A stretch of DNA of 62,897 bases, filler included, from Octopus bimaculoides (Eukaryota), in NCBI RefSeq assembly GCF_001194135.2. It is 6 parts of 6 records of this genome, joined end to end, with 100 filler letters (N's around TTAATTAATTAA, not from the genome) between each part and the next. Parts side by side here need not be neighbours in the genome. Positions count along the whole stretch, not along the records: positions 30,602 to 52,496 come from NC_068986.1; 5 more parts are not named here. The stretch is one strand, 5' to 3'. The translations under genes were made by a program, and so were the position numbers. The notes beneath the pieces were generated by a model. The model was not told the DNA's origin. It was given only the letters and a program-made list of their open reading frames with translations, and did no database searches. Of this stretch, positions 1 through 62,897 are shown in pieces (within the stretch, counting starts at the first letter, position 1; each line of letters starts with the position of its first letter).

Positions 1-36
1 TTTTTTTTTTTTTTTTTTATTGATTGTCTTTATTAG

Positions 37-138
37 TTATTGTGACTCCATCGCCGTCATCTCCTTCTTCTCCATCTTCTGGAGTGACACAGCTTTCCTA
101 CAAACGTCGTGCCAGTGCTGGCAGCCTTCTGCTTGTTG
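37..138 (+). CDS. Candidate CLASP linker exon (Ser/Pro-rich, ..IVTPSPSSPSSPSSGVTQLSYKRRASAGSLLLV)
   Basis: Poly-T tract and tttattAG acceptor at 35-36, GTAAGC donor at 139. 102 nt, phase 1-1, open frame. Phase matches the exon at 8345. No homology I can recognise. Confidence 0.45.
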
Positions 139-3100
139 GTAAGCTCCTCCAAAATAGCATGTCTTCTAGTGTGTGCTCCTTTAGTGTGGACTGCTTGCTC
201 ACTTCGTCGTTTCATGCTCTCAAATCAAGAGATGAGGTCAGCAGTTATCATGAGGTACATATACAAAATTATAGTTAATGCTGTTTTGTCTTGCCTTTCA
301 GGATAACCAGTAATGATGTGGACTCTGGTTTTGCTCCCATCTCTTAATCAGCATGTTTCATTTACTATGAAACTTAACATTTCACTTTCTAATTATGATG
401 TGCATTGTTATTAGTATAGGATTGTAAATGTGAACTAAAATGATTCATTTTTCTTTTTGTTTTCCCTTCCACTTTTGTGCCTTCAAGATTGTACTTCTAT
501 ATAAATGTTCAGACAGAACATATGATTTTTGCTATTTATTTTGTCATGTTTGTGAATGTATGTGTGCGCGTGTGTGTGTGCGCGCGTAAAATGTAAAATT
601 TGTCCCCCCCACCACCAATAATGTTTTACTAACACAGTTAGTATGCCATTGCAGTTATATCATTTTGTAAGATGTTATTTCTAGTGTATAGATCGTTGGT
701 TAATTTTGAGAATTTCTATTGTGATGCTTGATGTTATTTTTCAGCGGAATTTTTTAACAAAATAAAATACAGACAATTTCGAGGAAATTTTACTGGAAAT
801 GTTCCAGACTGACTAAAGTAGCATGAGATTTTTTTTTTTTTTGAGTTGTGATATTATGTGTGTTTGTAAAGTGCAGGATCTGTTTTCCTGAAGAGAATAA
901 AAAAATTTCCTTTATTAACCCTTTTGTGACTACATTTCCAGTGAGTAGACATCCTAAATGTTTCAGTTGAGAATATCTGTAACTTATATATTAGTATGGT
1001 GTCAACCAGTGAAACGTTTTCATCAAAATTTTCATTTCAAATATGATGAACACTTTTAGTGTGGGCAGCCTCAGATGTTTTGGTATTAAAAAGGTTAACC
1101 CAGTTTAGTTTTGTTTCTTTGTTGAAGTTAATTTGATTGCTTACATCACTAATGCTCCTGAAAAAATAATGCATGTCACAAACTCTCATTCTGCTCTCCT
1201 GTAATAAATTTGTTCCCATTTCATCTAAGTGGAATGCTAGTCATAAGACCAAATCTGACAAGCCAAAGACAAAGGACCTAAAAATCAGAATGCTGAAAAG
1301 CTTGTAAGGCCAAATCTTCAAACCATTACGAGATTTTGAAATATTTTAGTGGGAAGAAATGTGGGAAACAATCTTAAGAGTTTTTTTAATTTTATTTTAA
1401 AAAAAGAAATAAACATATTAACTATTATGTTAGAATAACAAAAGCAAGCAAGATATGGTGGGTCCCCCTCCAATAGAAAGAAAAAGTGGATTACAATGTC
1501 AAAAACATGAGTGCAAACTTTATTTATTGAATACTTCAACTCTTTAAATACTTTTCGTTCTGGAATAGTTTTTTTTTTTTTGTCTTTATAACAAATATAT
1601 AAACAAATGAAATGCTTGAAAGACCAAATATTATTTGTCAATATTATGAAGTAAAAGAACGAAGGCAAAAGGTGATAAGCAAGTGCACGAGTCTATTGTA
1701 ATTCAACTTTTTAATCATTTTCTAGGTTTATGTTTAGAGAGAATTTAAAGGACAAAATATTCAGTAAATAAGCTAAAGTTTTTTTTGCTTATTTCTTTAA
1801 TATGTTCATATAATACACTTGTCGTTGTCATCATTGTTTTCTAAGTAAATACACTCACTATATCTCATTCACCTTTGTTATTTTGACAGCATGAAAAAGG
1901 AACAAAAATTGAGTGTTACATATTTCTCAAATAAACTCTATTTTAAAACTGTGAATAAATGCTTTCAAGGCCATTTTTCTCCTTAGTTCTCCCTGAAATA
2001 GTTATTTTGAAGTGGCATAATATAAAGAGTAAATATATTATGTTTCATAAATAAGTTCCAACTACTAACCTCACAAGAATTTTTGTCCATGCACTGTTGT
2101 TGTTTTGCTTTAAATCACATCTGATCAAGTCGACTATAATCAAAAGGCATTCTTGCCACAACATAGGATATTTAGGATTGTATTGTTTGAAGATGGCGGA
2201 ATTGATTTGAAGGAGATTTGGCTGCTATTTCTAGAAGGTCATATAGGCTCCCTAGTTGTTTCTCACATCAGCATAGGTTTTCACTACAACTTCCTCTTTA
2301 AGATGCTATCTCATAGACTCTGTTTCTCTCTTTCTCATTTCTGAAATTTCCTGTTAGATTGCTCCTTTTCAGTGTGCATCATAGTGTCTGCCTTCAGCCA
2401 CAATCACATCTCCCATGCACTTCTTTATGTCAACAAACAACCAACTTCTAATTTTCCCACTCCAAGAAGACCTGCTATTGCTTTTCACTTCTCTTCAACC
2501 TTTCTTGTATAGGCATCATCCACAGGAAACCTAGACACATCAGTCTTGAACTGCTTCCATCATCAGAAACCTTGAAAACATTCTCTTCTGAATTCTTCAG
2601 AGTCTTCAGCATAACTAAAATACATTCACTACACGTTTCAAGAAGACTCTGTAAACACTCATTTAAAATCCTGAAACTTGCTACAAGTATCTGCTTGTTG
2701 TAATGTATAATCATTTATGATGAATACACATGATATTGCCTAAAGGCTGACTCTCTTTAAAGCACAAATGTAACCCACATTAGAGTATGACTTAAATAAG
2801 ACAGGCATTCTACTATAGAAATTATCTAATGATATACAGGTGTCTAAATTTGCAATGTTAAACCATCTTTCATGGGTTACACATTTAAGAGACCTTCAAA
2901 ATATGACACAGGTTTTGTTTTAGCTGACTGACATTTTGACTAATTCTGAACCTTGGATATTCTGCTAGAATTGGTCATTAACAGTCTATAAATGATAAGT
3001 TTAATAAATGTTATAATATTTTTGAGACATTTCATCTTTTCATTCATTTGATGTTATTGGTAGAGAGACTTCATTTTAGATGTAACATAATCTTCATTTT

Positions 3101-3276
3101 GAAAACTGTCATTGTATATAAAGCAATTAATCAGTTTGGGTCGTTTTGTCTTTGTCAAACCTCTTTTAAGAAAAGAGGTTCTATTTTCATCTTGCTCAAA
3201 TGTTGGCAACTGGAATAATTTATTGATCTTATCTCAGTTTGTATTTCACACATGGCATTATCTATGACAGACTATA

Positions 3277-3278
<2 letters not shown>

Positions 3279-3323
<45 letters not shown>
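3279..3323. repeat. (TA)n microsatellite
   Basis: Direct reading. Confidence 0.95.
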
Positions 3324-3325
<2 letters not shown>

Positions 3326-6300
3326 TCAGGCAAAAACTTATCTATAGGATGGTTTATATTAGAATATTTTAGTATATAGTCACAATGGTGGTATGCAAAT
3401 CAGTGTATACGAATCAGTATGGATTGTAATAAGAATTAAGTAGTAGGAAAATCAAGGAATCAATAACAAAAAGTAATTTGAATCCCAGACTAAAGGGTGA
3501 TGGTCATCAGTGGATTAATAATTAAAATTGTGTGTACATTTTTGTATCCACAAATGAAACATAGTTTTATATTATATAAGCTTAACAAGAAGTGAAGTGT
3601 TTTCATTATTATTGCATCAGGTTTTCATATATTAACCCTGATGCTTTTTATAGATGATGTTAGAGAGAGGGGGGGTGCGAGTGGGGGAAGCTTAGTCATT
3701 ATCTCAGCCTGTATTTTGTTAGCTTGCAATTATCCACTATTTCTACTGTTGACAGTTTGACATTAATTTTAATATGTGAGGCTTTTTTTGGTTTTCCTAA
3801 TCTGTCTTGCTGTTTTGTTTTTAATGTTTGACTCTTGTAAGAAATGTTGATATGTTGATAATTGAAGTTCTGCTTCAAGGGGCTAGGGGTGTAAAAATTA
3901 GGATTTAAGGGGGGGAGGGTATTTTAAGCTACTATTAGATAATAACATTCCCACCTTTTGAGACAAGTTATCACAACGACTGATGGTTCTCCATTTTGCT
4001 TTCTTTCATTTACACAAAATTTCCATCAGTTTTTATCTCTGTTTTTGAATCGTTGCTGCTTTTTTCTGAATGCTTGGATTTGAACTTGGAATATCATAAT
4101 CCACTGAGCATCTAGAATTATTTATGCAGTTTTAGGATATTAACTTCAGAATAAAAAGTTTTGAATAGTACAACAATCCACTATCATACAAACAATGGGT
4201 TATATACCTGTTGTAATTTAGTCATCCATAGATTATGGATGGCAACAAGTATATAGCCCATTTTATTTTTTTACAAACAATACACAATGCTTCAAGTGAA
4301 CTACAATACTCTCATATTAACTTCAGTTTTACTGCAATGGTAGCTCTATGGAGTTAAACTCAATGATTGAGCTATCATTAAGTGCTACAAACATTTGATT
4401 CTTCTGAGTTTTATAATGGAATCTTCATTATATCTATTTTACCATTTATGATTCTAATATTTCATCCTCCTTGAGGGTTTTTTGATGTTTTTTTATCTAA
4501 TGTGGTGACAGGACCTTCTGTAAATGCAGTGAGGACTGAACATGGTCTCTATTTTTTGTATCAACCTAACAGTTAATGGTGGTTTAATTCCTAATCTGAA
4601 TGTGGTCACAAGTTTTATATGACTGACTGGATATTGGCATTATAAATAACCACAATAGAGACTCAAAAATCCAACCGGCATTATATGAATTCACTGCTGA
4701 TTGCAGTTGTCCTGTAGATAATGTCTGTTTGTCAACAGATAGTGTCTGTTGAAAATCAGTAATCTGAGAACTGACTTTTAGCTCAGTATGAATGTTGTTG
4801 TTATTTTAAAAATGAACTTAAGTATACTAAAAAAGTATAGGTTGTATCATGTGCTTTATTTTGAAGGGACTGTTTTCTTGGACACTTAACATTCTCTGAG
4901 TTTTGTCTCTCTTGTGAATGTGTTTGGAAATGTTCCTTCTCCTCATGCTACGGTTGGTTTGTCTGGATTGTCTTTCCTCTCTTAGATATAATATCTTTAT
5001 TACATCCAAAGTGTCTTGTAGTCCTAAAGAGGCCCTCAAAGGATTTGGACATTAATATTCTTCAATTTGAAATACAAGTTTGAAACTCAAGTTCAGACAG
5101 AGTTAATTTACATTATTCAGGAATAAAATAATTAACGATTAGAGATTGAACTGATTGAAACGTGTAAATGGAGTTTAATACTCTAGAAAACTTAAGTTAC
5201 AGAGTAATATTTGGGTGAAATCTTTTCTATTTGTGAATTTAGTGTAAACATTTTGTGTGTGATCTTAAATAGTGCGTTTTTTATTACAGCAGTCTAGCCA
5301 GGTTAATGTAGAAAAGTGATCCAAGTAAATGATGCGTTTAAGTTTGTTACTGTGCTCGCAAACTTGAATGGTTGTTTGAGCTATCCGTGCCTTCGGTTTT
5401 TTGCTTTTGCTGCTGTGATATTGATGTCAGATGCATTCTCAGTATGCTTATCATGGCTGCATGGATTTATAAAATTACATGAATTGTACTAAATTATCTT
5501 CGTTTCACTTGGTAGTTGGGAAATAATATTGCAATGAACAATAAAACAGTTTTTTTCTAAATCCATGTATTTATTTGAAATTTTTTTGAGCTTTGATTTA
5601 AGATTATGAAATTTTGCTAAAAGTTTGAGCTATCAGTATTTATGTGATTAATATAAAAGTCATTAGTATGGTACAAGGCCATAAATTTGGTAAGAGGGCA
5701 TATTTGAATAGACTGCCTCCAGTATTTAGCTGGTATTTTATTAATTATGGAAGGTTGAAAAATTGTCAGCTATGATGGAATTTGAATTGAGAATGTAAAA
5801 ATACATAGCTAAATCCTGCAAAATATTTTATTGTGCACTTTACTTACTTGGCTACATTTGTTATATTTAGACTTAATTACAGAATCAATCATTTGTAATA
5901 AGTTTCGTAATGTGATAATATTCATAGTTTCATCTTTAACTTTTGTAATCATGTTTTTTTGTTATCCAGTTTTTAATGTTTGTTGTTTGTGCACATTTTT
6001 CATGATCCATTCTCATTCTTACTTGGTTCTGTCATACAACATTGCTACTCAGTGTGGTCCTTTGTGAGAGTGTTACAAAGCAATCTGATGTTCAGTTTGA
6101 TTGATTTACCAATTCCCAGTCACCAATCATTATCAAAGTCAACCAGGTGCATTTGTTATGACACCAACGACACCAGAGGGGTTATCTTTCAGGAGGAAGA
6201 GATTTCTCAGTTCAGGATCAGTTTCATCTTGGAATGATTGTCTTCCTAGATATGTTACTTGTTATATGAGCACCCATCTCTCTGTTGTGTAATTGCATGG

Positions 6301-6639
6301 GAAGTTTACCTCACATAACAACATAATGATGAGTTTATTTAAAGTACCCATCCTTCTAGAGCAGATGCCTTCATGTCTACTGAGGAGAGAGATCAGCCTA
6401 AGAAGTATCCTTCTACATAAGACAGTAAGGCAAACAGTAACCATGATGAATGCCTTAGTATCTTAAGCATGGTGGTGTTCATACTGCTTCAGCTGCTAAC
6501 TAGAGGTTGAACTTCCAAGACTGGAGTTGAAACCAGTTAAAAACACAGAACATAAAATCAGAGACAACACAATCTGAATTGATTTAACATGAGCAGTGGT
6601 GACTTGAAGTCTCTTACTTTATGGACATTGACATTTACA

Positions 6640-6790
6640 TTCTGTAGTGGTTGGCATTAGGAAGGGCATCCAGCCATAGAAACCGTGCTGAAACAGACAT
6701 TGAAGCCTGGTGCAGCTCTTGGCTTTACTAGCTCCTGTCAAACCATCCAACCCATGCCAGCATGGAAAATGGGCGTTAAATGATGATGAT
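6640..6790 (+). mobile_element. 3' part of an interspersed SINE/LINE-tail family ending ..catggaaa..cgttaaa(tga)n
   Basis: Same sequence recurs at ~12110-12205 (partial), 18280-18480, 29560-29820 and inverted at 61878-62150. Confidence 0.8.
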
Positions 6791-6929
6791 GAATGTGTTG
6801 GACAGTGGGTGATTTGCCAAGAACAGAAAACAAACCAGAGACAGGAAATTTATGGCCGAAGTAGTGTTGTTTACATTCAAGACATTATGGTGAATGCAAG
6901 GCAGGAGTAGCTTAGAGCAAAAGTGTGTA

Positions 6930-7200
6930 GAGTGTATGTGTTTGATACGAAGTAAGTAGATGGGTGATGGGGTTGGTATTAATGGGCAGGAAGAAACAAA
7001 AGAGAAGAATGAGTTTGGTATATGATGGTGGATATAAGTTGTTGGGGGTCAACGTTTTGAAGTTGAGGAATTGTAGGTATCAGATTGGCATAACCACTAC
7101 AGCATTACTCTTATTGGCTGGTTTGATAAACGATGTTGTGCTGGTGTTGAAGGCAATGGGTGCAGCAAGCTTCTGTACCCCCGACTGATAAATGCTGTCT
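6930..7200 (-). mobile_element. Degenerate Penelope-like RT fragment
   Basis: Translation FIKPANKSNAVVVM resembles the Penelope IKPADKGxAVVVM motif; followed by a stop. Confidence 0.5.
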
Positions 7201-8344
7201 TGTGCATTTCGACCCACACAACCCATCCGCCTCACACTCATACTTGTTATAACCCTGCGTACAATAAACAGACGTGTACACATGGGCATACAATATCTAT
7301 ATGCAAACTCATACACAATGTGTATGTGTGTGCGTGTGTTTACCTGCATTTATCTACTCTGTGTGTATGAGTGCACATGCATGAATACACTATTTACATA
7401 TTTTAAATACCTGGCACCATACCCCCTCCCCTCTTCACCAATCTGTCTGATCTCTCTTACCTCTATCCCTCTGCTTTAGACTTTGGGCTATAAAACATCA
7501 TTCTACTCACTTGTATTCAGTCCACTTCCATTTTCCATTCACCATTCTAGTTTTGATGTAAACAACCTGCAGCCTTCTGTCCCATCATTTTTTTTTTTTT
7601 TTTGGTTCCCAACAGAGAACCACTGTCTGAAACATTGAATTCACCTTTTATTTTTTGTTCAACTGTAATTATATACTTCATACTCATGTTTGTTGTTCTT
7701 TTTGATTTTTTTTCCCTGAGATTTTTTGAAGTGTTAAATATTTAAATTCCAGAAATTATATAAAACAAACAAACAAAAGCTTTAGANNNNNNNNNNNNNN
7801 NNNNNNNNNNNNNNNNNNNNNNNNNNNNNNNNNNNNNNNNNNNNNNNNNNNNNNNNNNNNNNNNNNNNNNNNNNNNNNNNNNNNNNNNNNNNNNNNNNNN
7901 NNNNNNNNNNNNNNNNNNNNNNNNNNNNNNNNNNNNNNNNNNNNNNNNNNNNNNNNNNNNNNNNNNNNNNNNNNNNNNNNNNNNNNNNNNNNNNNNNNNN
8001 NNNNNNNNNNNNNNNNNNNNNNNNNNNNNNNNNNNNNNNNNNNNNNNNNNNNNNNNNNNNNNNNNNNNNNNNNNNNNNNNNNNNNNNNNNNNNNNNNNNN
8101 NNNNNNNNNNNNNNNNNNNNNNNNNNNNNNNNNNNNNNNNNNNNNNNNNNNNNNNNNNNNNNNNNNNNNNNNNNNNNNNNNNNNNNNNNNNNNNNNNNNN
8201 NNNAAAAAAAAAAAAAAAAAAAAATTAATATTTAAATTTATTTTTCCTCAGAATGCTGATATGTCTTTGTCGAAGAATATTATTAAGAGCCTCTTTTGTT
8301 AGACTTGTTTTCTAGCTAAATCAATTCTTGTGTTTATTTTACAG

Positions 8345-8421
8345 CAAGGCAAGAAAGCAGCGCTGGTGCAGTTGATGAAGATTTATTTATAAATTCATTT
8401 GAAGATGTTACTAAAGTTCAG
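8345..8421 (+). CDS. CLASP: CLASP exon: (A)RQESSAGAVDEDLFINSFEDVTKVQ
   Basis: ttttacAG / GTAATC splice sites. Matches the CLASP pre-TOG2 motif GAGAVDEDDFIKAFTDVP. Confidence 0.93.
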
Positions 8422-9396
8422 GTAATCATGTAATTTCCTCATTTACTTTTCATTGAATCTTGAAAATAATCTACATTCAATCAATGGATAGTTGTTGCTG
8501 CAGATAGCATTTGAAGTGAACCTCCTCTCCATCTCTCTCAAATGATGGAAGTGAATAACTCTGTTCTCTCACAGTTGCTTTTTCATTCACTGTTTTTATT
8601 TACAATAATCTCAAAATAATCATACTAGTTGGTTTCACTCATTTACTTATTTATTTAATTTTTCTTTTTCTGAAATTTTCGTTGCTTCTTGCAACCTCTT
8701 TGATAATTGTTGACTCTGTCCGTTATCAGAGCTGCGTTCTTTTTGTCTGTTTGTTTGTGTGCATGTGTGTGTGTGTGTGCAGGAAGCAATGAAAATTTCA
8801 GGGGAAGGGGGAGTAAATGAGTGGAAATTGAACCTGTGAATGTGTTAATTAATAAGGCATTAAAAGAGAATGACTCTCCTCAGACACAACAAAATATGCT
8901 TCAACACACGAATTCTTTTGTTAGACTTGTTTTCTAGCTAAATCAAAGATGAAATAAAATAAACTTTGGCCAAGCTAGCAAGATGCTGAAGGACATTGTG
9001 TTCTGCTGTCTAAAAATCAAAATAACTACCTGACAGCTCCACTTCATTAAAGCATATTAGTTATTGTCTTACAGAGAGTTGAAACCTATTGACATTTCGT
9101 GTATTTTTTGGCGGTAAGCATGGCTAAATAGTTTCCCCCTTTAATGTTGTGCAAGTTGATTTGTTTGAAGCAGAAGTTTTAATCTTTGTGACATTAATTT
9201 GTGACATTCTCTTCTTTCTTTAAATTTGTTACATTCCTTTGTGTGTGTTTGTGGGTGCCTGTAACACCAATTTCTACAATACCTTCATGAAATCTGCCAT
9301 TGAAGATATCCATGGTAAAAGGGACACGAGCACTGAATGTGTAGGGTCTGCAGAAGTTGGAGAGAAGTGAGCTGAGCACAATCCTTGGATAATTAA

Positions 9397-9621
9397 CCCT
9401 TTTAGCATTTAAACTGGCCATATCTGTCTCAAATATTCTGCTTGTTTTATATTGAAATCCACCAGATCTGGCCTCTCACACTTACCCTACAGAATCTAAA
9501 AATTCTAAAAATAAAAATCACTTCATTCAAATCTCAAAGCTATGAGATGATGCAGGATCAATTCCAAACAATATGAATAAATAAGCATTACATTTGTCAG
9601 AGAAATCTGAGTGCTAAAGGG
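9397..9621. mobile_element. piggyBac-like MITE
   Basis: TTAA|CCCTTTTAGCA ... TGCTAAAGGG|TGAA terminal inverted repeats with a TTAA-type flank. Confidence 0.55.
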
Positions 9622-9889
9622 TGAACGTATGTGCAAAAGATTTGTTGAGTTGTGCAGAGATGCAACTGTAATTTGAATGGATGATGTGTGTTCAATACAG
9701 AAAGCACCATATTCTGTCAATTGTGGAAAAGAAAGGCCAAGTAGGAAACAAGAAGTTAGATGTCAGGAAATTGGGTTTTATAGAAAAGGTAACTGAAGAT
9801 AATGTGTGCTGATTGATAAATCCATTCAACTTAGACCAGCATTGATAAACGTTTTAAAATGATAATTTGTTTTTCTTTTTTGTCTGCAG

Positions 9890-9982
9890 ATTTATTCTTG
9901 TAAAGATATTCAAACCCACTTCTCTAAAATTAAAGATACTCTTGGTGACAGCAATCACGATTGGGAAAAAAGAGTTGAATCT
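9890..9982 (+). CDS. CLASP: CLASP exon: IYSCKDIQTHFSKIKDTLGDSNHDWEKRVES (TOG2 start)
   Basis: tctgcAG / GTAAGA, phase 0-0. IYS..HDWEKR matches CLASP IYSS..HDWEQR. Confidence 0.95.
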
Positions 9983-10635
9983 GTAAGATATTAAAATATT
10001 TGTCAAATGCCATTGCTATTTAAAAATTTCATTATTGAATCTTAATTCACAATTGTTAATTATATCAAATAAATAAGAAAACTCTTGTAAAGTTCTATGT
10101 TTTATATTACTCTTAAGCCAATGCTTAAATTAATTGCGAGTGAAATGTAGAAGATGCTGACAGACCAAGTACAAATACTTCTTTTCTCATATTAAATGAA
10201 GAATGAAATTTTCGATTAAAATTGTTATTCTAATCAAAAACTGTTGGATTCACTTCACTATTTAAATTTAATTTGCCAAAATATTTTCATTGCTTTGAGA
10301 CCACGACCTGTTCACTGACAAAATTCCGACGAAAATATTTTGGCAAATTAAATTTAAATGTTGAAGTGAATCTAACGGTTTTTGTGTGTTTTAAATGGAT
10401 TATAAACACCTTCCATGCTGCAATTGTTTTCGTTCTAGCACATGATCTTGGATCAGGTCACTTGCTATGCAAGTACATCTGTTATTCTAATGAAATTCTT
10501 ATAAATTTTTCATAAATTTTAAATTTTTCTAATTTTTGGAACAATTGTAGTTTTTAAAAATTGAACGTCATAGGATTGTTTAAAATACTCCTTAGTCTAC
10601 ATTACTTTAATAAAATCGAATTTGTCTTTGTTTAG

Positions 10636-10781
10636 CTTCGTTTAGTGCGAGCATTACTAATAAGCGGAGCTGCAGATTATGAAGACTTTTATTCTATGTT
10701 ACGTACTTTGGAACCAGCTTTTTGCCTTGCTATCAAAGACCTTCGGTCTCAAGTTGTGAGAGAGGCCTGCATCACAACAGC
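10636..10781 (+). CDS. CLASP: CLASP TOG2 exon: LRLVRALLISGAADYEDFYSMLRTLEPAFCLAIKDLRSQVVREACITT(A)
   Basis: tttAG / GTAAGT. Contains the hallmark KDLRSQVVREACIT HEAT motif. Confidence 0.97.
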
Positions 10782-11044
10782 GTAAGTGTTTTATCAGTTA
10801 CAGAAACAATTTAATTTTCAGTCCCCATATTTTCATTTTTGTGAGTTTTCCCCTTTGATTCGCTCTCCTAACATTTAAACATAACATACCACCCTGATAA
10901 CAATTCGCTGGTTTTCCTCAGTCTAAACTCATTCAAGATTTTTAGTTGTTCTCCTATTTATCTCTTTCATAACATTCTCACACAACTTATATTTCTCCAT
11001 TTCTTTTAATTACCCCTGATTTACTTTTTTTTTTGTCTTTTTAG

Positions 11045-11180
11045 CTTTGTCTCCCAGCAGCTTGGAAATAAATGTGATCATTTTGCTGAAGCCCTATTGC
11101 AAAATCTTATTGCTCTAGTATCCAATACTGCCAAAGTAATGGCTACCTCTGGAGCTGTGTGTATACGCTTTCTGATCCAG
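11045..11180 (+). CDS. CLASP: CLASP TOG2 exon: FVSQQLGNKCDHFAEALLQNLIALVSNTAKVMATSG..IRFLIQ
   Basis: tttAG / GTATCT, phase 2 in. LGNKxDH..AKVMATSG CLASP motif. Confidence 0.96.
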
Positions 11181-12321
11181 GTATCTAAGCAGTTTATACT
11201 TTTTAATCCTAAATTGTAAATTCCCATACCAGGGACAATTTTTCACATATTCTAATTTAATTTCAATATTATCTTTTTGTGAGCTTATTTTCTATGGATA
11301 TTTGAAGAATTTGTAAATGTTTGTTAATTTCTATGAAAATAACACTTTTCCTTCTTTGGCAATGTTGAAACTAGTAGTGATATTTGGCACTATTAAAATC
11401 ACACTCAGTCTGTTCAATTAAAAAAAAAAGAAGTTTGTAACTGTCTAAGATTTCTAGTGGTCATGGTTCACACCATCTATCTGCACCTACAAAGTCCCTC
11501 TTCTGGGTGTTGACCTGAGCAAGGTTTTTTTTTTTTTTAAACAGAATAGCAGCAGTCTGCGATATGGCAAGCCGCCCATCTCCATGCTAATGATGCTGTC
11601 CAGTTGAAAAGTGTGGGCTGATAAAGTTTAACGTCAGTTTCTTGGCAGACTAACTTAGAATATAAAGATCTGGAATAAAAACCACAAAGCTAACAATTCT
11701 GCTAACCAAGCAGTCAAGAATGCTAGTTTTTAAGGTCCAGATTTGGCACTGTTATATGAGATCATCACAAAAGATAACCAGAGATTGTATGGTTTAACAT
11801 TTGTAGCAACTTTAGTGCTTATAGTTTTGTCTGTTTATAATGAGAATAAAATGCAAGGCTGTTTCCTTTGATGTATGTAACAGTTGTCTTGATTTTGTTG
11901 AAGAGATTGGATTGTTGAATGAAATTCAGTTATGTGCTCATTAGCATAATACCAGCTAATTATGCAATTTTTAAATTATTTTTCCATCTATAACCAGGTG
12001 AATATAACAAAGCAAAAATTGTTTTTTGTTTGGACAATTAACAGCTTTCTTGACTTATTACATAATGCTGGTTCAGTATTTTTGAGGAATTTTAATAATT
12101 CTTTCTCAAGTAAAAAGCACTGGTGTTGGTGCCACATAAAAAGCACTGGTGCTGGTGCCCCCCCCCCCCCCCAGTATACTTTGTAAAGTGGTTGGCATTA
12201 GGAATGAACAACTTTGTTTACAAGCAGCTTTTTAGTCATTTAACTGTTTAAATATATTTCATGTGATATGATTGTATTGTGAATATTTGAATAAGGTTTT
12301 TATTAAAATGTTCTTTTTCAG

Positions 12322-12392
12322 TTCACTCATTCTTCTAAATTTATTCCTATAATAACTGGCAACTTTTCATCAAAAAATTCCATAATTCGGAG
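12322..12392 (+). CDS. CLASP: CLASP TOG2 exon: FTHSSKFIPIITGNFSSKNSIIR(R)
   Basis: tttttcAG / GTAAGT. Phase consistent with both neighbours; resembles THxPRLIPxITS..SKS..VRR. Confidence 0.92.
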
Positions 12393-12507
12393 GTAAGTGA
12401 TAAATTATATAAAATTTCTGAAAGTATCCCCTGATTAAGATGTTAGCTTTTGTATATAACAACACACACTGTTTTATATTTGATTTTTATTTATTTTTAA
12501 CTTGCAG

Positions 12508-12645
12508 GTTGGTGTGTGAATGTTTGAAACAAATACTCCTCAGTTGGCCAACCCATATTTTAGAGAAACACATTGCAATTTTGCAAGATGCTATAAAAAG
12601 AGGAATCAGTGATCCAGATTCAGAAACTAGGGCACATTCCAGAAA
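12508..12645 (+). CDS. CLASP: CLASP TOG2 exon: LVCECLKQILLSWPTHILEKHIAILQDAIKRGISDPDSETRAHSR(K)
   Basis: ttgcAG / GTAAGT. W.TH.LE.H...IKxGIxDADSEAR motif. Confidence 0.96.
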
Positions 12646-13441
12646 GTAAGTTTTATAGCTTGTAAAAACCAAAATTATGAAGAAATCAATCCAACTGCAA
12701 AGCAAACTATTTACAGGGTTTCAAACTTCATTAAAATGTTGCTGGTTTCAGATCTGGTATTTAATATTCCATAAATTTGCTACTAAAATGTTTTCCAAAG
12801 TTGGTGCAGCAGACACAAGCTAAAATTAATATTAGCTCCCTGAGAGAAAATTGTCAAATTTATTTTCAGAATTAAAAAAAAATTGACGGGGTGGTGGGGG
12901 GGTCTCTTGAATTGTGGGTCAAAAGTTACTAAAACCCAATTACAATTTTATTTTTTTATTCAGAAGTTTCCATATCAGCTGAATATATAAACTCCACTAA
13001 AGGGTTTATAAGTAAAGGCACAATCTTGAGATATCTTGTGATTGTCTGTCAGCAAGCATTTTTCTTTTGCACCAGTTTATCAGAATATGATTGCATTTCA
13101 GTAGTCTGGAGATATTTCATGATCAGAGTTTATTATGTTAAACATTTTTCCATCATCAGTATGAAATAATACTCTACTACCAATAATCATTCATGATGCA
13201 TTTTCATTGTAGTTTTTCTATATTGAAGAATTTACTTTTCCAATATATTGACCATTTTGACCTCACTTCAGCCAATCTCAATTTTATGAAAAGTTTCCCA
13301 CCTATTAACAACCACTTTAAATTTGTCTGATCCTCTAATATTACATTCTTTACAGACATCATTCTTATGCAAACTTTTAATACTTTTAATTGCTTATTAT
13401 TTTCCCATCCAAACACATGTGCTGTAATTTTTCTCCAACAG

Positions 13442-13645
13442 AGCTTATTGGCATTTCGCTACACATTTCCGAGATCAAGCTGACGCACTGCTGAATTCAT
13501 TAGACGTTGGTAAACAAAAAGTCCTCCAAGGGGAGTTAAGTAATTCTTCCAGTAATAATTCTCTAAATAGTGCTGACTCTCTGAAGTTACCTGCATCAAG
13601 GTCACGCTCTGCTAGCCAAGATCGAATAGGTTTTGATTCACTTAC
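13442..13645 (+). CDS. CLASP: CLASP exon, TOG2 end into Ser-rich linker: AYWHFATHFRDQADALLNSLDVGKQKVLQGELSNSSSNNSL..FDSL(T)
   Basis: ctccaacAG / GTAAGT. YW.F..HF..A..L...L motif closing TOG2. Confidence 0.95.
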
Positions 13646-14849
13646 GTAAGTTACACACATTAATTTTTTTCAAGCTGTTTCAATTATTTTCTTTAATAAA
13701 TAGATGTTTCTATTATTTTTATTCTCAATGTTTATAATTTTTATTTTTTCCCTTCTAGTTCATATATATTTTGTTTCTATAATTTAGCTGTTATACATTT
13801 GATTAAACATTTACAAGGGCTCTTTTGTGCAGAGGAAGTATTTTATGAATTATTATTATTGTATGTATTGGGGTGAATCTTGTGTATCTTACAAAAATAG
13901 AAAGGATAAAAATAAAAAAATTAAAATGTTTTGGTGAAAAACTTCGTCTTTGTGGATAAACGGAATCCTCCCTCCACCCCAATATCAAACTTCTCCAAGA
14001 TTAATCCTTGGCTGTTTTATGATTAACTAAGAATGAAAAAGCACATGGAATCCATGAAAGGAATTTTCAAGTAGTGTGTACAATGCCATTGAATATTGAT
14101 TTAGATGGCAAGTTTCAGATGCTGGCAGAGGTCAAAGATGATTCTTAAATGTTTTAAAGACAGAAAGTAATAAGCATAATATGTTTAGAATGGCGAAAAA
14201 AAGAAAAGAAAAATGAAAATGTTGAAGTGTTTTGTGTAAGAAACATCTCCCTAATAATGCTAGTATTTATGCTATTTCGTATTGGTGTTGGGATTATACA
14301 TTGAAGAGGCACTAAATCAATTCTACAATAAAGCAAATTTTTGGCATTGTAAGTTGTCATTAGCTATATATACATTATCAAAACACATGAAAGCATGGCA
14401 ATTAAGAAATTTTGAACAAAGAAATCTTCTGAAATTTGCGTATTATTGTTGAAGTGTACAAAGCCAAAGGATGGAGTTAACTTGTCTATAGTTCGAAGAC
14501 CTATATTAACCACCAAATACCACAGAACTTAGTCTTGACCCTCTTATATTTTGAATTATTGCTATTTAAGCTTGTGCCTGGATGATAAATGCAATCTGTA
14601 TTTTGCAATTAAGGCACATTGTTTATGACAGCATAAAACGAGCTATCATTAGTTATTTAATTATTGAAATGTTATTGATAATGGTGTGTTGTAAGATATA
14701 CTTTTCTTAACCAAATTTCCCAGTCTTATTAGTTTTATCTAGTCATTTATATAATTAGATCGAGATTCATATCTCTTTATATGAAATATAACACCATCTC
14801 CTATCCCAAGCCATATAGCATTTGGCATGGCATATCAATATTTTAATGT

Positions 14850-15085
14850 AGTAAAGATTATTTGCCAACATAACATGGCAGTCCTGGTTTAGGACGAATA
14901 TTGCTGTAATTTAACCCCAGGAGACATCGTCTCCAGCTGGCTATACAACACGATCTGTGTCCTTATATTTTCGAACACAGATCGTGTTGTATAGCCAGCT
15001 GGAGATGATGTCTCCTGGGGCTAAATTACAGCAACATTCGTCCTAAACCAGGACTGCCATGTTATGTTGGCAAACAATCTTTACT
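14850..15085. repeat. Foldback inverted repeat, 111-bp arms and 14-nt loop (MITE-like)
   Basis: Arms 14850-14960 and 14975-15085 are reverse complements with 4 mismatches. Confidence 0.95.
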
Positions 15086-15305
15086 CCAAAGTACTGTTGC
15101 TGAATATCTCTCGTTGTGAGATTTAGAAATAGTAATTTTCCAATATATTAATGTTTGGAAACTGGGATTATCCACACAAAATCTATCCATATGAAGTAAA
15201 TCTGAAGTAATGATCTAAAACAATTCAGTAGACATTGTAAAAGATTAAGTTTGAAAAAAATCTTCAGGAGTTTACTGAATATATTCATTTGTGTTACCAT
15301 TTTAG

Positions 15306-15361
15306 GCGTGGTGGCACCCGCCGGTCTGTCACTAGCAAAGTTGCTCCAAGCCCACGACAAG
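15306..15361 (+). CDS. CLASP: CLASP S/R-rich region exon: RGGTRRSVTSKVAPSPRQ
   Basis: tttAG / GTATGA. Phase 2 in and 1 out fit the neighbours. Confidence 0.8.
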
Positions 15362-16004
15362 GTATGATTTGTTTTACCCATTTCTTTGTGGATATTTCTA
15401 TGAAGTTTGTTTGGTTGTTACAGTTTGTTTTAATCTTAAGCTTCTTTTTTTTTTAAAGATTTTCAATAAAATATTTTCCCTGCTCTAAAATAATACTCAA
15501 AAGAAAAAACCCAGGTGACTTTCTCTGAGATCAAAATGGTTTGGTTTTAAACATCAAGCTGTGACCATCCACAGTTTTAATCAGTTGTTTTCATACTCTA
15601 CCTATGGATATTTCAGGATTTTTGCTTGTTTGTTTGTTAGTTTTGAAAAATTTATGGCTGAAAATACCAAAATGTATGTCACTTAATCCATACAAAGGAT
15701 GTTAAGCCCTTCTATCTCCCTTTAGTAACCTTTAGTTTCTTTTTTCATGCCCATCATCCAGCAACACACCATAGAAATATTGGTAGCAGTGGTGTTTGTA
15801 AGTATCTTAAGGTGCCTTTGACACCAATGGCAATTCTCTTGCTTTCTGCTGCTTCATTTCTACATAAGTACACATTCTCTACATCTCATTCTAATAAAAC
15901 TACCACCAGGAAAATTAATACATTGTCAGTATTTCTAAATTTACATGTCTGAGGGTTCATTATTCAGCTATAGTTTTCTCCAATGTCAGCAACATACATC
16001 CTCT

Positions 16005-16039
<35 letters not shown>

Positions 16040-17860
16040 CNNNNNNNNNNNNNNNNNNNNNNNNNNNNNNNNNNNNNNNNNNNNNNNNNNNNNNNNNNNN
16101 NNNNNNNNNNNNNNNNNNNNNNNNNNNNNNNNNNNNNNNNNNNNNNNNNNNNNNNNNNNNNNNNNNNNNNNNNNNNNNNNNNNNNNNNNNNNNNNNNNNN
16201 NNNNNNNNNNNNNNNNNNNNNNNNNNNNNNNNNNNNNNNNNNNNNNNNNNNNNNNNNNNNNNNNNNNNNNNNNNNNNNNNNNNNNNNNNNNNNNNNNNNN
16301 NNNNNNNNNNNNNNNNNNNNNNNNNNNNNNNNNNNNNNNNNNNNNNNNNNNNNNNNNNNNNNNNNNNNNNNNNNNNNNNNNNNNNNNNNNNNNNNNNNNN
16401 NNNNNNNNNNNNNNNNNNNNNNNNNNNNNNNNNNNNNNNNNNNNNNNNNNNNNNNNNNNNNNNNNNNNNNNNNNNNNNNNNNNNNNNNNNNNNNNNNNNN
16501 NNNNNNNNNNNNNNNNNNNNNNNNNNNNNNNNNNNNNNNNNNNNNNNNNNNNNNNNNNNNNNNNNNNNNNNNNNNNNNNNNNNNNNNNNNNNNNNNNNNN
16601 NNNNNNNNNNNNNNNNNNNNNNNNNNNNNNNNNNNNNNNNNNNNNNNNNNNNNNNNNNNNNNNNNNNNNNNNNNNNNNNNNNNNNNNNNNNNNNNNNNNN
16701 NNNNNNNNNNNNNNNNNNNNNNNNNNNNNNNNNNNNNNNNNNNNNNNNNNNNNNNNNNNNNNNNNNNNNNNNNNNNNNNNNNNNNNNNNNNNNCACACAC
16801 ACATGCCAGACCCTCTCAGAGTTTCTGTCTTCCAAATTTCACTTTCATAGTATAGTTCAACTTAAAACTACAGTAGAAAATCTATATCCAAGGTGCTATG
16901 CAGTGGGATCGAACCTGGAACTTTCGATAATGTTAACTGTGCCAATACTAAGTCACTTTGAAAGTAAATTAACACCAAAATGTCACTCTTCTACAATTTT
17001 TATTAAAAGAAATCTCTGAAAGATTCCAAAATTTGTTGTGGTCACAAGACTTTTCTTCCTTGGTTACTGACTTTGTCCCTCTCTTAAATTCTTTCAGCCT
17101 AATATTTCAGTTCTCTGTGATGGGGCATCATTCATCTCCATTAGAATTCTTCCAAGATTTCTTTCTCGGTATTTTACTTAAGTACCAGCTTGACAATGCT
17201 TTAGTATTCTGCAGCTTCCCATTAAATCTGTAAAGGAGACATCAAAATAAAGCTTTATACATTATTATGGATACACACTGGGCTATTTTAGCAATAAAAA
17301 TATCAGGATGTTATTTTAATTCTAGTTCACCTGTCTTTATTGATTTAACCATGTACACACATACAGACATTTATTATTATTTATTAATTTCTCTATTTTA
17401 CATTAATTTACTCATTATTTTGAAGTTGCCAGTAATTAGTTCAGAGCATTTGAACGCTCTCCCACACCAACCCCATCAAACGATATGGAATAAGAACCTA
17501 TTGTTCTTGCACTCACTTCTTTTTGTTTTATTTGCATAGTCATGTAATTAATTCCAGCAGAAAGTCTACACGTGTATTGTATTTTGAAATGCTCTTTAAC
17601 CATTTACTGGCTACTTCATATCATTAACCTCTCATTGGACTAATTTCATTTAAAGTTTATATTTCTTCCATTATTTTATTCACTTTACTAAGAAATATCT
17701 TAGAATTATTGTTCAAAAACACTTCACTTTAGAACTAACAAATTTTTATTTCCGATACCCCTTTACTAACAAAATACAGTATATACAATAACATAGCTAT
17801 AACCACACTAATTTTTATGGTTTATTCATAAATATATTTACATTAGGTGCTCATATTTGT

Positions 17861-17905
<45 letters not shown>

Positions 17906-18279
17906 ATATGAAAGCTGTGTCTTTGACAACTATAGTGTTGATTTAGCTTGATTTATGTTGTAGATATTAAGTTGTAATATTGTAGTTATAAACATTTTTT
18001 TTTCTTTCTTTTATGTTGTCAAATAATACCTGGTGTTCTTTTAGTTATTTAGCCTGTTGTTGAATATTTTTGCTTTTCCTTTCAAATTTGTTTTTTTTTT
18101 ATTGTATTATATTCATAAACACATTACTGAAGTTAAGGCAAGACACTTATTGTCCCCTCCTGTACCTCTCATCTCTCATCAACTGGCCCAAAGCCACCCC
18201 CCTCTCTATTACTCCCTTCTCCCTGCTGAGGCAGGGGTCTTTGTTTTGCAAAGTACTTGGTGACCCTGCTGGTGCCACA

Positions 18280-18480
18280 TGATAAGCATCATTGCTGGTG
18301 CCACACAAAAAGCACTCATACATTCTGTAAAGTGGTTGGCATCAGGAAGGGCATCCAGCTATGGAAACCATGCCAAAACAGACAATGGTGTCAAGGGTGG
18401 CCCCTGACTTTGCCAGCTCCTGTCAAACTGTCCAACCCATGCTAGCATGGAAAATGAGTATTCAATGATGACGATGATGT
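18280..18480 (+). mobile_element. Copy of the (GAT)n-tailed SINE family
   Basis: ggttggcatcaggaagggcatccagc..ccaacccatgctagcatggaaa shared with 6640 and 29560. Confidence 0.8.
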
Positions 18481-19579
18481 TATCTGCACCAATATACACA
18501 TGTGTAGTACCACCTCTTAATGCCACTTTAAATCTCCACTCTAAGAATATTGAATTCATTGAGAACTGCTGGACTGAAAATCTACAGCACTGACTGTCCG
18601 TCAGGTGCTGCAGCAGTGTCCATCACAACAACTTGTACCAGAACACGATGCACACAAGAGGCTATAGAATGTTTTTGAATGTTTTTGCTGGCACTCAATA
18701 TTCCAGTCAGTCCGGTTACTGGATGGCAGGGTATTCTATAGCCTCAAATAGAGTATTATCTTTAGGATTGAGTCATTCCATATCACAACTCTTTTTCAGT
18801 CTAGGCTGAGGCGTAACAAAAGACTTGTATCTGTTTCCTACTGTTTCTGATGATTATGTACTTGTTAATTGCTTAATCATTTAAACAGCCCAATCCTATA
18901 CAGTGTTATTAGAATCTCAGATGTTTTGTTCCTAAACTAAAATTTGTCTTTCAATTTTTAAACGAAAGAAAAATCAAAATTGAAAAATAGGCTCAAGACC
19001 AGAAATTTTGAGGGGAGGTGTTAGTCAATACCACCAACCCCAGTATTTTACTGGTACTTTATTTCCTATGCTCTAATGATTCCGCCAGCTTTAAATTGCA
19101 TAAATTGTGGGGTAAAATATTAAAGGGTTATCAGATGGTGTGGAGGTTCTTTCAAACTCATTTTGTTAAGATTGTTAGTTTTGTTGTATTTTGCTTTTTT
19201 GTTTTTAATTTTTTATTTCTTTATTGTTATTTGCTGTTTATTGTTTAAAATATTTTCTTCAGTCATTCAAATTTTGCCAATATTTGAAGCCTTTATTTGT
19301 ACCAATTATTATATTTATTTGAAAATATTCTTTTTGTTATTTGTGTTAGTTTATGGATATCAACTTTTCAGTTTTAGTTAGTGGCCATTCCTAATATACA
19401 GAAAAGGTATAGGTAGGAATTCTATATTGAATGGCCAACTGGGTGCACAAGAGATGCAGTGGGATCAGACAGGCTGATAGAGAAGGGCATTGTAAGTAGC
19501 AAATGCACAAGAGTAGTTAGCAAGGAGATAGTATCCATGGAATTTATTCTTTCAAATATGTGGAAGTAGTTATGTCTGT

Positions 19580-19990
19580 TATGAATGTGGAGGTGGGTGC
19601 TTCAGAATGAGGTAAGAAATGGCCAGCAAAATATTACTTCTGTTGGCAAGAACTGGATTTTCTCTGTAAGAGGCAAATTGTATTATTCTTGTGCAGAATA
19701 TGTGACATTGCATGGTAGCATTGAGTGCAGCGGGTATGCAGAAGCTTGGCAAAATGAGGTCAGCGTGCTCTGATGAATGCGTATGGAATGTTGGCACGGA
19801 TGAATGATGACGTACAAGAGGAATCAACTTTGGTGTGGTGTTGTGTGGATATTTGATGCGGGTCATGGTTGATGGCTGAGTAAAGAAGCACTTAGTGAAA
19901 GGAGGGTGAGGAGAAAGGAGAAGACTACTGAGGCAATTACGAAAAATATTGGTGATAGTTGGTTTTTGAATGCTTAGATTCACTGGGGAA
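19580..19990 (-). mobile_element. Degenerate Penelope-like fragment (RT to GIY-YIG linker)
   Basis: KLIPLVRHHSS resembles IPLVLTYHP, and NPVLANR resembles PLVAYRR. Confidence 0.35.
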
Positions 19991-21097
19991 GTGACAATGG
20001 GCTGTAATAAGTGGCATTGGTAAAAATCTATCCGGTTCCTGCAAATGGGGGTGGGGTGGGATATGAAATAATGATGATAATGATCTCTTCCTATAAATAT
20101 TTAGAAAACAAATTTTATTTTATTTTTAAAATTCACTTGCATCTTTAACAGTTCAGCTTAAAAGTTTAATAACAAGCGAGATCTATTAATCTTTGTGATC
20201 AAGTGATAATTCAGTGTTTTGATATTATTAATTCCGTAGTTATCAATACTAAAAACACATTTAGGTAGTCTGACCTTTTAGAACTTATCTAAATTATTTT
20301 TTTGTTTACACTTTGTAAACAGATCCTTTATAAAAAAAAACTTCTGCTTTTTTGATAGCTTTTTATATTCTGTCTGGTTTTAGCCTGTGGACTTTGAAAA
20401 CGTCTCTTACAATAGATGCAAAAAATGTCTTTTGGCCAGTTATTATTCACACTTTGGGGGTGAAAATGTTCAAAAAGACTTTTCTTTAAGAATTTTAAAT
20501 TTCAATATTTGATGATTTTGATTGATTATTTCATATAAAACATTGTTTAGGTTTGAGTAATGAACTTGTTAATTTTATTTACTTATTGACAATAAATACA
20601 TTATTCAAATTCTATGAATAGGAAGTTTGTTTGTGTCTGTTCCTCAATAAGGGGTGGAGGGTATAAATAAATAAATAAAAATCCTCCATCGTTAGTTTTT
20701 CTTTTTTTTCTCCTTCGTATATAAACCTTCTTTTAGAACCCTACAGAATTAACTGATATGCTGTTGAAATCTATTTACATTTTTAAAACACAAACACACA
20801 CAGACAGACACACTTGGCTGTGCATATTTTCCACTTTTTGCAATTATTTTCTTTCAAATATATTGCCAGTATTATTCCAGAACAGCACAAAAGAGACACT
20901 CCCGAAATGAAACTAATATTATTTATTTATAAATGTTTGGATTTTGATTGAATCTCACAATTGGCAAAATTTCAATGTCTGAATTTTTATATTGCAAATA
21001 GTTTTTTTTCTTTCTTATTTTGTAAATATTTTTTTCCCCTGCATGACTTGCTTTATATATTTTTACAATAATTTGCCATTTGTGCTCCTTCTGCCAG

Positions 21098-21127
21098 AAG
21101 TTGGTGGCGAAGGTGATGATACTGAAG
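21098..21127 (+). CDS. CLASP: CLASP 30-nt microexon: EVGGEGDDTE
   Basis: ccttctgccAG / GTAAGC. Symmetric phase 1-1, open frame. Confidence 0.65.
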
Positions 21128-21314
21128 GTAAGCTGAGGTTTTTGGTGATATTTCTTGCCACTTGTGTTACTATTCCTGGCTTCCTGTTGCATTCAGTTCA
21201 GTCATAACCCTTTACTTGTTTTGTGCCATTTTTATTTTTTTCATACCTGTTGTATAGCTTGGATGTTGTTTTTGTTTTGTTTTGCTTTTTTTTTTAATTT
21301 TTATCCTGTTACAG

Positions 21315-21452
21315 ATGGTACTAGAGCTAACAGCACGGGTGGGATAGTGCGCTCTAGTAGTGATCTAGATCTGACTGGCTCCGCACGTATTTATCCTTCA
21401 TTTTCAAGGGCCACAGCACTTAGACTTACTCCAGACAATACACGTTCACTGC
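21315..21452 (+). CDS. CLASP: CLASP exon: DGTRANSTGGIVRSSSDLDLTGSARIYPSFSRATALRLTPDNTRSL
   Basis: gttacAG / GTAAGG. RSSSDLDL corresponds to the CLASP RSRSDIDV motif. Confidence 0.88.
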
Positions 21453-22939
21453 GTAAGGAAAATATTATGTATATTTATAATAAGTGAAAGCTTTCATCTC
21501 CATAATTGTTTCTTAATTCTTGTATTCAACTGAAACTAAGAACTGGCATTCCTATATTACAGAAGCATTAAACTCTTGAAAATCTTGCTGTAATATGGAA
21601 TTTTACAACACAAAAACCTGTTTTCTCATTGACTTTCATGTTAGTAAACATAGATGTTAATGGGAAAATAGTTATTTTTGCAATACAGAATTCCATTTTA
21701 CAGCAATGTTTTCAACAATGCAATGCTTCCTTAATATGGGAGAATCCCTTCATTACAGAACTGAAATTTAAAACCTGATTTTTCACTTGACACTATCCCC
21801 AACTCTGTGCAATCAGTAAGAAAAGGCAATAAGTGAAATATTATTTAATATTAGTATGACTGAAAACAACTAAAATTTCCATTATTGTATTAACATTTTA
21901 TTATAAAGCTCTTTGCCATAAATTTTAACTTTCACCATTTGATAATTGGAAGCAAAAGTAATTATTTGGAAAAAGAAAAAAGAAAGAAAGGAAAATAAAT
22001 TCAAAAATTAAATATTGTAATAAAATACATTTTGTTCCTTTTTTTTTTTAAATTACCCTAAAACCCTAAATATGAATTCAGCCATATATCTTAGTTTTTA
22101 TCCTATTCATGTAATATCTCTTAAATCTTATTGGTTTTGAATAGAAAATCTCTGAAAGTCACCAATAGGAAAACAAAATCGGAATTTAATATTTCATCTT
22201 ATGTAATAATCTTAAACTTATTTGTATTTTTATTCTTTAAATGCTATTCTAGAATAAATTCTGTAAATTTTTAATGCATTTCTTTGCTCAAATATATATT
22301 AATTAAATTATGGTTAAATAATTACACAATTTAGTTATTATTTTGTGGATTTTATATTTTGTTGCAGTTTTCAGTTGAATCTTTATAACTGTATTTATAT
22401 CTGATCTTGATTTCTTTTTAATAAACTGTTTTTTTTTTCTATTGCTACGTACTTCCTTTCTTTTTGAGGATTCCATCTCTATCTTCTCATAATTTCACGA
22501 TAATCTGTCACTCTTTTTTTTTTTAAAAACATTTCACTCTTCAATTATTTGTTACAAATTGCTTCTCCTGGTTAGATTAGCTAGTTCAGGAGTTTTAAAA
22601 GAGATAATCTGAATAATTTAGAGGTTCCTATCTTGATCAACCTTGTGGAATTCTTTTGAATATTGGTTTCTAAAGAGGAAACCATAGGTGGTGGTGGTGG
22701 TGGTGGTGGTGATAGAGGGGATGTTGCAATAATCGTGATTTTTATATATTTTATCAATCCCAGTACAGTTTGAACTTAGAAAGATGAGGCAACAAACTAG
22801 ATTTTATCAAGCATGATGTAGTCAGCTTTCCACTGTCTGAATTATTTTGATCCTGCATGGATGATTTTTCTTTTTAATTATATTTCCTTTGTTTCTTTTT
22901 TTGTTGATCTTCTATAAAATAAGTTTTGAGCTATTTTTA

Positions 22940-23510
22940 TAAACCAATCTTTTAAGACAGCAGAAGTCATGAATATTTACTTGGTGCTGTGTCGGCTTCA
23001 ACATTTGATATTCAGAAGAGGAGAGGCTCGTTAAAAAAAAAAAGGGAGGAAAAAGAGCCAAACTTGTTGTTTTCAATTTGGTTTTCCTGCCTGTCCTCAC
23101 CTTTGGTCTTGAATGTTGTGTAATGACCGAAAGAGTAGAATCGCGAATACAAAGCAGCCGAAATGGAGTTCCTTCGAAGGACCTCTGGAATAACATTATT
23201 CAACAGGGTGCATAGCTTTGAGATCAGGGAGTCTCGGCTCCAGTTCTACAGTCAGGTAATTAGAATGTTGCAGGAACAAATTGCAAGGCAGATTCTTCAC
23301 ACGAAGCCAACCAGTAGGAAACCTAAGGGTAGTCCAAGAATGAGATGGTTTGATAAGAATATGGATAGTCTCAGTTGGTCACACTTGGGAATCCAGCCTG
23401 AATGTCTAATAATGGTTGCTTCTGATAGGACCCTATAGAGGAGGTGCCTGACAACTCTACCCCTACGACCCTCCCTGGAATGGTGGATGGAGAAGATGGA
23501 TGGATGAACT
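22940..23510 (+). mobile_element. RTE-clade LINE 3' fragment
   Basis: FLPVLTFGLEC..ERVESRI..AEMEFLRRTSGITL..RKPKGSPRMRW, typical of the RTE ORF C-terminus; frameshifted. Confidence 0.8.
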
Positions 23511-24857
23511 GATGGTTGGAAAGGTTGTTGGTACTTAAAATAATGCTAAATACATTATAAAACCAAGGCTGGGATTGAGCATGAATGGGTTGACTGGAAA
23601 CTTTCCTTTGAATAATTGCCAAATCATGTTGAAGCTTAAGAATGGTTGCAACTTTACAAATTTTGTATGAAGTTTCTCTTTTCATTTGTTTCACATACAC
23701 ACTGTATTCTTGGATACATTCATTTTCAAGTTAGTTATAAGCTGGGTAAAATGGTTTTTGATATTTCAGTATCTATGTTGTTTATTACTCGTCCTGTTTA
23801 ACTAATTGAAGGACAGCTCTAAATGGTTAATTCACTTAATTTATTTTAAACTCTATTTTTCATAGAAATTAAGGTTATTTAAAGATCAAATATTCAGTTT
23901 TTATAATATAGACTTAGTCTTGAAAAATTTTTTTGCTGTTTTTACGTTTTGATTATTTGAAGTTGGTTTCTTACAAAGCATGTTTCTACATGATTAAGCC
24001 TCTTTTCTTTTTTTATAGATAGCTAATTATAATAATAATTTTCTTTTTTACTATTGGCAATTAACTTGTCTTAGTTCAAGATAGGATACTGGCATTTACT
24101 TTCTCTTGTTCTTTGAACATTTTGCCTACACATATAAAAAAGAATATTGGTAAAAGAAAAAATTTAATTATTGGGGTGGGGGAGGGGGGCAGTTTATTGC
24201 TTTNNNNNNNNNNNNNNNNNNNNNNNNNNNNNNNNNNNNNNNNNNNNNNNNNNNNNNNNNNNNNNNNNNNNNNNNNNNNNNNNNNNNNNNNNNNNNNNNN
24301 NNNNNNNNNNNNNNNNNNNNNNNNNNNNNNNNNNNNNNNNNNNNNNNNNNNNNNNNNNNNNNNNNNNNNNNNNNNNNNNNNNNNNNNNNNNNNNNNNNNN
24401 NNNNNNNNNNNNNNNNNNNNNNNNNNNNNNNNNNNNNNNNNNNNNNNNNNNNNNNNNNNNNNNNNNNNNNNNNNNNNNNNNNNNNNNNNNNNNNNNNNNN
24501 NNNNNNNNNNNNNNNNNNNNNATATACGTGTATGCATATATGGTACTAGCTCAAGTTTTGTTCTACCGAGGTCTTCTGTGTTTCAATCTTACTAATGTCC
24601 AGTAGCTAATACCTGTTTGAGCATTAAACATTGAAATTGTTATTGACCTTCCTTATTCTCAAATATTGCTTGTCGACCAAATATGTAGCATGTGCCTTGG
24701 AATCCTGCTCAGCTGGTCTTCTGGTCTTCTCTCTGACTGGTCACCACCACTACTTCCCTGTTTTAGTCCTCTTCTATAATCTCTTTCCATTTTTGCCATG
24801 ACTTTGCTACCTGTGTGTATATGGCTCCTGGTGTAGACTAGTGAGTTTTATTTCCAG

Positions 24858-24959
24858 CCCGTCACAAGACATCCAGTAATGCTAGCAGCTCCATATCAGG
24901 TCTGGTATCTCCTGAGAGAGGGCGCACACGATCAAGGATAGGGGTGTCCCAGTCACAAC
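24858..24959 (+). CDS. CLASP: CLASP exon: PRHKTSSNASSSISGLVSPERGRTRSRIGVSQSQ
   Basis: atttccAG / GTAAGT, phase 1-1. RGRxRxK..VSQSQP motif. Confidence 0.9.
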
Positions 24960-27449
24960 GTAAGTAAGACTACCATGTCTGGTCCATATACAAATTCATT
25001 ATCAACCAGTAGAAACAACTTTTAGAATTTCCTTCTATTTGTGTTTGTGTCAACAAGCTGTGTAAGAAATATCAAAGTCTAAATGATTAAACTTAAATTA
25101 TTTGTCTAAACGCTCAATTAGCATTGGTACAGTCTTCATTATTCAGCTCAATATCTCATGACTGATTAGTTTAACATTAGCTACGTGGAAGACTGCTACA
25201 TTGACTAATGTAGTTCAATCATTCTTTTGAATTATTTCGAATTTTGACCTTCAAAATTGTTAAGGTAGCTGTGCCCAGCACAACCACAAAACTATTAACT
25301 GGAACCAATGAAAGAGATTGTTTTGTTTCTTTCAGACTTTGATTGTTCCAAGAGACTGGGTTCCTGAAGCTTGAAGAATATGCATGAGATTCTTTACTGA
25401 ACTCAACTCATCAATTCTAGGGACATAGCCAGGCTTTTACTTAATCCTAAATTTAAATTTGTTAATCCTAGTTTAGAATAGAGGCTATTCTTTGAAAGTA
25501 AAGAAACAAAATTACCTCAGCTAAAAGTAGCTGGTTTCATGATTATTTTGTATATATGCAAGTATTTTTTAATGACTATTCTCTGTATAGATTTTTATGA
25601 TTCAGCATATGGCCAAAGTCTTTTTCCATACAATGGAAAACTGGTAAAAAGCATTATTGTGTGAATAGTGTTGGTTTGTCTGTGGAAACTACCCAATCTA
25701 CTTAATATACCACTTAACTGATAGTGTATTCTTCTGGCTTGCTCTTTGGATGACAGTCTTAGAGTGGATGAGTCAAGATGGTCCGTGATGTTTCTGCATG
25801 GAGAGCTTTTTGGTCATCAGTGTGGCTGATTTGTAATGTGAAGTGTTCTCTTGCTACTCTAATCTTAACCTATTCCATTTTCAGCAGTTTTATGCCAAAT
25901 ACATTACTAAATTAGTCCATTTTCAATCACCTTTTGATCACACCAATTTGTTTTAATTTCTTTTATTTTTTAGTTGCTAAGTAATTCTAATTTGCAATAG
26001 ACATTTAATTCCTGCTTATTATATTTTGTACAATCCTTTTTAGACTGTAACTCTAATACAGAATTATGGCTTAATTTTTAATTTATATTACATTTTGCAG
26101 TTTTCTTTTTCATAATGTTCAGATTGTTTCTAAACTGGATTTTAATTCTGACATCACATAACAACTAGCAGAAGTTTAGAAATTAAATTTTCTACTGCAA
26201 AAGTTAACATATTCCAAATTATGAACTGATTTTATGAATTCTATCATTCTTTAGAATTGTCATTTTCATTGGGCCCACAGGCAAAGAAAAAGCAAAAACA
26301 ATAAATAAAATTTAAAAAAATAACATTTTGAATGCAAATTTTTTTTATATTTTACACAATTATTTTTGTTACACAGCCATAATTTAACATCTTGATATCT
26401 ATTACCAAAAAATTTAATGAACACAAAAACAAAATTGGTATTTTTTGTGTGATATGAATTGGTGTTGTATTGTGTTTGTGTGTGTGTGTTACAACTATGT
26501 GATTATGTGACTTATTAAACACTTTAAACATACAGGTTTTTACTGTCTCTCGGCCCTAATATTTTCTCAACATTTTTATATAAATAAAAAGAAGTGCATG
26601 ACTTAGTGTTAAGATGTTAGACTCATCGTAAACTAATAGTTTTGAGTCTGAGACCAGGCAGCACCTTGTGTCTTTGGGGTAAAAAACCCCAGTTCCTTTC
26701 ACACAATTCCAGTCCACTCAGCTGAAAATGAGTACAGGCAACAGCTGAGGGCTAATCCTGTGATGGATTGATCCCAATGAGAGGGAAGTGTAACTTAGAC
26801 ATCATGGAAACTATATGTTCCAACCTAAACAGCTTTTAGACCCAAGAAAAAAAAGAGAAAGAAGCAATGTTCAGTTTTAGTTTAGTAAACTAGAAATAGC
26901 AATTTCTTTCAAGACCTTATTCATTACTTAAATTAATCAACTGTTTCCCATAATTGGTTTTTAATTTTCTTTCATCAAGTAATTTTCTATTTTTAGAAGC
27001 CCTCAGATAATTGTTAATATTTCCTCAATATGGAAAAAGGTTTCTTCTGATTTACTTGGGCATTTTGTCCGAAAGTAAAAATTCAAAAGTACACGTCTTG
27101 AAGTAATTTATCTTTCTTGTATTTTCTTGGGTTTTGTGTTTGATAGTCACCTAAAATTATTATTGCTAGAAAGGAAAAGATGATATGAAGAGAAATTTTT
27201 TTCTTTTTTTTTTTTGTAAAAGGTATTTTGAAATTGGGTTTTGGAAAGCATTGGTTGTGATTGAGACAACAATGAATTATCATAAATGAAGGTTGAACTA
27301 ATAAATGGTCATTATTTTTATAATGTCCCCCCCCCCCTATTAAAAAAAGATATACATATTGTCTATACTAGTGAAAAAATGCCATAAAATAACAAAATTG
27401 TGAGCACTTTTAGCAGCTGCTTTATTTACTCCTGTCGATATAATTACAG

Positions 27450-27614
27450 CAAGTAGCCGATCTGGCTCTCCATCTTCTCGAGTAGGCTACAGTCACCATG
27501 GCACTTCACACCACTCTACACACCACTCAATAAGTACGCCAAAAGCAAGGCGTTCAGCTATACCTAGAAGTCAAGGTACTAGTCGTGAAACCAGTCCTAA
27601 TCGGTCAACCTATG
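27450..27614 (+). CDS. CLASP: CLASP exon with SxIP motif: PSSRSGSPSSRVGYSHHGTSHHSTHHSISTPKARRSAIPRSQGTSRETSPNRSTY
   Basis: ttacAG / GTGAGG. SRSGSP and SxIPRSQGxSRExSP are hallmark EB-binding / GSK3 motifs. Confidence 0.95.
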
Positions 27615-27876
27615 GTGAGGTTTTTACATTTATCTTGATAATTGATGGAAGCTTGATTTTACTTGGCAGTCTGATGTAATTTATAGAATAACTTGTAATG
27701 TGATGTGTAAAATATTGTCTGATAAGGTGTTTTTGTTGCATTTATTGTTTCATTATGTAAATATCTTTTTCTAAAATTATAGCTCTCTCTAGTCATTATG
27801 TAGGCTTTTTTTTTCTTCTATGTTTTCCTAAGTTTCATTTTGAACCGAACTTACCTTTTCTCATTGCTTCTGACAG

Positions 27877-27924
27877 GCCGTGAAAGACGATTAAGTGGGA
27901 GTAGACTTTCGACACTACAAAAGC
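27877..27924 (+). CDS. CLASP: CLASP exon: GRERRLSGSRLSTLQK
   Basis: ctgacAG / GTAAGT. 48 nt, phase 1-1, open frame. Confidence 0.75.
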
Positions 27925-28516
27925 GTAAGTTTTTTTCCTTGTCTGAACATCAGTTGAAATGAAATCTCTTACTGAATCAGTTTCAAGTATGTAAAGGGAT
28001 GCTTTATAAGATTGTACTTTCAAAACTGTTGAAAGAAGAGCTTTGTTTAGTAACAGCTACATAATTATTGGTCTCTGTTCCTTACAGGTGGCTGGCCCTG
28101 GGTCATATTTACACTGTCTCCCCTCTTCCTTGCCATTCATTCTTTTCTCCTCTTTCTATCACATGTACTATTAACCCCATCCTCTGATGCAAGACAACTA
28201 CTGTGCACAGTCCTTCTTCCCTAAAGTGTTATCCTTCTGGAATTCTCTCTCTGCACATGTCTCTTCTTCAAAATGTTAATATCTCTGGTCTCAGAAACCT
28301 GCACCTTCCTCCAGATTTAGTTTGGAAAATTATTAAAGGGGATGTTTTGTCTTAAGAAAATAAAGTGAAACGAACCATTGCACTGTACAAAATCTGTAAA
28401 CTAATCCCTACATCGGTGGTGTTAGTGTGATTATTGGGAGTTACAATCTAAAAATATTATAGTAAACAGGATGACTGCATTGTGGAGTGGGTGGATAGTA
28501 GTAAAAAAAAAAAAAA

Positions 28517-28838
28517 ATGTGTTAGTGTCCAAAGTCACCAAAAGATGGATGTCAGTACTGTTTATAAAATCAAACCAAGAAAGCATGACTTACCTGCCAG
28601 TGAGTGACTGTAGAATTGAAATCAAAATGGCCGTGTTGTAGAATTTATGCTAAAAGGTCATGTGACAATTACCCAGAAGTACTTCTGGGTCACATGACCT
28701 TTTAGTATAAATTCTACAACACGGCCATTTTGATTTCAATTCTACAATCACTCACTGGCAGGTAAGTCATGCTTTCTTGCTTTGATTTTATAAACAGTGT
28801 TGACATCCATCTTTTAGTGACTTTGTACACTAACACAT
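28517..28838. repeat. Long palindrome, ~158-bp arms, no loop (centre AGAAGT|ACTTCT)
   Basis: Arms are reverse complements apart from a handful of substitutions and a 6-nt bulge in the left arm. Confidence 0.95.
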
Positions 28839-29559
28839 CTTTTTTACTTTTGTCTACTTATTCCATAACGTTTTGACCTTGTTTACTATAATACTATAAT
28901 ATTTTTAGATTGTAATTCTTAATAATTGTATTGATACCATTAGTGTATGGATTAGTTTACAGATTTTGTCTCTTCATATATATTTTTATTTCTCATGTTT
29001 ATGTTTATTCTTTGAATGATTTTAGGTATTTTCTTAGGGATTTGTCCCGAACAGTGACTGATTTGGGGAGTAAAATCATTTCCCCGTTCTAATGAACTCG
29101 GATAGAATTTGCTTATGATTTTATATAGTCCTATTTCAACCATGAAACGCGCATAGTCTATGTACTAGCACTAACTTCTATACATTTATACTTCCGTACT
29201 GTATATTATTGTATTAATTATTTCTGTCCAAATTATAAATTTGACTTTTAAATTTTTTAAATTAATATTTCTATGATTTATTTATGTAATATATTATTTA
29301 ATTTAAAGTTTAGATTAAAATTTTAGATATAATAAGATGGTATAAGCCTCACAGCATGGATTTGGACGGGTTCTGAGTTGTAGAGTGGTGGTTCGTCTCT
29401 AAATTAGTTATATACATATATATTATATATCAGGAAACCTGGTGTAATATTATACCGATTTTTGCCTGTAAGGTTGGAATAAATTTTTTATTTCCTAATA
29501 TTATTACTATATATATGTGGGATTTTCGAGCGGGATCGTTGCTGGTGCGCCTGGACTGG

Positions 29560-29820
29560 CTCTTGTGTGGGTGATACATGAGGTTTCTCGAGCGAGATGA
29601 GCGTGGCCGTTGCCAGTACCGCCTGACTGGCCTTCGTGCGGGTGACACGTAAAAGCACCCACTACACTCTGAGTGGTTGGCGTTAGGAAGGGCATCCAGC
29701 TGTAGAAACACTGCCAAATCAGATTGGAGCCTGGTGTAGCCATCTGGTTTCACCAGTCTTCAGTCAAATTGTCCAACCCATGCTAGCATGGAAAGCGGAC
29801 GTTAAATGACGACGACAACG
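29560..29820 (+). mobile_element. Copy of the (GAT)n-tailed SINE family
   Basis: Near-identical to the inverted copy at 61878-62150. Confidence 0.85.
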
Positions 29821-30073
29821 GTGTGTGTGGTTGTTTTTTTTACCTTGAGTTCATCTGTATTTCTATATTTCTGTAATGTGTAGTTCTACAACCAAGGGAA
29901 TTTGTTCATAATGCCTGTTTTGATAACATATTGTTATGCTCTGAAGTATAATGTGATTGTGGGACAGGTAACTCTAATCAATATCCAGAGAGTAATACGG
30001 CCTATAAAGATGTTGTTTTTGAGTTCAATATGTGAGACAGTTTTTGAAAGACTCAAATTTTTCCAATTTCTAG

Positions 30074-30141
30074 CCAATGTGATAACCCAAAGAGTGCTTA
30101 GACCCGGCTCTGATTCAGAAGCTGCTATAGCAGATGCTTTG
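30074..30141 (+). CDS. CLASP: CLASP exon: PNVITQRVLRPGSDSEAAIADAL (last CLASP exon found; gene continues elsewhere)
   Basis: tttctAG / GTGAGT. Matches CLASP RVLxxGSDVEEAVADAL. Ends in phase 0. Confidence 0.93.
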
Positions 30142-30231
30142 GTGAGTTATTCATTTTTTTTATCAAACTGGAAAATTTTTAAACAAAATTTTCCGTTTTT
30201 TTTTTTTAAATTCTTTCATTCTTTTAATTGT

Positions 30232-30392
30232 TTCAGTCATTTGACTGTGGCCAAGCTGGGGCACTGCCTTTAGTTGAGCAAATCAACCCCAGGAGTTATT
30301 CTTTGTAAGCCTAGTACTTATTCTATTGGTCTCTTTTGCCGAACTGCTAAGTTACGGAGATGTAAACACACCAGCATTGGTTGTCAAGCGAA
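30232..30392 (-). mobile_element. SINE fragment, second family
   Basis: Reverse complement matches 53325-53542 (gtgtttacgtccccgtaac..gcaaaa..ataagtacta..cctggggtcgatt..cagtc..atgactgaaa). Confidence 0.75.
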
Positions 30393-30501
30393 GGTTTTCT
30401 TATTCATAAGCTCTTAATCTTTATATTTCGCACTGTTGCTTCCAGGAGGCTTCATAAATAATTTTTCTCCTAAGCTTTCAGTAAAACAAATTTGAAAATG
30501 A

Positions 30502-30601
30502 NNNNNNNNNNNNNNNNNNNNNNNNNNNNNNNNNNNNNNNNNNNNTTAATTAATTAANNNNNNNNNNNNNNNNNNNNNNNNNNNNNNNNNNNNNNNNNNN
30601 N
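30502..30601. other. Artificial scaffold linker N44-TTAATTAATTAA-N44 (also 52497-52596, 54201-54300, 58910-59009, 61067-61166)
   Basis: Identical 100-nt design five times; the 12-mer puts stop codons in all six frames. Confidence 0.95.
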
Positions 30602-30714
30602 CATTTATAAGTGAAATTTAGTGTCCAGAAATTGTGCCGAAACCAGCCAGATATTTGTTTTTATGCACACTTACTCATAAATAAATAGATATTGATGTAG
30701 ATATGGATATATAA

Positions 30715-30945
30715 TTCTTTATTGCCCACAAGGGGCTAAACATAGAGGGGACAAACAAGGACAGACAAAGGGATTAAGTCGATTACATCGACCCCAGTGC
30801 GTAACTGGTACTTATTTAATCGACCCCGAAAGGATGAAAGGCAAAGTCGACCTCAGCGGAATTTTAACTCAGAACGTAACGGCGGACGAAATACCGCTAA
30901 GCATTTCGCCCGGCGTACTAACGATTCTGCCAGCTCGCCGCCTTG
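30715..30945 (-). mobile_element. SINE, main family (ggcggcgagctggcagaa..gtcgactttgcctttcatcctttcggggtcg), tail type A
   Basis: Near-identical to 54935-55180 and 45807-46003. Further partial copies at ~31810-31937, 36160-36330, 43660-43900 and 54770-54935. Confidence 0.88.
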
Positions 30946-31935
30946 ATGTAGATATGGATATAGATATACATACATATATGCATACAGGCATACATACATA
31001 CGCACAAGCGAATGAAAGTAACCATGGACACATTTACTTTGAGTTAGGTGTATTAAATAATTTAACTTAGCTCTACACTATTCAAAATTTCTTAGGCATA
31101 CAATACAACCGTATTCTCAGATGTATGAAATGGAACTGAAGAGATTTTTAAAATTCAAAAGAAATTTATAAATAGCTCAGGTTGAGAATATTTGACCTTC
31201 CATTAGTCCTTTGAAGTTAGGTGCATATTTTAGTCTAGCTGCGACAGCAATTCATTCTCCTATCAGTTTGCGTGTCAAGCACGACTGCATGGTATAAGCA
31301 ATAGTAATAGTACGCAGAAGGGGAAAATGATTCCATTGTAAGCCAACAGAAAATATATACCGTTCAACTGTGAATGGGTGGCTGACATCAATATCAGATG
31401 GAGCAAATATGGAATGAATTGTGGTCACTGTTTGACAAAGTATTCACGTGACCTGAACTGAACAATGGAGGCCCAAATATTTTTTCCTATAAGCGATTTC
31501 TAATTTTTCCTTCTGTATTCTCTTCACACCGACTCCGCACTTATGAGTCGGCATGACTCGAGAAGGTAACTTTTTTTTTTCACCTAAAGTAGTCATAGAT
31601 ATCACTAGAATGTGGGATACTCACTCGACCAGGGTTGATCTGAGACTAAACATCAACAATAATAATAACGAGAATGACAACAGTAATAGCAATGATACAT
31701 TTGCTTTAGAATGTCTTAATTTTCAAATATTCCACACTCTAAAATTTGTATTACAACAAATGAATTTTCCTCTTTCTTTAGTTGTTGTGTAATGATGATG
31801 ATAATAATCCTTTGTACTTCGGAACGACGAAAGGTAAAGTCGACCTCGGCGGAATTTGAACTCAGAACATAGCAACGGGCGAAATACCGCCCAGCATTTC
31901 GTCCAATGCGTTAACAATTCTGTCACCTCGTCGCC

Positions 31936-31936
<1 letters not shown>

Positions 31937-31981
<45 letters not shown>

Positions 31982-32022
31982 TAGTAATAATAATAATAAT
32001 AAAAATAGTAATAATAATAATA

Positions 32023-32060
<38 letters not shown>
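31937..32060. repeat. (AAT)n microsatellite; another at ~32605-32675
   Basis: Direct reading. Confidence 0.95.
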
Positions 32061-32061
32061 T

Positions 32062-32345
32062 GAAGATTAAAACAATACCTATTGTCATAGGTGCCCTGGG
32101 AATGACAGCGAAATGGGAACTGTCCATAACCTACGTAAAATACTGTTTATGTGATCTCAAATTTTAAAACAAACACAATTTTCTTATGGTTTCTTAAACA
32201 TTCTCTAGAACAACACTATGTAGAAATCCAAATATATGGTACCCTAGGCATAACACCTACATGAACTTCTAACTTGTTGTCTCTTGAGGTCTCTGGGTGA
32301 GACTTGGATCCAACTTGTACAAATGCAAAGCAAAAGTCAAACATA
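32062..32345 (+). mobile_element. 3' end of an R4/Dong-like (RLE-type) non-LTR element within (AAT)n
   Basis: KTIPIVIGALGM motif; (AAT)n on both sides. Confidence 0.65.
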
Positions 32346-32369
32346 AAATAATAATAATAATAATAATAT

Positions 32370-32520
32370 GGACGTTATACCAATAGTGATTGGTGCGTTT
32401 GGAAGTATCAGCACTCAACTACCAAATTAGTTCAAAAAGATGGGTAGAAATGTAAAGATAGAATACCTACAAAAATCATTATTGCTTGGAACTACAATGT
32501 TCTTCAAGCATGATCAGTAA
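32370..32520 (+). mobile_element. Second R4/Dong-like C-terminal fragment
   Basis: DVIPIVIGAFGS..EYLQKSLLLGT resembles IPIVIGALG..LQKxALLGT. Confidence 0.6.
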
Positions 32521-32616
32521 ACAAGTGTTACCTTAGTCTATTGGCTGTAAACACTAGCACTTTCCATCACATCCTGTAAAATAAACAGAGTTTTTATCAA
32601 AATAATATTAATAATG

Positions 32617-32676
<60 letters not shown>

Positions 32677-33466
32677 GAAGAAGAAACAAAGAAAGAACGA
32701 AAGAAAAAAGAGAGAAAGAAAGAACGAAAGAAAAAAGAAAAAAGAAAGAAAAAGAAATAAAGAAAGTCAGCATCAGGAGAAAGTTTTTCAAACTTTATTG
32801 CTGAAATGTATGTACTCACCCACTCGTGCTCATACATTATGCGCACATTTGGGTGGGTGTGTGTATGTGTGCGTGTGTGTGTGTAGATGTGTGCATTCAT
32901 TACATTTCATTGTATTAGTAATTATAGTAAGTAAAAAGAACTGTTTTAAATTTGCAATAAGATCACAGTTAACAACCATGCCAGTTGCCCTAAAAAGAGC
33001 GATAAATAACCGTAGAAAGAAGAGATCGTCAGACAAAATACCTTGTTATTATCTTTCTACGGTAGATAGAAGATATACCAGTAAGGTACTAGAGCCCATG
33101 AAATCGACTACGTCTCTTGCTACAAAGTGTTAGAAATTAGGTGAAATTAATAAGAGCAGTAACTTTGTACAATTTTATTTACTCACTTTTACATTCTGAG
33201 TTCAAAATCTACAGAGGATGACTTTATATTTTTTCTTCCGGGTTCAATGAAATAAAGTGCCAGTAAAGAAAAAAAAAAAAAAAAAAAAAAAAAAGAAAGA
33301 AAAAGGAAAGAAAGAAAAATTGGGCTTGTGCCTATGTAAGAAATTCTTAAATTAAACTATTTTCTCTCTTCTTTTTGTTTTTCAGGTTTGTCTCGTTTCG
33401 AAATACATCTTTTCGCTCTCGCTCTCTCTTTTGACTGTGCTGAAAATTCACCAATCCTGCCAAGCA

Positions 33467-34129
33467 ATGGTGGGACATAAGAATTACAGTTCCTTGTTAT
33501 TTGCTTTGTTTCTTACTCTCTCTATCCAAATTTGCCGCAGCTATAATAGCGGAAGTTACAACAGCAGGCAGCTTCTATCATTGCATAATCATGAAGAAGC
33601 TAAAGAACTCAACAAAGACAGACTACTTACCATGGAAAAAGCGCTCAAGTCTGGCATCATTGGAAGGAGTCTAACTACCAAACGCGGTTTCGGAGATAAA
33701 CGAGATGGGAATATTCGACCCATTTTATTAGAAACTAGAGGATTCGGTGACAAACGTTTAGCTGAAATAAGCTACGAGAGAGAAGGATCACCTGAAATAC
33801 AAGGAATTGAACTCTTCGCTCGCGGATTTGGAGATAAAAGAGGGCTTGATGATAATCAATTACTGGAAAAATCAATTTTTTCTAACCCTGACTACCTTGA
33901 ACTTTTAGACAGAAGTATCGATGACAAAAGGGGATTTGGTGATAAAAGAGGATTTGGTGATAAAAGAGGATTTGGTGACAAACGATTCATGGTTGTTGGG
34001 AGAGGCTTTGGTGACAAACGTGGATTTGGAGATAAACGTGGATTTGGTGACAAGAGAGGCTTTGGTGATAAACGTGGCTTTGGTGATAAACGGGGTTTTG
34101 GAGACAAGCGTGGATTTGGTGACAAATAA
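33467..34129 (+). CDS. Achatin-family neuropeptide precursor (GFGD / octopus cardioactive peptide Ocp-1/2), 220 aa
   Basis: ATG at 33467 inside an exon starting at the acceptor tttttcAG|33386. Hydrophobic signal-like segment (SSLLFALFLTLSIQIC). 13 GFGD copies flanked by KR or R convertase sites; ends GFGDK-stop. GFGD is the known octopus achatin-type tetrapeptide. Confidence 0.93.
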   Translation: MVGHKNYSSLLFALFLTLSIQICRSYNSGSYNSRQLLSLHNHEEAKELNKDRLLTMEKALKSGIIGRSLTTKRGFGDKRDGNIRPILLETRGFGDKRLAEISYEREGSPEIQGIELFARGFGDKRGLDDNQLLEKSIFSNPDYLELLDRSIDDKRGFGDKRGFGDKRGFGDKRFMVVGRGFGDKRGFGDKRGFGDKRGFGDKRGFGDKRGFGDKRGFGDK

Positions 34130-36689
34130 ATTAGATTGCTTTTCTGGACAGACATTAAAATTTTAACTTTTAGATGTTTACTTTGAGGCATAAATGTATG
34201 ACTATATATAATTATGTTTCTTACGAAAAACTAAAAATAAAAATATATGTCCATGAAAATATAAACTGAACAATAAAACAAAAGAAAAATAAATTTGATA
34301 CAACTGGATTTCAGTTCTCTTTTTTTAAATAAGAAAAAGCAATCCGCTGACTATCTGCTAAGCATTGGCTAGCAGTAGAAAAGACCTAAATAGAATGGTT
34401 GCTTGCTTTAAAAAGGAGATACGAAAATATCAACATAAAATGTAAGATATGTCACGATCTCAGAAATCTAAAGAAAAAAAAAGATGCTTTTTTGTTTTTT
34501 ATTGATTAAAAAAAATTATAAAAACACAGGCTGGAATAATGTTTCTATGAAACCAGTTTCATTGTTAATAAACAGATAACTTTTGCAAAAAAAAAAAACT
34601 GTGTTGTTGGTTAATTTATGTTAATTTTCTTTTTATCTGGACAAGGAAGTTAATGAGATAATTAATGACGATGTTTTAATAGCAATTTATCTTCTGTAAT
34701 AATAGGATCTTGCTAGGGCATCAGTGCTTCAAAGATGTATGCATCAGAAGTCCATATTACAAAGTAGGTATTAACATGTTTATTGTGATCATAAAAGTGT
34801 TATCTCCTTAATTATATCGAAAATATCCAGAAAAATAAAAATAAAATTCAACTGTTGTGCTATTGCATGTTCCTGGCAAATCATCACAATCTGATTCTTA
34901 TTCCAGGCTGGAATACCGCCATTTATATTACTAATAATCTTCTGAAAGTTATGAACACAAAAACATCACGTTTTCTATCTCATAAAATCTATATGCCTCA
35001 TGCTCCGTTAGGAAGTATTTGTTACATAGGCAATTATAGGTGACATGTGATGGTATAAATTCTCGATTAACTGAGTCTGCAAATCATTTTAAATTTGAAT
35101 TTCATTATTTCACTTATGTTTCAAATAATCTCGGTAAATACATGAACATCATTGCCCATTACAGGTGTCAAAACAAATGTTTTTTTCCCCAAAATTATCT
35201 TAGATAAACTTGATACTGTATAGCTAAGCTTAATTATTTTAAAGTCTCAGAGAACTCGTTTTGTTTCATTCTCCTTTCTGTCTTTTACTTCATTTCTTAC
35301 TATATTTTCTTTGATATTTTAAATAAAAAACAAACAAAATAACAACAACAACAACAACAAAACAAAACAAATTAAGTTAAAGGTTCTTGTGTCAGTAGAT
35401 AGAATAATTTTACATTAACAGATGCACCCAGACCACAATCTATAAGATATATTTTTGAAATTCAAAATGATTAATGACAAATAGAAGCTATTGAACCAAT
35501 TTCACAGCAAGGTTTCAGTTTCCTGTTGGAATAATTTTACTTAACCTACTCCGTTAGAGCAGTTACTAAGCAACTGTACATTTGTATATTTGATTATTCT
35601 CTCCAATGATCCTAAAACCTAGAGCATAACTAGAGAATCGGATTTGATGATGATTAAATGATATCAATTTTTCGCGCGTGTAGGGTCACAGATGTATTGA
35701 AGAGTGATGTAGTGGACTGATTCGGCTGTGTTTATATCATCTGTAAGGGTGTAAATGGGAAATCAAATATCGATCGCGTTTTAATTCAGAACAAGAGTGT
35801 TAATACTATTCAGTATTTAATCAAGCGTCATATAAGACTGAAAGGTTATCAAGATGATGATAATAATTGCTTTTAATCTAAGTACAAGGCCAGCAATTTT
35901 GAGAGGAGGGAAAATGTCAATACTATCGATCACCGTACGTGATTGGTATTTAATTTCATCACTCCGAAAAGAAGAAAATTAAAGTTGATCTCGGTGGTAT
36001 TTGATTTCAGAATGTAAAAACCAGAGGAAATATCGCAAAACATTTTTCCGATGCTGTAATGATTCAGAAAAGACACCACATTGACAACAATAACAACCAC
36101 AACAATATTAGTAATAATAATTCTTTCTAATTTTCTCACAAAACCATTATGTTTGAAAGAAAGCAAGTTGATTACATTGATTCCAGTACTTAACTGGTAT
36201 CTATTTTATCGATCCCAAAAGGATGGAAGACAAAGTCGATCTTGGTGAGATTTGAACTCAGAACGTTAAGAGCTGGAAGAATTCCGCATAGCATTTTTGT
36301 TCGACGCGTCAACGTTTCTGCCGTCTCGCAACTTTGATATTACTACCAGCAACAGCAACAACAACAACAACAACAAAACTAATAATAATGGCGCTTGGTC
36401 CCAAAATCTACCCATAAAATGTTGGTTAATTCATCCTTAAATTTAATAAAAACATTATAAATTCTTTAACAACGTATATAATGGGTCTTTTTAAAATAAT
36501 ATCACTTCTATAGTAGTAGGAGCTTGCTAGGATATGTCTTGAAGCTGTAAAGAGCAGAAATCCATTTTAATAAGCAGATATTCACATGTTCGTTGTGGAG
36601 ATCAGATTATTGATGAAACATCATAACTCACTGCGAGTTAAAAATGAAAATAAAATAATAATAACAACAACAATAATAATAATAATAAT

Positions 36690-39620
36690 AATAATCATAA
36701 TAACAATAATCCTTTCTTTATTGGCCACAAGGGCCGAACACAAAAACATATAAGGAGAAAACAAAACAAGGGACAGGTAGACTTGAAAACAGAAAATATG
36801 TAAACAGTAAAAAACAAAAAAAAAAATAGCAAAACATTAAACAACAAAATTCCTCAATAGCAGGGAGTTCCACCTAGGGCCACGCAGTGCACCTCACACA
36901 GCCTGGTAACCCTGACTGTCAATGGCACGCTACGTAGGTATCCCTCTTCCCTTCAACTGCTCCGGCTTACAGACGAATATTCAGAGTAGGCCCTTCACAC
37001 GAGCAATTTTCGCAACATTCTCCCACCTTTCAACAAAATTACTGGGGGGTGGGGGCAGCACTTACTTCTCTACCATCACTTACCTTTTCAAGTGGAACTT
37101 GAAAAAGTCGATGAGGGCTCGGCTGAAGAGGAAAGTGTCTGTCTACAGTCCTTTCAGCCTCGTCAACCACACTACCGCTTTCGCTATAGCCACCTGACAG
37201 AGGAAAACTGCCTTACCCACTTGGCCAAAAGAAGGTGGCGGGCGATCCTCACAATGGATTCGGCTGATAATCGGATCCGTCCTACACGTGACAAAGCTGT
37301 ACGACAAAGATCCACCGGTCAGTAATGCACGAATACTGGACGAGTGCATGCAGGACGGTTTCATCACCCCGCGCACACCTCGGACAAGTCCGTTTGACAT
37401 CACCTCCGTGTCTGTAGAGCTTGTCTCGAACAGGCAGAGACTCTCGGTAGCACTGCAAGGCCAGGGATTTCTGGAAGTTATACATAGGCCCTGGCCCGAA
37501 AGTCCTCCGGGAAAGACCAGTTAGTTGATCCCTCTTGACGTCTAGAGTTTCCCCGAGTACGTCGCCACTCTTTCCCTCCACTAATCCTGTATAGAACGCC
37601 ATGGTGGAACTTCTACCGACCGTATTGCCCGACTGTCAGAAGGCCGTGAACGCTTGCCGACACTCCAGGTGCCAAGGGCTTTTCCTTAGTTTACGTTAGA
37701 CCCAGAGCTGTAGCTCTACCAATGAGACGAGTTGAGGAAAGCTCAGTTTGGCGAACGGCAACCACGCCTGCTCACCGTTAAGGAAAGGCTGGAGATGTTG
37801 CAGCCTCAGCGCGTGTCTGCGCATCATTATCCACAGCATTGTCAGTCCTTCATTCAGCGGCTTTTGACAGAAGATTGACCGTCTGACGAGCGGAACACGT
37901 CTCTTCCATAGAAAGTGGAAGTGCAAGCGTTCTAACTTATCAGGCACGAAGTGAGGCAAGGGACAACGGTCAGGCGGTAGTAGATGACAGAAGCGATGTA
38001 CGCATTCATCACCTCCGCCCGACCCTTCAGGAACAGCTTCCTCGCTGCCCATTTCTGAGTGAGACTGGTTACTCTCTTCTCATCATCTTCTCCCACCCAG
38101 TTCTTGTCCACCTGGGGTTTGGACCAAACCAGACCCCGAGCAATTTAACGGGTCCTTCTGTTCAGCGTCCTACAGCGCTGTCGGTTGGCTTGGACTTGCC
38201 TCCCCAGGTGCCGAGCTGCTGGCACACCAACTTCTGGTTTGATCTTTGCTCCTGTCACCGCTTTATACTCCCTTTGAGCAGTGCCAGCCACTTCGATTTC
38301 CGAGATGTCTGACACTATTACGGTGACGCCATCCGCGTAAGCCGACACGAACCTTCCGCATCCTAGATTATGCGAGATGCCCTTCGAAACATCCAGCTTC
38401 TGCAGCAATGACTCGAGAGCCAATACATACAAAAGAAACGACAGTGAGTATCATTGACAGCTCGAATGGGCGATGCTAAACAATTCCAATAGGTGGCCAG
38501 TTACTTTGACCACCGAACAGATGTCACTGTACATTGCAGCGATCCAGCCTCTAAAAACGGGAACGAAACCCACTGCCGCAAGAACAGCCTCCAAGTACTG
38601 GTGGTTGACCCTATCAAAAGCTTTTGACTGATCCAAATTGATGAGGGTCCCACCCATGCCAGGTTCCTTACCCACCCTCTCTATGATGTAGCGCGTGAGG
38701 TGGAGGTTGTCATGGATAGTTCCTTCTATCCTAAGTTCCTCTAACGCTATTTCCTAACGAAAGCCTATAGACTCTACTCTAATAACCGTTTTCAGGACTC
38801 TCCACCAGCGGCTGTTCACGATTGCGCCCACTATCTCATTGGACTAACTTGCTAACCCGGTCTCTGAAAGCTTGGCACGCCGGGAAAGATGTGTTCAGCT
38901 TCCAGTATCCGGAGCCATGTCTATGGATCCTATCTATATAAGCTGTACAGATCACAAATTTATGGTCTGTGTAGCCGACGACTTTGAAACATATACTATT
39001 TCTATCTATAAAGCTACAAAATACTCTGTCTAGATCTGGAGGACCCGATGCGGTTCGCCCATGTCCACACTGGCGCATTCAGGAAATCCAGTCGGTACCT
39101 ATCATTCAGCTGGAAACGACTGACTAGGTTTGTGAAGTTTTTACTCTCCCTTCTCTTATCAGCTAGCCCCACCGTATTCAAGCGTGCATCCAAAATAGCA
39201 TTTCAGTCTACCACTAACATTAAAGAGCGTGATGTCCCAAGGAAAGCCACCAAACGTCTGAAGAAATCTGGTTACCCCGCCCCCGTGGAGGCATAATAGC
39301 GACTAGTCTAAAGGCACAACCTTCACTGTTGCTAACGTCCAGGACCGCCAACTTATCTTCCGGGTTCAGAAAGATCGTCCAAACTCCGAGATTCAGGCCT
39401 TTCCTTATCAAGATTGTGCAGCCTTCCTCCCTTAACAGGGAGAGGAAAACCTGTTTTCTCTGCGTAGTAGCCATACTGAAAGAGACAGTTTAGAGAACGC
39501 GTCAAAGAGGGATCACGACAGGTACCTTCATATCTGGGCGCGGGCTGGTTAGTTATTTCAACTACCACCTCAATAGTAAAATCTGGCTGGAGAAGATATG
39601 CCTGTCGCATAGTAGGTTTG
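36690..39620 (-). mobile_element. Degenerate Tx1/L1-clade LINE, most of ORF2 plus 3' tail
   Basis: Endonuclease pieces (AFRLVAI, TDHKFV..GYWKLN), RT (LINLDQSKAFDRVNHQYL, AYADGVTV) and C-terminal zinc finger (LPVRDKL..CPRC..ETVLHAL) in order; many frameshifts. Confidence 0.9.
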
Positions 39621-39974
39621 TAAAATGATGGACGGCTGTAGAGAGAATGCTACGAACGAAGGGAACTGGCTAAGTATGTCCATCCGAGAGAAAAAAAAAA
39701 GGGAAACGTTGGACAACGGCGGTGGGTTAATCACCCCGACAAATTGTAAAAATTTGAAATTTTTAAACTTTTATTATTTCACTCGATTATTAAAATTCAC
39801 TAATTCACTCGATTTCATTACACTGTTTATCATTCGATGTAAAACACTCTGTACACATTTGTCTGTTCTTGTATTGTCCCCTCTATGTTGGTCCCTGTGT
39901 GGCCAATAAAAGAACCAGAGTGTCATATACGTAGGAATTATGGTATAGAGATGTGGAGTGCTTACTGAAGACAC

Positions 39975-41830
39975 ACAGTTGGCGAGTAATAAGAGAACAT
40001 CAGGAACGTTTGATATTATTACAGTTCAGATATAACAGTACAACGAGAAGCCAACGCCATATCAGTGGTAACGTGGATACCTCTCACTGTATAACGGTGT
40101 CGTTGTAACAGTGTCGAAATGGAAGAACTTGTTGCTTCCGTTGTGAAGCAACAACAGTTGCAGCAGCAGTGTTACAACAACAGCAAGAATACCGTGAACA
40201 GCAGCAGCAGCAGCAGCAGCAACAACAACAACAACAACAACATCAGCAGCAACAACAACAACAACAACAACAACAGCAGCAGCAGCAGCAGCAGCAGCTA
40301 AACCAACAGTTGATAGAGTTATTGCTACAGTCCAAAAACGCAGCGGTGTCGCATTCGGCGGATGGAGTAGTCAACTCCGTTGAAGAATTCCTGTATAATC
40401 CCGAAGATGTGATTACATTTTCTTCTTACTATAGAAAGTATGAAGAAATATTTAAAGAGGAGTGCAAAAGCTGGACAAACGAAAAGAAGGTAAGACTTTT
40501 TTTGTTGCTCCGTTAGAGCACGAGAAATATTGTAACTTTATTCTCCCCACCCCCCAAAAAACCGCCAGAAATTTGTTTTGAAGAAGCAATTAAAATATTA
40601 ACTAATATATTCAGCGAAAAGAGCTCGCTATTCAACATATGTTGAGAATGTCTAAATTTAAAAGAAAATGAAAATGATATACTTTGTTACATATGCAAGA
40701 ATTGTAAACAAAGCATGCGAAAAATTCAAGTTAGGAGAATTGTCCCCAGATATGTTTAAATGTTTGATATTTGTCAAAGGACTAACTGCAACTGAGGATG
40801 CAGAAATACGAGCGAGAATATTAACAAAATTGACACAAGACACTGAATTAACCTTGCAAAAAGTGGCAGAAGAATGTCAATGTATAATTAACCTACAGCA
40901 AGATACTGAAAAAAAAAATGAAAATTATAAATGTACAGGCATGTAGACCTAAGAAAAACAAAAATAAAACAAACAAGGCCCAAACCATGTTATGGTTGTG
41001 GCGAGTTGTACTTCAAAAGGGACTGCCCCTTTAAGAATAAAGAATGTTTTACTAGTGGCAAAACGGGCATAAACAGTCACAGTGTTGGGTGAAAAAGTAA
41101 AGGTCGAATGGAAAAAGAAATAAAGTGTTTTCAATGAAAACAGATAGTGAGACAAAAAAAAAAAAAAAAAATCAAAATTTGTATCGGTAATCAACAGGTT
41201 ATGAATACAATATATGGATAAAAAAATATGTCCCCACACACAGAGCCAATCGATTGCAGCGCAGGGGGACTACCTAATTAAATTACGATTTCAAAATAGA
41301 ATTTTTGCCTTCGAAAAAATTGGAACATGCGGACGGGCTGTCGAGATTGATCCCAAAGTATAAGGAACCGCTAGAAGATATGGTAATAGCAGCGGTAAAA
41401 TCAGAAATTGAATTTAAAAATATTCTCTACAATGTAGTGCGAGAACTACCAGTCACATTGGAAGAGATAAAAAGTAAAGCAGAAAATGGAAAGAATAATA
41501 ATGAATGAGACAAATACAAAAAATTAGATCCTGAGCGTAACACAGGTTCGAAATACTATTCAATTTGTGACAATGTGTTGATGTACGCTCAGAGGGTTGT
41601 GATACCTATTGAACTACAAAATAGAATGCTAAAAGAATTTCATGTAGGGCATCCTGGAATTGCAAGGATGAATGCCCTCATGAAGAGTTATATTTACTAG
41701 CCTAGTATGGATAAAGATATCGATAAACTGGTAAAAGCATGCAGGAGATGTACCCTGGCAGCTAAGGCACCTCCAGTAAAAGTTCAACTGTGACCAAAGA
41801 CAGATATACCGTGGTCTAGACTACACAGAT
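39975..41830 (+). mobile_element. Gypsy-type LTR retrotransposon relic with internal deletions
   Basis: PBS-like TGGCGAG at ~39981. Gag (FKCLIFVKGL..AEIRARIL; CYGCG knuckle remnant), RNase H end (ADGLSRL) and integrase H2C2 (HVGHPGIARM..Y*PSMDKDI..C..C); stops and frameshifts. Confidence 0.85.
40148..40298. repeat. (CAG/CAA)n compound microsatellite inside the Gypsy gag 5' region
   Basis: Direct reading. Confidence 0.95.
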
Positions 41831-43650
41831 TTTTGGCCATATTTGTAACATCTCGGCCTTCGTCCCTCCACTATGACCCTTAGGCTGGTGTCTTCCCTGA
41901 TTAGAATTAAATTTGGTATCTCTTCTAAATCTTCAGGGACCACTTGAATCAACATTTCGAGTCGTTGCCCCTGCCAGAGCGAAATTGCCGGCTGAGGAAT
42001 ATACAGAAAATACTAAATGTATACTAATAGACAAGGAAAGATATGCCAAAGTAAGGGAATTGTTCGGGTCAAACATTGACCCGTTAGGAGTGGAGGTAGA
42101 GTATGATGCCCTACCTCCAGTCGTGTACTATGACGATTTGAAACCGTATATGAACACTTTTCTTTATTAACCATGAAAATCAAAAAATAATGTGGACGAT
42201 ACAAGTACAGACAAGGTTGTCGGGGAACAAATGGAACAACAACATAAAGATACATATAATTATAAAATCGATGGTCAATAAGTATAAAATTCGGATGAAA
42301 AACAAAAATGAATGAAAAAATAATTATGAAGTGAGGCACGTGGCCGACCCCACTAAGCACACTCCAACACTGAATCCTTTGGGAGACTTTTTAATTTCTC
42401 GCTCAAACAGGTTCATTTACTCTCAACACTCTTGCTACAGTCATCCATCTTTTTCGAAATATTCTGTGCAACAGGCATCTCCTCTCCATCCTTATTTTCT
42501 TTATCAAAACGTGGAGAAGTGGAGAGAGAGGACACCCTTGACGTACCGATCGCTCAATGCAGAACGGTTCCGAAAAGAAACCGCTCACCCGAGCATTCGA
42601 TTCGATGATGCTATACAACGCGGTGATCCAGCATTTTTTGAATGTCTTTTTTAAGGGTGTATAGACATTCGAGTCAATTCGTATGAATTGAATATGCGAT
42701 GGAAAAGATGGGCTCTCGGGTGCACGGAATGGGGAAGTAGATGGAAAGTTTTGGATGACTTGTGTAAGTTTCACATTTTTTGAGCTAACAAAAGTAATGT
42801 TTTTGCATTGCTGGGAGGGAGGGGCGGCGATTAGAGAATTTGGGGGCTTTGTATTTTTGTAGTGTTATTTGAGGTGGTGGGTATGCTGGGCCAGCGGGAA
42901 TGGGGTGGGGACACTTACTTTTTCTGCTTTTCTTTTTTCGAGTGACGTACTCCACTCCATGTCTTTTTTGAGTGGTGGCTGTGTTTCTGTCTCTTCCACC
43001 GTTCTTTTTGTCGCTTCTTTTAGCGGCTGGTTTTCTTTTGGTGGTTGGCTTTCTTTCTCCTTTTCTCTTTCAACTGATGAATTTTTTGAGGTTGTTGGTT
43101 TATTGGTGGGCTTCGATGGTGGAGGGCATTCCGATCTTATATGACCTTTTTAGCCAAACTTGTAACATCTCGGCATTCGTCCCTCCACCATGACCCCTAG
43201 GCTGGTGTCTTCCACGATTAAAATGGAATCTGGTATCTCTTCTAAATCTGCTCGTGCCGCTTGAATCAACATTTCGACTCGTTGCCTCTGCCAATTTTGC
43301 TGCAAGCATTGTGTGGTCTGGAAGATCGTTATTTTGTCCTCCAAGCTTAGTGTAATAGCTGCCATGAGACAATCAACAACAATCTCCAGGGGAATGTTTC
43401 CTACCTTTACCTTGAAAGTACGTCTCCCAAGGTATGTCGGTAGGAGCACTAATTCAACCGACTTGAGTGGAGTGGTTGAATGCTACCTGGCTAATTCATC
43501 TGATGGAAATCTCACCTCCACAGAGGTGAATTTTTTGCCTCGAGTGATGTATGTAATATGCTTCCAGATGGGATGTAGGCACTTTTCTATATCTTCCTTT
43601 GGTGCAATATCGATTTTCTTGTTCTTTATTACATATGTCTTGAAGAACAT
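41830..43650 (-). mobile_element. Tx1/L1-clade LINE fragments (two ORF1 pieces, RT piece, 3' tail)
   Basis: VEGRxPRCYKxG zinc-knuckle remnant at ~41850 and ~43170; RT RSVRQGCPLSPLLHVL at 42403-42774; tail at ~42157-42220. Confidence 0.82.
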
Positions 43651-44062
43651 GGCCCTCCCATGAGTGGTAAGCGTTACTTCGCTAGGTGGGTTTATTCTAA
43701 TGCCGCACCCATCTATTCGAAGTAGTCCCCTGTATTTGTCAGCATTTCGTTGTCTTTACGTTCTGAGTTCAAATTCCACTGTAGTAGGCTCTGCCTTTCA
43801 TCCTTTTAGGGTCAATAAAATAAGTACCTGTTGAACACTGGGATCGATGTAACCGACCTATCCTCTCCCTTGAACTTGCTGACCTTGTGCCGAAATTTGA
43901 AATCAATACTAATGAAAGATTTTTAAACGGGCATACATACACGTGTGTGTGCGTGTTTTAATAACTTTTGAAACTGTGGACACTACACTAAATCTAGTCT
44001 TCAATACAAGTTCAAATTTCAGTAGAAGTGCTTTATTTTCCAAGATACATAAAATAAACAAC

Positions 44063-44681
44063 GGATCTATTTCAAAACGGGGGCACCAGTTTTCATTTAT
44101 GTTTTATGTAGTGTCTTTGGTACCGAAAGACTTTCAAACTTCGTATACTTATCTATTTTGTGTTATAGAACAGAAAAAAATTTTTGTATTCGAATTTATT
44201 TCATGTAAAAAATTGTCTTATTTCGATAATTTCTACTAATCACTGACGTCTATTCAGTTGAAAACAGTTAGCGCTGTAACGGTGTATATCGTATTAATCC
44301 CCTAATCCTAACCCGACTGTTAACCCTAACCCTAACACTAATCCGAACTCTAAAATTGTTACACACATAGATACGCACAGCGTAATTTATTATATAAACA
44401 ATATATGCGTATAAATTACGATTAAACCAGATGAAATATGTCACAGGGAATAACATTTTTATGACCGCCCAGCAGTAACTCTATTCAGCTGAATAGACGT
44501 CAGTGATTGGTTGAAATTTTAGAAATACGACAACTTTAACATGGAATAACTTGCGATGTACGTTTTTTTTGTTAAGAAGACTAAGAGTAAAAGGTGTTTT
44601 ATATGACACATTCTACCAGTGTCCCAAGTTTCAAAGTGTTTCGTTAAGAAAATACTGGTGCTCCCGTTTTGAAATAGATCC
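44063..44681. mobile_element. Non-autonomous DNA transposon with GGATC.. TIRs and perfect 8-bp TSD TAAACAAC
   Basis: GGATCTATTTCAAAACGGGGGCACCAG ... CTGGTGCTCCCGTTTTGAAATAGATCC; TSD at 44055-44062 and 44682-44689; inner inverted repeat at 44219-44262 / 44484-44526. Confidence 0.88.
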
Positions 44682-45806
44682 TAAACAACAGTTACATACT
44701 GTTGTTATCATAAGATTCCTTGACAAAAGTTAAACCTTTTAGATATTTAAATATCACTGCTCTGATATTTACATGTTCCTCCGCTTTCAATTGAACAAAG
44801 CATACTTCAGAACATTCTCGTACACATGACTGAACATGCACAATGGTAGCAACAAAGCTGATATGCAACTACATGTGTACTTACTGATTTCCACTAAAGA
44901 AAGAAAGATGAAAGGAAGGGCGGACTGAATAAAAAGAAGGAAAGAAACAGAATTGAATGCTGAAGTGTAATATATGTTATATAACTAGAAAACTATTTAG
45001 AGCAATAAATAAATGACGCATTCATAAATAACATTTTTATTTGTTGGTAGTAGAGAAAATAAATGTATCGATAGCTTTTGCACGTCCTTCAAAACTGTTG
45101 CATCTAGAAAAACAGGAATAACAAGTTAAACAAATCGTCGCGGTGCAAGGAGAGACGTAGAACCACCACACAAAAACAAAAACAAAAAGAAAAACAAAGC
45201 AAAAACAATATAAAAACTCTTCATTTAAGGGAGGTTATTTCTATAACATTACCTGATCGAGTTAGTCTAGTAATTAAAAATGGATCTACGTTGTTTTCGA
45301 CGGTGAATTTTCAGGCTGTTTGATCAACTGAACAATTAGGTCATTTAATTAATGTGTGAGTGGCTGAGTGTTCCTCAGATGCGCATAGCCTTAGCAAACT
45401 TATAAGGCAGAAAGAGCGTGACAGAGGAAGTGACAAAACTTATCCTTCGTATTATAAGAACAATCCACCCAGCTGGTTTCCAATCAGTTTCTGTCAACCC
45501 GCAAGGACTCAAGAGCTCATAATAACAAAGTAATCTTTATTTTTTTAACTACTTGGTAACTCATACATTCAGTTAGTTTGGACATTTAACACAGCACATT
45601 TGCAAACTCTAAATACTGGCAGACAGCAAAAAAAGAAATAAGATTTCTTTTTTTTTACTATGACTTGTCTACAGATTTTTGCAACTAGTTAAAAAATACT
45701 AGAGATCTCTAAATATGGTTCAATGAAGTCCAGCAGGAAATTCCTATAAATAAATTATAAAAATGTAACTAAAGCAACTACAAATTGCTATTAATGGGTT
45801 AATTGA

Positions 45807-46840
45807 AGGCGGTGAGCTAGCAGAAACGTTAGCACGCTACGTTCTGAGTTCAAATTCCGCCGAGGTCGACTTAGCCTTTCATCCTTTCGGGGTCGATTAA
45901 ATAAGTACCAGTTACGCACTGGAGTCGATATAATCGACTTAATCCCTTTGTCTGTCCTTGTTTGTCCTCTCTATGTTTAGCCCCTTGTGAGCAATAAAGA
46001 AATAAGAAACGTTAGCACGCTGGGCGAAATGCTTAGCGCTATTTCGTCTGTCTACGTTCTGAGTTCAAATCCCGCCGAGGTCGACTTTGCCTTTCATCCT
46101 TTCGGGGTCGACAAATTAAGAACCAGTTGCGTACTGGGTCGATTTAATCGACTGGCTCTCCTCCCTTCAAATTTCGGGCCTTGTGCCTTGAGTAGAAAAA
46201 ATATTAATTGGTTAATTGTAAAGATAAATTAATGCATTACAATATCGTATTTAGTTAAGTGTTCTGAGTTCAAATTCCGCCGAGGTCGACTTTGCCTTTC
46301 ATCCTTTCGAAGTTGATGAAATAAGTACCAGTTACGCACTGGGATCGATATAATCGACTAGCCCCCTCCGCCAAAATTTCAAGCCTTGTGCTCATAGCAG
46401 AAAGGATTATTATTACTAAGGATTGTTAGTACACCGGGCAAAGTGCTAAGCTGCATTTCTCCTGTCTTTACGTTCTGAATTCAAATTCCGCCGATGTCGA
46501 ATTTGCCTTCATCCTTTCCGGGTCGATAAATTATGTACCAGTGAAACATTGGGGCCGATGTAATCGACTAATCCCCTCTCCTAAAATTTCAGTCTTTCTG
46601 TCTATAGTAGAAAGGATTATTATTATTATTCAAGGCGGCGAACTAGCAGAATCGTTAGCACGCCGGGCGAAATACATAGCGACACTTCTTACGTTCTGAG
46701 TTCAAAATCCGTCGAGGTTGACTTTTCCTTTCATCCTTTCGGAGTCGATAAAATAAGTTCCAATTGTTTACTGAGATCGATATAATCAATTATACCCCTT
46801 CCCAAAATTTCCGGTTTTGTGACTATAGTAGAAAGGATTA
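45807..46840 (+). mobile_element. Tandem cluster of five main-family SINE copies
   Basis: Core ttctgagttcaaattccgccgaggtcgactttgcctttcatcc repeated five times head to tail. Confidence 0.9.
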
Positions 46841-46849
46841 TTATTCAGT

Positions 46850-47400
46850 TGTCTTGTTTTTATCACATGCTTTCACTGCACTTCCGAGCGTAGCTCCGCG
46901 TGCCTCGGGTATGTGTGGTGGTTTGTTTTGGTGCTGTAATTTTCAATTATTGAAAGTTCTTTACGTAGGATGTGTGCATCGTAATGCTATTTTCTATATA
47001 TTATATATATACGTAAGTCCTGGTGTTTTGGTTATGTATTTATGTGTTTTTTAATAATACATAATGCACCTGTTACTATAGGGATTGTTTCTGTTTTAAG
47101 AGTCCACATTCGGGTTATCTGTATTTCCAGATCTTTGTATTTTGAGAGTTTCTCCGTTTCTTTTAGAGACACATTGTCAAATGCTGGGATTGATAGATCG
47201 ATTAGAAAGCATTTTTTCCTTGATGATCTCTGACAGCTATATTCGGCCAGTTAGCCTTGATCTTCCTATCTGTGTGTATTGGCATATCCCAGAGTATGAT
47301 TGTTTTGTTGGTTTTAAGACCTTTTCTGGGATATGTTTATACCATCTTTTTTCTGTAACCATTGACTTAAATAGGACTAGTTGACAGGGAGTTAGTCGTT
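46850..47400 (-). mobile_element. RLE-domain (R4/Dong-like) non-LTR 3' fragment
   Basis: ILWDMPIHTDRKIKANWPNI..CFLIDLSIP..KETEKLSKYKDLEIQITRMW..TIPIVTGAL is a restriction-like endonuclease C-terminus. Confidence 0.85.
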
Positions 47401-48279
47401 GGAGAATAAGCGCATCGTTCCCAATGTTTCAGTTAACATTTCAGTTAAGAGATGGTTGATGGGGACAACAGGTAGTAGGGGATCTCTAAAGTGGGTGGCT
47501 AGAACAGAGACAATAACTTTTAGCAAGGAACAAGCATTGGAATGAATAAGAGGAGATTTAGAAAAGTCAATAAAGAAATGCATCGCATCTAACGTATTAG
47601 CAGCTAGGTAGACCTTTGGTCAATTCTTCAACGCGAAACACGAAAATTGCATTGTCAAAGCTAAGACAAAGCCATTTTATGGGCCCAAATAGCAGAGGTG
47701 CAGCATTTCAAATTCAATATTGATTGGATGAGAGCGTACTACACGATTCCAAGTAGATGTGTACAGCTTTCTTGCGGTACTTTTTTAACTAGGTGGTGAA
47801 CTATAAAAGTTAGAAAAACCTTAGCATCTCTCCTCTCGAAACAATTCGCAGAGTGTTGCGAAAAGCCGATAATAGCAGCTGTCACAGGTGGCAACAAGTG
47901 GTGCATGCGACGCATTTTGCTTATTTGGGATGATTTGCCATATAAGCATTACGCTTAAATGCCAAATTTGTCCGGATATAACTTAGCAGATGTCTACTAC
48001 ATCATGTAACAGCACGGAGTAATCTTTTGAGCCGAGAGTGGAAAGTAACAACGGCTGAGCTGAGAAAGGAGCCGAGCACATATCTGTGTCATTAATTAAT
48101 TTCGGCCCATAACTCTGTCATCTCACTCAGACCACTACTATTTAGAGTAGTTCGGTCAGTCTGTTCTCGCAGGGGGTACCGTGATTCTCGTCACACAAAA
48201 GTGCTGTACTCATAAAGCATCATACAAAGCGGACCGCCCTTCGCCCCTTCCCTAATTAGCTACACTACCGATATATTGC

Positions 48280-48440
48280 ATTGCTTGCTCGTTCCGTCAG
48301 GGGTATCTCTGTCACTTCTACGTACGTGCTGGCTTTTGAGCCACTACTGTGGAAGTTGAGCAAGTTCTTTGGAACAGGGACTCTGGATGACCGTGTCAGT
48401 ATATGCAGACGATGCCACCATATAGCATTACATACAGAAG
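48280..48440 (+). mobile_element. Tx1/L1 RT fragment
   Basis: RSVR..YVLAFEPLLWKL and, in another frame, VSVYADDAT. Confidence 0.7.
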
Positions 48441-49959
48441 TGATTAGGTACTCAATCAGTTGTTATGTATTCCGATAAGATAATGAAGGCTGAGAACTTA
48501 CCTTATAATTTCCGAAGGTGGCGAGATAAACGTTTGTCAACGACTGTTTGGCAGAAAGGAAATAACGTTGGTATGAATAACCAAATATATATACAGGAAG
48601 TTAGCATAGTACGAGACAGGTAACCTCGTTCACTTCCTGTTAACTAGCAAGACAGGTAATCTCGTACTTTCTGTTAAAAAGGGGAATGGGGAAGACAGCG
48701 GGAGCTTGGCGTGAATAGAACCAGAACGAGAGACGGAGCTGCATACGAGTCGGACCGTTCACTACCTACCTTGAAACCATTGAGACTGGACATAATCTTC
48801 ATATATGAACATTTACTTCCCTGTTTGAACACTTTGTTGTTGCGATCAGAAGTTTACCCCTTTTTCTTGCATTATTAATTTGTCTGATCGTAACACAGTT
48901 GCCAGAATTTCCTGGTTGCTGGTGTTCAAACACGCGCTGAGTACCACTAACTGAATGATTCCTAGCCGGTGATCAGGTGTGGTCACCTTCGTGAGGTACA
49001 TCTCATCGCAGCTCGTATCTTTGACAGAGCTGCTACTCTGAGTCAAGCAAAAACTGAAATTGGGCACCTGGAAACCAGAATGTCATAGAACGCTCATTGG
49101 TGCATGCCAAACGAGAGTCGTAAATAGTGAAAGCTCTAGAACTCTAGAGGTGATTAGTGACGGAGAAAAGTAACGTCGTTCTCTAGGAAGCTCCGGACAT
49201 CTATTGAAACGAAATAACTAATCTGTTCTAGAGTACTTTCGAATGGGGTACTACTGTGTATAATATCTAGAAGTCTGTGGAGCTATGTCGAACAACTCCT
49301 GTTGTGAGTGAAAGGGATTCCGTTATCAGCCGAGTACATCGTGATAATTGTTTTGCCGTCCTCCTGTAGTAGGTTAGAGAAGATTGTTTACGTCTGGTGG
49401 TTAGAGCGAAAGCGATGTAGTGAACAAGCCGAAAACAGCGACTGGTTTAGTAAAGTGCCGCATAGGCTAGTAACACCAGCCAATGACTACCCAATAATTT
49501 CGAGTAGAGCATGTTCAAAGTACAGCAAATGACATAATTTTATACTTTTATTTTTGTAGTTTACCTATTTCTTATACTTTTTCCACTGACGTAATTTGAT
49601 CATTGTAAGATATACCTTATTTTTTACCTTCCTCTCTCTGTCAGTTTGTCTTTCACTTGTTATTTACTCTCTGTATCCGTTTCTCTTTGTTTCTGGTAAC
49701 ATATCATCTCACATTGACTAATAGTTTATATAACATGACGAAATTATGTTCTTGATAAAAGTTTCCTCTCCAGTAAAGGCCAAAAGTCAAACTGAACTTC
49801 ATTTGGAAGTGCCTCAGAATAAACTTCTTCATTTTGATCACGCTTAACTTTAAAAAATAAAGTTTATTCAAACTGTACAATGAATGTGTAGACAGTCGAA
49901 AGACTTAAATGTTATTTTCATAACTCCAGTTGTCTAAGAATCAGATATCATCGTTGGAA

Positions 49960-50900
49960 TAAATTGGAGAGTAGCCTTCCTCTTCATTGGTGGTCATGTA
50001 CTCTTTGCATTGAGAAACTCACAGACTTTGTAATATTTTCGAGAGAAGATAATTAGTCTTGCGCTTCAAAGAGTTGATTGGCTTTGAGTGCAGAATCTTC
50101 AGTGTAGTCAAGTTCAGAAAGATATATGCTCTACTGGTGGCACCTTAATCGCTTCTGTTTCTGGAGATGTTCATGTCTTGGATGTGGTGAAGACTGCTCG
50201 AAGGTGCAGACCACCATAGTAATGAAAAAAAAAAAGCTAGAGTCTAATCATGTGATTACTATGAGGGAATTCTACCCAAAAGAATAAAGTAGTAGATTTT
50301 TTTTAGGCAAACTCGAATGTGTTATTCTTCTGTAATTCTGAGGTAAGTGAAATCATTGAAGATTTCAAAGAGACCCGTTTCCTAAAAAGGTCTCGTTACA
50401 GAATTCCAAGAGATGTTTGTGGAAGAGTGTACTTATGTTAACTGCATGTTAATTAAAATTGTTGTCTTTATCATTCTTAATTTCTTTTTAGGCATTTTCA
50501 AACCTAAATGGGCTAGCCTGGATCGGCAGCCGATCTATTATTTTGCTGCTGAAGAAAGGATCGTTGTCAAATACGCTTCAGAGTAGCTCTGTTTTACCAA
50601 AAAATCAATCTGAAGATCTGAAACCATGCACATAGACATCGGTCAATATCTTACCCTACAATGTAGACCCCCTCCCTGGGGAATCTTACTTGTTGGTAAG
50701 TTCTCTTACAGTTCCTCAGGTGGCAGTATTTTGTTTTCATTCTGGAAGTTGTCAAATTCTTCAGTTCTTAACTAGGATTTGATGTTTTCTTGTAATATTT
50801 GCTTGTATGCTGGACTGAAGTTTCTCTTAGTATTACTAGTGGATCTAGATTGTTGTCTCTGCACTGCATTCTTCAAATCCACCCTGGTCCTTTTTATCTT
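49960..50900 (-). mobile_element. Highly degenerate RTE-like LINE RT fragment
   Basis: ELDYTEDSAL..SLENITKSV resembles DLDYADDIAL..LE..AKSVGL. Confidence 0.5.
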
Positions 50901-51592
50901 TCTCTTGGAGTCGAAACCTGGCTATAAAAAAAGAGCTTCAAGATCGTTTTGATGGTAGGCGCACTAGGGTTCTCTAAAGGAAGCAAATATCTTAAGACGT
51001 GAGAGCATGGCAAAAGAAATGATATATTGACTCACCCCACTGTCGTGCTGAACATCACATCATACCAGGTGTTGTATTTATGAGACCCTCGGATATCAAC
51101 AGAAGGCGAAGATCACTCAACTACATGAATATTATTGGCTTATGTACATAACATGAAACCGAGGACCTAACAAACAAAGTTAATGTGGGACTAAGGCATA
51201 TGGCGCAGCATGATGAAACGCAACTATATTGTGAACGATTGAAGAAGAAATTAGACTCTTCTAATATTGTACTAGGACACTCAGCTTATGCAAAAATTTC
51301 ATTTCATTTTTGTGTTTGAAATAAATATATGAGTATTTCTATTAAATTCGTCGAGTCAGCTTTTATCTCATGCATTTTCAAAGTAATCTAAACTACAGGT
51401 TTACAGACTCAATTTGATTATTTTTTCTTTTATCTAGAAACAATATCACCCATTTATAGAAAAGCGAAACAAAATTGATGGAAGTTGACGTTTTTTTTAA
51501 TGAACTAACTGAATTAAATTCAGTTGGAGACCGAAAATGGCTCGCAAATTTGTCTTCAGCTTAACCTGAACTATTGTTCGATAGTTGTTGGC

Positions 51593-51966
51593 ACCCCGTC
51601 GCTTACGACGTCAAGGGTTCCAGTCGATCCGATCAACGGAACAGCCTGCTCGTGAAACTAACGTGCAAGTGGCTGAGCAATCCACAGACACGTGTGCTCT
51701 TAACGTAGTTCTCGGGGATATTCAGCGTGACACGGTGTGACAAGGCTGGCCCTTTGAATTACAGGCACAACAGAAACAGGAAGAAAGAGTAAGAGAAAGT
51801 TGTGGTGGAAGAGTACAGCAGGGTTCGCCACCATCCCCCTGTCGGAGCCTCGTGGAGCTTTAGGTGTTTTCGCTCAATAAACACTCACAACGCCCGGTCT
51901 GGGAATCGAAACTAGGATCTTATGACTGCGAGTCCGCTGCCCTAACCACTAGGCCATTGCGCCTCC
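51593..51966 (-). mobile_element. tRNA-derived SINE with intact head
   Basis: On the minus strand, ggaggcgcaaTGGCCTAGTGGttagggcagcggactcgcagtcataagatcctaGTTTCGATTCCcag gives box A and box B, followed by a non-tRNA body. Confidence 0.8.
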
Positions 51967-52445
51967 TGTTCGATAGTATCAACCATTCTTCAGACGCCAC
52001 ATTAAATGCACCAATAATTCATGAACATTTAATCTACGGCTGCTATTATGAGCTGTGCCCTTCATTACTGACTACAACTATTAAATATAAGTATTGAGAA
52101 TAGAGATACGTATAAAGGCTTCAACATATTTGAATAGCTTCCTTTTTGACACTATTCAAAAAAAAACAAAAAAAACAACCATACAATTTAACATTAGAAA
52201 TAGTCTAAACGCATATCAGGTGAAATTATATATTACATATATATATTGTATACTATTACTTAGTACTACATATTTTAAAACATCCAGATACAGTTGACTG
52301 CACATAGTTCCGGGTGCATTCCCACTGCGTATATGTATATGTGCGTGTGTGTTTGTATGTGTATGAGTGTATCTATGTGTTTGTGTCTGTGTCTGTGTTT
52401 GTCCTCCTATCACCACTCGACAGCCAGTGTTACTGTGTCGGTATA

Positions 52446-52496
<51 letters not shown>

Positions 52497-52814
52497 NNNN
52501 NNNNNNNNNNNNNNNNNNNNNNNNNNNNNNNNNNNNNNNNTTAATTAATTAANNNNNNNNNNNNNNNNNNNNNNNNNNNNNNNNNNNNNNNNNNNNCTAT
52601 CTAGAGTAATAATTTGTAGTTTTGAAATCAGTAGTTCTTTGACTGCTATTTCTGAATTCTCAGTATGTTGGAGAAGCAGGTTACTGTCAATCCCTATATA
52701 TTTATGATTATAAATGTTTTTTACCGAAAAGGTTTTTTCATACTGAGCTACCCGGCAAAATTGTTAATTATTAATTTTATTACTAATTGACGATTCCCTG
52801 CCCTGCATATCTAT

Positions 52815-52815
<1 letters not shown>

Positions 52816-52902
<87 letters not shown>
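52816..52902. repeat. (GATA)n microsatellite
   Basis: Direct reading. Confidence 0.95.
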
Positions 52903-52903
<1 letters not shown>

Positions 52904-53324
52904 CCCTGAGTTTATCTGTTCATAAAGACGTTACAGAATAGTGAAGACAAAGCTCCTGATCTGTGTATCAATAATTTTTTTTATTATTATTAAAAAGCAA
53001 TGAATCCAACAAAATGCATGATGTTTTATCCCTAGAATCGCGCCGCTAGGTTCACCCAGTCATCACTGATTAGATGTAATGTCAAACAAAAATCGTCGGA
53101 TATCTGCGAAAAGTGAAATCGTCAGATATCCGCGATTATTGAAACCTTGACAGCGGTCATGTTGTAAGGTGGCACCTGGGCTTTTCTGTCGTTTCTATAC
53201 ATAGTGTGTATGTGTTTGCCAGTTTGTTTATGATCACGTAAACGAGCGCACCGACTTGCCTTACTAAAGACCGTTAAGGAACTTGTCTTAAGGAACTTGT
53301 CTTTCAAGTCATGCATGGCTTTGT

Positions 53325-53542
53325 GTCTTTGTGTCTGTGTTTGTCCCCCCACCACCTTCACTTGACAACCGATGTTGGTGTGTTTACGTCCCCGTAACAT
53401 AGCGATTCGGCAAAATAGACTTATAGAATAAGTACTAAGTTTACAAATAATAAGTCCTGGGGTCGATTTCTTCGACTAAAAGAAAAAATAGCTTAAAGGC
53501 TGTGCTCCAGTATGACCGCAGTCAGATGACTGAAACGAGTAA
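53325..53542 (+). mobile_element. SINE fragment, second family
   Basis: Shared with the inverted copy at 30232-30392; a partial piece at ~52375-52440. Confidence 0.75.
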
Positions 53543-54769
53543 AAGAATAAAAAGATAAAAAATCTGAACAATTTTCACATATGTGACACATTCTATTTGT
53601 GACCATACCGGTTTTAAGCAATTCCACGGTGACTCTTTTAAAGCTGGTTTTGCTACCTCTGCTACCTCTAGCACCTACAATGAGTTCTTTTTTTTTTTTT
53701 TATAAAATGGTTACGTATGAGTTAAGGCAGATTAGTTGTGTTTTCTATCGCAGGATGTTGAATGGTCCTTAACTAGTTCGATAACTCACAGTGCCGCCTG
53801 TCATGTAACACTTCAGATCGTTCGAATGGAAGAAAACACGCAGAATTTGAAAAAGATCGCTTCAAACATTGAGCAAAATCGTGGCGGGCAAAATTTCAAG
53901 TGAAAATCTCACTTCGTAAACTTTGCTTTTCTTTGTGAAGAGCTGATTAATTGATATGGCCGAATCTATATAGGCTCACATTTCTTTATTACATTCAGTT
54001 CTGATGATGGGCATTTGTAACCGAAATATATATAGGCTTCTAAAGCATTTTTCCTTTCGCATTGCAAGAAGCTTTCCGTTTTTATTATTATTTTATATTA
54101 TTTTAAAACTGTACCTCTACTTCATCCATTTCATCTATCAATGATTTCATCCTACTGGAGTTATATAGATAGAATGAGGCATGTCACCCCTAGACTGAAA
54201 NNNNNNNNNNNNNNNNNNNNNNNNNNNNNNNNNNNNNNNNNNNNTTAATTAATTAANNNNNNNNNNNNNNNNNNNNNNNNNNNNNNNNNNNNNNNNNNNN
54301 CACCACCACCACCACCACCACCACCACTACCACCACCACAACCACTACCGCCACCACCAATAGTTCTCGCAGTATCAGAATCGAATCACAACGTCAAAGA
54401 AAAAAAAAAGAAAAAAGAAAAAAAAAAGTATCATTTCTGTTTTGTTTTTCTCATGCGTCGAGTTTGAAGTTTTAAGAATGCAAACTGTGAGATGAAGATC
54501 AGGTAAAGGATGTTGTGCTTTTCATTCCGCTACGGACTATGAGGAAAGTTATTGCAGGCGTCGCACGGCATTAGTACAGCGAGAACTTACCGGCCGGCAA
54601 AATAACAACAACAACAAAAACAACAAGATCAAGAAAGAATAAGGACAATAGGTGCACCGATAATAATCACAGTATCGTCAGTAAACAGGTGAGTTGAGTT
54701 TATGCTTTTCTGTATGGTGTTATCGTTACAGCTGTATATTCTTTTCTACTCTAGGTACAAGGCTCGAGA

Positions 54770-55180
54770 TTTTTTGGGGTAGGGGGAGGCAGTCAATTAG
54801 ATCATCGACCCCCCCAGTACGCAACTGGTACTTAACTTATAGATTCTGAAAGGTAAAGTCGATCTCCGCGGAATTTGAACTCAGAATGTTAAAGACAGAC
54901 GAAATACCGCTTAACATTTCGCCCGGCGTGCCAACGTTTCTTATTTCTTTATTGCCCACAAGGGGCTAAACATAGAGGGGACAAACAAGGACAGACAAAG
55001 GGATTAAGTCGATTACATCGACCCCCACCAGTGCATAAATGGTACTTGATTTATCGACCCCGAAAGGATGACAGGCAAAGTCGACCTCGGCGGAATTTGA
55101 ACTCAGAACGAAACGGCAGACGAAATACCGCTCAGCATTTTGTCCGGCGTGCTAACGTTTCTGCCAGCTCGCCGCCTTGT
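54770..55180 (-). mobile_element. Two adjacent main-family SINE copies
   Basis: Reverse complements of the 45807 cluster core; the copy at 54935-55180 carries tail A. Confidence 0.88.
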
Positions 55181-55904
55181 TACACCTGTATATTGGGTAT
55201 GCAGAGTTTTATGAAAGCTGACCCCANNNNNNNNNNNNNNNNNNNNNNNNNNNNNNNNNNNNNNNNNNNNNNNNNNNNNNNNNNNNNNNNNNNNNNNNNN
55301 NNNNNNNNNNNNNNNNNNNNNNNNNNNNNNNNNNNNNNNNNNNNNNNNNNNNNNNNNNNNNNNNNNNNNNNNNNNNNNNNNNNNNNNNNNNNNNNNNNNN
55401 NNNNNNNNNNNNNNNNNNNNNNNNNNNNNNNNNNNNNNNNNNNNNNNNNNNNNNNNNNNNNNNNNNNNNNNNNNNNNNNNNNNNNNNNNNNNNNNNNNNN
55501 NNNNNNNNNNNNNNNNNNNNNNNNNNNNNNNNNNNNNNNNNNNNNNNNNNNNNNNNNNNNNNNNNNNNNNNNNNNNNNNNNNNNNNNNNNNNNNNNNNNN
55601 NNNNNNNNNNNNNNNNNNNNNNNNNNNNNNNNNNNNNNNNNNNNNNNNNNNNNNNNNNNNNNNNNNNNNNNNNNNNNNNNNNNNNNNNNNNNNNNNNNNN
55701 NNNNNNNNNNNNNNNNNNNNNNNNNNNNNNNNNNNNNNNNNNNNNNNNNNNNNNNNNNNNNNNNNNNNNNNNNNNNNNNNNNNNNNNNNNNNNNNNNNNN
55801 NNNNNNNNNNNNNNNNNNNNNNNNNNNNNNNNNNNNNNNNNNNNNNNNNNNNNNNNNNNNNNNNNNNATTATTAAAAAACAGTAACAACTATAACTGCAC
55901 CTTC

Positions 55905-55909
55905 ACTAT

Positions 55910-55957
<48 letters not shown>

Positions 55958-56005
55958 AGCAGTAGCACCACCGACACACCACCACCACCACCACCACCAC
56001 CAATA
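55905..56005. repeat. (CTA)n/(CAC)n microsatellite; (CAC)n also at 54301-54358
   Basis: Direct reading. Confidence 0.9.
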
Positions 56006-56571
56006 ACAACGAGCTAACAAAGGAGTCTTATGCCGTTAGAAATAGCAACCAAACCCCCCTCAAATAATTCACTGTTTTTTTTTGTCTGGAACGCATTCGG
56101 AACAGTTCTTTTTTAATTTTATTTCTTACATGAGAAATAACAACGTTCCGTTCTAAGCGGTTTCTTGTTCTACTTGAAATAACAGCCAAATATACCACAG
56201 ATAACACTACCAGCTTAAACAAGGGACAGACGCATGAGACAATGATCACCACTGGATTATTTTGATCTGAGCTATGTCTGATCAGGGTTGGGTCAGGGTT
56301 AAAAAAAAAAACACTGCGCTGCTGTTGCACCCACTTTACCAGCAGTGTCCCAACCAATGCCACCAAAAACAACTGCACCGCCGTCACCAATACATTACAA
56401 GCTGCGCCAGCGCCACCAACGATGAAGCTATGAAAAGTAGCAAACAAATCTCCCTTTTGTGACGCCTTACCGACATAAAAACAGTATATTTAGGACATTG
56501 GATAATATATTAAATATTAAATATACTACAGCTGAAATAAAAAAAAAAAACCTCTGATGGGATGACCACTG

Positions 56572-56965
56572 CCGGAAATCCCTTGATCATAGGGTTAGCT
56601 CAATCATGTTTGACCTGGGGTTAAACGAAAGCACCACCGTGTTCACTACCACAACGAAAAAAAAAATAAATAACAGCAACATCGCCCTTAAACCACGCTG
56701 CCTTAAAAAAGTGGTTCCAGATATCCACGTAAAAAGACAGGATGGTCACGGCTGGAGTGTTATTGATCATAAGTCTGCCCCGGAAATCCCTTAATCATAG
56801 GGTAAGCTCAATCATGGTTGACCTAGGGGTAAACGACAGCACCACCGTGTTCACTACCACAACGAAAAAAAAATAACAACAACATCTACCTTAAAAAAGT
56901 GGCTCCAGGTATCCACGTAACAAGACAGGATGGTCACGGCTGGAGTGTTTTTGATTATAAGTCTG
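56572..56965. repeat. Tandem duplication of a ~200-bp SINE-like unit (2 copies, plus partial pieces at ~56270 and ~57060)
   Basis: ccggaaatccctt..agcaccaccgtgttcactaccacaacg..ggatggtcacggctggagtgtt..ataagtctg occurs twice. Confidence 0.85.
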
Positions 56966-57103
56966 TTCAGTGGGGGTGAGTTAACCGGGACTGTAAAACT
57001 CAATTACAGTAAAACACACAGCACTGCATACTGTAATGATTTAGATACACTGAATGAAAGACGGATGGCCACCACACGATCGTGTTTGATCATAGGTCTC
57101 CTG

Positions 57104-57324
57104 TAGTGTTTCTCAACCATTTTTTTTTACCTATGGGACTCTTTGATTCCTATTTTACTCGAATGGATCGTCCTAGCCATTCGATGTTTAAAAAAATCTT
57201 ATATTTTTATGATAAAATATTATCAAGAAAGAAATTATTAAAATATTTTGTGCATTGCATAAGCATAACCAATTTTTGGGAGATAAATGTTAAAATCTGA
57301 TATGGATCCCGTTGAAAACCACTG
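57104..57324. mobile_element. hAT (Charlie/Buster-like) MITE
   Basis: TAGTGTTTCTCAAC ... GTTGAAAACCACTG TIRs; flanks GTCTCCTG / GTCTAATG form a degenerate 8-bp TSD. Confidence 0.7.
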
Positions 57325-57457
57325 GTCTAATGGCTGGATCCGGACTGACATAGGACCAAACACAAATAACAGCCAAGTCGCTAGTTGCTTAGACATTATT
57401 GTTACTTTTTCGATCACGTATGGAATTCTGCTAAATACCTTGGGAGAGAGAGAGAGG

Positions 57458-57489
<32 letters not shown>

Positions 57490-57627
57490 CAAAGCTAAAC
57501 ATCACTTTCTACATTTTTATACCAGCTATATAAGCGTTTCTAACAAAGGGACAAACATTTTGGGAGTGAAGTTGGAGTATAGTCGATTATATTAACTCCC
57601 TTGCTTCTTCTACTGCTGATAATATAC

Positions 57628-57812
57628 CAGTGCCCCGCAACCGGTATGCCGCGGCACGCTGGTGTGCCACGATACAGTGCTAGGTGTGCCGCAGTGTGGC
57701 TTGAATATAATTTTTTTCCCTATATATTTAGTTATGGTTTTAGTTCAGGTGTGCCGCCGAATTTTGAAAAGAATATAAGTGTACCGCAAGTGAAAAAGGC
57801 TTCAGAGCACTA
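57628..57812. mobile_element. hAT MITE with perfect 8-bp TSD TAATATAC
   Basis: CAGTGCCC..GAGCACTA ends; TAATATAC at 57620-57627 and 57813-57820. Confidence 0.8.
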
Positions 57813-59009
57813 TAATATACTTAAGTTTCTTTAAAAATAGATGTTTTCAATTATTTTTTACAAAAATATTAATTAATATTTATAAAAATAATAATCCCTG
57901 TGCTTGACAGATGATATGTGTTATTGAGCCCCGAAGGGGTGAAAAGTGATGTTAATCTCGGCAGGATTTGAAAGCAAAACATGAAGGAGCTTAACTTAAC
58001 ACCACAAGAAAGTACATAATCCTTGGCCGTCTACATAAGGATACGATAGACCTAACTGGGCGTATGAAGGGCCTAGTTTGTTGCTGCTGCAACTGCGAAT
58101 CCTAGTCTTCTACTTTCATGTGTAAAATCACACTAATATGTCAAACTATATCTGCAACGATTAGAAACATTTGCAGTAACATACACAAGCTGCAACAAAA
58201 TGTACAGACTACAACAACATTCTCAGACTGAAAACAATACGCACAAACGAAAACAGCATGCACAAACTGCACTAACATTCACAGACTGTAACAATGTGCA
58301 ATACTCTAATCACATATCCAGAGTGCAATAACATCAAGCTTCAATAGCTTGCAGAATTTTGCAATAATTTGTTCAGACTGCAAGAAGCAATATGTACAAA
58401 CACTACAGCAATTTACATGAACTGCAGCATGTACAAATTAAAATAATTTTGTCTAAACTGCGACAGTACACTGCATACTCTATAGCAATATGTCCAATAT
58501 GGAGTTTAGCTAGCCGAAAATTTACATAACCAGAGCTGTGGTCCAGTGGGTCACATGAAGTCAACTATTTTATGCAGGGTCTCTTCCATAAGGACTTTGA
58601 TGGAGGGTTAAACACCAACGCGCAATAGCAACAACGCACAACAACAACAGCAACAACGTGTAACCACCACCACCACCACCACCACTACCACCACCACAAC
58701 AACAACAACGTACGATAGCAACAACTCTATGAGTTCAAACAAACGTAAATTCTTGTGTGGCAGTAATTTCTGTAGTTTTGCTAAAGTAAGGTCAACAACA
58801 TTGCTTTATACACAGTAAGGAGATGTATTGGTACAGCCTTCATACGGACAATCAACCTACTAGAAATAACCGCGAACTCTCCTTCAAACCAGAGTCAATC
58901 TTGAAGAACNNNNNNNNNNNNNNNNNNNNNNNNNNNNNNNNNNNNNNNNNNNNTTAATTAATTAANNNNNNNNNNNNNNNNNNNNNNNNNNNNNNNNNNN
59001 NNNNNNNNN

Positions 59010-59050
<41 letters not shown>

Positions 59051-59536
59051 GTATGTGAATTTTAAAATGCGATGTATAAGTACTCAATACATATAGTAGA
59101 GTATATATTTATGTCTTAGTCTGAAACTGAGACGTCAGTTCTTTGTTTCTTAAGATTCTATGTGTTGATTATAGCGGAAGTACTTAACTTCAAGTGTCAA
59201 CTTTAAGAGATTTAAGTGTCAGCTTCAAATTATATATTTAATACAACGCAAAACAAAACAAGATAGATAACATAGCTATCTAATTGAGAATTTTTACTTG
59301 AAACAAAAATACTATTAAGATTGCTTATGAAAATTTCATCATTATCAAAACTGAACATACAGTTGATGTGTACTGTTGCAACGAATTCAGAACAGTAACA
59401 ATGGTGGAATTGTTTTCCATTGGTTAAAGAAAGCTGACGTCAACTGTGATAATCCTAATGTGAAACAGATACGGCAGCGTTCCCATGATTTCAGTAATGA
59501 ATGAATGTATATTCCTATCTTCGTGGTTAAGAGTCA

Positions 59537-59568
<32 letters not shown>

Positions 59569-60544
59569 AAAAGAGACAGTCTGTGTGTGTGGAAGGGATG
59601 ATGTCTGAGACACAAACTATTCTATTGGGTCTCCGTATTTTCCTGCGGATGAATTAGGTCGGCGTGGGGCACCAAGTTGCCTTCTTCCGCCTCGATTTAC
59701 TGTCGCCTCTTCGCAATTATTCAAAACCAGTTGGGATTTGTAGGTTTATGCGCGAAAATCGTCCTTCTCGTAATCGGGTTAGCTTCCAAATCTACCAAGC
59801 TCACACCACCTGTCCAGTTATAAAACTGATGTAGCTGTGAACTGGATAGAAACTTTTAGAGATATCTTTTATTTTCTTTCCCAGTACTTTTACAACAGTC
59901 CAGATACTAACCCAGAATTTCTAAACCTGACTACAAGTGTTTTATAGTAATTGACCCTATGATGGCGACCCCTCCGTCCTTTAGACGTTTTTTTTTTCCT
60001 TAATTGGTTTCCGATAACTCTCCTCACCAGACATGTCATGCAGCAGGTTGTACCGGATTACATGTTTCTTGTATTACTCTTGACCGATCTAAGATTTCAA
60101 CAGGCGGCGCTAAAAATCCTATTATGATAAAAGTAAATACCCTATCGGGGGTCCTAGAACTCATGGTGTTGGTTTCTTGTTTTCATGGCATGTAGGCGAC
60201 CGAGATCACAACATGACCTCACTGAACGGGACGCCAGTCCGTCGCAATGTAACTCATTTACAGCCGAGTAGACTGTAACGACGTGAAACAAAGTGTATTT
60301 CTTGCTCAAGATCATGATCTTGCGACTACGAGTACAACGCTTTTGCCTATAGGCCAGGCGCTTTTACTCAGAAGATGAAAGTAAGGAAGGTTTTCCAACG
60401 CCAATAATTTCGTTCACGCACTGGGCCGCACAAAAACATGAATTACTAATAAAAAAAAAAAAGGGTTGTCTTTAATATAAAAAAAATATTAAAACTGGAG
60501 ACCTGTCATGTTTGAAATAATGCATTTTAGGGAAACCTACAGGC

Positions 60545-60785
60545 ATATGCACACATACGCACGCACGCACGCACGCACGCACGCACACACACGCACACAC
60601 ATGTTTGAATACGTGCATACAGGCATACACATATATGTACACACCTATACATACATACATACATACATACATACATACATACATAAATGCATACATACAT
60701 GCATGCACGCACACACATACACGCACACACACACATACGGACACACACACACACACACACACATACATACATACATACATACAAG
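60545..60785. repeat. (CA)n/(GCAC)n/(TACA)n compound microsatellite
   Basis: Direct reading. Confidence 0.9.
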
Positions 60786-60924
60786 TTAGGAATTATGTAC
60801 ATTATTTACATTNNNNNNNNNNATACATACATACAAGTTAGGAATTATGTACATTATTTACATTTGACGGATATTTGCCCTCATCTTGTTTGTTGTTAAC
60901 ACAACGTTTCGGCTGATATACTAC

Positions 60925-60994
60925 GAGCATATGGCACAGTGGTTAAGAGCACGGGCTACTAACCCAAGATTCCGAGTTCGATTCCAGGCAGTGA

Positions 60995-61000
<6 letters not shown>
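60925..61000 (+). mobile_element. tRNA-like SINE head joined directly to (AAT)n
   Basis: TGGCACAGTGG box A and GTTCGATTCC box B; no convincing cloverleaf. Confidence 0.55.
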
Positions 61001-61063
<63 letters not shown>

Positions 61064-61870
61064 TAANNNNNNNNNNNNNNNNNNNNNNNNNNNNNNNNNN
61101 NNNNNNNNNNTTAATTAATTAANNNNNNNNNNNNNNNNNNNNNNNNNNNNNNNNNNNNNNNNNNNNAATAGAGGAATTTATCCGTAAATAATATGTGACA
61201 ATTATTCGGTAGCCATAATAAAACTCCGCCATCTCTTCAGTTATCTGGCCATCGGAAAAATGCCTATGAAAATGACTGTTAAAACAAAGGGAAATTACTG
61301 TGTGATTGACTGTTATTAAGACAAAAGAGCTATTAGAATGACCGCTAAGTGAGGGGAGGGAGTAAAGTTAAGGGTGCAAAAATGTCCATAGTATTCGCAT
61401 AAGCGCACGAGTCCATACATACACATGCGCGCCCGCACACCCACATACATTCGCCTATATGTATATCCTCATCCACCCTCACTTGAAACACACACATGCT
61501 CACCCACACATTTGCAAAAAAATATATACATGCCCGCATACACGCTTGCACACACACACGCGCGCGCGCAAAAATAAAGGTTCATACACATGTCTATATA
61601 CGCACATGCACAAGGAAAAACAGGGCTAAAGGCAAAATACAGAAAAAAGTGTAAAAAAGCAACAAGAGTAAAACACGTCTATATACGCAGATACCCGCAC
61701 ACATCCACAAGCGTACACAAAAGGTTCCGTAAACGCGTCTATATACGCACAGGAAAAAAGCAGGGTTGAAGGTAGAATACAGAAAAAATATGTGTAAAAA
61801 ATATATGAGCAATAAACCTATAAAACAATATCTCTATAAATATGTAAAAAAGTATTTAAAAATATATAAG

Positions 61871-61877
<7 letters not shown>

Positions 61878-61902
<25 letters not shown>

Positions 61903-62150
61903 GTTTAACGTCCGCTTTCCATGCTTGCATGGCTTGGACGATTTGACTGAGGACTGGTGCAACCGGATGGCTACACCAGCCTCCAATCTGATTTGGCAGA
62001 GTTTCTACAGCTGGATGCCCTTCCTAACGCCAACCACTCCGAGAGCGTAGTGGGTGCTTTTACATGCCACCGGCACGAAGGCAATGACCACGCTCAAAAT
62101 GGTGTATTTCATGTGCCACCTGCACAAGAGCCAGTCCAGCGGATGAGGAG
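61878..62150 (-). mobile_element. Copy of the (GAT)n-tailed SINE family
   Basis: Reverse complement of the 29560-29820 element, with a (CAT)n tail at ~61874-61900. Confidence 0.85.
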
Positions 62151-62164
62151 GGGGGCAAAAACGT

Positions 62165-62624
62165 AACAAATATTTAGCCACATGTGGACATGATCCGAAA
62201 AGTGCAGTTCTTGAATTTAGACATGTGGTGGAGTCTAAGCTGCTTTTCTAGATGAGTCATTTTTCCATATTACAAAGACTGCACTTTCCGCTGCCGTTGG
62301 TGTAGGGCTTACACTTAGCTAAGATCTTCCAATGGATGTTGTAACTGACACGTATTTCTACATCGAAACTGCGTCCTTAGTCGATATAGTGTCCATGGTG
62401 GCTTCATAAATGATGGTCTTGGACATGCAAGCTCCATTTAGCAGGCACAAATTTTTATCCTTGCATGAACAGCTGGTTTCATATTGCACGTATTTCTACA
62501 TCGAAACTGCGTCCTTAGTGGATATAGAATCCATGGTGGCTTCATAAATGATGGTCTTGGACATGCAAGCTCCATTTAGCAGGCACAAATTTTTATCCTT
62601 GCATGAACAGCTGGTTTCATATTG
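62165..62624 (-). mobile_element. Penelope-like GIY-YIG region fragment with a 138-bp tandem duplication
   Basis: CSCKDKNLCLLNGACMSKTIIYEAT and WKILAKCKPYTNGSGKCSLC..EK match Penelope C-terminal motifs; units 62349-62486 and 62487-62624. Confidence 0.8.
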
Positions 62625-62897
62625 TGGTTTTTGTGTGTTGTGTGTGATTATATTTTTAAAATTAGTAGTTGCGCTGAAACTGATTTTTAAGATATGTCTA
62701 TTGAAGAGCTTTCTGTAACTATGACTGACTGGTCAATCACACAGTAATTTCCCTTTGTTTAACGGTCATTTCCATTGCATTTTTTTTTGATGGCCAGATA
62801 ACTGAAGAGATGGTAGCGTGGGTTTCCGCCCCAACATCCGAAACTCGGAGTTTTATCATGGCTAGCAAATAATTGTCACATATTATTTACAGATACA

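Follow-up and report, generated by a model that had tools for sequence, protein, structure and literature searches.

What does a long reading frame in AT-rich DNA of Octopus bimaculoides encode, and can its product be tied to the small family of neuropeptides that act in a D-amino-acid form? The frame lies in a window of 62,897 nucleotides, six parts of assembly GCF_001194135.2 joined end to end, within the 21.9-kb piece that comes from NC_068986.1 (window positions 30,602 to 52,496). An original prediction had described it as an achatin-family precursor, and that description is borne out by a signal-like N terminus, 13 GFGD units with basic flanks, selective constraint across those units, and an architecture that matches published precursors. 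The explanation that we favor, and regard as very probably correct in its entirety, is that this is the achatin-type precursor of O. bimaculoides and the orthologue of the gene for the octopus peptides Ocp-1 and Ocp-2, including the pathway of processing, isomerization, and receptor activation that would follow from such a gene.

Direct reading of the window gives an uninterrupted ATG-to-TAA frame of 220 codons on the plus strand at 33467-34129, and its ATG is well placed for initiation (gcaATGg; A at -3, G at +4). It is the longest ATG-initiated open reading frame (ORF) in the piece. When the piece was simulated 300 times with a first-order Markov model, the longest ORF was 108 codons on average and 162 at most, and 0 of 300 runs arrived at 220. 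By its length, by the pattern of selection in its repeats, and by its signal-like N terminus, the ORF is beyond what chance produces. The exact 220-aa product is also a called gene in GCA_001194135.2, on chromosome CM046606.1 (locus L001, 41,995,111-42,015,773), where the window and the locus are identical across all 13,528 shared bases, and the gene call on record begins at the same ATG (33467) at which the signal-like segment starts.

Upstream of the ATG, the nearest in-frame stop is at 33353, which leaves the reading open from 33356 onward into the start codon. The count of 13 copies, the coordinates of the frame, and the bounding of each copy by KR or R had all been given exactly in the original prediction, which had also placed the product in one coding exon. 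That last point is consistent with the acceptor-like pyrimidine tract and CAG ending at 33385, and the exon boundary at 33385/33386 is itself a putative one. Poly(A) sites may lie at the three AATAAA hexamers past the stop codon, although such hexamers are common in AT-rich DNA. The features of the locus are collected in Table 1.

Table 1. Features of the GFGD locus, in window coordinates
Feature	Position	Strand	Remarks
Putative 3' splice acceptor, pyrimidine-rich tract ending in CAG	33362..33385	+	Read directly as ttttctctcttctttttgtttttcag, followed by gtttg
Putative 5' untranslated part of the coding exon	33386..33466	+	In frame, open
Complete CDS, achatin-type (GFGD) prepropeptide, 220 aa and TAA	33467..34129	+	
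Predicted signal peptide, residues 1-19, MVGHKNYSSLLFALFLTLS	33467..33523	+	Alternative cut after S25 (nt 33541)
N-terminal spacer, residues 20-71, ending in KR site 72-73	33524..33685	+	
GFGD copy 1, KR/GFGD/KR	33686..33697	+	
GFGD copy 2, TR/GFGD/KR, basic residue at P8	33740..33751	+	
GFGD copy 3, AR/GFGD/KR, P4, P6, and P8 without a basic residue	33824..33835	+	
GFGD copies 4-6, tandem block of 3, each between KR sites	33932..33979	+	
GFGD copies 7-13, tandem block of 7	34004..34123	+	First after GR, others after KR; last followed by K and stop
AATAAA x3 (34236, 34272, 34288), candidate polyadenylation signals	34236..34293	+	107-160 nt past the stop

The protein begins with MVGHKNYSSLLFALFLTLSIQICRS, a basic n-region followed by the hydrophobic core LLFALFLTL, whose maximum Kyte-Doolittle value over 9 residues is 2.86. 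By the (-3,-1) rule, cleavage would fall after S19 or S25. Such hydrophobicity near a start codon is uncommon in this DNA: of 47 control ORFs (50 codons or longer) taken from the same AT-rich piece, only 8.5% attain it. The call of a signal peptide, which agrees with the signal-like N terminus originally proposed, is a heuristic prediction built on hydrophobicity, the (-3,-1) rule, and control ORFs, and is no replacement for SignalP.

All 13 repeats encode exactly GFGD, beginning at residues 74, 92, 120, 156, 162, 168, 180, 186, 192, 198, 204, 210, and 216, and the precursor contains no variant tetrapeptide. KR stands ahead of ten of the 13 copies and a single R (as TR, AR, and GR) ahead of the other three; 12 are followed by KR and the last by K and the stop codon. 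Asp is always the final residue ahead of the basic site, and no unit carries a C-terminal Gly, so the predicted product is a non-amidated free acid. Cleavage at a single R is generally associated with a basic residue at P4, P6, or P8. The copy after TR has such a residue at P8, as does the GR-preceded copy that opens the seven-copy block; the third copy, after AR, has none at these three positions and may for that reason stay N-terminally extended.

A likely route from gene to peptide can be proposed. The 220-aa prepropeptide would enter the secretory pathway by means of its signal peptide, which would be cut after about S19. Prohormone convertases would then cleave after the KR pairs, which for 10 copies is in principle a certain step. 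At the three single R residues cleavage would be less secure, and with it the release of those three copies. Removal of the C-terminal K and R by a carboxypeptidase E-type enzyme would leave 10 to 13 free-acid copies of Gly-Phe-Gly-Asp along with acidic spacer peptides. A peptidyl L/D isomerase would turn part of the GFGD pool into Gly-D-Phe-Gly-Asp, and this D-form would be the active ligand for a GPCR of the achatin type; by analogy, its expected actions are cardio-excitatory and central. What the sequence shows is the encoded substrate and the constraint on it; we infer the processing, neuronal expression, receptor, and cardiac action of octopus GFGD. The change of L-Phe to D-Phe at position 2, a step that leaves no trace in DNA, is a sound extrapolation from other species.

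The relatives of the octopus peptide are well described. Achatin-I, the tetrapeptide GFAD, was first found in ganglia of Achatina fulica, and its precursor cDNA has been characterized (Satake 1999). Achatin-type precursors are on record for snails, oysters, abalone, cuttlefish, and annelids, and achatin figures in a list of neuropeptides whose conservation extends across gastropods, cephalopods, and bivalves. Oyster precursors are predicted to release GFWD and GFGD, GFGDKRGFGD was detected by mass spectrometry in abalone ganglia, and the abalone study cites an achatin transcript in the brain of Sepia officinalis with a 100-fold difference between the sexes. The precursors of Achatina, oyster, abalone, scallop, and Sepia share with the octopus gene a signal peptide, acidic spacers, and KR-bounded, non-amidated copies of a G-aromatic-x-D tetrapeptide. 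The peptide encoded in octopus is identical to that of oyster and abalone, differs from the GFAD of Achatina, and is repeated 13 times without variation, whereas other species mix GFGD with GFWD or GYGD. The octopus gene carries the defining features of achatin precursors that can be assessed within its own sequence: a predicted signal peptide, multiple G-aromatic-x-D copies, basic flanks with no amidation signal, and selective constraint.

An octopus peptide of this sequence has reportedly been known since 2000, when two cardioactive peptides, Ocp-1 and Ocp-2, are said to have been purified from the brain of Octopus minor. Ocp-1 is reported to be Gly-D-Phe-Gly-Asp and Ocp-2 its all-L form, Gly-Phe-Gly-Asp; related Trp-containing peptides were reportedly found as well, and these are not encoded by the O. 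bimaculoides GFGD precursor. The tetrapeptide sequence and the genus are the same in the two cases, but the O. minor peptides were characterized biochemically and O. bimaculoides contributes the gene alone. The frame had been proposed to be the Ocp-1/2 source gene. It does encode Gly-Phe-Gly-Asp, but it belongs to O. bimaculoides and the peptides come from O. minor; because the species differ, it is better called the orthologue of that source gene than the gene of O. minor. Searches of the literature for Ocp-1, GdFGD, and an octopus achatin precursor retrieved neither a description of an octopus precursor nor an Ocp-1 sequence.

The alternative that survives best accepts the gene and its processing as described but holds that the O. 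bimaculoides peptides are all-L, of the Ocp-2 type only, or that the D-form is minor. According to the literature, chirality is not predictable from a genome or transcriptome. The putative peptidyl L/D isomerase of mollusks may in addition be sensitive to residue 3, which is Gly in the octopus peptide. Evidence from several relatives nevertheless weighs against an all-L octopus peptide. In Aplysia central nervous system extracts, free GFFD and GYFD are converted to forms with a D-residue at position 2, for which an aromatic residue or Leu is needed at that position. The Aplysia peptides (apALNP; GdFFD and GdYFD) belong to the same family and undergo the same position-2 isomerization, though their third residue is Phe rather than Gly and their precursor is shorter, at 158 aa. 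Together with Achatina, they show that D-Phe or another D-aromatic residue at position 2 recurs in achatin-type peptides. In the annelid Platynereis dumerilii, where the host differs but the peptide sequence is that of octopus GFGD, G{dF}GD stimulates the achatin GPCR and evokes rhythms in neurons, and all-L GFGD fails to do so (Bauknecht and Jekely 2015; Williams et al. 2017). Only three receptors for endogenous D-amino-acid peptides have been characterized, and the achatin receptor, which responds solely to the D-form, is among them. The window itself contains no octopus receptor. For a peptide of identical sequence, then, a receptor that requires the D-residue is already on record. Within the genus itself, GdFGD is reportedly present in the brain of the congener O. 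minor. We therefore consider an all-L or predominantly L peptide improbable in O. bimaculoides, and continue with isomerization at position 2 as part of the preferred reading.

Database searches place the precursor in its family less directly than the peptide does. A Pfam scan of the 220-aa protein returned no family and only a sub-threshold TrAA12 match (E=0.28). With the full protein, a word-indexed protein search gave two matches, the Capitella teleta protein CAPTEDRAFT_204894 (P0001; E=1e-7) and an unnamed 136-aa protein; it retrieved no cephalopod orthologues, and the non-repeat part (residues 1-155) matched nothing in the protein database at E<=1. The exact 220-aa sequence was absent from the clustered protein collection and was found in the gene-position index. 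An exhaustive HMMER search yielded 61 matches, mostly low-complexity repeat proteins, among which motif counting identified only P0001, P0002, P0011, and P0033 as achatin-like. Each of these four has an N-terminal hydrophobic segment followed by KR-G[FYW]xD-KR repeats. The remainder, bacterial and other low-complexity proteins with repeats of the K-S-F-G-D-K type, were rejected as spurious on the same motif counts.

In the Capitella protein, the best match that bears a name, KR sites bound four GFGD units and further G-x-x-D units, and the chain, like the octopus precursor, ends in GFGDK; the protein is shorter (170 aa), carries fewer copies, is labeled "hypothetical protein," and resembles the octopus protein in the repeats only. 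The arthropod match P0011 (XP_076053535.1), an "uncharacterized protein" of the mantis shrimp Oratosquilla oratoria, combines a hydrophobic N terminus with four KR-flanked GFGD units and one GFWD, and looks like an achatin-type precursor left unnamed by automated annotation. P0033, a cluster of 20 members, and P0002 come from JGI/ENA metagenome assemblies, on contigs of up to 1.16 Mb, where they are labeled "hypothetical protein"; their signal-like N termini precede GFWD, GYGD, and GFGD units between KR sites, and their source is presumably invertebrate host DNA in the metagenome samples. A supplement to De Oliveira et al. (2019) contains, in the portion searched, one chiton sequence of the same architecture, drawn from a candidate set not labeled achatin, and that portion yielded no octopus achatin sequence.

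The original suggestion that automated annotation could miss or mislabel the gene needs dividing in this light. Gene calling did not miss it, since the 220-aa product is on record in GCA_001194135.2, but an uninformative label is plausible, since all homologues that bear a name are labeled only "hypothetical" or "uncharacterized."

When the octopus protein was aligned with these related precursors, conservation was confined to the short repeats. Repeat-only conservation is typical of short-peptide precursors. Sequence similarity alone is nonetheless weak evidence here, given that conservation is limited to the repeats and the 155 non-repeat residues have no match. The octopus case rests on the exact peptide, its cleavage sites, and the pattern of selection.

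These same searches bear on a second alternative, in which the ORF encodes a secreted glycine-rich structural or low-complexity protein that mimics an achatin precursor. Such a mistake has a precedent in a glycine-rich protein that was miscalled as a brachiopod achatin, and spurious clustering with achatin precursors is known for proteins of this kind (Thiel et al. 2021). Most of the HMMER matches to the octopus repeat region are, moreover, bacterial low-complexity proteins of the KSFGDK type. A structural mimic would, however, have to account for 13 of 13 units that place the exact tetrapeptide between convertase sites, for three units that stand isolated within unique spacer sequence, for KR codons that, like the GFGD codons, vary synonymously and so keep their meaning, and for a tetrapeptide identical to the biochemically validated achatin of annelids and mollusks. 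Taken together, these observations leave a glycine-rich mimic very improbable, and an achatin-type precursor remains the reading that we follow.

The pattern of selection is visible within the repeats themselves. Tandem Repeats Finder (TRF) describes the region as a repeat with a period of 18/36 nt whose units match at only 72-74% of DNA positions (26-28% divergence between units). Across the 12 GFGDKR units, seven nucleotide columns vary, with at least nine changes, and every one of these changes is synonymous; the variable columns are third codon positions and the synonymous CGN/AGR first position of Arg. Among the possible single changes to the consensus unit, only 13 of 54 (24%) are synonymous, which is the share that neutral change would lead one to expect. 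Because changes are exclusively synonymous despite DNA matches of only 72-74%, the peptide and its dibasic sites have been kept by selection and not by recent duplication. The tetrapeptide and the dibasic sites are under purifying selection, and the array is no young or neutral minisatellite.

Least probable of all is a reading of the ORF as an accidental frame across a noncoding minisatellite of 18 nt within AT-rich intergenic sequence, or as a dead, unexpressed copy of a gene. In its favor, TRF does report a tandem repeat, an antisense frame of 99 codons runs over the repeats as well, and transposon debris surrounds the locus. Against it stand the failure of every simulation to reach 220 codons, synonymous-only variation at such DNA divergence, the signal-like N terminus, the favorable context of the ATG, a total of 155 non-repeat codons uninterrupted by a stop, the existing gene call with the exact product, and the lack of a second copy either within the piece or in 7 kb of upstream sequence.

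The antisense ORF (33892-34191, minus strand; 99 aa with SPNPRL/SPKPRL repeats) was considered as a gene in its own right and rejected: the reverse complement of the GFGDKR repeat contains no stops, and the ORF is a by-product of that stop-free repeat. A search of all six frames, through the whole piece and a further 7.1 kb upstream in L001, found no other basic-flanked G[FYWSL]xD or GSWD-type units, and a tRNA scan of the piece found none.

As for its neighborhood, the gene had been said to sit right after a CLASP fragment. That fragment belongs to another of the joined pieces, and the adjacency is an artifact of joining rather than genomic context. The actual surroundings are AT-rich (about 29-35% GC) and contain microsatellites and homopolymer runs, at 31937-32059, 32601-32766, 33265-33319, 36649-36710, and 52442-52496; the repeat types are (TAA)41, (AAT)25, (AAGA)n, an A-rich run, (AAT)21, and (TA)27. 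The A-rich run, about 55 nt long, lies 150 nt upstream of the ATG, just 5' of the putative acceptor, and could be the tail of an element retroposed into an intron.

About 3 kb downstream of the gene is a GC-richer block (~36600-39600), with 45-52% GC where the DNA around the gene has about 31-35%. Within it, a run of broken ORFs on the minus strand (37282-38675) gives weak, sub-threshold Pfam matches to RVT_1 (E=0.001 and 0.09) and zf-RVT (E=2e-4), and the block looks like a degraded non-LTR retrotransposon. A 115-aa ORF farther on (40169-40516, plus strand) starts with a long poly-Gln CAG/CAA repeat (40197-40309) and then scores 33.6 bits for Pfam DUF7083, over the threshold of 27 (E=4e-8); one possibility is that it is another mobile-element remnant. 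On the minus strand at 42403-42774 lies a 123-aa ORF that may come from a second retroelement; it matches RVT_1 very weakly (E=0.075).

A further and more speculative set of ideas can be attached to the preferred reading. If the single R residues were left uncut, extended forms such as FMVVGRGFGD and LAEISYEREGSPEIQGIELFARGFGD would be produced, and these would escape isomerization because their Phe would no longer be at position 2. Put together, the propositions that the gene has perhaps never been linked to Ocp-1/2, that uncut single-R copies give rise to extended peptides and hence to a mixed D/L set, and that the precursor offers a handle on the isomerase are, as a joint claim, rather doubtful. 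If true, 13 identical substrates in a model cephalopod would provide a clean handle for purifying the molluscan L/D peptide isomerase.

The gene is unexceptional within a neuropeptide family that is well known, of a kind already described and with a gene model in place. What is gained in practice is a more fitting label for a gene whose relatives, where named, are "uncharacterized," and it introduces no new principle. The achatin type is nonetheless among the few animal signaling systems whose receptor is activated only once a ribosomal peptide has been turned into a D-amino-acid form. A correctly labeled precursor in a genome-enabled octopus is useful for the design of in situ probes, for peptidomics databases, and for studies of the isomerase and the receptor.
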